In this document: positions 1 through 64,000 of the stretch, piece after piece
How positions within the stretch are numbered: position 1 is the first letter of the stretch
Layout of the letters: every line of letters starts with the position of its first letter
Origin: Haliotis rufescens
Lineage: Eukaryota
DNA: 64,000 nt
NCBI RefSeq assembly: GCF_023055435.1
Contig: NW_025963824.1
Coordinates: forward strand, 30,256,001 to 30,320,000
Direction: 5' to 3'
The notes under the pieces: generated by a model
The model's database searches: none
The model's input: only the letters and a program-made list of their open reading frames with translations
What the model was told of the DNA's origin: nothing
Made by a program: the position numbers and the translations under genes

Positions 1-306
1 ACACTGTAGTCTTTGTACAACATTTGTCATCTTTGTTCAACAAGTTGTCATCTTTGTTCAACACGTTGTCATCTTTGTTCAACACGTTGTCATCTCTGTT
101 CAATATGCTGTTGTCATTGTTCACAACTGCAGTCTTTGTTCAACACTGCAATCTTTGTTCAACATTCTGCAATCTTTGTTCAACACCGCAATCTTTGTTC
201 AACACTGTAATCTTTGTTCAACACATTGTCATCTTTGTTCAACACTCTGTAGTCTTTGTTCAACATTCTGCAATCTTTTTTCAACACTGCAATCTTTGTT
301 CAACAC
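1..306. repeat. minisatellite, 19-22-bp unit (atctttgttcaacac...)
   Basis: Direct tandem copies. Confidence 0.9.
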
Positions 307-956
307 CCTGCCGTTTGGTTTACAAATCAGTTCACATAGCCTCGTACAACACTGTACCACTCACTCTACTACACAATAGTTAGTACGGCCGATGTTTTCA
401 CAATGGCCAAGAAAACAGCAATGTATCACTTCAAGGCAGAGAAATAAAAATTGTGACACATTGGCCCTGTGGGAGGAATGAGAAAGGAAAATTTGACAAA
501 CTGACGATTCTATGTGTGTGAAAAGATGGCGCCCCTGTGGCCAGGGCTGTGTTCTGATTGAATTAATACGCCCATGTTGAGCAAGAAAAACACACCCTAT
601 CCATCTAATGCATTTTTGATGATAAGAGTAATGGAAGATCACGGCGACACTTAGTACGACACAAATTGCAATGCAGACATGTTTCGTCGGCTGCCATTAC
701 TTCGCCTACGAGTATGAAGTCAAGTTGTTTTTATAGAAATCTTCTGTCCGAGCAATTTCGGGAAAGAAAATCATTTGGTCAAAGTTTTAAGTTCTGTCTT
801 TGGTGTTTAAGACATTATACAATTCAAACGTTGGTTAAAAACTATTTTATTAACTTGACAGGACTACAACAAAATGTCACTGCAGAAATTTGATATGTCA
901 ACAAAGAATCTAAAACTGCTACTCATGAACTGGAATTGGCATCCTGGTAGTTTCCT

Positions 957-1653
957 TAGCTCTAGATGCTGGGTGTCTGTGACATCAGTTTGCCTGTAGC
1001 TCTAGATGCTGCATGTCTGTGACATCAGTTTGCCCGTAGCTCTAGATGCTGCATGTCTGTGACATCAGTTTGCCTGTAGCTCTAGATGCTGGGTGTCTGT
1101 GACATCAGTTTGCCTGTAGCTCTAGATGCTGGGTGTCTGTGACATCAGTTTGCCTGTAGCTCTAGATGCTGCATGTCTGTGACATCAGTTTGCCTGTAGC
1201 TCTAGATGCTGGGTGTCTGTGACATCAGTTTGCCTGTAGCTCTAGATGCTGGGTGTCTGTGACATCAGTTTGTCTGTAGCTCTAGATGCTGGGTGTCTGT
1301 GACATCAGTTTGCCTGTAGCTCTAGATGCTGGGTGTCTGTGACATCAGTTTGCCTGTAGCTCTAGATGCTGGGTGTCTGTGACATCAGTTTGTCTGTAGC
1401 TCTAGATGCTGGGTGTCTGTGACATCAGTTTGCCTGTAGCTCTAGATGCTGGGTGTCTGTGACATCAGTTTGCCTGTAGCTCTAGATGCTGCATGTCTGT
1501 GACATCAGTTTGCCTGTAGCTCTAGATGCTGCATGTCTGTGACATCAGTTTGCCTGTAGCTCTAGATGCTGCATGTCTGTGACATCAGTTTGCCTGTAGC
1601 TCTAGATGCTGCGTGTCTATGCCATCAGTTTGTCTGTAGCTCTAGATGCTGGG
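957..1653. repeat. minisatellite, 40-bp unit, ~17 copies
   Basis: tagctctagatgctgggtgtctgtgacatcagtttgcctg. Confidence 0.95.
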
Positions 1654-2694
1654 AGTTACTGTCTTGGAGCCTGTGCGAGTTACCCCGACTGGGACAGTCT
1701 GTACGTTTTACAAATAATTAACATTTTTTCAATAACATAACCCACAACAATGATGCTTTCATAGACCTGGAATCGATTTTGCCTGTATATGAAAAAAAAA
1801 TTGATTTTTTTTTCATGAAAAAACGATCTGCTGCTGGTTTTTGACAGAAACTCAACAAAAGCACAAGTCAATTGTGACCTGTGTCTATTTTGATAAAATT
1901 ACGTATTATACACTGGTCAATACACAGCAACACATTGCCCACAAACAGGGAAGATTGATTCACCGATGTGACAAGGTTCGAAACAGGCAGATTTCAATCG
2001 TTAAGAACATATGTGAGAGGGTGCATGCAACACGATGGTTCAAGACCAGCCCGGTATCTGAAATCCTGATGATGGTTTTCCCCCACACACCAGCTGTTGC
2101 GATAATCTGCATCAACTTCCAAACTTGTCCGACAGAAAGATGAACAAGCATGGCAAGATGGCCGAAAAAGGACCCATTTGCAATGCATACAAGCTATATT
2201 GAAAATCGGTGGGTGAAACCCCCTTTTATCACTATAAGGAGATCATTAAAGAGCGATATTTCAGTGCACCAGCTGTTTGTGGAAATGTCGAGTCTGTGCA
2301 CCAGCTTGCCGGGATAATGGCTGTTTAGTTATTCAGCTGCGCATAGACTAGATGGCGTACATCACTACATGATTGTAATAACTTTCTTGTTAACTAGCAC
2401 TGTTTGGTGGTTATGGTTGTGAAGATATGGACAGTGGTGTTGTAAAACATGGGCGATCATAGTGGTGCTTCTAGATAAGTTCATCGATACTGACATACGT
2501 GCAAGTTTTGATGTGTACATTTTATTGGAATACATTGAGGGTATCAGTTACATTGTTAAGCATGGTTGGTGCAATAATTGTCATGGATTGGTGGAAGCTT
2601 CCATGTTTTCTTCCTGTTGAAGCCAAAGCTAAAAAAATGTATTGATGATGTTGTCCTGTTTGGGAGAGATTCCTTGCTCAACTTCTTGTCGTAG

Positions 2695-2832
2695 TGCATG
2701 TCATCGTATCCCAAATGCGTGGATCGATGCACATGATGTCAATCGCAAGATTGTTTGGTCGATTTATTTAGACCACCATCATATTGCTGGAATATTGCTG
2801 AATGCGGTGTTAAACAACCTACAAATAAACAA
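2695..2832 (+). mobile_element. family D 3' fragment
   Basis: gcatgtcatcgtatccca...gctggaatattgctgaatgcggtgttaaacaa. Confidence 0.7.
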
Positions 2833-2848
2833 AGATTCCTTGCTCCCT

Positions 2849-3014
2849 GGGGCGGTGGGAGTAGCCTAGTGGTTAAAGTGTTGGCTCGTCACCGAAGACC
2901 CGGGTCTGATTCCCCACATGGGTACAATGTGTGAAGCGGATTTTTCGGTGTCCCTCGCCGTGCTATTACTGGAATATAGCTAAAAGTGGCCCAAAACCAT
3001 ACTCACTCACTCAC
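2849..3014 (+). mobile_element. tRNA(Asp-like)-derived SINE, family A
   Basis: Box A TAGCCTAGTGG, degenerate box B, (ACTC)n tail, TSD TGCTCCCT. Confidence 0.85.
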
Positions 3015-3094
3015 TGCTCCCTTGCTTGTTGTAAAGCCAACTAGTGATGGGTGGCCACAATGTATCCTGTTGTGTGTGTCATCACACCTCGAGG

Positions 3095-3360
3095 GCCTGT
3101 GAAGGTCCAGGGTAGAATAGGTCTTCAGCAACCAATGCTTACCGTAAAAGGCGACTATGCTTGCCGTAAAAGGCGACTAACGGGATCAGGTGGTCTGGCT
3201 CACTGACTTAGTTGAAGCATGTCATCGATCCCAACTGCATGGATCGATGCTCATGATGTCAATCACTGGATTGTCTGTTCCAGACTCGATTATTTACAGA
3301 CCGCCATCATATAGCTGTAATATTGCTGAATGCGGCGTTAAACAAAAAAAACCAAAACCA
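3095..3360 (+). mobile_element. non-tRNA short retroposon, family D
   Basis: Head gtgaaggtccagggtagaataggtcttcag, duplicated tgctt(a/g)ccgtaaaaggcgacta, tail shared with families A/B. Confidence 0.8.
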
Positions 3361-4627
3361 CTGTCAGATCAGTTCTTCATGCATTGTCATATTCCATCTG
3401 TCGGCTGTCAGAAGCTGGGAGGGCTCCTGAATCTCACTGGAAATCTGAAGATGATACAAATGTAGGTAACAAGATTACTGGGGACTGGCTTCATAATCTC
3501 CCTCATGCTCTGCAAGCTTGATCAAATAATCAATAGTCTTACATAACAGAACGTCAAGATGCAGCAGTTGTGTCACTCCATCCAATCCCTACAGATCTCC
3601 TCCACCCTCCTATCTTCTCCCTGTGCGCCCCTGCCTTCCTCAACAGCTATGATTTTAGGAAGTGATTGTGTTCAAACACACGAGATGATCTATTAATTAC
3701 GCTTGCTTACTTTCCTAACTCCTCGACAGCACCCACACCTACTGCGTTACAAGTGGTTAAGCCTGGGGTTTTCAACGAGCGTTTTTATCAGCATTGGAAG
3801 GTTAATAATATCTTGATAAAGTAATCTGCCAGGTAAAACAAACACACCGTTGACAGTCTGTTTGCCTCCCTTGTAAAGCTGTCATTTTAAACTGATACTG
3901 ATACATCAAGCTTAGAAACAAATTCGGGCTGTAATGGAATGTGTACAAGATCATTGATGAATTGGTCATTACATTGATGGGTGTCAAAATATATATAAAA
4001 AAAGAGAAAATGAAAAAAAGTAAAGACATTGATGTATGGTGTGTTATTTTAAAGAAAACAATCATGCCGCACCAAATGAATTACCATGTGTTACGTTTTT
4101 AAGTTTTTAAATATTCTTTTGCTTGAAACATTTTGATGTAGTTTACCATTTTTAAGAGAAAATTATGCTCTTTAAAATGCATTGCCACATGACCGAAGTT
4201 TGTATGTTAATAAAATAATCATTTTATTGAGACAAAAAGAAACTTGTCAATGACTTTTATCCATCAGATAATGATACATTTGATTAACTTCAATAAAAGC
4301 AAAGAATAACTGCTTGTAATGACTTTGGGTGATTAATCACGGATGTGAATGGAAACATAATTAAGATCAGGCATTATTTCAGAATATTAATTATAGAGAT
4401 GTGTTTGGCTTCCAATTTTTCTTTTAATTTTTTTCGTAATGTTTGAGACTATCTGTACAGTTTAATAACCAAGTTATTGTTAAAATGATATGTTGATAGT
4501 TAGGTTTGCATGTGAGCAGGAGCAGCATATCCTCAGTCACTGAAGAGTTCCTTCAAAGGGACATAACTCTTCTTCTTTCTTTCTTACAACCTTATCAAAC
4601 CCTTATAACACATATCACATGATGAAA

Positions 4628-4984
4628 GGTGAGGTGAGGTGAAATTGGGTTTAACGTCGCGTCCAAGATTATTGCACTTATATAGCGACGTGCATGCACG
4701 TGTATGTGTGTGTGTGGCTGCTTGTACTAGTCCGGACTGATGCCGATTTATAGTGCTAGCTCACTGAGATACCATGCCGCAGTTTAACATGAATACCTCA
4801 CTCAGACACAGTATACTGACTCCGAGCCGACCAGTCCTTGTTTTATCCCCTTAATGCCGAGCGCCAGACAGGGTAACAACAAGTACAATCTTTTAACGTC
4901 TTTTTGTATGACGCGGCCCGGGATCGAACCCTGGACCTTCCGCTCTCCGGGCGGACGCTCTACCACAAGACCACGGAGGCGGTC
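4628..4984 (-). mobile_element. tRNA-derived SINE family C (Meta-domain-like, from memory)
   Basis: Reverse complement of 63656-64000; (CACCT)n tail; 15-bp TSD CACATGATGAAAGGT. Confidence 0.9.
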
Positions 4985-5066
4985 CACATGATGAAAGGTT
5001 TCCAAGACATGATATAACTGATGTGGGTGACAACATATACCTAACACATTGTATAACCAACACAGC

Positions 5067-5696
5067 ATGATATAACTGACACAATGTGATATAACTGACA
5101 CAATGTGATATAACTGACACAATGTGATATAACTGGCACAATGTGATATAACTGACACAATGTGATGATATAACTGACACAATGTGTTATAACTGACACA
5201 ATGTGATATAACTGACACAATGTGATGATATAACTGACAGTGTAATATAACTGGCACAACATGATATAACTGGCACAATGTGATATAACTGAGACAATGT
5301 GATGATATAACTGACAGTGTAATATAACTGGCACAACATGATATAACTGACACAACGTGATATAACTGACACAACGTGATTTAACTGACACAATGTGATA
5401 TAACTGACACAATGTGATATAACTGAGACAATGTGATGATATAACTGACACAACGTGATATAACTGACACAACGTGATATAACTGACACAATGTGATATA
5501 ACTGAGACAATGTGATGATATAACTGACACAATGTGATATAACTGACACAACGTGATTTAACTGACACAATGTGATATAACTGAGACAATGTGATGATAT
5601 AACTGACACAATGTGATATAACTGACACAACGTGATTTAACTGACACAATGTGATATAACTCACACAGTGTGATATAACTGACACAGTGTGATACA
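5067..5696. repeat. minisatellite, 19/22-bp unit
   Basis: gtgatataactgacacaat. Confidence 0.95.
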
Positions 5697-6822
5697 ACAC
5701 ATGATGTTACTCCCACATTATATAACCAACACAGCATGATATAACTGACACATTGTTATATAACTGACACCACATGATACGACACATAATGTAGCTGACA
5801 CTATGTTATGTTACCACAATGATATATAACTGACATTGTTGGGTAAAACTTAACTCACTCACTAAATACCTCATTGTAGATGGGCATATTATGTTGAATA
5901 TGGTACACATGACTCCCATATTCTTTATTCTACAGATAAAAGTAAATAAGTTTTTAATTTTTAAAGAGATATTTATTATATATATAAATTTATTATAAAA
6001 TTTTTGTTTCCTGTGGTGCTCAAGAACCAAAGATGACCGATCAATTACTTGATCAGATTTAAGTTTCAAATACTTATCATTCCTTTAATTTCTGATCTTT
6101 TAACCCAAATAAACCTTTGAATAATTTCATAAAAGCTCTTCAATAAAGAAGTTGTATATTTCATGACAGTTATGAGATGTTTTTTTCTAATCTATTCTCA
6201 ACCCTTCCAGTGAAAGAAAGAAACTTTCCATTAAATGTCGATTAGATAAAATTGATGATGCAATCAGCCTGTTGTTAATCGGGAGATGCAAGAAATTTTG
6301 CTTGCGGAAATCCGGCATGCATTTGGTGAACACTCTGTATCATAAATCAGAGAGATTTATCTGGAGATAGATGGTGTTCTTAGCGAGGCCGCTTGAGACA
6401 AAATTTGTAAGCTGTCAACTTGAGTGAAACTTGGCTTTGGTTTTGTGATCATTCACTGAATCGTAAGGGTGCCAGCAAAGAGAATTATTTCTCTTTTGGA
6501 GTGAGATTGTGTCTCGTTTGACAGGGCAGGTTAAATCATTCCAGGGTCGGTGTGTGTGTGTGCCTTGATGGTTTATGAAGGAGGGAGGGGAAGGGGAAGG
6601 GGGAGGGGAAGGGGGAGGGGGAGGGAGGGACAACCATTACAATTTCAACTCAGTATTTGTATTAACCTCAAATACGTTTTAAATTTGTTCAATATTTACT
6701 TTGTTTTTATTTCATTTTTTCTTATATTTTAATCATGTTCATTTTATTTTTCAATTTCTTGATTTGTCTTTTATTTCACTTTTGAAACTACAATTCGCCA
6801 AGAGTAATATGAGATGGACTGC

Positions 6823-6980
6823 AGGTCGGTCGGATAGACTAGTGGTTAAAGTGTTAGCTTGTTACGCGTGACCCGGGTTCGATTCCCAACATGGGTACAA
6901 TGTGTGAAGCCAATTTCTCATGTACCTGCCGTGATATTGCTGGAATATTGCTAAATGTGGCGTAAAACCATACTCACTCA
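6823..6980 (+). mobile_element. SINE family A
   Basis: GGGTTCGATTCCC box B, same body and tail, TSD AGATGGACTGC. Confidence 0.85.
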
Positions 6981-7744
6981 GATGGACTGCTGTACCTCTG
7001 TCAGCAGATCCTGCAGCCATGTGGATACAGTGTTCGCTCATCATGCTGAAGTCCTGTGTTCAGTTCCCTATTGGGATACACTGACACCCCTTCATGTTGG
7101 TTACACTGAGCCATTGTATTGCAGGAACAATGTTTTTTTCTGTCAATGTTTATGACATGTCTGACCACAAGGCTTCCAGGGGACATAACTCTGTTTACCT
7201 TCTACAGATGCATTGTGGGACATGTTTTGTACCATGTATTTCAAATCAGACGTTTATTGGTGTACTTACATAAGGAAATAATAATTGACTTTGAAATTTT
7301 GAAATTTAAATTGTTTGAGGTTTGCTTCATAGCATCAGGGATGTGTGAAGATATCCAGTGTTAAATAAGAGGGATATCCCGTTATGGTTATCAGCTAAAA
7401 ATAGAGAGATGAGAATAATTGTGATCTAGATTAACAGATCATCAAAGCGCCTTGATAAATGTTTGTGTGCTAAAATATTCTTGTTTCATTCTGGCAATTT
7501 CGGTAATGAACATGTTTAGAAATAAAATCAGATCTGTCGACACATTGTGACTGACAAATAAAAGTGGACAGACTCTGAAAGGATGACATGGAATTTTTTT
7601 ATGTCAAATTGTTTGTGTAATTAACTTGTATGGATTAGTTTCCCCTTTGGGAAGTGATCATGACATGTGAAGAGAATGGTTTTTCATGTTCTGTCAAAAT
7701 TGTCACCACCAGCTGCCTTTTTTACAACATTTTCACCACTTTAG

Positions 7745-7927
7745 ACCTACCTGTAACGAGGTACCTGTCTTGACGTACCTCTTTCGACGTACCTGTTTTG
7801 ACGTACCTGTAATGAGGTACCTGATTTGACGTACCTGTTTCGACGTACCTGTTACTACGTACCTGTTTCGAGGTACCTGTTACGACGTACCTGTTCGACA
7901 TACCTGTTTCGAGGTACCTATTTCGAC
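7745..7927. repeat. minisatellite, ~15-bp unit
   Basis: gacgtacctgtttc variants. Confidence 0.85.
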
Positions 7928-9588
7928 ACGAGAAATTTATTTACACGAGGGTGATGTGTAACTGGTTTTCTGATTAAACTCACAATGCCCAATTAGAAAT
8001 ATTTTAGAAAAGTAGTTAGAAACGTTATAGAATTTTCAGTACTTTGGTTAAGATCAATTTTCTAAAAGAATAAGCTAAGCCTCTTGAAGTTAATTTAGGC
8101 AATTATGTTTTATATTTCTATTATGTTCAGGAACAAGCTGGTAACAACTAGTGGCTTCTGCCGGTCGGGCTCTTCACACAGAGGAATCGATTGAAAACAA
8201 ATTGAATTAAAGTTGCATCCATTTGCCTAAAAGGATTTCGTTCTTCATTGAAATATCCGAATTTTTGGTGGGAGCTCCTTAATTGTCTTGAACCGTTTCC
8301 CACACAACTGTTATTAGTTAACCTGATGCATGATTTGTGTGGCGTTTGCCTCAATATGCTTCATTACGTCGGCTTATCCTGAATAGTTAGCAATTAAATA
8401 TTGTAATGGTCTTTCTGTGATCAAAGACTTCTCACAATTTGAGAGAAAAAGTCCTTGATGTTGTCTTAACCAGATGATCGATTAATGATTCTGATTTCTG
8501 ACTTAACACGTCTTTGTTTATGCATAAGTACAGCAATACAATGAAGATTTGATTCAATATGAAAACAGAAGGGTTTTTTTGGTCAGTTGAAGACATGTGC
8601 TCGTGCCAGGTTTTCAAAAACACAGCTCATAAAATGTATGAAAGACCCATCCACGCTGGCTCCATTTCCAAGCTGCCATGGCCAAAATGATTTAGTTGGT
8701 TGTCGGGAAGTAGTATAATAAATCTGGGGCTAAACTCTGGTGTAACACTGTTATAGAATGCACATCATCTCCTTGTCGGGGAGGCCGCGGTTACTAAACA
8801 GGCTGTCTTGTTGCATACTGTCTCTGGCCGATGTGTACACTTGCATCAGACGGTCTTCCTTCGTAATATATCCATAGAACGTCAAACTCGTCAGCCATGA
8901 CTGATTTTGGTGTTTGCTTAAGGGGACATCAAGACATTTTGATAAAAACCGATGGCATTCGAGGCTTTGGCTCGGCACATTTCGTTCAATATTGCTATTG
9001 ATTCAGCAATTCTGGTCCAAATTGAACAAGGACCCCCGCACGCTTTCTGGCAACTCCCGTGGAAATTTGGCGGGGGCTACGGAGGGTGCTTCCCTGGCCC
9101 TGGTCGCTGTAAGCTATGATGAAGGAATATGAAGGATTAACTGGGAGGTTTGTCAGCATGCAGCTCGGACCCTCCAGGCCTAATTTCCGTTTTCGTTAAC
9201 CGTCCATATTTGACAGGACAGAATCCCGGGAACTTTGGAGTCAAATGTGGATGCCTGGTCCAAATCCTGGCATTGTCGTCTCAAGTCGGATTCTGTTTGA
9301 GTTTTCCTCAATTATATCCCACAATGCACTTTGTTTGGTGTCGGAGGTTCGGCGGTATGACGTGTATTAATCTTCCATCTGAGGACACTGTGGTGGAGTG
9401 GGTTTAATGAAATTATTAAAGATGAGAAGGAATACTATTGTCCCTGTACCTTGCAATCTGATTGGCTGTTTGCTATCACATATTGCTGTTTGGATAGATG
9501 TGGTTTGCGGTTACTTTATGTCAGTTAATCCTATTCCAACTGGGCTGGTTGGGGCAACTCTGTCTGGCTTAACAGGCTTCCTTCCGGA

Positions 9589-10045
9589 GAATTAATAAGA
9601 ATAATAAGGATGATATAATTGAAAGCTATGATGATATTCATAATTCTGATGATGATGATGATGATGAGAATTATTCAGAATAATAAGGATGATATAATTG
9701 AAAGCTATGATGATATTCATAATTCTGATGATGATGATGATGAGAATTATTCAGAATAATAAGGATGATATAATTGAAAGCTATGATGATATTCATAATT
9801 CTGATGATGATGATAATTATTATTCAGAATAATAAGGATGATATAATTGAAAGCTATGATGATATTCATAATTCTGATGATGATGATGAGAATTATTCAG
9901 AATAATAAGGATGATATAATTGAAAGCTATGATGATATTCATAATTCTGATGATGATGATGATGATGATGATGAGAATTATTCAGAATAATAAGGATGAT
10001 ATAATTGAAAGCTATGATGATATTCATGATGATGATGATGATGAT
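9589..10045. repeat. ~75-bp tandem repeat with variable (GAT)n, ~6 copies
   Basis: gaattattcagaataataaggatgatataattgaaagctatgatg... Confidence 0.9.
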
Positions 10046-10319
10046 GGTGCTGCTGGTATGATGACGATGGTGCTGCTGGTATGATGATGATGGTGCTGAT
10101 GATAACGTTATTAAAAACATAATGATAATATTGGTGGTGGTAGTGGTGGGAGGGGGGGGGTAGATGGGGGTAGATGATGATGATGATTTTATGGTTATAA
10201 TGATCATTATTAGGATGATGATATTCACAATTCGGGCGATGGTGATGATATTATAGAATACAAAATATTCAGTATAAATCGTGTATGGAAGTTTTGCAGC
10301 TGAAAGGGTCTGGTTTAAT

Positions 10320-10633
10320 CCGGAGAGCGGAAGGTCCGGGGTTCGATCCCCGGCCGCGTCATACCGAAGATGTTAAAAGATGGTGCTCGTTGTTACCCTG
10401 TCTGGCGCTCGGCATTAAGGGGCTAAAACAAGGACTGGTCGGCTCGGAGTCAGTATACTGTGTCTGAGTGGGGTATTCATGTTAAACTGCGGCATGGTAT
10501 CTCAGTGTGCTAGCACTATAAATCGGCATCAGTCCGGACTAGAACAAGCAGCCACACACACACACACGTGCATGCACGTCGCTATATAAGTGCAATAATC
10601 TTGGACGCGAAGTTAAACCCAATTTCACCTCAC
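10320..10633 (+). mobile_element. SINE family C, 5'-truncated
   Basis: Near identical to the 4628 and 63656 copies. Confidence 0.9.
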
Positions 10634-11695
10634 CACATTTGGGTAGTATGCGTTAAAACTAACCTGTCTGAAATGGGTTTCAGGTTACTTGGGACATTGT
10701 ATTTTTATATATAATTTTAAAAATAAATCTTTGTTAATTTATAGATCTTTATTTAAGTGTCTCTACAGTTTTGTAAAAAAATTAGATATTTCTCTTCAAC
10801 AGTTTGGGGCAGAACATTTCTTTCTCAAGACAAGACTTTTTTCTCATTTTTATTTTGCAATAATAAGGTAGAAAACCATCAATAAATGTCTGAGGAATTT
10901 CAAAGATTTGACAAAACATTTCCATGTCAGAAAACTATTGATTTGTAATATGCAATAATATCCGTTGTAACTCGGTACAACTTGTCAAACAGGCGAGTAT
11001 GCACTTGATGCATCTGTAACGCAAACTATGCGCTTCCATCAGCTTGTAAGAGAACGGTTGCCCTGACGATGATTGACGGTTGTCTGTGAAATTGATTCAA
11101 ACGTCGTCATTGCTTCTTCTTTTGAAAAAGTCTCAGTACATAGGGGCACTACATACATTAACCCTCTACCAGCCAACTCATTGAGGAGAGATTCAAATAA
11201 TCCGATCTTTCGATAGACGTGGGACATGCTTTAGAATTATGGGTAACATTTTGAGAAACAAGTTCTATGGGCAATGGCGATAAAGACTTGTCACCGTTCT
11301 CTGAATGTTTTTGCTTTTCACATCTTAAAGTGTTAAGATGAGGATGAGTTGAAATCAATTTGGTTTGGGAATCGCGACACTCATTATGCTTTTGTCCTGC
11401 TCTCGTCACTTGCGAACGACAATTTGAATGAAATTGACGACTTTTTCTCATTAAAACCTCCGTTGGAATTGAATGACAGTTTGTTTTTTGGGACATGCTT
11501 GTAACAGCTTTTAACTTTTGGTTGATTGTTGAGTTGATTGCCTGGAATTAACAAACTAATAATGGCGTATTGTTTCAACTGATGGCGATGAATGGGTAGA
11601 TATCTTATTCCGAACCTCACAGAAAACTAAATGTGGTGATGTCTTATGTTGATAATTGTAAGATCTGTGTGGAGATGTTTGTCTTGGCTGGAAAG

Positions 11696-11977
11696 GAGTG
11701 AGTGAGTGAGTTGGGTTTAACGCCGCTTTTAACAGTATTCCAGTAATATCGCGGCGTTTCAGCTTAATGTGGGAGGAAAGCCCGAAGGGATGCAGGTCTC
11801 AGACGTTTACCACTTCGGTGAAACCCACGAGCACGGGTATGGTGCTGACAAACCTAGAAACATAATTGGGGCGAACCGGGATTCGAACCCACAATCATAG
11901 GTTTCTGGCGTGCCCAAGGGACGCAACTCTGCACAGCGAATCGCGGCGCCTTAGACGACTGGGCCACCTGTGCCCCC
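11696..11977 (-). mobile_element. tRNA-derived SINE family B (V-domain-like tttcctcccaca motif)
   Basis: Reverse complement of 17552-17836; 15-bp TSD CTTGGCTGGAAAGGA. Confidence 0.9.
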
Positions 11978-12040
11978 CTTGGCTGGAAAGGAAATCAAGG
12001 TAGCAACAAACTCGCTCGCTAACCCGAATAACCAAGATCA

Positions 12041-12389
12041 GCCAACCCGCCGGTCTGCTCACCTGCCTGCCACCCCAACCACCAAAAATGTCTATCCGCC
12101 AACCCGCCGGTCTGCTCACCTGCCTGCCACCCCACCCACCAAAAATGTCTGTCTGCCAACCCGCCGGTCTGCTCACCTGCCTGCCACCCCACCCACCAAA
12201 AATGTCTGTCCGTCAACTCGCTGGTCTGCTCACCTGCCTGCCACCCCACCCACCAAAAATGTCTGTCTGCCAACCCGCCGGTCTGCTCACCTGCCTGCCA
12301 CCCCACCCACCAAAAATGTCTGTCCGCGAACCCGCCGGTCTGCTCACCTGCCTGCCACCCCACCCACCAAAAATGTCTGTCTGCCAACC
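12041..12389. repeat. 57-bp tandem repeat, 6 copies
   Basis: gccaacccgccggtctgctcacctgcctgccaccccacccaccaaaaatgtctgtct. Confidence 0.95.
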
Positions 12390-14341
12390 TGATGCTTCTA
12401 CGGGCTTATACACAGTACAACGGTACAGTCAGGTTGACATGTTCAGAACATGGCTCTACTGGTCAAAGATTGTAAAAGTGTAAAAGTAGTTTGCAACATG
12501 CAATCATTACGAACATTTCAAGAACTCTCTTTGTATCCATTAAAACTCCTCCTTGTCAGAGCAGAGTCTTTTTTCAAAGATTTTTTGGATTTTTTAGTTC
12601 CCTGATGGTGTATTCCTGTTGCAACACTGGCTTAATCATGGATTCTTTCATCTGGTTCTGGAGAGTCTTTGATTCATTGGCGCCTTATAATCGGTCTTTG
12701 TAAATTTACCAAGGGCCCATTATTGCCACCTGTGTGTAACTGGCACACCACGAGCACTTCATCTTGTCGTTATAACGATCATCGATGTCTCATTTCCGTC
12801 CAAAATGATCCTTTGCTCCTCTTATTGTCCTTTTTCGGGGGACAAAATATTCCCCTTCGATTTAGTTGTCAAATTATGAAATTTTGATGGATGTCTGTTG
12901 GCCTTCAAGCCACAAAGAATGAATGTAATCACTTTGAACTGTGCACTCTCACAGCTGATACCATTAAAAAATTGGAAGATCTTTCTGTTATAATGGTTTG
13001 AACATTTTTGTTTAAAGATAGGATTTAAGAATTTTTGAAATGAGATGATAAGTTCTATTTGAGAGTCGCAGTTTGATAAAGAGCACTTTTACTGAAAGCA
13101 AGTATATAGCAATTGTGAATTCTTCAGTGGAATTGTAATTAAAAGTGTTCTCCTTAACTTTCAACAAGGTCAGATGTAAAATTAATGCGCAACATATTCC
13201 TCAGTTTGGTTATGCTTCCACTTCAGTGATCTTTCTAAATTCTTCAACAGTCTGAGTGCGAAGAATGTGCAGTTAATGCATTTTTGTGTGAGGAGTTTTC
13301 AAAAATTCAAAGCTCCGTTTTTCTTCAAGTCTCAAATTTTGAAGTGGAATTAAGAACAACTGAACTAATTTTCAAAAGGCATTTGTCTTCTTCTCGGTAG
13401 GTTATAAAGATTTTGATCATTTTTTCCCACAATGCAATTGGTGGCTCACCCGACAGGAGATTAGCTGCAGCATTGAATTAGATTAGAAAAAATCTCTTTA
13501 AACCTTCACTCAGATTTTTCCACTCTGAAAATTCCTGTAAAGTGCATTCATTAGATGGTGCAGGATTGTTCTTTGGAAATAATTAGCATTACCAGTTTCT
13601 GATAGACCTCGCTGTGTCTAACTATATTCTGATTCCTTCACAGCAGGGTGTAAATTGATTATCGTAACGTTGGCGGTTGACATCGGCGGTGTTTTCCGTC
13701 AGCACCGACGTCCCTACCAGCGCCGATGCTGTGCCAGTCTCCCTATAGTAAATTACACCCATAACTGCAGAAAGTCCTGTCTAACGGGAGAGGCCATGTT
13801 TTGATGACTCGACCTTATTGCTGCATATGGTACTTGGCGTGGGGACCAGCTGCCCGCCAGGGGGGAAAATTGGGATTTTATTGGTGATAGCAATTTCCAG
13901 CCACCTCATGCAGCCATTGTTTCTATTTTAAGTTGATCTGGTCAAGATACTTTGTTTAGACAATTTCCGTTTATTGCGAAGTCTGGTGGAGTTTTGGAAG
14001 TGGCCCATCTGAACGGGTCTTGTTGTTTATTCCAGTATAAACTCCCTGCACAGAATGGAGCTGTTTGGAGCCCGAGGAAACAATCTGTGCTGTGTTAGTC
14101 TGAGATATAAGACTGGGCTTGGGGGATGTAGAAGTCATTATCTGGTGTCCACTCTTGGGGATTGTAATCTTCTTTTTAAAGAGAAAACTAGGGTTCAGTC
14201 CCCGGTGTAATTGTAATCGTCACAGGGGACAGATGGGGATGGATTGAGGACGCCTGCTAACATACGCCTATCGGGACACTTGACAGTGTGTCGTAAGAGA
14301 TGGGTGACTCAGACAGAATGTGTCGTAAGAGACATCTTCTT

Positions 14342-14850
14342 GGGGCAAGGGCATTAACTGACTATAAAAGTCCTGTTCCCACCCTTGCTGAACTAATCCA
14401 GGCTTGATTGTAGCGCCAGCAGTGGCTAATAAGAGTTGTGTCCCTTCTGTGTTCCTCCTATTGACCAATCAGATTCCACCTCTCATATCACTTGCATTTG
14501 CTTCAAACAAAATGGCCGCACCCAGTCAAGACGATCTGATTGATGATCAAAATATATGTTGTAATAAAACGGGTCTTACCTTGTGAAGTGCATCAAATCA
14601 TGTGAGCACCTTGATTAAAAACATGAACAAATTTGGAAAATATATGTCGACGCCCAGTTGACAGTACACAACCTTTGCAAATCCTGCAGTCGACTGAGAT
14701 CTGCATGTTGAAATCCACATTGTTTATAAACATGTCTAGTTTGTTACGTGATTTTGATTGGACTATGCATGGACCCGTTTGTCCAGCCAAAATGTAATTC
14801 CGGAATTCATGACTAGTTCGGCAAGGGTCAAATTGGACTTTTATAGTGTC
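14342..14850. mobile_element. MITE with ~50-bp imperfect TIR (ggcaagggcattaactgactataaaagtcc)
   Basis: Left end 14342-14393; degenerate inverted end 14816-14850; interrupts a local repeat; same TIR at 63533-63653. Confidence 0.65.
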
Positions 14851-15017
14851 GGTGAAGAGATGGGTTATTCAGACAGACTGTGTCCAGAGCTTACCATAAG
14901 GGGTGGGTGACTTGGAAAGAATGTGTTCTGAGTTTGTCATGATCATCACTTCAATCCACTGGAAGGATCAGTTCCAACAATGGAGGCAGTCCTTGTGCAT
15001 TGTCTCATAGTTAAGTA

Positions 15018-15343
15018 CCGTATTCGACGTAATAAGCGCCCAGGGCGCTCTCATTATTAGAAATAGGGGGCTGTTATTAGAATATTATTTTGGTGAAGAA
15101 AAAAAAGTTGAAAGATAAATTTCGTGGTTTATGCGGACATCCTGAAATGTTTAAGTGCGACAGATAAATGTTTCCAGAATTTAACTGCCCATAATTAAGG
15201 ATGCATATAAAACACAAGTGCGTATTATACGCGAATAAATAAGTCTTGTGTACATTGATCAATCAGAAGGGGTGCTAATTGAGATTGTTCACAAGCCAAT
15301 ATCTTAGCAAATATTGCGTGGGCGCTTATTACGCCGAATACGG
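15018..15343. mobile_element. Tc1/mariner-pogo-type MITE
   Basis: 24-bp TIR CCGTATTCGACGTAATAAGCGCCC (1 mismatch), TA on both sides. Confidence 0.9.
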
Positions 15344-15721
15344 TATGTCATTCTAGTCCCACAAGCTGAACATAGGACTAAGATTTTTGTAACTTCCATA
15401 CTTAAGAGAATATTGAGACACTTGTAGACAACATTAAAACACATGTACATGAAATCATTATGAAGAACATATAAACAAACCTTAACTAAGGATAGTTATA
15501 GGATACATGATCACACATTCTACACTGTGTGAGATGGACAAACTGTCCGTTTACAAAGGGGCATAACTCTTGTCATCCTTCTTGCATACCACTAATAATA
15601 TAGTAATCTCATAACACCACTTGGAAACTTGGCCCTGTGTTTGTATTTGTTTCACTGCAATAATGACAACAGGTGAAGTCCTGCCATATGTGCTTAAGTG
15701 AGATTATTTCTATATTTGCAG

Positions 15722-15799
15722 GTGCGGACACTCTTCGTCAGCGGACTACCCATGGATGCAAAGCCAAGAGAACTGTACTTGTTGTTCAGGGCATATAAG
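15722..15799 (+). CDS. cpo: couch potato/MEC-8/RBPMS-family protein, exon E2 (start of RRM1; gene 5'-partial)
   Basis: tttgcag|GTG...AAG|gtaacc; 78 nt, phase 0-0; [26 protein letters not shown], the RNP2/helix-1 signature of Cpo/MEC-8/RBPMS. Confidence 0.97.
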
Positions 15800-17551
15800 G
15801 TAACCACAGCGACGGATATGATACACACTCTGTAATGTTCTGTCCCAAAGACAGCCCAGCATGCTCCCAATAGATGACTCCAGGCATTGAGCCCATTGTA
15901 ACGCTCCCTCCCTCCCAGACTTTGTCTCTCTGACGTCCCACGTTATCATCTGTCGGATAGCTCAGTGGATGTAGTCCAAGCCTGTCATGGGAATAGTCCA
16001 TGTTTCATTCCCGATATTGACACTTTCAAGATTGTGTTGTGTGTAAGGCTATATCATCTTCATGTTGTCAGGTTTTTCTTCACCCTTGCCAGGAGGCAGA
16101 GGTCAAAAGACGAAGATGTTTGGGTTAAAAGGAGGTCAACCCTTGAGAAAACATTTCTGTTGGAGTCCTAAATTGTTTCCTGTTTCCTAGATTACCTGGG
16201 TACTTTGAGTGAACTCGTTTCTAGTGTCATGCGTCAACAAAGGCTGAAATATTAGCTGGCACAAAATATCACTCACTCACTGGGGTCTTGTGGAACTGCA
16301 CATCGGTGCTCTTCAGCTGCTCTTTCATCTGATTTCCACATGCATATCAGATTTGAAATATTGTACAGCATCAGCTTCATTGATATTTGTGTTATTTGAT
16401 AGATGACACATTAGTCTTGGAATTGGCGCCATCTCCTGTGGTCGGCGCCGTATTGTCGTCTTTGACAATTCTGTCGTTGGAGATTGCTACACATGAAGGA
16501 TATCACGTTCTGACATTTATGCAGAAGCATATAACGAGTTGGATCTGTCAACGTTACTGCCGCTACCTACAAGGAAATTGTTTAAATAAGACAATAATGA
16601 GATAGAACACACCGTCACATTATCTGGACTGCCCTTGTAGATACAAGTAATTTGACAAATGCACGGATATTTTTGTCCATTTCTACACATGTTGTGTTTA
16701 GAAGTACATATCTTCCTGTGCTCTGTGAACACAGTTGACATCGTATTTCTTCAAATTTTATCGAGGTTCCGAGATATAACTGTCATTGTCTGAAATGTGA
16801 CAACATACACCTGGTCTTGTCATGGCTTTGTGATGATCTATCTGCCGATGTAGCCCACATTGATAAAAAAACATCATGGCAGTTATTCTCTGTGATGGTT
16901 TTGTCAGGTCAGCCAGCCATCAAGATGTTTTCGTGGTAAAGGTATTTAAATGGATTTGCCAGTGACATTTATGGCAACTGTTTGCCATGAATTGGCCAGT
17001 GCGAAACTCGACCTGATCTGAGGGACTCATGGCAGCAAGCGTTCAGCAACGGGTTACCAGTTCAAGCCCATGATCTTTGGCCTCTAAAAGTGGTACCCAA
17101 GTCTGTGTCACATCTACTCTTACATATATCCCCGGCCCTGAAAGTGTTGACCTTCACGCTATCGACCACTGGTTTAGACTTTCATTTCAGGCACAAGTGG
17201 CCCAGTGCTCTAATTTTTGCTGTCTGCCAGCCATGTCTTGCATGGCCAGTGTGTCAATGAGATCAGAACGCCAGACTCTTGGCATGTTACCTGTGTTTTC
17301 ATGACATCTGCACTTCATACACGACTGGCTCTGAAAATATTGACCTTCATGCTATCGACCACTGATATGTCTGATTTGAGCTTTAATTTCTTCATACAAC
17401 TTGAATAATACAATGTAAAGCAACATTGACTCACTCGCCTTACAACTTACCACTTAGCTCACCTGACAAAAACGCTCACCTGAGAGGACATGTTTCCTTC
17501 AGAGGTCAGCTTTCCAATCCTCTCAAAACTGGCAAGACCTCTTTTTCAAAA

Positions 17552-17836
17552 GGGGGCACGTGTGGCCCAGTCGTCTAAGGCGCCGCGATTCGCTGTGCAG
17601 AATTGCGTCCCTTGGGCACGCCAGAAACCTATGATTGTGGGTTCGAATCCCGGTTCGCCCCGATTATGGTTCTAGGTTTGTCAGCACCATACCCGTCCTC
17701 GTGGGTTTCACCGAAGTGGGACATCTGAGACCTGCATCACTTCGGGCTTTCCTCCCACATTAAGCTGACACGCCGCGATATAGCTGGAATACTGTTAAAA
17801 GCGGCGTTAAACCCAACTCACTCACTCACTCACTCA
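17552..17836 (+). mobile_element. SINE family B with 92-bp flanking duplication
   Basis: Box A TGGCCCAGTCGTCTAAGG, box B GGGTTCGAATCCC, (ACTC)n tail; flanks 17458-17549 and 17833-17924 duplicated. Confidence 0.9.
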
Positions 17837-18448
17837 CCTGACAAAAAGGCTCATCTGAGAGGACATGTTTCCTTCATAGGTCAGCTTTCCAATCCTCTCA
17901 AAACTGGCAAGACCTCTTTTTCAACAAGCAAGACATTACAGCGTGATGGAGGGCCTTCCTCAACCTCCCACAGAGGAAATATGCCCAGCAACTTGGCGGT
18001 CCCTCATACCGTATTGATCTTGGGGATGTCTTTCTGACAAGGACCCCAGCCACTTGATAGCAAATTGCTAATACAATGAGAAAAAAGCTGACACGATTTA
18101 ACGCCTGTTCCGCTGGGCCAACCTCAACCTGACCACCAATTTCATTTTGTTTTCACAAAATATAATTCTTATAAAGTGGTTGCCATTGTAGACATAGTTA
18201 CCATGGAAACCTTTGATTGACAGGTGAAGATGAAATGTGGTATTCCCTGGGTATTGTTTCTTGTTTGTTTGATGGTTGAGAGCGTGGTGGCAGTTTTCCC
18301 TCTCGAGTCTGCCCGTGTTGCCGAAGATTTGGTGGAAGCTGTGTGGCATCCTTGTTATAAACAGATTCCGTGTGGGTGACTGAGTTATCAAAATGTCCTT
18401 AGTTCAGTATCCCAAACCTGTTAATGTGTAAGTTGTCCACGGCAATTC

Positions 18449-18618
18449 GGGGGCGGTCGGGTAGCCTGGTGGTTAAAGCATTCGCTGATCATGCCAAAGA
18501 CCCAGGTTCGATTCCTGACATGGGTGCAATGTGTGAAGAATGTGTCCCCCGCCGTGATATTGCTGGAATATTGTTAAAAGTGGCGTAAAACCATACTCAC
18601 TCACTCCCTCACTCACTC
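18449..18618 (+). mobile_element. SINE family A
   Basis: Box A/B, body atgggtgcaatgtgtgaag, tail gctggaatattg...aaaccatactcactc. Confidence 0.85.
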
Positions 18619-18691
18619 CATAAAGTACTGACTGTTGTTAGTTTGTCCTATCACATCACGCCTATTGACCTTAGGAAAAGCCCACATTCCA

Positions 18692-19770
18692 TGATGGGCA
18701 TATACCCAGCCTGTATTCAAAGATGGGCATATTCATAGCCACATTCAAGGATGGCCATAATTATGACTCGCCCTGTATTCAAAGATCGCTGTATTCATCG
18801 CCACAAAGATGGGTGTATACACAGCCAGTATTCAAAGGTGGGCATATACACAGCCAGTATTCAAAGGTGGGCATATACACAGCCAGTATTTAAAGGTGTG
18901 CATATACACTGCCAGTATTCAAAGGTGGGCATATACTCAGCCAATATTCACAGATGGGCGTATTCACAGTCACAAAGATGGGCGTATACCCAGCCTGTAT
19001 TCAAAGCTGGGGGTATACACTGCCAGTATTCAAAGGTGGGCATATACACAGCCAGTATTCACAGATGGGCGTATTCACAGCCACAAAGATGGGCGTATTC
19101 ACAGCCACAAAGATGGGCGTATACTCAGCCAGTATTCAAAGGTGTGCATATACACTGCCAGTATTCAAAGGTTGGCATATACTCAGCCAATTTTCACAGA
19201 TGGGCGTATTCACAGTCACAAAGATGGGCGTATACCCAGCCTGTATTCAAAGCTGGAGGTATACACTGCCAGTATTCAAAGGTGTGCATATACACTGCCA
19301 GTATTCAAAGGTGGGCATATACACGGCCTATATTCACAGATGGGCATATTCACAGTAACAAAGATGGGCGTATACCCAGCCTGTATTCAAAGTTGGGGGG
19401 TATTCACTGCCAGTATTCAAAGATGGGCATATACGCAGCCCATATTCACAGATGGGCGTATTCACAGTCACAAAGATGGGCGTATTCACAGTAACAAAGA
19501 TGGGCGTATTCACAGTCACAAAGATGGGCGTATTCACAGTCACAAAGATGGGCGTATTCACAGTCACAAAGATGGGCGTATACCCAGCCTGTATTCAAAG
19601 TTGGGGGGTATTCACTGCCAGTATTCAAAGATGGGCATATATTCAGACGATATTCACAGATGGGTGTACTCACAGTCACAAAGATGGGTGTATACCCAGC
19701 CTGTATTCAAAGTTGGGGGGTATTCACTGCCAGTATTCGAAGGTGGGCATATACAAAACCAGTATTCACA
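18692..19770. repeat. composite minisatellite (30-bp and 21-bp units)
   Basis: gggcatatacacagccagtattcaaaggt / gatgggcgtattcacagtcacaaa. Confidence 0.9.
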
Positions 19771-21536
19771 AAATAGGGATGAACAAAGCAAGCAGTTGAA
19801 GATGGAGGTATACAAAAGAAGATGATAGAGCATGCTCCTTGTTTGACTGAAAGCTGCTCATCATTTTCATTCATGAAGTTCCCATTAATAGGTCACGTCA
19901 AAGCCATGCCAGCCTTTAAGGACGAAGAATATCACGGGCATATAATAATTGGTCTCTAGCTTCTCATCACCCGTCCTGCAACCAATTATATTTCTGCATT
20001 AACATCCGCACGCTTAAATAGGTCTAGACCAATTTCCGAGTTTATATTTCTTGAAGCATTATTTGACGTCATGATTCTTCATCCAGACTTAGTTCTACCC
20101 AAATCTGGTAACTGGTCACTTGCTTGAAATATATTTCTTGGCTAACTTTCCATGTGAAATGAGATTTTTTTTTACAAGCATTATTTAGATCATTGGTGTT
20201 TGAGTTTGGATGTGGCGCTGGTGAAGAGTGGTTGAACGACTATGTTCACGTATTGCAATTGATCAGTTGTAAGCCCATGAGACTATAACAATCTGCTTGA
20301 CAACATTCTACCGATATAGTTTTGAGACATTTGAGATTGGAATGTGTGTTGCTATGGCGACCATCTTTTTTTGGTTGGATTTTCAAGAGAAATGAAAAAA
20401 AGGTTCACAATTACAGATTTACTTGAGTAGGTTTCTATGAAACGTAAAGGTCACTGGGTTCAGAATTCATTCAGGACTCATAACGTTGACTTCAAAACAT
20501 TTTTGTTTTTGAGACCTTACAAGAAAAAGTTATTGTTGGTTTTAATTTTTTTTTTAATATTTCTAGAAAATGAACATTCTGATATTTTGGCTACACTCAG
20601 CTATTTTGTACAATATGTGGGTGTTATGCTTTAAAACATGCACAAAACTGAAAACCAACCCTCGAATGAAACTGAGTAGTTACAGAGTTGTCTCCCTTTG
20701 TTAACAAGCATTTCAAAATGCTGTGATGGAGGAAAGTGTTCAGTACTCCTCGTTTCACAATGACAAGGACATTTGCATTAACAGAATTTCCATTATTGAT
20801 TATTTACCCCAAAATAATATATACTCAAGAGTGTTGCGAATAAATGTCAATGTAAGTCGACACGAAAAGCTGTTACAGGAAAGTGCATGTCAAGCTTAGA
20901 ATTATCACTGCACTTTACAGTAATGACATTCCTCCATTGGCGATATTTTTCAGTTTTGTATCGAATACAAATTACATGCGAAAGGAAATGGAAGATGGAA
21001 AATTGAAATTGTTGTGTTAAAATGTGGACTGAAAAACTGAGCACTGAGGAGAAGATAAAACGCGATGGGACATAAGGCTGGAGTAGGTCCTCGGTTAAGA
21101 CCTCCCCAGTGTGTCATTACAGAAACCACGACTATTGATCATGCAGCGCTAACAATGTGATGATAATTTTCATATACAATCTGTGGGTTTACGTCTTCCT
21201 TGATAAATTTAATGGGGGATCATTGATCTCGCATATACTGAGGTTTGTATTGACAAGTTAGGCTGCAACGGTTTCTTCAATAACTGTTGTCATTGTGGAG
21301 TCCCTGAGATGCCAGGATCTGCTAATCACGAGTTCGATTCCAACATTCACCCCATTTTGAAATCCCAGTTTGTCACACAATTTGTGTGTCTGTGGTTTTC
21401 ATGAAATTGGTAAATAGTCACACCTCTCACCACAAAGGTATCTCCATCCACATGAAGCTGATGCGCCAAGACCGAACTCATTTAGTGGCAATAAACCCGA
21501 CACTCACTCACTTATTCTAATTATTCTGAAGGTGAA

Positions 21537-21707
21537 GGGGCGGTCGGGTAGCCTAGTGGTTAAAGCGTTCGCTCGTCACGCCGAAGACCCGGTTCGATTC
21601 CCGACATGGGTACAATGTGTGAAGCCCATTACTGATGTCCCCTGCCGTGATATTGCTGGAATATTGCTAAAAGCGGCGTAAAACCATACTCAATCACTCA
21701 CTCACTC
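21537..21707 (+). mobile_element. SINE family A (near intact)
   Basis: Head resembles tRNA-Asp (cgctcGTCacgccgaagaccc-ggttcgattccc); 14-bp TSD TCTGAAGGTGAAGG. Confidence 0.9.
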
Positions 21708-22823
21708 TGAAGGTGAAGGTCATTGATTAGCCCGGGCAGGTCAAACGCCAACTAGTCCATGGTGATATAAGATGGAGAGACGCAGCCTTCTTCCTCATTG
21801 AGAGCACTGGAGTGATTCATCTCGCGTCATAAACACCGCTCTCTGTATATCCCACTGACAATCAGGATTAGCTTTGGGAAACGGCTCATTCTACTTAATT
21901 CTAGTTCTAGTTTACACAGTTTTACGCTCAGCATCGAGTAGTTTTCATCTTGGCGAAGCTGGATAAAATGGGGCAGCGATATATCTCTCCCTTGGGTGCA
22001 CTCCCAGATCCTGGCACACCTGCAGCCAGGATATTCCCGGACCGACGGCCAGGAGGACCAGACGTCTTCCCGGACAGCCAGATGCCCAGTCAGGTGTGAA
22101 CCCCTCACTCCACACGTAACTTGTCTGTGCTTCAAGCATATGCATGAATACTCGCCATAGAGAGTCTTTTTCCATGCCATTGATTTTTGCAGTGCAAATT
22201 TGCCCCGCGGGACTGGAGCATGGCAATTGTGAGAAGCATGGAGCTAAGATAGTGTCTAAGACCTTCGATAATTATTGATTCGTCCCTCCATCTTCCACAA
22301 AAACCTTCTGTCCCCCCCTCCATCCCCTTGCCACAACAAACCTTGAAGCTGGCCTGCTTGATGGACTGGCGATCGTGTGTATTTTTAATGAGCCAAAGTG
22401 GGCCAAAATTTTTCTGACAGTTCATGCCTCGAAGTGCTCTCCGGCAAAGTGTTAGTTTTGTTCAACGAGCAATACCTTGGAGAAAAACTTCCATATCTTC
22501 TTCAACCTGCGTCCCCTGTTGGGATGAGAGGGATAATGATGTGAACGTCCAATGTTTACTTAATATTTTGCAGGGGTTTCCCAGTAGTTGAGTGATGGTA
22601 TCTCCTCCAGATTCATGTCAACATCCGTTTTGTTGGCATACATGATGCCATTTCACCATGTTTGTCTTTGTTTTTACCGTCACTATGACATTTTTTCAAA
22701 CCCCAAATGTCAAATTTTAAATACACAAACACCCACTGATGATAATCATTACAGAAATGGGAAAGTCAGTCAGTGTTATCAAATTTGACTGTGAAGGTAT
22801 CCTTCCTTTTATGGAATGAAGGA

Positions 22824-23197
22824 GGTCTGTGAAGATCCGGGGTAGAATAGGTCTTCAGGAACCCATACATGGTTTTTCCCGGAGAACTAAAAATAAATGA
22901 CAAATGGTGTGCTTCTTCCAGGTTAAACACAAACACTATTGACGTGACTATAAGATGCATTTTATGACAGGGTCGGTGCTATAGAGGTCCGTTATATCTG
23001 ATATAAATAAATGCGACAAAATCTTTCCATAACTGTAAGAGACCTGTGAAGATCCAGGGTAGAATAGGTCTTTATCAACCCATGCTTGCCGTAACAGGCG
23101 ACTATGCTTGTCGTTGTAGGCGACTAACGGGATCGGGTGGTCAGGCTCTTTGACCATTGTTGTTGCATGTCATCGATCCCAATTGCATGGATCGATG
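22824..23197 (+). mobile_element. two family D 5' fragments (22824-22870 and 23041-23197)
   Basis: Same head sequence as the 3095 and 25805 copies. Confidence 0.75.
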
Positions 23198-23699
23198 AAA
23201 TATTTCATGTTGCGAATGGCAGACAGTGTCATTGTTGTCAGGGGACCTGCAACATTTCATGGGCATCCCTGCTGTGGGATTCTGGGTAGAATGTGTACAT
23301 CACTTCCTGTGCAGATGATGCTGTGGGATTCTACAATGGGAGGTCACAACTCTGTCCAACCGACTGGTGTCTTTGTACCCCGGTTCATGCTGACTGTTGC
23401 TCACACTATCGACCACTGGTTTGTGTGTTAGTACTGACCATGTTTAAAGGCTCAGTTAAATGTTTAAGCTTGCATCCACACCACTTTAAATCCTGTGGAA
23501 CCAAACCCCCTCCATTGAAATTGCCGCACTATCGACCACTGGTTTGTGTATCGGTACTGACCCAGTACTGTTAAATGTTTAAGCTTGTATCCACACCTCT
23601 ATAATTCCTGTGGAACCAAACCCCTTCCATTGAAATAGCCGCACTATCGACTGGTTTGTGTATTCCATTGTGTTTGTCATTTGTTGCTGTCATTTTCAG

Positions 23700-23753
23700 G
23701 GATTTGAAAATGGTTTATTAAAAGTTATGGGGAAGCCTGGCAAAAATAACTGT
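23700..23753 (+). CDS. cpo: cpo exon E3a, divergent duplicated (putative mutually exclusive) exon in RRM1
   Basis: cattttcag|GGA...TGT|gtgagt; 54 nt, phase 0-0; GFENGLLKVMGKPGKNNC, 10/18 identical to E3b with no gaps. Confidence 0.88.
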
Positions 23754-23780
23754 GTGAGTATATGAGAAATTCTGTGGATG

Positions 23781-23902
23781 CACACATACTTGGTCACATG
23801 ACATGTCACATGACCTGTCACATGATCACCCAGCTACCAGAGTATTCACTTTCACAGTTGGCTTTCAACACCCCACAGGTCACGCCTTTCATACACCTTC
23901 AC
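23781..23902 (+). promoter_or_regulatory. CAC-motif cluster downstream of E3a (candidate Cpo/RBPMS binding element)
   Basis: 13 CAC trinucleotides in 122 nt, including three GTCACATGA. Confidence 0.6.
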
Positions 23903-24336
23903 ATCGCATAATACGGTATTATTATCCATGTATTAATGTCATATAAATGTTGTCAATAACTTTCAAATAACCACTGGCTTTCTTCGAATGCAGAACATTA
24001 AAAATCAAACTGTCTCCTGTAAATCCATTCATTCTACATCAATGTTTGATGTTTTGCAATCAAAATTTATGTTAATTGTAGTGGTCAAATTGTAAATCAA
24101 TGGGTTTTTTATGTTTTGTTTATATATCACTAATAGAAAGCTAAGTTTCTTGGATTCTATGTAGTGTAATGTTTTTTGTGAAAAACTTTGAAAATGGAAG
24201 ATTGTTACATCACACTAACAGTATGACAGGCATTGCATGAGAATCTAAAATACCAAGTCATGAAAACGACAATACTTTAACAAGAGGGACTTGCACAAAA
24301 GCATCAAAGGCGGTGATTCTCTTGGAGAAGTGAATC

Positions 24337-24520
24337 CACCCAGTGTTGCGTTTTCATCGACACAAATGAGCACAGTCACATGACCAGGTCAGACACCCAC
24401 ATGCTAGAGCCACCGCATGTAGATATATCGACTGCCATGTTGGTACACCTCCCGCCAGTCCAGCAAACGCCATTAACACGTTCATAGCATCAGCCGACTT
24501 GCAGTAGCGTCACGAGGCAC
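24337..24520 (+). promoter_or_regulatory. CAC-motif cluster upstream of E3b
   Basis: 11 CAC in 184 nt, including two GCAC; 3 more CAC inside E3b. Confidence 0.55.
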
Positions 24521-24536
24521 ATTTCTATTCTTGCAG

Positions 24537-24590
24537 GGATATGAAGGGTCACTTCTCAAGGTCACCAACAAAAACGGCAAAAACACATCA
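24537..24590 (+). CDS. cpo: cpo exon E3b, canonical RRM1 beta2/loop exon
   Basis: ttcttgcag|GGA...TCA|gtaagt; 54 nt, phase 0-0; GYEGSLLKVTNKNGKNTS, matching the family GYEGSLLKVT.KNGK motif. Confidence 0.96.
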
Positions 24591-25804
24591 GTAAGTATTC
24601 ACCGTCACTGTGAGTTATCTCCCCTGTAATGCAGACTTTTCAAATTTTGAGGGACATTGGCCGGTAAAATTGCATCAGATGATGATGAAATAGTAATATA
24701 TAAAATATGTTTCTGTGTAGGAAGTTTGAAAGGTCTAGCAAGTGAAGGGAGATCACTCAGGAAGGTTAAATACTAGCAAAGATTGAAACAGATACCTAAA
24801 AAGAATTAATTCTCACGATTCATATATCAGCACGTTATAAGGAATAAAAAAAAAAAATCTAAATCTTTGCTATGTATTTTTTCCTTCCACTATATCACTC
24901 ATATACTGATGTAAAGTAATAAGGGAACACATGTCAGTTAGGAAGCAAATCACATTGCCCGATCCCTTTAGGCAACTCCAGTCACCTCCAGGGCACAATA
25001 CAGCTTGGTAAACATAGCCATTCCCTTATTACTTTTTGTGAGTATATTTGCTCTGTATGAACATTTTGTGTCTTTTGTTATTGTGTCAAGAATGTTGTAA
25101 TCCAGCTGTCAGCCTTTCTTCCAGGTGTCTTTGTTTGAATGTCTAATTTCAATCTGTACATCCTTTGACATGTGATTAAAGATTTCTCAACAAAATGTTC
25201 ATATCTGTCTCTGCATGTTGGTGTTGGTGGGAGGGGGGGGATGTGAATGAAGCTGCCTACAATCACTGCATCACGGTCCGTGCATGGCATGATGAGAGGG
25301 GAGACGATGATAACGCACTGTTAAACTCTCTCGTCTCCTGAGACTAAATTTATAGTTAATATCTGCACATTGAACCATGGTCTACAAACTGTCTCTCATC
25401 AACATTCAGGCCTTCGTATCTGAAATCTGACTTGCAATAGGACCAGGCTTTGTACTATACAGTTTGATGTGGGGGAGTTATCTTTTCCTGACCAATAACC
25501 TCCGTGCAGGTATAACAAGTGTCTGATATAAAGGCCACAGGAACACAGTAGGGTGGCTTATTCCAAATTTCAAAATTTCAAAATCTTATATAAGCAACAA
25601 CTAAACCCCCCTCTCTGGTTGCAAAACCTTTGTTTCCCTTTTCAAAATTCACTAAATGGCCCGGCCGGGCCCGTGTGCGAAATACGCTTCAGTCGGAAAG
25701 CGCACGTAAAATCTCCAATCCCATCCATCCAGTAGGGTGGTGTGTTCTACCATGGAGTGGGTTCACTCACACCCTGTACAGAAGTCGGAAATCAGTAATG
25801 GTGT

Positions 25805-26076
25805 GACCCGTGGAGATCCGGGGTAGAATAGGTCTTCAGCAACCCATGCTTGCTGTAAAAGGCGACTATGCTTGTCGTAAGAGGTGACTAAAAGGATTGG
25901 TGGTCAGGCTCCCTGACTTGGTTGAAGCATGCCATCATATCCCAATTGCGTCGATCGATGTTCATGATGTCAATCACTGAATTATCTGGTTCAGACTCTA
26001 TTTACAGACCTCCGTCACATAGCTGGAATATTGCTGAGTGCAGCGTTACTCAACAAACAAACAAACAAACAAACAA
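25805..26076 (+). mobile_element. family D retroposon, full length
   Basis: Colinear with the 3095 copy; (AAAC)n tail; approximate TSD agtaatg(g/t)tgt. Confidence 0.85.
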
Positions 26077-26429
26077 AGTAATGTTGTTATACTCTGTCCT
26101 GGCGTTTTCCTGGTTTGTTCTGCTGCTGTCATGTTTTGTATTGTATTTTTTAGTGTGTATAGTTCATGTTTTGTCCTCTGCTTTGTGCCATTGTGATCTG
26201 AAGCTTCTCTCTCAACTACGGTTGCCCCTAACAACCAAAGACTTAGTGTAGTAGGTGTGTGGAGGGCAAGTCTAAAGCTGATCTCTGCAACAGCTAGCTT
26301 ACCAATACTGAATGTCTGTTAGAGTATGAGAGCTGTAGTCTTGGTGCTAAGATGGATTTAATGAACTTGCCTTGATGGTGAAAATAGGGGTGGGATAGAG
26401 TACCAATACATATGTACACATACCTCTAC

Positions 26430-28200
26430 CATTACCCACACACCCATCTCCCACACCCCAACCCCAACCTTAACCCCAAACCCACCACTCACACCCCAAC
26501 CCCAAACCCAAACCCAAACCCACCACCCACACCCCAACCCTAACCTTAACCCCAAACCCACCACCCACACCCCAACCCCAAACCCAACCCCAAACCCACC
26601 ACCCACACCCCAACCCTAACCTTAACCCCAAACCCACCACCCACACCCCACCACCCACACCCCAACCCCAAACCCAGACCCATCACCCATCCTAACCATA
26701 ATCACCAACCGACACTCCAACCTAACCCCAAACACAACCACCCACACACCAGCCCTACCCCCAAACCCCAAACCCCAAACCCAAACCCAAACTCCCAATC
26801 CCAAACCCAAACCCAAACTCCCAATCCCAAACCCAAACTCCCAATCCCCAACCCAAACTCCCAATCCCAATCCCAATCCCAATCCCAATCCCCAACCCCA
26901 ACCACAACACCCTACTCCCAACCCCCTAATCCAAACCCCAACCACAACCCCCTAATCCCAACCTCAAACCCCAACCCAGGGGTCCGGAAACCGTCATATG
27001 CGCCGGACATGTCCGATTGGGAATCTCAAATGTCCGTTTTAAAATATTGCTTACCGGACATTTTAAAAAGAATTGTCCGGACATTCTTAAATTTTGACCG
27101 GACATGATCAACAGTTAGGACTGAGCAGTTTCTGTCTGCAGTTGCAACACAATGAAGATTAACTACACTGACAAGCTTTGTTTGTTTTGATTGCTGTAAA
27201 TACATCGTACCTACATGATAGTCCAATCTGTCAATCACTGTAATAGGCAATAAACTGAGTTGACACTGATTAATCGAGGATTAATTACTGAGAACATCTT
27301 GTTAATTTGAGTGAAAGGTGTTTACAACTGTACATTAATACCTTGCATCATCGATGTACCTCATAATCCTCACAATGCTACGATACGTAACCTCAGACAA
27401 GAAGGGAAAGCGTGACGACAGGCAGTCGACCGATGCAGATCAGTCGAGCGGATCTGCCAAACCCTCAAAGTCTGGACGATCATTTTGTAAGTCGTGGCTA
27501 ACGACTTTCACTTGGTTGACATACAATGAGGATTTGCAGATTTTATTGTTTTCAGTAGCTAGTCGTATATTGAATCTTGATTGACCGCCATTTTGCTTTC
27601 TCGGACGATCAATATCCAAAAAAATTATGGTCAATAATTAAGTACAGATGAAAAAAGTATTCAAATAACTATTGCTATCAACGATATTTTAGTATTTGTG
27701 ATTAAATTATCTGTCTTGTTTTTAAAAAAATCTTTAGTTTAAAAAAAGCTTTTCACGTGAGGTCACGTGATAACCAAATATGGGATAATAGTCTCGATCC
27801 AAATGTTACAACGCGTACACTTGAGCAGACTCATGAATATAACTCATGAATATTAACTAGACCGTTCACTACGTTAACAGATCGTTATTATAACAGAAAC
27901 AAACATATTTTTTCCATGTAAATCTAAAATGATATTATTTGTTATTAATTGTCCGGTGAATTAAACAATTTAAATTGAAACAATTCATAATTCATCATAT
28001 TATGAATACGTAAACTTGTAATGTGTGTGAAAAGTCGTACTAAAATACGCTATTTGAAGGGGGCGTGGCCTAAATGCAAATGTCCGATTGGGATTTTAAA
28101 TTTTCCGGACCCCTGCCCCAACCACAACACCCTACTCCCAACCCCCTAATCCAAACCCCAACCACGACCCCCTAATCCAAACCCCCAAACACCAACACAC
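26430..28200. repeat. C-rich low-complexity tract (CCCAAA/CCCAAT/CCCAAC) split by the hAT element
   Basis: 26430-26976 and 28116-28200. Confidence 0.85.
26977..28115 (+). mobile_element. non-autonomous hAT element carrying a transposase 5' remnant
   Basis: 14-bp TIR CAGGGGTCCGGAAA, exact 8-bp TSD CCCCAACC, TCCGG/TGTCCG subterminal repeats; 27375-27584 encodes RSFCKSWLTTFTWLTY (TTF-type zinc-finger start). Confidence 0.92.
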
Positions 28201-28754
28201 AATCCAGACCCTAATCAGAAGCAAACTAAAGGATCAATGTTCACTGAAGTTTACCATAAACTGGGCTATTTCGTATTTAATTCCCTCAATATCAAAATCC
28301 TAATTGAAATAAAACTGTAATAATCCTACATTTGTCCTATTGTGAGCGGTCTGGCACATCCCGAGGACTCTGACATACAGATCCCTTTGATCTAAACATT
28401 ATGTGCCTTATTACATCCTTTCACATTTCTAGACATTACACCACGCAAATATACATTTTGGAATGATCTTTAATCTGTCTGCTGCCTAAGCGCATACAGT
28501 AACGATTAATATGGCCATTTGAAATAATACTTTCGGTCATGAGAATTGTCTGGGAGGAAAGTTTTAATGAATCTGTTTCAACAACACGCTATCAGTATCA
28601 CGCTGCACGCTGCAGCATCAAGTGAAGGGACAGATAGGATTTAAGGGGTTTTTAGAAATTAATTTCAAAATGTAATGTTTAGACTTTGTCTGGATTCCAT
28701 ATGGGATTTGAAGTTCACCATCCCGACTTGGCTGGGGACCACTGGGGGAGGGCT

Positions 28755-29657
28755 AGAAGTACAGCTGTATCTGGGCAGAAGTACAGCTGTATCTGGGCAG
28801 AAGTACTGCTGTATCTGGGCAGAAGTACAGCTGTATGATGGCAGAAGTACAGCTGTATCTGGGCAGAAGTACTGCTGTATCTGGGCAGAAGTACTGCTGT
28901 ATCTGGGCAGAAGTACAGCTGTATCTGGGCAGAAGTACAGCTGTATCTGGGCAGAAGTACATGTGTATTTGGGCAGAAGTACAGCTGTATCATGGCAGAA
29001 GTACAGCTGTATCATGGCAGAAGTACAGCTGTATCATGGCAGAAGTACAGCTGTATCTGGGCAGAAGTACAGCTGTATCTGGGCAGAAGTTCAGCTGTAT
29101 CTGGGCAGAAGTACAGCTGTATGTGGGCAGAAGTACTGCTGTATGATGGCAGAAGTACAGCTGTATCTGGGCAGAAGTACTGCTGTATCTGGGCAGAAGG
29201 ACAGCTGTATCTGGGCAGAAGTACTGCTGTATCTGGGCAGAAGTACTGCTGTATCTGGGCAGAAGTACAGCTGTATCTGGGCAGAAGTACAGCTGTATCT
29301 GGGCAGAAGAACTGCTGTATCTGGGCAGAAGTACAGCTGTATCTGGGCAGAAGTACAGCTGTATCTGGGCAGAAGTACAGCTGTATCTGGGCAGAAGTAC
29401 AGTTGTATCTGGGCAGAAGTACAGCTGTATCTGGGCAGAAGTACTGCTGTATCTGGGCAGAAGTACAGCTGTATCTGGGCAGAAGTACAGCTGTATGTGG
29501 GCAGAAGTACTGCTGTATCTGGGCAGAAGTACAGCTGTATCTGGGCAGAAGTACTGCTGTATCTGGGCAGAAGTACAGCTGTATCTGGGCAGAAGGACAG
29601 CTTTATCTGGGCAGAAGGACAGCTGTATCTGGGCAGAAGTACTGCTGTATCTGGGCG
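28755..29657. repeat. 22-bp minisatellite, ~41 copies
   Basis: ctgggcagaagtacagctgtat. Confidence 0.95.
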
Positions 29658-30116
29658 AGCGTCGTCAGAGAAATGAGAAACATGGAAATAAGAGAGTCTC
29701 AGCCCTGTTAAATGGAAAAAATGTTAAAACAATTTTTTTTAGAAATATGTTTCTAAAATAATTTGTCAGTGTGAGTAGAATGGTTTGATAAATGCAATTT
29801 TATTAAAAGGGGTGAACTGTTTGAAGCAAGTTGCTAAGCTGTGATATTTGAGTGAAGGTCAGACTAAAACAAGCAACTGTGCCTGCAGAATTATATTGAT
29901 GAGTTCAACTAAGTGTTTTACATTTCACTACTGGAAGAGATTATCTTTAAAACCCTCTGTTTGTATCTTCATCTTAAATATGTCAGAATGTCATGGAATG
30001 GATGTTAAATCTTAGGAATTAGCTCTGAAATGCTCTGATAGTGGCACTAAGATGTCTTTGAATATGGTGCCTAGTTTGGACAACCTATGGTATGTTTGTA
30101 ACCAGATATTCAGTTC

Positions 30117-30411
30117 GGGTTGGTCCTGAGTAGGACCCGGGTACCCACAGTACTACCCGGACCCGTGGTTAGTCACGTGATATATTGTTTAATGACAAAA
30201 ACTCACTATAGCTCAGTGGTTACACTACAAGTCGCTAATGTTCACATTTCTGATGATGCACACATTCCTACAGTGGGTACCCGGGTATTGTCAGGTAATA
30301 GGGGGTTGAATACCCGGGTAGGGTCAGGTAATAGGGGGTTGGGTACCCGGGTAGGGTCAGGTAATGGGGGGTTGGGTACCCGGGTAGTAAATTCGGACTA
30401 GTCCCAGCCCT
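30117..30411. mobile_element. degenerate MITE-like element with ACCCGGGT palindromes
   Basis: Five tacccgggta-like motifs, internal 30-bp repeat, imperfect inverted ends. Confidence 0.45.
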
Positions 30412-30756
30412 ACAGTGTTGAGTATAGTGTAAGCTGTGTCTGTAGGAGTAACTTGCTCGACAACCTTGTGCCTTGTATATTTCCTTGTAGCAGTGTTTAG
30501 ACAGTTGCAGTGTGAGTGAAATCGTAGATGTTGGTGTACTTTTAACAATATATCTTAAACACTATGTAAATAGAAAAGGTTGGAGGTAAAGATATTTCTA
30601 CATTCTAAATCATCTTCATTTGATAAAGATGTGTAATTTTTCCCCATCTTATTCGAATATCTTCAATGCCTTGTTTTTTGGATGTTTTTTTGGTCATGTG
30701 GTGTTGAAGGTTAAAATGCATTAATTACCGTAAAATTTTGACCCGTCACTTTTCAG

Positions 30757-30819
30757 CCGGTGGGATTTGTCACGTTTATATCCAGAGTTGCTGCCGAGTC
30801 CGCCAAACAAGACCTTCAG
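30757..30819 (+). CDS. cpo: cpo exon E4 (RRM1 RNP1)
   Basis: ttttcag|CCG...CAG|gtgaga; 63 nt; PVGFVTFISRVAAESAKQDLQ. Confidence 0.97.
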
Positions 30820-30962
30820 GTGAGACTTTGACCTTCTGATGACCTTGTAGAGAGACCATGAAGTGGTTAAGCTTTTTATTGAAGTTAATCAGTTGATGTG
30901 GAGGTGCTTTATTCAGGAATTGGATTTTTTCAGTGATAATAGTGAGGATATATTTCTTTCAG

Positions 30963-31101
30963 GGAGTAAGATTCGACCCTGACCTCCCTCAGACCTTGAG
31001 ATTGGAGTTCGCCAAGAGCAACACAAAAGTGACGAAGCCTAAACAACAGTCTCCCCAGCTCGCCGCCACCCACCCCACCATCATCCACCCCCTCACAGGA
31101 C
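30963..31101 (+). CDS. cpo: cpo exon E5 (end of RRM1)
   Basis: tctttcag|GGA...GGA C|gtaagt; 139 nt, phase 0-1; [46 protein letters not shown]. Confidence 0.97.
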
Positions 31102-31204
31102 GTAAGTATACCCTGGCCTTGGCCACAGGTGCACTGACACACCTACACACCTTCCTTTACCTGTGGGATCATAAGGACTGTCACCGTTATATCTGTGGGG
31201 AGTC

Positions 31205-31880
31205 CAAGGCAGGATAGGTCCCCGTCTCCCATTCTTGTCTCCCTGGGGTTATTTCAAGGCTGAATAGACCCCAGTACCACATGCTTGTCTCCCAGTGGGT
31301 ATTCCAAGGCTGGATAGATCCCAGTACCTCATGCTTATCTCCCTGTGGGTATTCCAAGGCTGGATAGATACCCAGAACCTCATGCTTGTCTCCCTGTGGG
31401 TATTCCAAGGCTCGATAGATCCCAGTACCTCATGCTTGTCTCCCTGTGGGTATTCCAAGGCTCGATAGATCCCAGTACCTCATGCTTGTCTCCCTGTGGG
31501 TATTCCAAGGCTGCATAGATACCCAGAACCTCATGCTTGTCTCCCAGTGTGGGTTACAAGTCAGGATAGGTCCCCAGTACCACATGCTTGTCTCCCTGTG
31601 GGTATTCCAAGGCTGCATAGATACCCAGAACCTCATGCTTGTCTCCCAGTGTGGGTTACAAGTCAGGATAGGTCCCCAGTACCACATGCTTGTCTCCCTG
31701 TGGGTATTCCAAGGCTGGATAGATCCTCCATGATCCCATGCTTGTCTCCCTGTGGGGATTACAGGACAGAATAGGTCCCCAGTACCTCATGCTTGTCTCC
31801 CTGTGGGTATTCCAAGGCTGGAAAGATCCTCCATGTTCCCTTGCTTTTCTCCTTGTGGAGATTCCAGGGCAGACAAGGTC
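31205..31880. repeat. ~57-bp tandem repeat
   Basis: cccagtacctcatgcttgtctccctgtgggtattccaaggct... Confidence 0.9.
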
Positions 31881-32489
31881 CCCACTTCTCTATGCTTGAC
31901 TACTTGTGGGGATAAGGGGCTGATTGAGATTGTGTGTTTTCATACCACAATGGCATAACTGTCATGCTGTCAACTACTGGTTTCCCTGCCCCACCCAAAT
32001 CACTGGTCCTCCCTCGCTTAACACCCTGATTGCTCAACAATCCTGGGGACACTTACACAATGACCCACACACACTGTCACAACTTCGTTTCTTTGGAATT
32101 AGTTTGACCCCAGCCTTCTCAGTGTTAAGGTCAAGGTCGACAGTCAAGGGGCCGTGACCCTAATGTTACATTCTTGGTTTTCACTAGGATTTTGTGATAT
32201 TGTAAATATGAATTTTGTCATCAAATTATGTCAGTATGTTTTAGTCTAATTTCCCTGCACCAGTTTGGTTCCCTATATCATATTCAGTTCCACACGTGAT
32301 GCCAGTCCATGATGGCTGGAGACCATGAAACTCAGTCAAAGTTTCATGTTTATTATATATGAGGGGCAAATGTAGACTGTTTTTCTGTTGGAGGAAATAT
32401 ACCCCAAAATGCAGGAGAAGAGTAACCTTGCTTCTTGCTCTGGTTGTTTGACCAGCAGCATGCACGGCATCCAGTTTGATGCCTGCACA

Positions 32490-32940
32490 TTGCTGAAATA
32501 TTGCTGAAGTGGGACCGCATCTGTTCTACATATACATCCTGACATCTAGTGTCAATCTTGTTGCTCAGCGTGTCTGAAATATTGAAATATTGCTGAAGTG
32601 GGGCAGCATTTGATTTTCATATATACCCTGACATCCAGTGTGACTCTCATTGCTCATCTTTGCTGAAATGTTGCTGAAGTGGGGCTGCATCTGTTCATAT
32701 TTACCCTGTGTGACTCTCATCGCTCATATTGGCTGAAATATTGCTGAAGTGGGGCTATATCTGTTCATATATACCCTGACATCCGATGTTACTCTCATTG
32801 CTCATCTTGGCTGAAATATTGCTGAAGTGGGGCTACATCTGTTCATATTTACCCTGTGTGACTCTCAAAGCTCATCTTGGTTGAAATATTGCTGAAGTGG
32901 GGCTGCATCTGTTCATATATACCCTGACATCCAGTGTCAC
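32490..32940. repeat. degenerate ~65-75-bp tandem repeat
   Basis: ctgaaatattgctgaagtggggctgcatctgttcatat. Confidence 0.8.
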
Positions 32941-33219
32941 TCCCGTCTTGCTATGTATATTTCTGTATGTTCAGCACATCTTCATCATGAGTCGGTATAA
33001 CATTGCTTTGCACGGACAAGCTTTATGTGTACCTGCACTATCTAAATCAGCCGAAGGTCTCTCATCTACTTACAGACCAACCTGCAAAAAGTAAAGTTGA
33101 AAGAAACATGAAACGTTATGTTGGAAAATATGGTATTTTTTATTGCAATACAGTGAAATCCTGTTGGCCCCATCGCAGAGCTCTCTGTACAGTGCTATCT
33201 CTGTGTGGAGCTTGTGAGT

Positions 33220-33391
33220 CCATATAGAAAGGGGCATTACTCCTCCCGGTCCATATTCAAAGGGACATTACTCCTCCTGATCCATATTCAAAAGGACAAT
33301 ACTCCTCCCGCTCCATATTCAAAGGGACATTACTCCTCACAGTCCATATTCAAGGGGACATTACTCCTACTGGTCCATATTCAAAGGGACA
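33220..33391. repeat. 31-bp tandem repeat
   Basis: ccatattcaaagggacattactcctc. Confidence 0.85.
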
Positions 33392-35083
33392 TGATTCTGT
33401 CAGTCTCTCAAGCTCCTCACAGCGATAGCCCAATCTCGGACAGCTCTGTACAATCTCTGCCACCAGTCAAAGCTCCGTACTGTGATAGGTGGCCATAACC
33501 ATGGCTGGAGTTGAACTCGTAACCGACTGACCGTTATGTTTACAAGCAAGTGATGACTGTCATGACGCTGAATACTTTTACCCCAGCTAAATTATCTTCC
33601 TTTTTTGTCAATTTAAAGTGCTCTTTCATTTCAACTATCATGTAATTGGAATTAGAATCTAATGAGGGAGTTGGGTGATTTTCTGTCCAAACCAATCTGA
33701 TTATAAAAATAGAAGTTAAATTCATCTGGGAAATCTGGTCAATTGTAAACCTTTTCAAAATTCACTATGACGACATTCCCAGAGATATGAACAAAAATAT
33801 TAACATGACTATATTTGGGGTTAGAGGGCAAATTTCAATATTCTTGTAATGGCTGCTTCCACACTAACGGCAGCGACGTTTCCGAGAGTGTTACAAAGGT
33901 TGGAAGTAGCTCGTCAGTCTGTATGCAAAGGGACATAACTCCATGTTTTGTTTATCCATATTTCACTGGGAATGGCTGTGTCTGGAGAAGCTGATTTCAC
34001 TGTATTTCAATGACATATACACATGTACTGTTCTCGACTGTTCTTTAAAAGTCTGGCATTTCATTAGAATGACTCAGGTTCTGTAAGTTGATCAGATGCC
34101 ACGAGGTTTGGTCCAGCAGGGAAAGGCTGTTTGTGCATGCTGCTGTGAGAGGCAAACTGGTTTCTACTCTTGGTCCTAGGACTCTGTTGAATGTGTGTTG
34201 AACGTGTGTTGATGATATGTACGATATGATGTCGAGTCTCTCTAATATAAGCACCAAATAGAGTACTTGAATAAGCACAATTACTTTGAGGCACTCAATA
34301 ACAAAAAGCACTTAGAAACTAAAAACAATTGAATGGACACCCAGTCAAAGTACGACATAACCATAGTGTAACAAGATAAAGATCAATCTTCTCACGGCCT
34401 GTTGTTGATAAATAACTTTATAAATAAAATCTATTGGGTCTTTCCTGAGACACACATGGAGGTGACAAACCCCCACGAATTAATAATATATTATATTATT
34501 CATTTTTAAAAAATGTAAGAAATTTCTCAGATGGCCCCTTAATTATCAAACACTCTTTGCATAAGATTTGGATGAGGTTTAGATGAGGTTAAGATGAGGT
34601 TTTAAATATCTTAAAAAGCGATGTAATGTAAATTAAGTGTACAACCTGAAGTAGCTGTATCATAGGGTTGTCGTATTTCCGAGGCAAGCGTGTCCACTAG
34701 CCTTTATAAAAGCCTAGTTTATTCCCTTGCCACATGAAGGCCACTTTTTGGGCTCATCCCTGGCGCCGCCTCTCATAGATCACGAGTTGTGTCCCTTGTA
34801 CTGAAAACATGATATCCAATCAGATCGCTGTTCTTATCTCGTATAGCTTCACAAAGATGGCGACTGCCATAGGCAACGACCGAGTCGATCAGATAACGAA
34901 AACATTCGCGATTTCATCCCTGACACAAAAACATAGGCAGCGGTAAATCACTTTCAAAAACAAAGGACCAGTCGTGGACGCTGATTTTGTGAAACATTCT
35001 CTGAATGGGCTATTGATATGTGCAATAGTCCAAACATATTTAGCACAGGAAAGTGGGCTTGATGTGGCAAGGGTGAAACAAGA

Positions 35084-35231
35084 TGCATGTCATCGAGCCA
35101 AATTGCGAGGATCGATGCTCATGATATCAATCACTGGATTTTTTGGTCTAGATTATTTTCAGACCGCCGTCATATAGCTGGAATATTGCTGAGTGCGGCG
35201 TTAAACAACAAATCAACCAAAAAAACAAAAC
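35084..35231 (+). mobile_element. family D 3' fragment
   Basis: gcatgtcatcg...catatagctggaatattgctgagtgcggcgttaaacaac. Confidence 0.75.
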
Positions 35232-36356
35232 TGATTAACATGTTGAATATTCTAGTAATAGATATGACTTTCTTTCTGGACGTCGAAGAAGCAGATGAAT
35301 AATGAAAATAGTGGCAAGTTAACAGTTGAACGTGACATGTTGAATAAGGACATCAGGATATAGAAGAATTGGTTAGAATCTTTCTATTATGTTAAAACAA
35401 AATCATATGTTGGCTGATAAAATTTAGATAAAATATGCTGTTAAGCAGATAACTTTAAATTTTCAAGATGCAGTAATTTGTCTGATATAAAGAAGGACCT
35501 AATGTTTATTTATAAGCAATACATATCATTCCAGTCAAGAACAAAGGTTTCTAACTGAAATCATCTTGTTCAAAGTACTAAGTAACCAGAATGGTAACTA
35601 ACTTTTGGTGTCACCAGTAGAATCAGGAAAGAGATTTTAATACTTTAATACTAATATTAAAAAAAGTTCATTCATAGATATGAAATCTTATTGTGAAGAA
35701 AGTTGTGCTGTGGCGTCATTAAGACGTTTGACGTCCACTTACTTCCGTAAAAATGAGTGCAGATATCTCATTTCTCTCTTGTTCTTTTGCAATATAATAA
35801 AAACATTACCTAGTTTTTCAAAACATTTCAGCATACGTCTACAAGGTTAATCTAAAAACTGCAATTATGACATAAACAGTTATTATTCTGAAAATAGGAC
35901 TTTTCAGAAAATGATTCCAAATGTTTGATACAATGTATCTCTGTAATAAATATGAATTGAAACGTATGAATTGTACTTTCGTTGTCCTAAGATACTGTAG
36001 TTTTAAAATATGAGAAGTAAAAGTGATTTTTCACACATAATGTCCCATCTCATGGGGTGGTCACAAAATTAGGATGTTTATAAATTTAGATAATTCCGTT
36101 TCAATAAACAGATATCAGCTTCTCTAAATATCTATGCTAGTTTCTAAATAAAAACAAAATCATGTATGGTATATTTTTAAAAAATATGTATTTTGAACAA
36201 AATGTCATTCAATCATTAAATAGTGTTGAAGCTGGTAATCGTAAGCTTGCAGCTTATAAGAGAGAGATGACAAGTTTGTTTGCAAATGACCTTCTGTATT
36301 TCACTCACCCTACTAGCAAATTCACGTGTGCGTGTCTTTTTTACCTTCACTTGCAG

Positions 36357-36493
36357 AAGAGTTAGGTGCCGCCTTTTTCCCGGGCTGCCCCGAAGCTTGG
36401 GCCCCCCACCCTCTTGCTCCGTACCCCGAACTGGCACCAACTGCGGCAGCGCTACACCACACTGCACTTATTCAACACCCGGCGCTAGCACAG
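36357..36493 (+). CDS. cpo: cpo exon E6 (Pro/Ala/His-rich linker); 3' end may extend to 36505
   Basis: cttcacttgcag|AA GAG...CAG|gtaccg; phase 1-0; (Q)ELGAAFFPGCPEAWAPHPLAPYPELAPTAAALHHTALIQHPALAQ; second in-frame donor CGG|gttagt at 36505/36506. Confidence 0.9.
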
Positions 36494-36574
36494 GTACCGG
36501 TGCGGGTTAGTGTTTCCTCTCCTTCATTTATTGCACAGTGCAAAGAAACACCGAGGAGGACGGGCCCTACGGCG

Positions 36575-36872
36575 CCGGTCGGTTGGTCGTCGGTCGGTTG
36601 AACGATTGAATGGTCGGTCGTCGGTTGGTCGTCGGTCGGTTGAACGATTGAACGATTGAACGGTCAGTCGTCGGTTGAACGATTGAACGGTTGGTTGGTC
36701 GTCAGTCGGACGGTCGGTCGGCTGGCCGGTCGGTCGGTCAGTCAGTCAGACGGTCCATCGGACGGTTGGTTTGACGGTCGGTCGGTCGTCGGACGGTCTT
36801 CGGTCGTCGGACGGTCTTCGGTCGGTCGTCGGTCGGTCGTCGGTCGGTCGGTTGGTCATCGGTCGGTCAGTC
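36575..36872. repeat. (GGTC/GTC)n simple repeat
   Basis: ggtcggtcgtcggt variants, ~70 nt after the E6 donors. Confidence 0.85.
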
Positions 36873-37484
36873 GTAGTGGTCAGTTGTAACTCTGTGGTCT
36901 GTGTGACACTAGCTAGGGTAATCTGTGTAATTCTACACCATGTGCTGCACCTGTTAATGTCGTGGAAACATTGTGACAGTCTTTACATAAATACTCGTAG
37001 TATGTGTTGGAGAGAAATTTAAAGGAATCTAACAAAAGTATATTTGTATTTGAGCAGTAAATTTGAAGAAAATGTCAATGGCTGAAAATCGGGTCAGCAT
37101 TTCTAGTTTCAATGTTGTGCAGGATTCAAAGGACAATATTGATATTTCAGTTTTGAAATAGCATATAGGTACTGAGAGAGTGACGTTTCTGTTACTGTTG
37201 GTGAAAGGGATGTAATTATTGGAGAAACAGGTTGAGTATGTTGTAGACTGAAGGTGTCGATGTTTGTGAAGTTTCATATGAATGGAAACATCTGTAAATT
37301 AGATTTTGTGATAGGGCAGCTTTTTCAAATATATTAAATGTTGAGACAGATTGTAAGGTAAAGCAGCTTTTTCAAAGATGTTGGATGGTGAAAAGTTCAG
37401 ACAGATCATTCATAATTTGCAGCATTATTTGCACAGTATTATTGTAATGCTGTGGTAGTCCAGTAAGTGCCAAAGGAGTGTAAG

Positions 37485-39058
37485 TAGTTTGTAGGAAAGT
37501 GGCATTAGGATGACTTAAATAGTTTGTGGGAAAGTGGCGTAAGAATGACTTAAATAGTTTGTGGGAAAGTGGCGTAAGAATGACTTAAATAGTTTGTAGG
37601 AAAGTGGCGTAAGAATGACTTAAATAGTTTGTAGGAAAGTGGCGTAAGAATGACTTAAATAGTTTGTGGGAAAGCGGCGTTAGGATGACTTAAATAGTTT
37701 GTAGGAAAGGGGTATTAGGATGACTTAAATAGTTTGTAGGAAAGTGGCATTAGGATGATTTAAATAGTTTGTAGGAAAGGGGCGTTAGGATGATTTAAAT
37801 AGTTTGTAGGAAAGGGGCATTAGGATGACTTAAATAGTTTGTAGGAAAGTGGCATAAGAATGACTTAAATAGTTTGTAGGAAAGGGGCGTTAGGATGACT
37901 TAAATAGTTTGTAGGAAAGGGGCGTTAGGATGACTTAAATAGTTTGTAGGAAAGGGGCGTTAGGATGACTTAAATAGTTTGTAGGAAAGGGGCGTTAGGA
38001 TGACTTAAATAGTTTGTAGGAAAGGGGCGTTAGGATGACTTAAATAGTTTGTAGGAAAGGGGTATTAGGACAACTTAAATAGTTTGTAGGAAAGGGGCGT
38101 TAGGATGACTTAAATAGTTTGTAGGAAAGGGGCGTTAGGATGACTTAAATAGTTTGTAGGAAAGGGGCGTTAGGATGACTTAAATAGTTTGTAGGAAAGG
38201 GGCGTTAGGATGACTTAAATAGTTTGTAGGAAAGGGGTATTAGGATGACTTAAATAGTTTGTAGGAAAGGGGCGTTAGGATGACTTAAATAGTTTGTAGG
38301 AAAGGGGCGTTAGGATGACTTAAATAGTTTGTAGGAAAGGGGCGTTAGGATGATTTAAATAGTTTGTAGGAAAGGGGTATTAGGATGACTTAAATAGTGT
38401 GTAGGAAAGTGGCATTAGGATGATTTAAATAGTTTGTAGGAAAGGGGCGTTAGGATGACTTAAATAGTTTGTAGGAAAGGGGTATTAGGATGACTTAAAT
38501 AGTGTGTAGGAAAGTGGCATTAGGATGATTTAAATAGTTTGTAGGAAAGGGGCGTTAGGATGACTTAAATAGTTTTTAGGAAAGGGGCGTTAGGATGACT
38601 TAAATAGTGTGTAGGAAAGGGGAGTTAGGATGACTTAAATAGTTTTTAGGAAAGGGGCGTTAGGATGACTTAAATAGTGTGTAGGAAAGGGGCGTTAGGA
38701 CAACTTAAATAGTTTGTAGGAAAGGGGCATTAGGATGACTTAAATAGTTTGTAGGAAAGAGGCATTAGGATGACTTAAATAGTTTGTAGGAAAGGGGCGT
38801 TAGGATGACTTAAATAGTTTTTAGGAAAGGGGCGTTAGGATGACTTAAATAGTTTGTAGGAAAGGGGCGTTAGGATGACTTAAATAGTTTGTAGGAAAGA
38901 GGCATTAGGACGACTTAAATAGTTTGTAGGAAAGGGGCGTTAGAATGACTTAAATAGTTTGTAGGTAAGTGGCATTAGGATGACTTAAATAGTGTGTGGG
39001 AAAGGGGCGTTAGAATGACTTAAATAGTTTGTAGGTCAGTGGCATTAGGATGACTTAC
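37485..39058. repeat. 35-bp minisatellite, ~45 copies
   Basis: taggatgacttaaatagtttgtaggaaaggggcgt. Confidence 0.97.
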
Positions 39059-40586
39059 TACTTCCATTATCCTTATCAGAGAATTCTAGATATGTCACAT
39101 ACTACTTCCCTAATTCCTAGTCAGAAAATTCTAGATCTGTCACAGACTTCTTCCCTAACTCCTAGTCAGAGAATTCCAGATATGTCACATACTACTTCCC
39201 TTCTCCTGGTCAGAGAATTCTTGATCTGTCACATACTACTTTCCTAGCTACTGTATTTTAGTCTGGTATGTTTGATGTGTTATGTACATGTTTCAGGTTG
39301 AAACCCCTCAAGTTCTAGAAAGGTATACTTAAGCACACCTCCCATATTTGACAATCAGCTTAAGTTCTACTTAAGTTCACCTTTTCCAAATTCCAGAACA
39401 TGCTTTGGCAACACTTCCAAGCATGATGACGGTCCACTTCAAGTCCACCATAAGTCCACTCCAAGTCCACTTGTACTAAGCCACCCTGAATGCTCTGTGG
39501 CAGCAACTTCAGAACACATGCAAATCTCACCTACTAAGCCCACTAAGGCCCTGAAACACTGAGATGCTAACTTTAAGCACAGGCCCGCATGGTTGAAATG
39601 GCAAACATCTTGAGTTATCTCCCTTGAATGGAAGGGCATTTCAAACGTCTTTCATAACTACCTCCCATTTTTTGGTTGCGATGTCTGATGAAGTGAATCA
39701 TTTCTCTTTGTTTGCCCTTTTCTCAGTAAACACTTGTCAAGAGACACGTTCAGTACACTTTCTGAAACTAATTCCGTCAACAATCACATATATAAGCATG
39801 GCACTCGAGCAATTGAGCATAACTGCCTTTACTTATTGCGTTACATAGGGATAATTATCTTCCACATGTCTGTCAAAAAGTCATACAGAGGAATTTTCTG
39901 TTCCCAAATGTGGATTTCCTTTATTTTATTGTTTTGGTTTACAGGTGTTAGTCGTTAATTTGCAGAACAAGTTCATCATTTGATCACTTTTACCCACGAA
40001 TGATTTTTCATCCTGCTTAAAAAAAGCCAAAATTATTTTTTTCTCTTTTTCATTGTAATCCATTTGTGCTTAAGATTTTTGAAGGTCCGTTGATTTTGAG
40101 AATAATATTCTTTTTATTCGGGTTTATGATGCAGCTTAAACGCTAGGTGCAGATATTATCACAGTCGTTCACAGTTTAAGTTTATTAAAACTAATTCTTA
40201 TCAACAATCATATTTGATAATTTCGTCAGAAAATGTTATGATGTTTTGCACATGATAATAGGGATTTTGGAAAGTATAAAAGCAATCTAGTGGTTTTAAT
40301 GTTTGTGTTCGATACCAATATGTTGATACTTCACAGTTCTATATTGTTTGTTTAGTGTTGTTGTTGTGTAATGTTCTTAATATAGGTCAGTTGTTAGTTT
40401 GGCTTCAACAATCTCACCACATGATGTGCACTGCACAGATATCCGAAGTAATGGTTGTTGAAATAACCTGCACACCATTCAGACAGCTCATCTAACTCAC
40501 CTGAACATTCTCTAATGTTTTGCACAGTGCAATAAATGAAGTCGCGGTATGCACACCTGTTTAACTTAAACGTGGACATCAATCTA

Positions 40587-40750
40587 AAAGAAATGGACCA
40601 GTCCATTTCAAAATTTGGGGGGTCAAATTTGGAAATTTATGAAAGAAATGGACCAGTCCATTTCAAAATTTGGGGGGTCAAATTTGGAAATTTATAAAAG
40701 AAATGGACCAGTCCATTACAAAATTTGGGGGGTCAAATTTGGAAATTTAT
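40587..40750. repeat. ~57-bp tandem repeat, 3 copies
   Basis: aaagaaatggaccagtccatttcaaaatttggggggtcaaatttggaaatttat. Confidence 0.9.
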
Positions 40751-41156
40751 TCAATTCAAATTGAAAATTTGAAATTGGATTCTTAGGTGTGCATACCCAT
40801 CATGTTTTACTTGTTTGTTTTGCCCATGTTTATATGCAATGACGTTAACATCTTTGAAAGATGCACAGAGTTCAAGAAAATAACCTGTTTGGTTGTCACA
40901 CCTGAAAAAAAAGGGGTTCCTTATCTCATTGGAGGAGGTTCCAAACCTTTGGGAAGATGACGCCAAGCGTAATGGGTTTCTTCCCAGAGCACTGTTTATT
41001 GAAGGTGTCATCATGGATTTGTCAGCCAGTATGGAAAAAAAACTGTTTAATTTGTCCGTTTTACACCAAAGGCCATCGGTCTCTCCACAGGCTGTGGACA
41101 CTCCTAGCTTTCTGCGTTATATCAGTGAGATTTGGCGTTCACCTTGTGGGTGCGTT

Positions 41157-42750
41157 TTATGTCGCTATGTATGGGTGCGTATCAGGGAGTTATGTATTGG
41201 TGCGTATTACATTGTTATGTATGGGTGCATAGTACGTCGTTTTGTATGGGTGAGTATCACGTCGTTATGTATGGGTGAGTATTACGTCGTTATGTATGGG
41301 TGCGTATTTCGTCAATATGTATGGGTGGGTATCACACAGTTATGTATGGGTGCGTATCACACAGTTATGTATGGGTGCGTATCACACAGTTATGTATGGG
41401 TGCGTATCACACAGTTATGTATGGGTGCGTATCACACAGTTATGTATGGGTGCGTATCACACAGTTATGTATGGGTGCGTATCACACAGTTATGTATGGG
41501 TGCATATCACGCCGTTATGTATGGGTGCGTATCACACAGTTATGTATGGGTGCGTATCACACAGTTATGTATGGGTGGGTATCAGGCACTTATGTATGGG
41601 TGCGTATTACACAGTTATGTATGGGTGAGTATCACGTCGCCTTGTGCAGATACAGTTGACGTAAGTCGGTTCACTAAATAAAACCGACAAGTATTGAGCA
41701 AGAAAATCCAGGCTTAAACTTGTGTTTTATGACAGAAAAATCCTAGGATCACACCTTTATTGAAATCCAAAGAAGCTGAATATTTCAATTCCAATTTGTC
41801 GATGATTTACTAGCAATTTGTCTACTACATCAGATTCAGAAACAACAACAACCCTTTGCAACATCTCCTGGCTCCCTATGGCAATACCAGGTTGGTCCAA
41901 TCTCACACCTCTTCAAGGAATGGAGAAATTCTCCTTCCTTCTCTCACAACTTCTGGCTCAACATGCCTGACACAAACAATTCTGGCCTATTCGAAAAAAG
42001 AATTTACGAATTAAGATGCAAACTAGTGACTTAAGAAGTCAAGCCTATTTTGAAAGAGTTCAGAAATTCAGATTTGAATGATTGACCTGAGATATTTTGG
42101 CCCATAATGATTGAAAAATCCGAATGATTGTCTGACAAAATTTTGGGTATTTTAAAACAAATTTGGTTATTTAAATTTGAATAAAGAATTTTTGTTGCAT
42201 TCAAATTAGTGATATGGGATTAATCACACAGTTATGTATGGGTGCGTATCACACAGTTATGTATGGGTGCGTATCACACAGTTTTGTATTGGTGCGTATC
42301 ACACTGTTATGTATGGGTGCGTATCACACTGTTATGTATGGGTGCGTATCACACAGTTATGTATGGGTGCGTATCACACTGTTATGTATGGGTGCTTATC
42401 ACACTGTTATGTATGGGTGCGTATCAGGCAGTTATGTATGGGTGCGTATTACATCGTTATGTATTTTGAGTATCACACTGTTATGTATGGGTGCGTATCA
42501 CACAGTTATGTATGGGTGCGTATCAGGCAGTTATGTATGGGTGAGTATTACGTCGTTTTGTATGGGTGCGTATCACGTCGTTATGTATGGGTGCGTATCA
42601 TGTCGTTATGTATAGGTGGGTATCAGGCATTTATGTATGGATGTGTATTACGTCGTTATGTATGGGTGCGTATTACATCGTTATGTATGGGTGCAAATCA
42701 TGCCATTATGTACAGGTGCGTATTACATCGTTATGTTTGGATGCGTATCA
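41157..42750. repeat. 25-bp minisatellite in two blocks (41157-41637, 42225-42750)
   Basis: tatgtatgggtgcgtatcacacagt. Confidence 0.92.
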
Positions 42751-43612
42751 TTCTGTTGTGTTACACTTTTCAATGTCTATTTTAGTCGGAAAACAATAGA
42801 AAGTATCCATACCATATCATTTCCGCTGCAGAAATAAACTAAGCAGTGTTAGAAATTGTTAGTCCTTGCCAAACTGCTAAATAGTTAAGGTATCATAAGG
42901 ACTAGTAGAAATTTGCCAATTTTAAGGGTTTTGCTATATGCTATCATTATAATGACTAGTGGACTAAGGAATGTGCTCTTCGCAGCACTGCAATAAGATA
43001 GAAAGCTGTGGAGTGTCGCGCCTTGTGCAGATACAGTTGACGTAAGTCGGTTCACTAAATAAAACCGACAAGTATTGAGCAAGAAAATCCAGGCTTAAAC
43101 TTGTGTTTTATGACAGAAAAATCCTAGGATCACACCTTTATTGAAATCCAAAGAAGCTGAATATTTCAATTCCAATTTGTCGATGATTTACTAGCAATTT
43201 GTCTACTACATCAGATTCAGAAACCACCACAACCCTTTGCAACATCTCCTGGCTCCCTATGGCAATACCAGGTTGGTCCGATCTCACACCTCTTCAAGGA
43301 ATGGAGAAATTCTCCTTCCTTCTCTCACAACTTCTGGCTCAACATGCCTGACACAAACAATTCTGGCCTATTCGAAAAAAGAATTTATGAATTTAGATGC
43401 AAACTGGTGACTTCAAAAATCAGACCTATTTTGAAAGAGTTCAGAAATTCAGATTTGAATGATTGACCTGAGATATTTTGGCCCTTAATGATTGATAAAT
43501 CCGAATGATTGTCTTGAATCTGACGAAATTTTGGGTATTTTAAAACAAATTTGGTTATTTAAATTTGAAAAAAGAATTTTTGTTGCATTCAAATTAGTGA
43601 TATGGGATTAAT
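41638..43612 (+). repeat. ~590-bp direct duplication (41638-42224 and 43019-43612)
   Basis: Colinear, few substitutions, one 7-nt indel. Confidence 0.93.
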
Positions 43613-44302
43613 TCGAACAGATTCAGTGTCCAGATTGAAATGTCATTTGTTAAAACCAGATCACATTGAACTTTTGGTTATTTTTTATAGAACCATGAAA
43701 ATAATTTATTTTAATGATGACAATCAGAATATTTTATTTTAGACTACCTGGAAATTAAACTTTTCCTTTTTAAAAGTCCTGAAAGCTTTATTGAATCAGA
43801 TGTTAACTGAACATCTATCAGGAAGGAATGTTGTAATCAGTGACCCTGAACATTAAGTAAAGCAACGGTTTAAACATAAAATCCTGAAATTCTCCGTTGC
43901 TGCAGGTTCTTGCACTCTGTACAACTCCACCATATAATCAGACTATTTTTTTTGTGCTTATACTGGTACTTGCTTTTTTACAAATGGCTCTAGTTTGTAT
44001 AGTGCAATAAGAAATTGATTAAAGTGAGAATCTTTAGCAAGGGCTTGTAGAAATGAAATGTTTGTGTGTTGCTTAATTTGAAAATTAAATGCATTGATTA
44101 CTTATTCTGTTGTTTTGCAAATGATTGGCATACTTCCAATTGTCAGAGCTATGCATACAGTCAGTATCATATGGCAGATAAATGTTTTTGGAAGAAATTT
44201 TTGTGAATATAACTATGCCAGATATTTGTTATGGATCTTATATAATGTCTCTTCATCATGTCTTTGTATTCGTGTACAGGTGCCTCTACCCTCTTTACCA
44301 TG

Positions 44303-46004
44303 TCCCCCAACCCCTGACCACATCCTCACCAATGCTGACCCCCAACCCTGTCCACATCCCCGCCAACGCTGACCCCCAACTCTGTCCACATCCCCACGAA
44401 CGCTGACCCCAAACCCTGTCCACATCCCCACCAATGCTGACTCCCAACCCTGTCCACATCCCCACCAATGCTGACTCCCAACCCTGTCCACATGCCCACC
44501 AACGCTGACCCCTCAACCCCTGACCACATCCCCACCAATGCTGACCCCCAACCCTGTCCACATCCCCACCAATGCTGACCCCCAACCCTGTCCACATCCC
44601 CGCCAACGCTGACCCCCAACCCTGTCCACATCCCCACGAACGCTGACCCCAAACCCTGTCCACATCCCCACGAATGCTGACCCCCAACCCTGTCCACATC
44701 CCCACCAATGCTGACCCTTCAACCCCTGACCACATCCCCACCAACGCTGACCCCCAACCCCTGTCCACATCCCCACGAACGCTGACCCCAAACCCTGTCC
44801 ACATCCCCACCAATGCTGACCCTTCAACCCCTGACCACATCCCCACCAACGCTGACCCCCAACCCCTGTCCACATCCCCACGAACGCTGACCCCAAACCC
44901 TGTCCACATCCCCACCAATGCTGACCCCCAACCCTGTCCACATCCCCACCAATGCTGACCCTTCAACCCCTGACCACATCCCCACCAACGCTGACCCCCA
45001 ACCCCTGTCCACATCCCCACGAACGCTGACCCCAAACCCTGTCCACATCCCCACCAATGCTGACCCCCAACCCTGTCCACATCCCCACCAATGCTGACCC
45101 TTCAACCCCTGACCACATCCCCACCAATGCTGACCCCCCAACCCCTGTCCACATCCCCACGAACGCTGACCCCAAACCCTGTCCACATCCCCACCAATGC
45201 TGACCCCCAACCCTGACCACATCCCCACCAACGCTGACCCCCAACCCTGACCACATCCCCACCAATGCTGACCCCCCAACCCCTGACCACATTCCCGCCA
45301 ACGCTGACCCCCAACCCTGTCCACATCCCCACGAACGCTGACCCCAAACCCTGTCCACATCCCCACGAATGCTGACCCCCAACCCTGTCCACATCCCCAC
45401 CAATGCTGACCCTTCAACCCCTGACCACATCCCCACCAACGCTGACCCCCAACCCTGTCCACATCCCCACCAATGCTGACCCCCCAACCCCTGACCACAT
45501 CCCCACGAACGCTGACCCCAAACCCTGTCCACATCCCCACCAATGCTGACCCCCAACCCTGTCCACATCCCCACCAATGCTGACCCCCAACCCTGTCCAC
45601 ATCCCCACCAACGCTGACCCCCAACCCCTGTCCACATCCCCACCAATGCTGACCCCTCAACCCCTGACCACATTCCCATCAACGCTGACCCCCCCCAACC
45701 CTGTCCACATCCCCACCAACGCTACCCCCCAACCCCTGTCCACATCCCCACCAATGCTGACCCCCCAACCCCTGACCACATTCCCATCAACGCTGACCCC
45801 CCCAACCCTGTCCACATCCCCACCAACGCTGACCCCCAACCCCTGACCACATGCCCACCAACACTGACCCCCCAACCCCTGTCCACATCCCCACCAATGC
45901 TGACCCCCCAACCCCTGACCACATTCCCATCAATGCTGACCCCCCAACCCCTGACCACATCCCCATCAACGCTGACCCCCCCAACCCCTGACCACATCCC
46001 CAAC
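44303..46004. repeat. 34-36-bp C-rich minisatellite, ~49 copies
   Basis: cccccaaccctgtccacatccccaccaatgctga. Confidence 0.95.
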
Positions 46005-47324
46005 CTCAGCTACCAGGCACAACCTACCACTGCTACCCCAACCCCAACCCCAACCCAACCCCAACCTCCAATATCATAGCTGCCAATCATTGTCCACAGC
46101 CAACTCTCACAACCAACAACCCTCCACCCCCAATCCGCCCCAACACAACCCCCCAACCTCCACCCAACCTTCCCAAGTCGAAGAAGCACCCATCTTGTGT
46201 GTCTATTCTACCACCCTCCATCACTCCAGCTGGTGTTCCCCAAGCTGGTGTTCCCCAAGCTGGTGTGTTTGTTGATTTGTTGAAATGAGAACAGAAGCCA
46301 CTGATTCAGGAAAATAGCATTCCGCCACTCATCCTTAGCTTTTATGAAAAGCTAACATTAGAATGCCCAAGGGAATCATTGGTAATATGTTGATGCATTC
46401 CGAGCCTGTCTCTAAAATGTATTAATCTCATTGACTGAAATAGATTTATTTACCTGTGAGTAAATTAGGAGTGACAAAATCTAAGGGGATTATTTTGCTG
46501 CAGATGAGTCGTAGCAAGCTGTAATCTTGTCACTGCATCAAATCGGCAGTGCTTCGGTGTCAGCTACTTCTAAGATGCTTGTTAGCTTCACGCCTTGCAC
46601 TTTGTCTAAATTACCTAGGGAGCCCGATAAGCGAATGTAGTTAATGCTACTTTCTGGAAAACTGTTTATCTTAATTCGGGAGCCTCAGGCGAACATTGAG
46701 CTTTGTTGCTCTGGTAATGGGGGCTCGATCAACCAGCCATTGCCACAAATTGTCCAGCCCCGACCAAAAACTGTTTCTTGTTCACACCTTACAACGATCC
46801 ATTTATCTTTTCATCGAGGCACAATTGTGATAACTAAATTCTGTATGGCACTGTCCGAACTGCCAGTTCTTGTTACGGAGAATCAATGCCCACAATTCCA
46901 AGGGAAGTGGCTATCAGCATGAATGGTCGGCATGTGGTCGGCTCCCAGCTGGTGTAACACAACACCTTGGGCAGCTTGTCAATAGGCCAGACTGGTCCTT
47001 CTCTATCAGTCTTCCCCAGTATTTCCAATCCCACCTTCCACCCACCACCAACCACCCAGTCACCTTCCACCCATCCACCCACCACCCATCCACCCGCCAC
47101 CCAGTCACCCACCACCCAGTCACCTATCGCAGATCCACCCAATTACCACCCACCTCCAATTCACTTTCCGCTCCAAGCCTACCCAATACAGTTTCCTCCC
47201 CAGTGTCAGTCTTGATTGTATTTCAGGATAAGTCAATGATTTGTCTTTCTGGCTTGTCTTGACTTGACTTTTCATTTGACAGCTATTTTTTTTACAAGGT
47301 GTAAGTTCTCTTTTAATCTAGCTA

Positions 47325-48270
47325 AATATTTCCCATCCCAGTATTACCCCTCCCCATATTCCTCATCCCCTTATTCCCTATCCCCTTATTCCCTACCCCT
47401 TTATTCCCCATTTAGGCATTCCCCATCCCCATCCCCATCCCCATCCCCGTTTTCCCCATCCCCGTATTCCCAATCCCCATTATTCCCCATCCCCATAATC
47501 CCCATCCAGGTATCCCCCGTATTCTTCATCCCAATATTCCCCATCCCAGTATTCCCCGTATTCCTCATCCCCATATTCCTCATCCCAGTATTCCCCATCC
47601 CAGTATTCCCCATATTCCTCATCTCAGTATTCCCCATATTCCTCATCCCTGTATTCCCCATCCCGATATTCCCCATCCCCGTATTCCCCATCCCTGTATT
47701 CCCCATCCCTGTATTCCCCATCCCCGTATTCCCCATCCCAGTATTCCCCGTCTTCCCCGTCTTCCCCATCCCCATATTCCCCATCCCAGTATTCCCAATA
47801 TTCCTCATCTCAGTATTCCCCATATCCCTCATCCCTGTATTCCCCATCCCAGTATTTCCCATATTCCTCATCTCAGTATTCCCCATATTCCTCATCCCTG
47901 TATTCCCCATCCAAGTATTCCCCATTTTCCTCATCTCAGTATTCCCCATATTCCTCATCCCTGTATTTCCCATCCCAGTATTCCCCATATTCCTCATCCC
48001 AGTATTCCCCATCCTAGTATTCCCCATATTCCTCATCTCAGTATTCCCCATATTCCTCATCCCTGTATTCCCCATCCCTATATTCCCCATCCCCGTATTC
48101 CCCATCCCCGTATTCACCATCCCAGTATTCCCCGTCTTCCCCATCCCCATATTTCCCATCCCTGTATTTCCCATCCCAGTATTCCCCATATTCCTCAACC
48201 CCATATTCCCCATCCCAGTATTCCCCCACCCCAGCATTCCCCATCCCCATATTCCCCATCCCCGTATTCT
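47325..48270. repeat. pyrimidine-rich simple repeat (TATTCCCCA/TCCCCA)
   Basis: 9/15-bp periodicity, ends ~110 nt before E7. Confidence 0.9.
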
Positions 48271-48382
48271 CCTTCCCACTCTCTCCCTGCCAGCTGAGCC
48301 ACCAGGACACACAGACCGGAGAATGTCATCGACTGTTTTGTTTCATGCCACCATGTTGACCCCCGTCTGTGTTCTCTTCCAG

Positions 48383-48633
48383 GCCGGTATGTTCACAGAG
48401 CAGCTGAACTCTGTTTTCCCCCAAGTTCAGCCCACCACTCTGATAGCTCCGCAAGCTACCGTGACGGCCGTGCCCCACCCCTCAATGGCGTCCACGCCTG
48501 TCCTCGCTAGCCCGGTGTCGCAGGTGAATACCACCACCACCTCCGCACAGCAGAATGCCCCCTGTTCCACGTTGTTTGTAGCTAATTTGGGACAGTTTAG
48601 CTCAGAACAAGAACTCAAAGACTTGTTTAACAG
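48383..48633 (+). CDS. cpo: cpo exon E7 (linker and start of RRM2)
   Basis: gttctcttccag|GCC...AAC AG|gtgagg; 251 nt, phase 0-2; ends NAPCSTLFVANLGQFSSEQELKDLFN (RRM2 RNP2). Confidence 0.93.
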
Positions 48634-50529
48634 GTGAGGCCACGCTATTTGTAAGATGGATTTGGAACTGAGGCCAAAAATTGTTACCGAAAAATCAAGA
48701 ATGGTTAGAACCAATGGCCGCCAGGGGTGCTTCTATTTTTAACAGGTCTTTGACCATGGGAGTGAGGTTTGAAATCATTTTAGTGGGTGAAATAAAACAA
48801 AAAGGTCTTCAGCAAATCTGTCTGCATAGGTTTCAGCAACTTTAGTTCAAATGACTTTTGAGAAATATGTTGTGGTTTGAAACAATGGCCACTGAAAATA
48901 TACTTGTAAGTTGTTCAACAGCTCTTTGAGAATGTCTTTTGAGGGGTCATGTCCACGAAGATGTGAGCATCAGATGGCATGGGGACAAGTAAATCGCACT
49001 TAAAGCAGTATTTGGGGCTTGATTAATCTAGTGGAACAATTTGATGTCTTGCTACAGTCACCTTTATGTAGAACATAGCTGCACATGTTAGCTGGTAAAG
49101 TCGGTTGAGGGGCACTAAGGTAGACAGGCAGTATGTTAGGTTGTTAGGAAACCAGCATGTTTGAACTTGGCAACACGCTCCGTGCATCAACACCCAATCA
49201 TCTGCTGACGTACATGTATCAGTGTTTCATGACAACTAGTTACAAACCTCAAGTTTCCAGCCCACCCTAAGTGGAAATATGGCGCCAATTGGCTGCTTTG
49301 AAATAATTTTGAAACAATGTGGCAAATTATGTGGTTGAATTTTCTGATTTTCAAACATATCTAAATTGATTTATGTATACATTTTAGATCCATATTGAGT
49401 AAAAGTTTGAACCAAAATTCGCAGGGGAAAGAACTAGCACCAATGTCTTTGGTCGAGGTAACTTGTTGTTTGTGAAGTGTTCTTGATTTGTGGAAACTTG
49501 TGCTAGTTTTTGTGTTGACGTACTGTACAGTCTTCGTACCACATTCATACCATTGACTTGTCTGTACAGAACCACTTATGATTTTGAACGTGAATTTTTT
49601 TTATTCCATTGCAACTGAGTGACTTTGTACTCTTGTGTTCCAACCATGTAGCCATGCGTATCACTTGTGAACACATGGCCATGCCACTCACAGAATGTTC
49701 TATGGTTGACTATTTCCTCATGGTATTTTCAGCGTACATTTCTTCCCTGCATTGTAATCAACTCAGCTTTAGTTTTACACCACAAACTTCAACTCTAAAA
49801 ATAATGGAAATTTTCGGATTTTGTAAACATGATTCAATTGACTATTTTCAGATCAATCTTGAAATTCTCTTGGATTTTTATAAAGATGAGACAATTGTCG
49901 CTGAATGCACTTGTTTTAATGTGGTGTATTTCTAAACAATAAGTTTCATGCACTCATAGACAAATTATGTCCCTTGATGCACAATTTTAGGAGAGTTACC
50001 TCCCTTCTTTCTTGCTTTTCTAACAGACTCTTTGCATTTATATCAAGTAATCGTTTATGGTCTCAAATTGTCAATTTTGTATGATATTTATCTGGTATCG
50101 GTAAATATGGTCATAATTGATAATTTGTATACAGAGAATGTAAGGGTAAGAGCCTTACACAGTTGTCCTTCATTGAAGTAATACAATACACAACTTAACA
50201 TGTGGAAGCATAACTAGAAATGCAATTCTTTAGACTCTCCTTCTTTCTAATGACATCCATTGATCTTTATGAAGACGTATATCAGTAATTATGTTTATAC
50301 CATGACAAACTACATCAAACGTTGATAGCGTGGAATTAAAGGTAAATGTGATTTCTAACCATCACAAGACGTCCAGCATCAAAGAAGAAAAATCAATAAC
50401 TTCTGAAATGACTCCAGAATTGGAATCTAAGGGAAGGAACTCTCCTAACCACAAAGCTGTCCACAGTTACCCCCCTTGAAGTGTTTTGCTCTTTCCTGCT
50501 GACATTATTTTGCTTTTTTTCTGTTTCAG

Positions 50530-50599
50530 TTTTGCAGGATTTAGCCGACTGCGTATGCACAATAAAGGAGGATCACCTGTAGCTTTTGTAGAATACCAG
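50530..50599 (+). CDS. cpo: cpo exon E8 (RRM2 RNP1)
   Basis: ctgtttcag|T TTT...CAG|gtgtgt; 70 nt, phase 2-0; (S)FAGFSRLRMHNKGGSPVAFVEYQ. Confidence 0.95.
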
Positions 50600-50994
50600 G
50601 TGTGTTTTAGGTTTTGGCTCCATCCATCCGTCATTCCAGTGTCCACATCTCCTCAGTTCTGCATGTTAAGGCTGCATGTGTGTCTCGAAAAACGTCCATG
50701 GCCCGTCGTTGTTAACCCTTCAGTGTTGATTTTGATCTTTCAGAAAGAAATTCCTTGTAATCAGTGCAAAATGTAGATGTTACCAGGTACTAGGAGGGGA
50801 ATCTGTCTAGTTGTCAACCCTAGAATATAATGTTTTCAAATTTCAGAAACTACCCATGCTATTATGGGGCGAAAAGTATTTTCCCCCTTTCGAATGAGTC
50901 ATTATGCTAACGTACCATGAGTGGTAAACTTGAGTATCATTCTTGGCCTCAAAATAATCATTTGCGTTTTCAGAAGCAATTTGTTAACAGATCT

Positions 50995-51124
50995 GGGAGG
51001 TGGGTTAGCCTGGTGCTGGAAGTGTTTGCTTATTAGAATGAAGACCTTGTTTGATTGTCCATGCTATTTCCCATACTATGGCTGGAATATGTTAGAAGTG
51101 ACAGAAAACCTCACTCACTCACTC
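50995..51124 (+). mobile_element. degenerate SINE family A
   Basis: Decayed head and gctggaatat...aaacctcactcactc tail. Confidence 0.6.
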
Positions 51125-51145
51125 TGGGGACGTAGCACCTCACAG

Positions 51146-51474
51146 AGGTGAGGTGAGGTGAGGTGATGTGAAATGGGGTTTAACGTCGCATCCAAGATTA
51201 TTGCACTTATATAGTGACGTGCATGCACATGTGTGTGTGGCTGCTTGTACAAGTCCGGACTGATGCCGATTTATAGTGCTAGCTCACTGAGATACCAGTT
51301 TAACATGGATACCCCACTCAGACACAGTATAGTGACTCTGAGCCGACCGAATGTCAGACAGGGCAACAACAAGTACCATCTTTTAACGTCTTTTGGTATG
51401 ACGCGGCCGGGAACCGAACCCCGGACCTTCCGCTCTCTGGGTGGACGCTCTACCACTAGACCACGGAGGCGTCC
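51146..51474 (-). mobile_element. SINE family C with internal deletions
   Basis: Colinear with the 4628 copy. Confidence 0.85.
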
Positions 51475-52151
51475 CCTCCCACAGGGGCCAAGCAGGGTGG
51501 AGTTGTGGAAGCACTATGTAGTCCAGTCCAACCATGTTGTATCGGGTCATTTTAACAACACAGACTAGTCTCGGTGGTGCTCTTCCAGATGGATGTTGAT
51601 CCTCATTAGATCGAGACAGGGTGTTATTTTCACACAGCATCAATCACAATGTCTAGACCTGGATGAGAGGCTGACATTTTAATGCTGCCTTTACTCTACA
51701 TTCTGTTATTTGATGGGCTTATGTTTCTCAAACTTACAAATATTCATAATAACTTGTTTGAAGCCACTGTAAAGTCAAGTCATTTTAATTAAAACGTATG
51801 TCATTGTTGATTTAATAACAATGATTCAAAGTGAAAAGTCAACAGTTTGATTGTAAGTCTGTTTGAGAGGGGAGAAAAACACTGATACTCTTGTCCTGCA
51901 CTATCCTACGGTGCCGACTTTTAACAAAAGGGCATTCATTGCAGTTATTGACTAAAAATAGATCCAATTTGGTATTCCAAGAATAGATCTGCAAATTGCC
52001 GAGAGATAAGGTGAGGTTGATCCTGTCTGTAAATGGTCAAGACTGGAACAGGCAGATCAAAGGTTGATAGTGTAGCAGGGTACGGAGTCAAGTCACAGAC
52101 GACATCCTTACCTTGCCAGCTTACTCTCATGGCTAACATCTTTGGTCATGT

Positions 52152-52319
52152 GGGACGGTCGGGTAGCCTAGTGGTTAAAGCGTTCGCTCATCACACCGAA
52201 GACCCGGGTTCGATTCCCGACATTGGTATTATGTGTGAAGCCCATTTCTGGTGTCCCCCGCCGTGATATTGCTGGAATATTTCTAAAAGCGGCATAAAAC
52301 CTCACTCACTCACTCACTC
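52152..52319 (+). mobile_element. SINE family A
   Basis: Intact box A/B; 14-bp TSD TCTTTGGTCATGTG. Confidence 0.9.
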
Positions 52320-52904
52320 TTTGGTCATGTGACAAGCTGTCCAACTTCGGATGAGAAAGTCTGTGGTTGGAGTGCCATCATAGGACTCGGACATACTAAG
52401 ATATAGGTTGGGCGTTGTGGCACATAAATCGTATGGCAATGTATTGCAATATGGAGAGCTATATAGCTATACATATTGCAATACGTATTGGGTCCCAAAT
52501 ATATATTTGTACTGTTCAAATGGTACTTCTTCATTCAATAATCCCGACTTCAGATTGCGAGATGGGTAGTTTGGTTTCTACTATAAACGAGACTAGCTAT
52601 TGCGTCATCAGTGTGGAATGTTTACGTGGTTTATATTGGAACCCGGTCCATCCAAATGCCTCAAGATAGTAGATATAATTTATGTTATTATGTATTAATT
52701 CTTCTGTGACTTTATCGGAAAATATTGCTGCGCAGGGGTTGTCTTGCGATATGTGTGTTGCTGATGGCTGTGTTGAAATATACCAGTATTCCAGTTATAT
52801 AGCACACCCCTATACGATATGGGTACAAGGCCCCACAATCAACAACGTGACACAATGTTACCACTGTATAACCATACGTCTGCTATAACAGGTATTTTAA
52901 TATA

Positions 52905-53239
52905 CCGTATTCGACGTAATGAGCGCCCCGCTCTAATAAGCGCCCACCGCGATATTTGCCAGTGAACAATCCTAATTAGTACCCCTTCCGATTGATCAAT
53001 GTACACAAGACTTATTTATTCACGTATAATACGCACTCGTGTGTTATATGCACACTTAATTATGAGCAATTAAATTCTGGAAACATATATCTGTCGTACA
53101 TAAACATTTCAGGCTGTCAGCATAAACCACAAAATTTATCTTTTAAATTTTAACTTTTTTTCACTAAAATAATATTCTAATAAGAGCCCCCTATTTCTAA
53201 TTTTGAGAGCGCCCTGGACACTTATTACGTCGAATACAG
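52905..53239. mobile_element. second copy of the same MITE, inverted relative to 15018
   Basis: Same TIRs and TA flanks; interior is the reverse complement of 15018-15343. Confidence 0.9.
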
Positions 53240-53501
53240 TATATATTTTGATACAAACATTATATAAAATTCTCAGAAACTCAGACTTTTATATTGAATT
53301 TTGTTTTTGGAAATGTATAACAAATGATAACAGTAAAATGAAGAAGCACGGACCTTTGAGTATGGCTCACGAATAATTTGATTCCGAGCTGTTACGGGTT
53401 AATAAAAATACCCGAGTTATTGCAAATTGTCACTATGGGGTACAGATGGAACAGTCAGTCATTACTTGGAAGCCACTAATGATGCTTTTTAATGATATTT
53501 C

Positions 53502-53764
53502 GGGCGCCGCGATTCGCTGTGCAGAGTTGCGTCCCTTGGGCACGCCAGAAATCTATGATTGTGGGTTTGAATCCTGGTTCGCCCCGATTATGTTTCTAGA
53601 TTCGTCAGCACCATATCCGTGCTCGTGGGTTTCACCGAAGTGGTAAACTTCTGAGACCTGCTTCACTTCGGGCTTTCCTCCAACATTAATCTGACACGCC
53701 GTAATATAACTGGAATACTGTTAGAACGGGCATTAAACCCAACTCACTCACTCACTCACTCACT
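53502..53764 (+). mobile_element. SINE family B, 5'-truncated
   Basis: Colinear with the 17552 copy from ggcgccgcgattcg to the tail. Confidence 0.85.
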
Positions 53765-54081
53765 TCGTGACAAGCATGAGGTACTGGTGACCAATACCCC
53801 TGGTGGCACCAGAGACTGTGTAGCAGTATCATCACTGTTATTATTTAAACTGCCATTATGGATGTATTTATCAAATGGTATCAAAGTTCCCTTCCAATAC
53901 AAACAGCAAAAAAGGGACTTGACTTCACAAATGGAGAAATCGACAGATATATGATTATTATGTCAGCTTTTAAAAGAAAATGCAATAACATGTTGAGTTT
54001 GTACAGGCAGTATTAAAGGGAGATAATATCAAAGGGAGGTAAGTTAAAGGGAGGCAACTGATGTTTTGTTGTTTGTTGCAG

Positions 54082-54192
54082 GATGTTGCTCAGGCCTCAA
54101 TGGCAATGAATCGCCTTCAAGGCTTTGTTTTGCTCTCTTCTGATCGAGGAGGACTTCGTATTGAATATGCAAAGAACAAAATGGGGGAAGTG
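54082..54192 (+). CDS. cpo: cpo exon E9 (end of RRM2)
   Basis: gtttgttgcag|GAT...GTG|gtgagt; 111 nt; DVAQASMAMNRLQGFVLLSSDRGGLRIEYAKNKMGEV. Confidence 0.96.
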
Positions 54193-55584
54193 GTGAGTGG
54201 AGTTTAGTCCTTGATCCAACAAGTAAGGATAATTAAATTATTCTCCTTCAGGGGCCTATCTGCTTAGTCTCCAGCCCTGCACCAGCATGACCAAGCTTTC
54301 AGATAGTTGCCGAGTCTGTGGTGTAAAATTCAGCTTCAGGGCCTTGTGTATTTCATGTTGGCCCTGCACCATGCATGGTAAAATGTCAGCTAGATTGAAA
54401 TGTAAATATGTATTCTGTGATGCCTATATTTCAAAGGATTAATGTTGTGTCTAACACATCAAGACAGCTAATGATGCAGTACGCCAGGAACGATTTTTAG
54501 AAAATTTCAACGTCATTGTAGTGACGATTTGAGTACCAAGTAGACATATATTCGGTAAATATCATAAAGATTTGGTGTCTTTCACTGGTGAAAATCATCT
54601 GGTCACATGCTTGAAGACATAAACTTTGAACACGGCGTCACTTCATTTCTCGCTTTGGCACAGGAACCACTGCAGCATCACATCTATAGACTCTCTTTCA
54701 CAACACCAACTTGAACACAGATCTGTGGGTCAAAATGGATGACCTCGGTTTTGTGCACAAGTTAATATCTTTTGACAATCAATTGGAATCCTGAAATTCA
54801 ATGTTTTACAAATGCTGTCACTATGCTCATGTCAGTAGGTTTTCTGTCCTCATATTTACATGTAGACTTGTCTGGAGGGTTCTTTCATCGCAAACTGTTT
54901 TCCTCACAACTGACAAGAGTCCATTTTTTTCTTGTTTCAAAGGGTTCAGAATTTTGAGGAGTTGACAGTAAGACTACAGGTTGTTGTTATAAACCAAAGC
55001 TTTATAACCAATTTCCTCTAACACCTGTTTGCAGTTTCTTTCATCCTATTTGACCTAGTGCCAACTAGTTTTCAGGAAAATAGTTTTCCTACCCTCCTAA
55101 GGCTCCAGTGTGCTGGAACAGTGCATATTAACATGTGTTGGTTGATTTGGCGTTAATGGACCACTATTATCCCTGAGCATCACTAACCCACAGAAAGACG
55201 ATGAAGCCAGTTCTCAGTGTGTTCCTCTAGAAGTGTATTCACAAACAATGTCGGCCTCCTCCCCGAGATCATCCTGTACATGGGCGTGTCACACCCTCAT
55301 TGGACGCGGTTTTCAGAATTAAAGGGCAAGTAACGGGATTTTTTCGTTTGGGGGAGGATTTCGCATATGGGGGTCATATTATAGTGTCTGTTTTAAGCTA
55401 TGTTCATTTGTCAGAATTAATTTTGGTCAAGCATTTGTGATTAAATATGCCCTAATGTATTCACATCTGCATAGTTACTATGTTTACTTTACTAACGACG
55501 CTAAGACAATGAAAAACTACTCGTTCTCAGGCCATCTTTTAATGTGCAGTCTCAGCATGGTCAGACGAAGTTGTGAGGGGTTGT

Positions 55585-56112
55585 CTTCTTGCAAGAGGGG
55601 TTCTGTTATTGCAATAGGGAGTTGTGTTATGCAAGAGGGAGTTGTGTTATGCAAGAGGGGTTGTGTTATTGCAAGAGGGGTTGTGTTATTGCAAGAGGGG
55701 GTATGTTATTGCAAGAGGGGTTGTGTTATTGCAAGAGGGGTTGTGTTATTGCAAGAGGGGTTGTGTTATTGCAAGAGGGGGTATGTTATTGCAAGAGGGG
55801 TTGTGTTATTGCAAGAGGGGTTGTGTTATTGCAAGAGGGGTTGGGGTTGTGTTATTGCAAGAGGGGTTGTGTTATTGCAAGAGGGGTTGTGTTATTGCAA
55901 GAGGGGTTGTGTTATTACAAGAGGGGTTGTGTTATTACAAGAGGGGTTGTGTTATTACAAGAGGGGTTGTGTTATTACAAGAGGGGTTGTGTCAATGCAA
56001 GAGGGGTTGTGGTATTGAAAGAGGGGTTGTGTTATTGCAAGAGGGGTTGTGGTATTGAAAGAGGGGTTGTGGTATTGCAAGAGGGGGTTGTGTTATTGCA
56101 AGAGGGGTTGTT
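55585..56112. repeat. 20-bp minisatellite
   Basis: gcaagaggggttgtgttatt. Confidence 0.95.
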
Positions 56113-56377
56113 TTACTGAATGGCGGTGTGTGTTAATGCAAGAGGAGGGCGTGTTATTGCAAGTAGGGGGTGTAGTGTTGACGTGTTTGTGAATATGCTT
56201 CACTCAAATTTCTATTCCAAATTTTCTGGTACCACAGCACCTTTGATGTGTTTTTTTTTGTCATATCCCTTTTATGTGGAAAAGGGTTTTTATTTGTGTG
56301 CTTTTTAAAAAAAATAATAGTTCTAGAAAGAGTAGATTAAAGAATTATCAGTTTGAACTCCATCTTTGTGTGATCAG

Positions 56378-56531
56378 AGGGACGGTAAGATGGCCTTGAG
56401 GTTAGCGCATGTGCTTGTCATGAAGGCACGAGTTTCATTCCCACATGTGTCAATATGACGAGATCTTTCATGGCTTCCCTGCCGCAATATTGCTTGAAAA
56501 TTGCTAAAAATGGCATAAAATCAGACTCACT
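56378..56531 (+). mobile_element. degenerate SINE family A
   Basis: Colinear decayed head, body and tail (caatattgcttgaaaattgctaaaaatggcataaaatcagactcac). Confidence 0.55.
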
Positions 56532-56952
56532 GTGGTCGTTAGACATGTTTATTTATTTAAAGCTTATAGTATATGTGAATTAACTGGAGAGTGGTAGGAA
56601 TCGTGAAGATTCTAACCAAAGCTTCTAGGTAGCAGCTACTAGTGGTCCAATGTGACAAGGGTTTTATTACACCTTCAGAAGAAAAACTTTCCGATTATTG
56701 TTTAGGCCAGATCAATTGTTTCTAATGAATATTTTCGGGGGCTGCACTTTGCCAGATTTAGAGTTAATCTGCTCAACTTAAAAGTAAACTGATTTGGATT
56801 TAAGTAACAGAAATATGTAATATTTTCTGATGATATCACGCCCTTATTATTTATCAAAATTTATGAATAGTAATGGACTAAATCAGTAAAAGAGTTCGCT
56901 ATAAAAAGAAATTTGGATCTTATGTTTAATGAAATATTTTCTTCTTTTTCAG

Positions 56953-57012
56953 GGTAAAAAGGATGACTTCAACATTCTACAGTCCCCAGTTTCCATGGCG
57001 ACAGCATTTTGA
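56953..57012 (+). CDS. cpo: cpo terminal coding exon E10
   Basis: ttttcttctttttcag|GGT...TTT TGA; strong acceptor, phase 0; GKKDDFNILQSPVSMATAF*; followed by U-rich, SINE-free sequence. Confidence 0.8.
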   Translation, partial: GKKDDFNILQSPVSMATAF

Positions 57013-57100
57013 AGCACTATAGTTACCATGGTTACTGGAGTCGACTGTGTTTTGTGATATCAACCAATCATAACTTTTTAATCATGGTATCCTAGGCAAC
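56989..57100. promoter_or_regulatory. cluster of three RFX X-box-like palindromes
   Basis: GTTTCCATGGCGAC 56989, GTTACCATGGTTAC 57022, GTATCCTAGGCAAC 57087; CCAAT at 57064. Confidence 0.45.
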
Positions 57101-60100
57101 AAAATTTCTGCAGATGATTGTGTTTTGTGAGCTCTGATGCAACGAGTGACAGTATAGTGTAGGCCTATCTGGAAGTTGTACTGGTGTAGTCTCTGACCAA
57201 TGTGTTTTTGAAATCCAGTTACTGTTTTTGTTTCTTTTTTGTAAAGTTAAAATGAAACGATGGATGTTTCCACATTGTTTCCTGTTTCCGTGTGTGTTGT
57301 CCATGTTTGTTAATGCTAGACAGTAGATTGTTTCATAGGCAAAGAGCTCTGGCGCCATGGTTTACCATTTTCCCTGCTAGCAATGTGTTGATTTTTGTAC
57401 AGAACTCTGAAACAGTGGAATTTGTGTCCTGATTCGGATGGGTATTTTGATTTGTGTAAAATGTCTTGAAAATTCGGATATAAAAATACTTTTAGAATCG
57501 TTTGACCAGCATCTTGACCGATATTTATTGCAGTTTTTTTATTGCTGAATATGAAATATGGTAGGTCAGTTGATTATGTTTTGATCGGTTATGAAACAAT
57601 GAAACATATTTTGAGCTAATCCCATGAACACACGAATGGTCACCTAGCAGGGAATGGCGCCCGACAACCAGTGTCCAGTAATGTGCATGTGCTTTCTCGG
57701 CTGGGTTTAGGATCGTACAACTTGACTAAGTCTCCGTCCAAATTCCCTTGTACATATCTACTTGGATGTCATTATAATGCCACATCGAGAAAATAAACTA
57801 ATGGCCGCACTTTCTCCACGCTGGCCCTGTCTTTCCCTCGATACCGACAGCGTTTATTTCAACGGGATGGAAATGCGATTTTCACGACCATCTTTCCTAA
57901 CCTTAAAAGTGTGGTATTGTCATCAGTGCATAAATGCTGCCGAAAAACACTCGATGTCCCTTGTCTTTGTACTGTCGACGTGCCTATTGTTTAGGTGTGG
58001 TGAATACGCGCGAGCATTAAATGCCGGAGGTGAATTTGTCATCGACTTTGCATTATGGGTAATGTGTATTGGACGACTGAGAGTTCAACTGCCCTTTGAC
58101 CTTTGACCTTTTATGGTGCGCATACTCAGGGCAGACAATTTTGTGTGCTTGTTCAGACTTTTGATGCATAAATGTGAATGATATATATATTGTGTAGATA
58201 AAGGACCAATTTTGGGGACATGCTTTCCTGTGGTTCCCCGATACCATTTTCCACAAAACAGATCATATAGGCGTTTTTATACTGTTGCCATTTATGCATG
58301 TGAAGAAATCGAGTAAATTAGTCTGTAGATGATAGAGACAAACTTGACATATCTTTACCCCTGGAGACCTGATCAACCTAATTAGCTCCCTTGGATGAAT
58401 GAAACGAGCCATGGGTCGAACTCGGACAGCAGTAATGGCGGCGGTTATTTTTTTGTCTTGGGGCTCTAATTAGGTTGATTATGGTATTGTTTTTGTCTAA
58501 CAACGATTGGTCCTTTTTCTATGTCCTAGTGTGACCTTTTAGACATATATTGCAATTCCGATTCTAAACAATCAAATTTTGTCATACAGCAGGCTTTTAG
58601 CGGGCCGGTAAAGTGGTCATTCCATATCTTTGTATCATGATGTTACACGTCTAGAAATCCTGTTTACAAATCAAAATATTACCAAATAAGGACCTAGCGA
58701 TACAATGATACAACACCTTATTGGCTGATACGAAGTCTTGTGATACAGATACATACCCCCAACGGATTTCACTGTAGCGTGGCATTACCTTTGTTGAAAA
58801 ATGAACGATAAAACTTTGGTGAAGTCTTAAGGACCCATATATTTGTATCACGACACGTTCTGTATTGCGGCCATGGTACCTATTTTGTATCACATGTATC
58901 GTTGTATCGTGGAATAGTCATGACAGAAATCCAGAATGTATTTATGCTAAATCCATATCAACTGTGACCCTGTGCTTCAGGGTGGTGTTCCAGAAGAAGG
59001 TTTTGAGATGATTGATCCAATGTTTCCTTGTCTGTTCTTTCATTTGGACAGCACTTGTTTGGGTATTTAAGAGGAGCAAATACGTCCTTTATCTCAACAT
59101 GGGTACATACTCCACAAATTTCTTTCGTTTTGTTTTTATTTATTGTACTTTTTCCATGGGATCACTGGTTAATTTCACACTTTTCACTTTCTGAAACACA
59201 AAGAAGTCAAAAAAAGGGATATTTTGGGGAAGTGCATACAAATTTTCTAATTTCGAGTTTCCTCCCGAAGGTGACATTTGATTAATTGATTTATGTCATT
59301 CCTTATTCTAGGCGAGAAACATTTTACGGATACTGAGCTGTGTTTGGTCTATTTATTGCAATACTGTGGTTCCGCATCCAGAAAATCTATCAAATATACA
59401 AAATATGTATTTATCGATATTTAATACCCCTAACTTATTGTTAGTTTCATCTGGTTTGTTGTTTTTGTGGTAACTGTAGTAGCAGACCCACCTTAACATC
59501 AGGTAGTTGTCAAGATGCAGTAGTGGAAGGAGACTAGCAGGCTAGACAAACTGGTTGCGCTTTCGGTGTTGAAAATGGTATTTTGGGGTAGAAATAATTC
59601 CGAGTCGACAAGCATGAGGACATGGTTCTTGGTGACAGAAACATACTGTTGTCCTGAAAACTATTTCTGATCTTTTCTCAATGCAAGGGAAAAATGTGTA
59701 AATTTAGTTCTCTAAATTACGGATCTTCATCGTCAGGTAGATTTCTGATAATTATTTGAAAACTTTTCATTTCATGAAATAAAATAAAGAGTACGAAGGA
59801 AAGTTAAAACTTTCAACCTTTGTTGCAATATTTCCTGAATTTGAAACTTTTGAAAATTGTTTTTTGGCAGTTCTCTTGAATATGATCAAACAAAACCGCG
59901 TCACAAATGCTACTCTCTACACAACTAATGGTTTTATCTGTGACATTTGGAATCAAGTCGGCCATGTTTTCATGCTGAAAACTGTCTCAATTTACTAACA
60001 CTAGTTGTCCTCCTATATGTACAACTATAGTCTCTCGATATTTATACTGCCAGGAAGTCCAGGGTATGTGGGCGGTGGAATGGGAAAAAGTCCTCATGCA

Positions 60101-62160
60101 GTCTATGCGATCCTTCATATTTATTTCATTGTAAATTGGACTTAAAAGTCTTCATATCAGTAAGTTATCCTCACTTCGAAAAAAGACTCATCCATTTTCC
60201 ATTTTCCGATAGTGTGCTTTGTTCGTAGTATGTGATGAATTCAGCGATTCATTTATATATTGTTGATTTTTCTCGTACTATGTATTTATCCTGTTGGATT
60301 ATTTAACTATTTATATCTAGGGGAATATAAATAGATCAGCTGTGCTCATGTAGAATGTAGATTTTTGTAATCCTTGTTAACCCCTTCTGTTGCGTTTCCA
60401 TGGAGATGTGATACAAAGGGTTAATGTATATTAAACGAACAAGATGTGGACGTCGCTTGCAGTATGATATTGTTTCTATTAAGCCTTTTAAAGGAGTTAT
60501 TACTAGCCTATGAAATTCTATTTCTTGTTTGACATTGATGTGATATGCCTATCAACAGAAAGCCTCAATGATCTGGCAGATAGTTACTGTGTATGGGTCA
60601 TTGTTTGTTTATCTGTCCTGTTCTGTAAACAATGATTTGTATATTTGCATGTTGATGTTAAAGAAAATCTTCGTGAGGGTTTCACTTACCAACGAGTGTA
60701 CAGTACATAACATTCCAGCCAATCAGAGAACGGCATTTTGTAGGTCAGGGCGTAGGGGTGATCTTGCCCATCGACATGCTCTATCAAGTGGTAGCGATGT
60801 GCCTCAGTGTTGCTGTGTTATAGCGAGGAGCTACATGGGTGTAGCTGTCTTTTATATGAAGACGATACACAAATGTAGTGGTCTTTTATCGAGGGGCTAC
60901 ATGTGTGTATCTGCCTTATATCGAGGGGCAACATGAGTGTATCTGCCTTATAGTGAGGAGCTACATAAATGTATCTGCCTTATTGTGAGAAGCTACAGGA
61001 GTGTAGCTGCCTTACAGTGACGAGCTACAGGAATGTAGCTGCCTTATAATGAGGAGCTACACAAATGGAGCTGCTGAACATTGAGGAGCTACAGAAATGA
61101 AGCTGCCTTATAGTGAGGAGCTACAGTAATGTAGCTGCCTTATAGTGAGGAGCTACATTGTTGGCACAGAACATAGATAATGGTTCAGTGGTGAACATGT
61201 AATGAATTAACTACAAATATACCCCAGTTTGAAAAGTTAATGAAGCGTTTGATAACATGATTATTAAAAACCTTTTTTGGTAAGTTGAATGGTCCTGTGA
61301 TTGGCCAAACTTGATGCAAGTTGTACCAAATTCCTAGACTCGTGATCAGGAAGACACTGAGGAAGTGTGGGCCTTTCATTGCTTGTTCACCACCACCAAG
61401 TCCTCTCCCAGGCTATGTGCTTTAGATGTGGACTGTAATGTCTTCGAGTCCTTCATGGTTAATCAACTGTTTGCATGACAATGATTTCAATAATAATCAA
61501 AATATGGTATACATGTACAACCTAGACAGGGATCCTAGTTGACTTTGTGTAGATAGATATGTTTAATTTCCATCGAGATTTTTGCCTTTAACTCCCGTGT
61601 CATGTGTGCTTAAACCTTTACCTGAACATCGTGTCATTTCTCTCCGTTTTTCATTCTCCTTGTGATCAAAGGTAGACGTGTGTTCACTAGCCAGGGCTGT
61701 TCATTAAGTGTACAGTCTGTTAAAGCTGACTATCAAAATTTTTAGGAAATCAAACTAAATTGAAATCAAAGTTCCATTTCAAAAGATGGATGGAATTATT
61801 TCAAGCTAATATCAGATGAGTTTACGTAGATTGAGAATAAAATGCATTTGGAACTATCAGTGTTCAACTTTTTCAAGGATCAGCTTCAGGAAGTGAATTT
61901 ATTACAAAAGATGTTGTCAGTGTGATTAAATATAGACATTTTTCATGAACAGTGTTTTTGGGGAGATTCATGTAAATCGTGTAAAGTTTGTTTTTGGTAT
62001 CAAGCATAAAAGTGCATGAGTTGTTTCCCCTGATTTGACTAATTCTCCATGTTTTTCCAACTATGAAATTGTTTTATGTCTATGTTAGATGTATGATCCG
62101 GATGAAAGGTACAAATTTTGTCATTTATTGAAATAAATTGTATTTTTCCATGTAAAGAAT
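57013..62160 (+). other. putative long 3'UTR of cpo
   Basis: U-rich; no SINE copies; repeated TATTTAT; AATAAA at 59778/59783, 61836 and 62132; end point uncertain. Confidence 0.55.
60815..61158. repeat. 32-33-bp self-complementary tandem repeat in the putative 3'UTR
   Basis: gtagctgccttatagtgaggagctaca..., ~11 copies. Confidence 0.85.
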
Positions 62161-63532
62161 ATTGGTTGAGAACTCCAATGCATTTCATAACGAAATCAAC
62201 AAACGGTTGTGACATTTAAATACTCATTTACCTCGACGTTAGAAACCTGCAAGTGCATGTGACCCATTTGAGTTTCAATTACCTGTGAAATTTGATTTTA
62301 GATGGAAATGACCCAATTTCCTCATGCTTATACGAATTCCTGATTTCAAAGCTAAAATCAAACACAACTTAATTTTTGTCAAGAAAAATCCAATCCAATC
62401 CAATTTGACCTTTGGTAGACATGTTTCTGTTATATTACTGGTAGGGGCAATATTGTACATGACTGTCGCTCCCGACCAACTGTTTTGTCGTGCAATGGAC
62501 ATGTTTTTGCTCAAACCTCAAGAGTTCATTAGGGGTCATGTGACTGTGTCGCCATGGAGATACTTTGCATAATATTACTACGTTACTTCAGTTCCAACGT
62601 GTAAATAGATTGGTATAGTTCCCACCTGGAAGCCAGTATTTATTTTCATGCTGTTAGTTTTCATTCTTTAGCTCATGCTAGTTCATGACGGAGTTCTAGT
62701 TTAGTTCAATACATTTATGATTATTTATATTTTGTTTCCATTTTTTGCAATTTGTTAATTTCAACACTGCAGTGGGGACGCATTCGCTGCATTTTTCATC
62801 TTTCTCTCGCAATGTACATAGACAGCACCCATTAATATTTTGGGAATCTGACCATCGAAAGGTTTCTTCTCTGAAGTTCATCTACAGATATTAGTCTGCT
62901 CTCAAACCAGTGTTTCGAAACCAATGCCACAAAAGATTCTCTACAAATCAATAAGTACGAGATCCTTTGTTTTGAGGACAATGAATCATTAAGTCAAAAT
63001 TTGACGTTTTGGGGTATGTGGTCTCGAAAAAATATCCAGATTTTACATGATTTGACCTTTTGGATGTTGAGAGCTTGGCAGTCATGGTCGACTACGTTCC
63101 TAGTCTGATGAACGGTGGAGACGAAGCCTACAGCTACAACCTGTGATGTATATAGTTCGCAGAAATATGCCGACACAGTCACATGATTGCTGTAGATTTT
63201 GGTTTTTAAGAATAGCTAGTTTGGTGGACTATTTTTATCCTGAAGTTATCGTTCTATACATTGAATAAAGGTGAATTCCTGAAATATTACTTGTGGATTT
63301 GTTATTTATGTTCCTTCCTCCTTGGCAGCCATTTTGACCATCCGGTACCCATTTCCCTGCACATTGACACCACAGTCAGCAATATTCCTGATTGATGATG
63401 CCGGCGAGTTAATTAAGCGGGAACCAGGAATACCGGTGGTATTGGTTATGTTCCTTATGGGTATAACAAACTGTCACCACCAATCTCATGACACTGTGAC
63501 AACCTGACCCACTACCTCAGTCCATCTTCCAG

Positions 63533-63653
63533 AGGCAAGGGATTTAACTGACTATAAAAGTCCACTGGTGGCCCTATGATTGAGCCCAGAAATTCCAGCC
63601 ATGTTCGGCAAGGGTGCAAACTGGACTTTTATAGTCAGTTAACTCCTTTGCCT
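63533..63653. mobile_element. internally deleted MITE of the same TIR family
   Basis: aggcaagggatttaactgactataaaagtcca ... tggacttttatagtcagttaactcctttgcct inverted pair. Confidence 0.7.
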
Positions 63654-63655
63654 AG

Positions 63656-64000
63656 GGACCGCCTCCGTGGTCTAAAGGTAGAGCGTCCGCCCGGAGAGCG
63701 GAAGGTCAGGGGTTCGATCCCCGACCGCGTCATACCAAAAGCTGTTAAAAGATGGTACTTGTTACCCTGTCTGGCGTTCGGCATTAAGGGGCTAAAACAA
63801 GGACTGGTCGGCTCGGAGTCAGTATACTGTGTCTGAGTGGGGTATTCATGTTAAATTGCGGCATGGTATCTCAGTGAGCTAGCACTATAAATCGGCATCA
63901 GTCCGGACTAGTACAAGCAGCCACACAAACACACACAGGTACATGCACGTCGCAAGTGCAATAATCTTGGACGCGATGTTAAACCCCATTTCACCTCACC
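63656..64000 (+). mobile_element. SINE family C
   Basis: Box A/B head (GGTTCGATCCCC), body and tttcacctcacc tail at the window edge. Confidence 0.9.

What the first reader, a model, noticed from the sequence alone, without database searches (positions are those of the whole stretch)
23700..24590. Tandemly duplicated, probably mutually exclusive 54-nt exons that swap the beta2/loop segment of RRM1 in couch potato/RBPMS
Seen: two exons of identical length (54 nt) and phase (0-0), 783 nt apart, both with strong splice sites (ttttcag/gtgagt; cttgcag/gtaagt). They encode GFENGLLKVMGKPGKNNC and GYEGSLLKVTNKNGKNTS. Ten of 18 residues are identical while codons differ synonymously (TTA TTA AAA GTT vs CTT CTC AAG GTC), which points to an old duplicate kept under protein-level selection. 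Established: E3b matches the canonical Cpo sequence, and including both exons would put 18 extra residues in the RRM sheet. Inference: the gene makes two RRM1 variants that may differ in RNA affinity or specificity. I do not recall this being described for the family. Neither exon appears in the ORF track. Frame and spacing cannot enforce exclusivity, so it must be actively regulated.
Basis: partly seen in the sequence, partly recalled or inferred. Interest (0 to 1): 0.9.

Follow-up and report, generated by a model that had tools for sequence, protein, structure and literature searches.

The report
Ancient alternative RRM exons, abalone RBPMS
The abalone version of the RNA-binding protein couch potato/RBPMS/MEC-8 carries two old, tandemly duplicated 54-base exons that give alternative versions of an RNA-contacting strand; the pair is real and shared by molluscs, an annelid, a brachiopod and a nemertean, but public gene models already list it and show it is not strictly either/or.

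Summary
Window 23700-23753 (E3a) and 24537-24590 (E3b) are two 54-nt, phase 0-0 exons with AG/GT borders. They share 10/18 residues and 27/54 bases. Third codon positions look saturated.

The gene is the only couch potato/RBPMS/MEC-8 gene of a Haliotis genome, most like H. rufescens. Exon 3 encodes MEC-8 residues 56-73, which form strand beta2 and the beta2-beta3 loop of RRM1.

An E3a-type exon occurs in retrieved isoforms of bivalves, gastropods, cephalopods, the annelid Owenia, the brachiopod Lingula and the nemertean Lineus. It was not seen in the arthropods sampled. Every E3a-type exon has Met where E3b, MEC-8 and RBPMS have the Thr that hydrogen-bonds the G of GCAC.

Strict mutual exclusivity is not supported. 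Among the retrieved proteins, 215 have E3b only, 34 have E3a only, 28 have both and 6 have neither. The Haliotis models include several with both exons. Assembled transcripts showed only single-exon forms.

In four probable RNA contig sets of abalone, E3b stands out and E3a does not. There is only one suggestive E2-E3a contig.

RefSeq already lists these isoforms, but I found no paper that describes them.

The parts
15722..15799 (+). Exon E2 of the cpo/RBPMS/MEC-8 orthologue: RRM1 strand beta1 (RNP2) and helix alpha1 (dimer interface); phase 0-0
23700..23753 (+). Exon E3a: alternative beta2 plus beta2-beta3 loop of RRM1, with Met at the position of MEC-8 Thr65 and Cys at Ser73; phase 0-0
   Evidence: (100% to H. 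rufescens isoform X4, P0215)
23754..24536 (+). Intron between the two alternative exons (783 nt, GT-AG). It is CAC-rich and holds four copies of a CAC-containing 10-11-nt motif at 23793-23827 and 24375-24385
24537..24590 (+). Exon E3b: canonical beta2 plus loop (Lys63, Thr65, Ser73 of MEC-8 all kept); phase 0-0. This is the exon that stands out in the contig runs
30757..30819 (+). Exon E4: beta3 (RNP1) and helix alpha2; phase 0-0
30963..31101 (+). Exon E5: beta4 and the C-terminal RNA-contacting tail of RRM1; phase 0-1

Best explanation
E3a and E3b are an ancient tandem exon duplication in the single cpo/RBPMS/MEC-8 gene of an abalone. The duplication predates the split of molluscs, annelids, brachiopods and nemerteans. 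Alternative splicing chooses which copy supplies strand beta2 and the beta2-beta3 loop of the dimeric RRM1. E3b gives the canonical domain and is the default in the samples examined. E3a is a regulated, probably minor or tissue-restricted alternative. It still folds as a normal RRM, but it replaces the Thr that reads the guanine of GCAC with Met and remodels the loop. I infer that it weakens or changes the preference for the base 5' of CAC while keeping CAC recognition and dimerisation. The choice is not hard-wired. Transcripts with both exons are in frame, and in the predicted structure E3b forms beta2 while E3a becomes a disordered insert. Transcripts with neither exon are also in frame and lack beta2. 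Both kinds are annotated. Shown: the anatomy, the conservation, the annotated isoforms, the single-exon transcripts in relatives and the residue mapping. Inferred: the effect on RNA specificity, the default/minor ranking and the regulation.
For: Anatomy and non-chance similarity. Gene identity: the exons are 100% identical to Haliotis isoforms, and the alternative 3' exon matches H. rufescens exactly but has 4 mismatches to H. cracherodii. The gene is single-copy in the genome. Conservation: there are 12 E3a-type peptide variants in bivalves, Haliotis, Patella, Babylonia, octopods, Owenia, Lingula and Lineus. E3a always lies 5' of E3b where both are present. Only the E3b type was seen in the tick, spider, shrimp, Daphnia and leafhopper clusters. 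E3a-only spliced transcripts sit on 1.4-1.5 kb contigs of ENA and Logan (P0251, P0308, P0309, P0263). Residue mapping: the alignment to MEC-8 chain 5bjr/5tkz has no gaps, so exon 3 equals residues 56-73. Lys63, Thr65 and Ser73 contact RNA, and Thr65 OH and the Ser73 carbonyl bind guanine N2. Replacing G lowers affinity 6-10 fold in MEC-8, 7-14 fold in cpo and 3-15 fold in RBPMS (PMC5311487). Position 10 is Met in all E3a variants. Fold: RRM1 of the E3a-only isoform is predicted with confidence and matches 5tkz_A at TM 0.95 and rmsd 1.5 A. In the both-exon isoform, residues 67-84 have pLDDT below 50 and the E3b copy forms beta2. Usage in abalone contig runs: the bin holding E3b has extra depth in 4 of 4 runs and the E3a bin has none. 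One X8 contig starts 26 letters before E3a, which is what a k=31 fork between E2-E3a and E2-E3b predicts.
Against: No junction counts could be obtained for this species. The runs were contigs of unrecorded library type, and the tool warns that their depth is not quantitative. The loose letters of the one suggestive contig were not printed, so the E2-E3a junction is inferred from numbers only. The many both-exon gene models could mean that co-inclusion is a main product and not a by-product. The specificity change rests on one structure paper and on residue identity. A Met could be neutral.
Confidence: 0.8

Rival explanations
1. A strict mutually exclusive exon pair: every mature mRNA carries exactly one of E3a or E3b, and the both and neither gene models are artefacts of automated model building or splicing intermediates.
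For: Among cluster representatives derived from transcript assemblies, only single-exon forms were found (P0251 and P0263 against many E3b-only). The Lingula and Lineus models retrieved are all single-exon. The fold prediction gives E3a no structural role when both exons are present.
Against: Both-exon models come from two independent pipelines (NCBI Gnomon and the Owenia annotation) in more than ten species, including four separately annotated Haliotis genomes. No known enforcing mechanism fits: the intron is 783 nt, both exons use ordinary GT-AG sites, any combination stays in frame, and the region has no unusual fold energy (z = -0.46).
Confidence: 0.25
2. Two independent cassette exons whose co-inclusion product is a main functional isoform, with an 18-residue extension of the alpha1-beta2 connection.
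For: Both-exon isoforms make up most of the listed Haliotis models and include isoform X1. They are in frame and predicted to be compatible with the RRM fold.
Against: In four abalone contig runs the E3a bin shows no exon-like depth while the E3b bin does. No transcript-derived both-exon representative was found. E3a keeps beta2-type residues across phyla, which is not expected of a mere linker.
Confidence: 0.15
3. E3a is a decaying, unused duplicate (pseudo-exon) that gene predictors pick up by homology.
For: No clear exon signal at E3a in the four contig runs.
Against: The peptide is identical in four Haliotis species and differs at only 3 of 18 residues from the oyster/mussel E3a. It is recognisable in four phyla. 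Its length always stays a multiple of three. Spliced E3a-only transcripts exist in relatives. An organism-C contig shows no listed difference from 23661 to 23877, against about 2% over its whole length.
Confidence: 0.03

Closest known systems
MEC-8 / couch potato / RBPMS RRM1 (PDB 5TKZ, 5BJR, 5DET; PMC5311487)
   Same: The domain is the same: RNP2, RNP1, the alpha1 dimer interface and the C-terminal tail are conserved. The alignment has no gaps (E = 3e-38). The E3b form keeps all listed RNA contacts.
   Different: [quoted passage not shown] Here part of RRM1 is itself alternatively spliced, and the alternative copy lacks the guanine-reading Thr.
Tandem duplicated exon substitution / mutually exclusive homologous exons (surveyed for human in PMC9741552 and PMC8373072)
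   Same: Adjacent homologous exons of equal length and phase. The pair is ancient and kept at the protein level, and it swaps a homologous segment inside a folded domain.
   Different: RBPMS is not mentioned in those two surveys (one search gives 0 occurrences). Here co-inclusion and double skipping are annotated, and no enforcing mechanism is visible.
Vertebrate paralogues RBPMS and RBPMS2
   Same: Two versions of the same RRM within one organism.
   Different: Vertebrates obtained them by gene duplication, and both keep Thr and a loop five residues shorter. The abalone has one gene and diversifies through one exon.
Distant-branch-point control of the OGDH exon 4a/4b pair (PMC7969005)
   Same: A mutually exclusive homologous exon pair where the intervening intron matters.
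   Different: I know this paper only from its abstract. I made no branch-point mapping here, so whether the 783-nt intron uses such a mechanism is unknown.

Membership tests
RBPMS / couch potato / MEC-8 family | Conserved RRM1 with the RNP2 and RNP1 aromatic residues (MEC-8 Phe34, Phe77) | tested here: met
   Exons E2 and E4 carry them. The alignment to 5bjr_A has no gaps, E = 3.1e-38.
RBPMS / couch potato / MEC-8 family | Helix alpha1 dimer-interface residues (MEC-8 Asp41 to Arg52) | tested here: met
   This stretch of E2 is identical to the MEC-8 chain in the alignment. The residues are listed in PMC5311487.
RBPMS / couch potato / MEC-8 family | C-terminal tail contacts after beta4 (MEC-8 Glu109 to Val117) | tested here: met
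   E5 aligns without gaps to that part of the MEC-8 and RBPMS chains.
RBPMS / couch potato / MEC-8 family | Binding of tandem (G)CAC motifs as a dimer | not testable with these tools
   Needs ITC, RNAcompete or CLIP.
RBPMS / couch potato / MEC-8 family | Guanine-reading Thr65 and Ser73 in beta2 and the loop | tested here: met
   Met for E3b. NOT met for E3a, which has Met and Cys at these positions.
Mutually exclusive tandem exon pair | Adjacent homologous exons of equal length and phase | tested here: met
   Both are 54 nt and phase 0-0, with 10/18 aa identical and a score far above background.
Mutually exclusive tandem exon pair | Each exon is used alone in mature mRNA | tested here: met
   Haliotis RefSeq isoforms exist with E3a only (P0215, P0275, P0286) and E3b only (P0285, P0176). 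Transcript contigs with E3a only exist in relatives. In this species' runs only E3b is clear.
Mutually exclusive tandem exon pair | Never both and never neither in one mRNA | tested here: inconclusive
   There are 28 both-exon and 6 no-exon gene models among the retrieved proteins, including Haliotis. No transcript-derived both-exon representative was found. Junction counts were not obtainable. The evidence leans towards not met.
Mutually exclusive tandem exon pair | A mechanism that enforces exclusivity (short intron, incompatible splice sites, frame shift with decay, competing RNA pairing) | tested here: not met
   The intron is 783 nt. Both exons have GT-AG sites. Every combination is in frame. 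Fold z = -0.46 and only weak inverted repeats were found. Branch points were not mapped.

The most novel reading that the evidence does not exclude
Across Spiralia, a splice-controlled swap of the guanine-reading strand of RRM1 gives one RBPMS-family gene two RNA specificities (GCAC against another NCAC or plain CAC). This retargets a master splicing and translation regulator by tissue or stage. The choice may be fed back through the conserved triple CAC-motif cluster just downstream of E3a.
Probability: 0.3. Interest if true: 0.75.

Novelty: new member of a known kind. Interest (0 to 1): 0.55.

Why it matters
RBPMS-family proteins are master regulators of splicing, mRNA localisation and translation. 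Their RRM1 has been treated as invariant across isoforms (PMC5311487). This exon pair has been kept for more than half a billion years (my own estimate from the phyla involved). It rewrites exactly the segment that reads the first base of the GCAC motif. That makes it a natural experiment on how an RRM tunes specificity, and a clean case where spiralians use alternative splicing where vertebrates use gene duplication. The idea can be tested directly with two recombinant domains and a Thr-to-Met point mutant. For the scan, the lesson is that the feature is real but already sits, uninterpreted, in automated annotations.

Tried and rejected
I therefore could not fetch orthologous loci to compare introns, splice sites or dN/dS.

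2. Read laying (one call, 6,000 letters) could not hold E2 or E4 together with both E3 exons. All four runs were contigs of unrecorded library type. The joint and loose-end tables were swamped by intronic high-copy repeats, so no E3 junction rows were shown. The miRNA-seq raw-read runs were not useful.

I redid it from the stored protein files.

Exons were used by reference, and public isoform proteins stood in for the joined form.

5. I looked for RNA structure as an exclusivity device. The fold of 23680-24610 gave z = -0.46. The inverted repeats were weak, the best being 22 nt at 77% between 23757-23778 and 24886-24907. I rejected this as evidence because cross-species support is lacking.

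6. I searched the genome for a paralogue as the source of E3a. There is none, and each of E3a, E3b and E5 hits only this locus.

7. Five literature searches found no description of this exon pair.

8. Whether E3a exists outside Spiralia was tested only on a few arthropod clusters.

Full report
OBSERVATION. Window 23700-23753 and 24537-24590 are 54 nt each. Each is preceded by a pyrimidine-rich tract ending in AG and followed by GTGAGT or GTAAGT. Both translate in the reading frame of the gene to the two 18-residue peptides quoted in the finding.

They share 27 of 54 bases and 10 of 18 residues. Identity by codon position is 12, 10 and 5 of 18. Six of the ten conserved residues use different codons. 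This is the pattern of an old duplicate held by selection on the protein.

The similarity is not chance. Of 51,377 stop-free 18-codon windows on both strands of the window, E3a scores 49 (BLOSUM62) against E3b and the runner-up scores 28. Only 208 open 54-nt AG...GT windows exist in the window.

THE GENE. Six-frame motif scans and tblastn with public isoforms give these exons on the + strand:
- E2 at 15722-15799, encoding beta1 and alpha1.
- E3a and E3b.
- E4 at 30757-30819, encoding beta3 and alpha2.
- E5 at 30963-31101, encoding beta4 and the tail.
- Further exons near 36356-36505 and 43212-43271 (the latter alternative).
- The start of RRM2, ending at about 48634.
- 50528-50599 and 54079-54192.
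- Two alternative 3' exons at 55194-55319 and 56953-57009.

E2, E3a, E3b and E4 are all phase 0-0. All exons are 100% identical at the protein level to Haliotis RefSeq isoforms. The 55194-55319 exon matches H. rufescens exactly and differs at four residues from H. cracherodii. The window is therefore red abalone or something very close to it.

The gene is single-copy. E3a, E3b and E5 each find only this locus in the 1.33-Gb assembly. Exons were searched by reference, and public isoforms were used for everything that needed a full-length protein.

WHAT THE EXON ENCODES. A Haliotis E3b isoform aligns without gaps to the MEC-8 RRM1 chain of 5BJR/5TKZ (E = 3e-38). Counting from Phe34 of RNP2, exon 3 is exactly MEC-8 residues 56-73.

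According to Soufari and Mackereth (PMC5311487), three residues in this stretch touch RNA:
- Lys63 contacts an adenine.
- The Thr65 hydroxyl binds N2 of the guanine of GCAC.
- Ser73 binds the same guanine through its carbonyl, and also through its side chain.

Replacing that G lowers affinity 6-10 fold in MEC-8, 7-14 fold in couch potato and 3-15 fold in RBPMS. E3b keeps Lys, Thr and Ser. E3a keeps the Lys but has Met for Thr65 and Cys for Ser73.

CONSERVATION AND ANNOTATION. A search of 1.8 billion representatives with exon E5 and three word-indexed searches with public isoforms were followed by cluster listings. Together they returned about 470 family proteins. Classifying the segment between alpha1 and RNP1 gives 215 proteins with E3b only, 34 with E3a only, 28 with E3a followed by E3b, and 6 with neither.

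E3a-type exons occur in these groups:
- Oysters, mussels, scallops, venerid and myid clams, Dreissena and a unionid.
- Haliotis (four species with identical peptide), Patella, Babylonia and, in diverged form, Candidula.
- Octopus and Argonauta.
- The annelid Owenia, as consecutive accessions of one gene.
- The brachiopod Lingula and the nemertean Lineus.

All 12 E3a variants have Met at position 10, where I used Met to sort the variants. Independently of that criterion:
- None has Gly at position 4.
- All have Gly or Ala at position 11.
- E3a lies 5' of E3b in every both-exon protein.

The strand part is conserved, while the loop part varies from 17 to 26 residues. E3b is always 18 residues. 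Clusters of ticks, spiders, shrimps, Daphnia and leafhoppers showed only the E3b type. That sample is small and does not prove absence.

The duplication is therefore at least as old as the common ancestor of these spiralian phyla.

IS E3a EXPRESSED, AND IS THE PAIR EXCLUSIVE? In relatives, E3a-only open reading frames of 270-356 residues sit on ENA and Logan contigs of 1.4-1.5 kb (P0251, P0308, P0309, P0263). With introns of kilobases, these can only be spliced transcripts. A search with a both-exon Haliotis isoform ranked six both-exon cluster representatives at the top. All six come from genome annotation and none from a transcript assembly.

For this species, I laid four probable RNA contig sets from four studies and three species labels on 21500-27499. 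The 200-nt bin with E3b has extra depth in all four: 36, 13, 13 and 21. The bin before it has 0-4 and the bin after it 3-14. The E3a bin has only the depth of unspliced intron contigs, or none. The tool warns that contig depth is not quantitative, so I take this only as showing that E3b is clearly exonic and E3a is not prominent.

One X8 contig (record 28, 468 letters) fits from 23698 onward, starting at its 25th letter. E2 and the intron both end in AG, and E3a and E3b share their first four bases. Twenty-six foreign letters are therefore exactly what a 31-mer graph yields at a fork between E2-E3a and E2-E3b. The k = 31 figure is from my own knowledge of Logan. The loose letters were not printed, so this is suggestive and not shown.

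An organism-C contig spanning 23350-24374 has 22 differences, but none is listed between 23661 and 23877. At its mean rate about 4.6 would be expected, which hints at constraint on E3a and its flanks.

Both-exon and no-exon isoforms are annotated by two independent pipelines in more than ten species. In Haliotis they include isoform X1. Strict mutual exclusivity is therefore not supported by what is public, but it is not disproved at the level of abundance either.

None of the known enforcing mechanisms applies:
- The intron is 783 nt.
- The splice sites are ordinary GT-AG.
- Every combination stays in frame.
- The region folds no better than shuffles (z = -0.46).
- Only weak inverted repeats are present.

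STRUCTURE PREDICTIONS. With a 44-sequence alignment, the E3a-only isoform (P0275) gives a confident RRM1. E3a forms beta2 (residues 64-71) and a loop. Its best PDB match is MEC-8 RRM1 bound to GCAC DNA (5tkz_A, TM 0.95, rmsd 1.5 A).

The both-exon isoform (P0274) is predicted with residues 67-84, which is most of E3a, below pLDDT 50. The E3b copy forms beta2 next to beta3. If that is right, co-inclusion yields an E3b-type domain with a floppy insert.

Skipping both exons removes beta2 but keeps the alpha1 dimer interface. From memory of RRM-deleted RBFOX isoforms, this could make a dominant-negative partner. That idea is untested.

MECHANISM. The most likely reading is a default E3b and a regulated E3a. 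E3a would keep dimerisation and CAC recognition but lose or change the reading of the preceding base. The anatomy, conservation, isoform repertoire and residue mapping are shown. The specificity change, the tissue restriction and any autoregulation are inferred.

NOVELTY. The kind of feature, homologous tandem alternative exons, is well known, and the isoforms are already in RefSeq for this very species. However, the structural paper on the family states that RRM1 is conserved in all splice isoforms. Two surveys of tandem exon substitutions do not mention RBPMS. Five literature searches found no description. I rate it a new member of a known kind. It is of moderate interest because it targets a base-reading residue and is conserved across phyla.

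Taxa outside Spiralia and a few arthropods were not surveyed.

Noticed in passing
window 23793-23827 and 24375-24385: Three tandem copies (12-nt period) of a CAC-containing 10-11-nt motif lie 40 nt downstream of the E3a donor. A fourth exact copy lies 152 nt upstream of the E3b acceptor. CAC density in the E3a-E3b intron is 37/kb against 17/kb for the window. The first cluster lies in a stretch with no listed differences from an organism-C contig. The spacing resembles the tandem-motif spacing preferred by RBPMS dimers, as another first-stage note proposed.
   Followed up: partly
window 23404-23651: A local tandem duplication in the intron just upstream of E3a: 82-nt copies at 93% identity and 36-nt copies at 92%, spaced 115-123 nt.
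   Followed up: no
window ~21537-21700, 22700-23300, 25700-26100: Very high-copy intronic repeats, with summed contig depth of 1e4 to 1e6 in all four runs. Loose-end consensus next to 21592 contains a tRNA B-box-like motif, suggesting a tRNA-derived SINE.
   Followed up: no
window ~44000-48300: A GC-rich repeat block with strong strand skew (GC 0.58, GC skew -0.63 at 44001-46000). It reads as a long low-complexity open frame on the + strand just upstream of the exon that starts RRM2.
   Followed up: no
proteins P0296, P0297, P0310, P0320, P0321, P0007: Annotated isoforms of Crassostrea angulata, Octopus bimaculoides and Mya arenaria join E2 directly to E4. They lack beta2 of RRM1 but keep the dimerisation helix.
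   Followed up: no
proteins P0216 and P0325 (Owenia fusiformis): The E3a-only isoform of Owenia carries eight extra residues after E3a that the both-exon isoform lacks. E3a therefore seems to use a different donor depending on its downstream partner.
   Followed up: no
window 43212-43271, 55194-55319, 56953-57009: There is further alternative splicing in the same gene: an optional exon in the linker and two alternative 3' coding exons, each matching different Haliotis isoforms.
   Followed up: partly

What the first reader, a model, noticed from the sequence alone, without database searches (positions are those of the whole stretch)
23781..24608. CAC clusters placed for autoregulation of the E3a/E3b switch by the gene's own protein
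Seen: 13 CAC in 122 nt starting 27 nt after the E3a donor (roughly 1-2 expected from base composition). There are 11 CAC in 184 nt just upstream of E3b, 3 inside E3b, 2 just after it, and none inside E3a; the middle of the intron is much poorer in CAC. Established: RBPMS dimers bind tandem CAC, and MEC-8/Cpo bind GCAC. The vertebrate RBPMS splicing map is activation when bound downstream and repression when bound upstream or in the exon. Inference: rising Cpo would promote divergent E3a and repress canonical E3b, a feedback loop that rewires its own RNA-binding domain rather than triggering NMD.
Basis: partly seen in the sequence, partly recalled or inferred. Interest (0 to 1): 0.85.

Follow-up and report, generated by a model that had tools for sequence, protein, structure and literature searches.

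The report
Conserved CAC clusters flanking cpo/RBPMS alternative exons
In a mollusc couch-potato/RBPMS gene, two alternative 54-base exons coding part of the RNA-binding domain are surrounded by clusters of the CAC motif that this protein family binds, and the same arrangement recurs in distant spiralian animals, so it is very likely a real splicing switch and possibly a self-regulating one.

Summary
There are 13 CAC in 23781-23902 (about 2 expected), 10 (not 11) in the 184 nt before E3b, 3 in E3b, 2 just after it, 0 in E3a, and a CAC-poor middle of the intron. The gene is a couch potato/RBPMS/MEC-8 homologue, probably from an abalone.

RNA contigs show E2-E3b-E4 as the main form. An E2-E3a junction is seen at low depth.

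In five other anonymous lineages with an E3a-type exon (bivalve-like, bryozoan-like, unresolved spiralians), CAC is the top 3-mer of 64 and UCAC the top 4-mer of 256 next to these exons. The enrichment is strand-specific. Seventeen lineages without E3a lack it.

E3a has no CAC in 7 of 7 lineages. E3b keeps CAC at synonymous sites. A (U)GCAUG Rbfox-type motif upstream of E3b is also conserved.

The GTCACATGAC sub-motif behaves like a DNA E-box but explains only a few of the CACs.

E3 encodes the two residues that read the G of GCAC in MEC-8, and E3a replaces both.

Binding by the gene's own protein, and the direction of the switch, remain inference. The exons are not strictly mutually exclusive.

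The parts
15722..15799 (+). E2, start of RRM1 (RNP2, helix alpha1)
   Evidence: Translation and splice sites. Its 3' end is joined to E3b and to E3a in RNA contigs.
23700..23753 (+). E3a, the divergent 54-nt alternative exon (18 codons); no CAC
   Evidence: An E2-E3a junction is seen in run X3. The peptide is identical to that in a Haliotis rufescens annotated isoform, P0233.
23781..23902 (+). CAC cluster 1, downstream of E3a: 13 CAC, 8 of them UCAC, 0 GTG
   Evidence: Equivalent clusters occur in other lineages.
23793..23827 (+). Three tandem 12-nt copies of GTCACATGA(C) inside cluster 1; probably variable in copy number
   Evidence: Extra 31- and 41-nt contigs lie over this stretch in DNA run X15. 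The pair motif occurs 30 times in the genome against 1 for the control.
23903..24352 (+). CAC-poor, A/T-rich middle of the intron (6 CAC in 450 nt); holds one UGCAUG at 24234-24239
24353..24536 (+). CAC cluster 2, upstream of E3b: 10 CAC, 0 GTG
   Evidence: Across lineages, 5.0 CAC per 120 nt where E3a is present against 0.94 where it is absent.
24375..24385 (+). Fourth copy of GTCACATGACC. The exact 11-mer also lies upstream of E3b in bivalve-like locus L036, and its reverse complement lies in L017.
24415..24419 (+). GCAUG (Rbfox-type core) 122 nt upstream of E3b
   Evidence: present in 6 of 8 spiralian-type lineages against 1 of 17 others.
24537..24590 (+). E3b, the canonical 54-nt exon; 3 CAC at synonymous or codon-junction positions
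   Evidence: E2-E3b-E4 spliced contigs at depth 118, 68 and 38. The Ser-Leu codons TCA-CTN are conserved.
24591..24608 (+). E3b donor followed by two CAC (24600, 24606)
   Evidence: CAC within 30 nt after this donor in 6 of 8 spiralian-type lineages against 3 of 13 others.
30757..30819 (+). E4 (RNP1 strand), joined to E3b in RNA

Best explanation
The intron between E3a and E3b, E3b itself and the first bases after E3b form an ancient splicing-control module made of many single-stranded (U/G)CAC motifs plus a (U)GCAUG.

Proposed mechanism:
1. By default the splicing machinery uses E3b.
2. When a CAC-cluster-binding protein assembles on the module, most likely dimers or oligomers of the RBPMS-family protein this gene encodes, helped by Rbfox, it masks E3b and favours the E3a donor.
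3. Output then shifts to an isoform whose RNA-binding domain has lost the two residues that read the G of GCAC.

Shown: the motifs, their positions, their conservation, the use of both exons, and which residues are swapped.

Inferred: who binds, and in which direction the switch moves.
For: - The counts and their local enrichment hold.
- In five other lineages with E3a, leaving the window out, CAC is first of 64 3-mers (40 against 11.9 expected) and TCAC first of 256 4-mers (21 against 2.8) in the intron parts next to the exons. GTG is not enriched (18 against 13).
- The 120 nt before E3b hold 5.0 CAC on average in 6 lineages with E3a, against 0.94 in 17 lineages without it (P=5.5e-4).
- E3a has 0 CAC in 7 of 7 lineages. 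E3b uses the TCA-CTN codon pair in 6 of 6 lineages with E3a against 1 of 18 others (P=5e-5).
- Both clusters fold less stably than shuffled sequence (z +0.84 and +1.23).
- RBPMS-family dimers bind paired CAC/GCAC (PMC5311487). RBPMS activates from downstream and represses from upstream or inside the exon (PMC6613909). RBPMS works with RBFOX2 (PMC10570038).
- GCAUG upstream of E3b is conserved.
- E3 encodes MEC-8 Thr65 and Ser73. E3a has Met and Cys at those positions.
Against: - There are no binding or perturbation data.
- UCAC dominates, and it binds 3-15 times more weakly than GCAC in vitro.
- CAC right after the E3b donor does not fit a simple 'repress E3b' reading.
- Lineages with and without E3a are also split by phylogeny (spiralians against arthropods, rotifers and others), so the contrast is not phylogenetically independent.
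- The comparison loci are anonymous metagenome contigs, placed only roughly.
- E3a is a minor form here (depth 6.6 against 68), and no E3a-E4 junction was seen.
- Master regulators such as RBPMS were proposed not to be limited by autoregulation.
Confidence: 0.45

Rival explanations
1. The module is a real splicing switch, but it is read by other factors: Rbfox at (U)GCAUG, and a CA/CAC-binding hnRNP-L-like or other protein at the clusters. Under this reading it gives tissue-specific isoforms with no feedback from the gene's own product.
For: - GCAUG is conserved in 6 of 8 lineages against 1 of 17.
- CACA is also enriched (16 against 4.8).
- UCAC rather than GCAC dominates.
- No RBPMS-family autoregulation was found in the literature searches.
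Against: - The base after CAC is unconstrained: CACA, CACC, CACT and CACG are all about 3-4 times enriched.
- ACAC is only 1.8 times enriched, which does not fit a CA-repeat binder.
- Paired CAC at 1-12 nt spacing is the in vivo RBPMS signature.
Confidence: 0.3
2. The clusters are DNA elements: an intronic enhancer built of E-box/CLEAR-like sites (GTCAYRTGAC, one CpG-decay step from GTCACGTGAC) for a bHLH-Zip factor.
For: - There are four copies in the window.
- The exact 11-mer is present in L036, and the exact reverse complement in L017.
- Paired copies at 12-nt spacing occur 30 times in the genome against 1 for the control, on both strands and with unrelated flanks. One of these sits next to GTCACGTGA.
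Against: - The motif supplies only 4 of about 23 CACs here, and 2 of 40 in the other lineages.
- Lineages L038/L027 and L044 have dense CAC clusters without it.
- The overall enrichment is strand-specific.
- The motif may well coexist with the RNA module.
Confidence: 0.08
3. The clusters are Nova/Pasilla-type YCAY clusters, which follow the same positional rules.
For: UCAC is a YCAY word, and it is the top 4-mer.
Against: The other YCAY words are not enriched: TCAT 8 against 5.4, CCAT 3 against 3.7, CCAC 4 against 2.5. GCAC, which is not YCAY, is enriched (7 against 2.2).
Confidence: 0.04
4. The clusters are a by-product: C-rich composition, 12-nt repeat slippage, or branch-point-like words, with no function.
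For: - Three CACs come from a tandem repeat that looks polymorphic.
- Cluster 2 is only modestly above local composition (P about 0.017).
- CUCAC fits the loose yUnAy branch-point pattern.
Against: - The feature recurs independently in non-alignable introns of several lineages.
- The canonical branch-point words CTAAC and CTGAC are absent, and TAAC and TTAC are not enriched.
- CAC is kept at synonymous sites in E3b.
Confidence: 0.05

Closest known systems
RBPMS-regulated exons with CAC clusters in vertebrate smooth muscle (Tpm1 exon 3, Actn1 NM/SM pair, Flnb H1, Myocd 2a; PMC6613909)
   Same: Both have clusters of about 9-12 CAC, with paired CAC 1-12 nt apart, upstream of a repressed exon or downstream of an activated one. 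Both include pairs of alternative exons. Both involve co-action with RBFOX2 (PMC10570038).
   Different: Here the target is the regulator's own gene, and specifically the exon coding its RNA-reading residues. The animals are spiralian invertebrates. UCAC is favoured. Nothing has been tested at the bench.
Rbfox auto- and cross-regulation by skipping of the RRM exon (Damianov and Black 2010, as described in PMC3126832)
   Same: In both, an RNA-binding protein's own motif lies next to an in-frame alternative exon inside its RRM, and the output is a protein with changed RNA binding rather than only NMD.
   Different: Rbfox deletes part of the RRM and gives a dominant-negative form. Here one homologous exon is exchanged for another, or both are kept, replacing the specificity residues while probably keeping the fold.
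PTBP1 exon 11 and SR-protein autoregulation coupled to NMD
   Same: Both are feedback through the factor's own binding sites around an alternative exon.
   Different: Those cases produce unproductive mRNA. Here all exon combinations stay in frame. Only retention of the intron after E3a meets a stop.

Membership tests
RBPMS-type CAC-cluster splicing element | Clusters of CAC with pairs separated by 1-12 nt | tested here: met
   9 and 5 such pairs in the two clusters, against 0.5 expected per 122 nt.
RBPMS-type CAC-cluster splicing element | Position fits the splicing map: downstream of the activated exon, upstream of or inside the repressed exon, and depleted in the activated exon | tested here: met
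   However, CAC also lies just after the E3b donor.
RBPMS-type CAC-cluster splicing element | At least one optimal GCAC per site (Soufari and Mackereth) | tested here: inconclusive
   GCAC is 3 times enriched across lineages, but UCAC is 7.5 times enriched. In the window, 1 GCAC abuts cluster 1 and 2 lie in cluster 2.
RBPMS-type CAC-cluster splicing element | Bound by an RBPMS-family protein, with the exon response lost on CAC-to-CCC change | not testable with these tools
   Needs EMSA or CLIP and minigenes.
Autoregulated RBP exon (Rbfox delta-RRM type) | The family's own motif is clustered at an alternative exon coding part of its own RNA-binding domain | tested here: met
   E3 maps to strand beta2 and the beta2-beta3 loop of RRM1, including MEC-8 Thr65 and Ser73.
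Autoregulated RBP exon (Rbfox delta-RRM type) | The isoform ratio depends on the protein's own level | not testable with these tools
   The single read-laying run gave contigs only.
Mutually exclusive exon pair | Homologous exons of equal length, of which exactly one is used per mRNA | tested here: not met
   The exons are homologous and both 54 nt, but annotated isoforms in Mytilus, Ostrea, Magallana, Babylonia and Argonauta carry both in tandem. The reading frame does not enforce exclusion.
Docking-site/selector RNA pairing | Stable, specific intronic base pairing | tested here: not met
   The folds are less stable than shuffles. Only chance-level inverted repeats were found.
Nova YCAY cluster | All YCAY words enriched | tested here: not met
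   Only UCAC is enriched.
Rbfox (U)GCAUG element | A conserved GCAUG near the regulated exon | tested here: met
   Present in 6 of 8 lineages against 1 of 17, where 0.1 is expected per lineage. Binding was not tested.
E-box/CLEAR-type DNA element | A palindromic CACGTG core, working in either orientation, with enrichment on both strands | tested here: inconclusive
   Only CACATG/CATGTG variants occur at this locus. Both orientations are seen across lineages, but the cluster as a whole is strand-specific.

The most novel reading that the evidence does not exclude
The exon swap toggles which base the RRM reads before CAC: E3b carries the G-reading Thr and Ser, and E3a carries Met and Cys/Asn. 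The UCAC-dominated clusters would then be read preferentially by the E3a form. That would make a self-reinforcing, bistable isoform switch that has been kept across Spiralia for hundreds of millions of years.
Probability: 0.12. Interest if true: 0.9.

Novelty: new variant of a known kind. Interest (0 to 1): 0.7.

Why it matters
Self-regulation by splicing is common among RNA-binding proteins, but it has not been reported for the RBPMS/Cpo/MEC-8 family in the papers searched. RBPMS has even been put forward as a master regulator free of such feedback.

Here the family's own motif is conserved around a pair of exons that exchange the residues reading the first base of that motif. If the protein does bind, this would be an old circuit in which a splicing factor changes its own target specificity rather than its amount.

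It also offers a simple, testable case for how the base before CAC is read: ITC of the two RRM forms on GCAC against UCAC.

Tried and rejected
A degenerate pattern for the E3b acceptor plus exon on metagenome contigs served instead (62 loci).
- The same pattern on genome contigs found nothing.
Exons were searched by reference one at a time, and whole natural database proteins were used for alignments.
- Read laying is limited to 6,000 letters, so E3-to-E4 junctions could only be seen as loose ends. The runs were contigs, so no isoform ratios or tissue contrasts could be obtained.
- The intron is single-copy in its own genome and is not a repeat family.
- RNA-structure control was rejected.
- Nova and generic branch-point readings were rejected.
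- A local first-order Markov shuffle is uninformative on such short stretches, because it reproduces the count by construction.
- Variants in related runs do not hit any CAC, but they are too few to mean anything.
- A word search of the scan's notes found nothing.

Full report
**What is there.**
The + strand carries a couch potato/RBPMS/MEC-8 homologue:
- E2 at 15722-15799, with RNP2.
- Two homologous 54-nt exons: E3a at 23700-23753 and E3b at 24537-24590.
- E4 at 30757-30819, with RNP1.
- E5 at 30963-31101.
- A second RRM further on, near 48569.

The E3a peptide is identical to that of an annotated Haliotis rufescens isoform. E4 matches Haliotis isoforms. The genome is 1.33 Gb and the gene is single-copy. 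The window is therefore probably from an abalone.

**The observation.**
The counts are right apart from one:

| Stretch | CAC | GTG |
|---|---|---|
| 23781-23902 (cluster 1) | 13 | 0 |
| 24353-24536 (cluster 2; reader said 11) | 10 | 0 |
| E3b | 3 | 0 |
| Just after the E3b donor | 2 | 0 |
| E3a | 0 | 1 |
| 450-nt middle of the intron | 6 | 6 |

- CAC is the top 3-mer in both clusters, and TCAC the top 4-mer in cluster 1.
- Only three places in 64 kb are as CAC-dense. The other two are C/A-rich low-complexity repeats.
- Cluster 1 is far above local composition. Cluster 2 is only modestly so.
- Four CACs belong to GTCACATGA(C): three tandem 12-nt copies and one further copy upstream of E3b.

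**Are the exons real?**
Runs X1, X3 and X4 turned out to hold spliced RNA contigs.
- E2-E3b-E4 is present at depth 118, 68 and 38.
- One contig in X3, at depth 6.6, joins E2 to E3a and then runs on into the intron. That intron has an in-frame TGA four codons in.

Database proteins show three forms:
- E3a-only forms in Haliotis, Mytilus, Saccostrea, Dreissena, Mya and Ruditapes, and a longer variant in the annelid Owenia.
- E3b-only forms, which are the most common.
- Forms with both exons in tandem in Mytilus, Ostrea, Magallana, Babylonia and Argonauta.

The duplication is therefore old and the exons are used. The pair is not strictly mutually exclusive, and every combination stays in frame.

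**Conservation.**
I therefore scanned metagenome contigs with a degenerate pattern for the E3b acceptor plus exon, and obtained 62 genomic loci in 26 sequence groups.

Six groups, counting the window, have an E3a-type exon between E2 and E3b. By best protein match they are:
- one bivalve-like group (L036);
- two bryozoan-like groups (L062, L017);
- two unresolved spiralian groups (L038/L027, L044).

In the last two groups the intron between the exons is only 83-122 nt and is packed with 6-10 CAC.

Leaving the window out to avoid ascertainment bias, in the intron parts within 120 nt of the E3a donor or the E3b acceptor:

| Word | Observed | Expected | Note |
|---|---|---|---|
| CAC | 40 | 11.9 | first of 64 3-mers |
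| TCAC | 21 | 2.8 | first of 256 4-mers |
| GCAC | 7 | 2.2 | |
| GTG | 18 | 13 | not enriched |

- The 120 nt before E3b hold 5.0 CAC on average where E3a exists. In 17 groups without E3a (arthropod-, rotifer- and other types) they hold 0.94 (P=5.5e-4). This contrast is confounded with phylogeny.
- E3a has no CAC in 7 of 7 lineages.
- E3b keeps the Ser-Leu codon pair TCA-CTN, which makes a CAC, in 6 of 6 lineages with E3a against 1 of 18 others (P=5e-5).
- A CAC lies within 30 nt after the E3b donor in 6 of 8 spiralian-type lineages against 3 of 13 others.

**What the clusters are not.**
- Other YCAY words are not enriched, which argues against Nova.
- Canonical branch-point words are absent.
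- Both clusters fold less stably than shuffles, and GUG partners are lacking, so they look single-stranded.
- The intron is not a repeat family.

**A second and a third signal.**
- GCAUG, mostly as UGCAUG, lies 49-122 nt upstream of E3b in 6 of 8 spiralian-type lineages against 1 of 17 others. Rbfox is therefore a likely regulator or partner. This fits the known RBPMS-RBFOX2 cooperation.
- GTCACATGACC recurs exactly in L036, and as its exact reverse complement in L017.
- Paired copies of GTCACATGA at 12-nt spacing occur 30 times in this genome against once for the control, on both strands and with unrelated flanks.
- Both orientations are one CpG-decay step from the palindrome GTCACGTGAC. That sub-motif may therefore be a DNA E-box-type site. 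It accounts for only a few CACs and is missing from the short-intron lineages.

**The protein side.**
In MEC-8 the G of GCAC is read by Thr65 and Ser73. Alignment to chains 5BJR/5TKZ puts both residues in the E3-coded segment. E3b has Thr and Ser at those positions. E3a has Met and Cys. Most E3a versions elsewhere also carry Met at the first position. The swap therefore replaces the residues that set the base before CAC.

**Mechanism and verdict.**
- I take it as well supported, at about 0.8, that this is a conserved splicing-control module for the E3a/E3b choice.
- That the gene's own protein reads it is the most economical reading, because paired CAC is this family's signature. It remains inference, and I put it at about 0.45. 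UCAC is a weaker ligand than GCAC in vitro, and other CA-binding proteins or Rbfox alone could do the job.
- The direction (more protein, more E3a) rests only on the vertebrate map.
- No paper found describes RBPMS-family autoregulation.
- The closest precedent is Rbfox skipping of its own RRM exon.

Noticed in passing
window 23404-23651: A tandem repeat of about 115 bp lies just upstream of E3a. Contigs of runs X4 and X15 show a joint that 'goes back 50' here, which suggests copy-number variation between individuals.
   Followed up: partly
G000 genome-wide; loci L003-L012: GTCACATGA-N3-GTCACATGA occurs 30 times (17 forward, 13 reverse) against 1 for the reversed control, with unrelated flanks. 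L003 has GTCACGTGA beside it in a promoter-like GC-rich stretch. This is a candidate recurrent bHLH-Zip site array.
   Followed up: partly
window 31102-31221 and E5 30963-31101: There are 7 CAC in the 120 nt after the E5 donor and 6 inside E5. This is a second CAC-rich spot in the same gene, next to a donor that many gene models read through (...TGRKY).
   Followed up: no
L048, about 300-500 nt upstream of its E3b: This bryozoan-like locus has no recognisable E3a between E2 and E3b. At the same place it has an exon-like segment of about 67 nt bounded by AG and GTAAGT, full of stop codons, and followed by a CAC cluster. It could be a poison exon.
   Followed up: no
window 23754-23765: The intron after E3a has an in-frame TGA four codons in. 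The only E3a-containing RNA contig (run X3) keeps at least 388 nt of this intron.
   Followed up: partly
window 26420-26790 and 47030-47160: These are C/A-rich low-complexity repeats (CCCAAACCCACC-like). They are the only other places in the window as CAC-dense as cluster 1.
   Followed up: partly
window about 38400-39000 (- strand frames) and 41316-42421: These are tandem repeats with periods of about 105 nt and about 23 nt, inside introns of the gene.
   Followed up: no
proteins P0007 (Mya arenaria) and P0039 (Priapulus): Gene models lack E3 (P0007) or E4 (P0039) altogether. They may be prediction artefacts or real in-frame skipping.
   Followed up: no
window about 48569: An exon of a second RRM (TLFVANLGQFSSEQELKDLF) shows that this is a two-RRM, MEC-8-like protein.
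   Followed up: no
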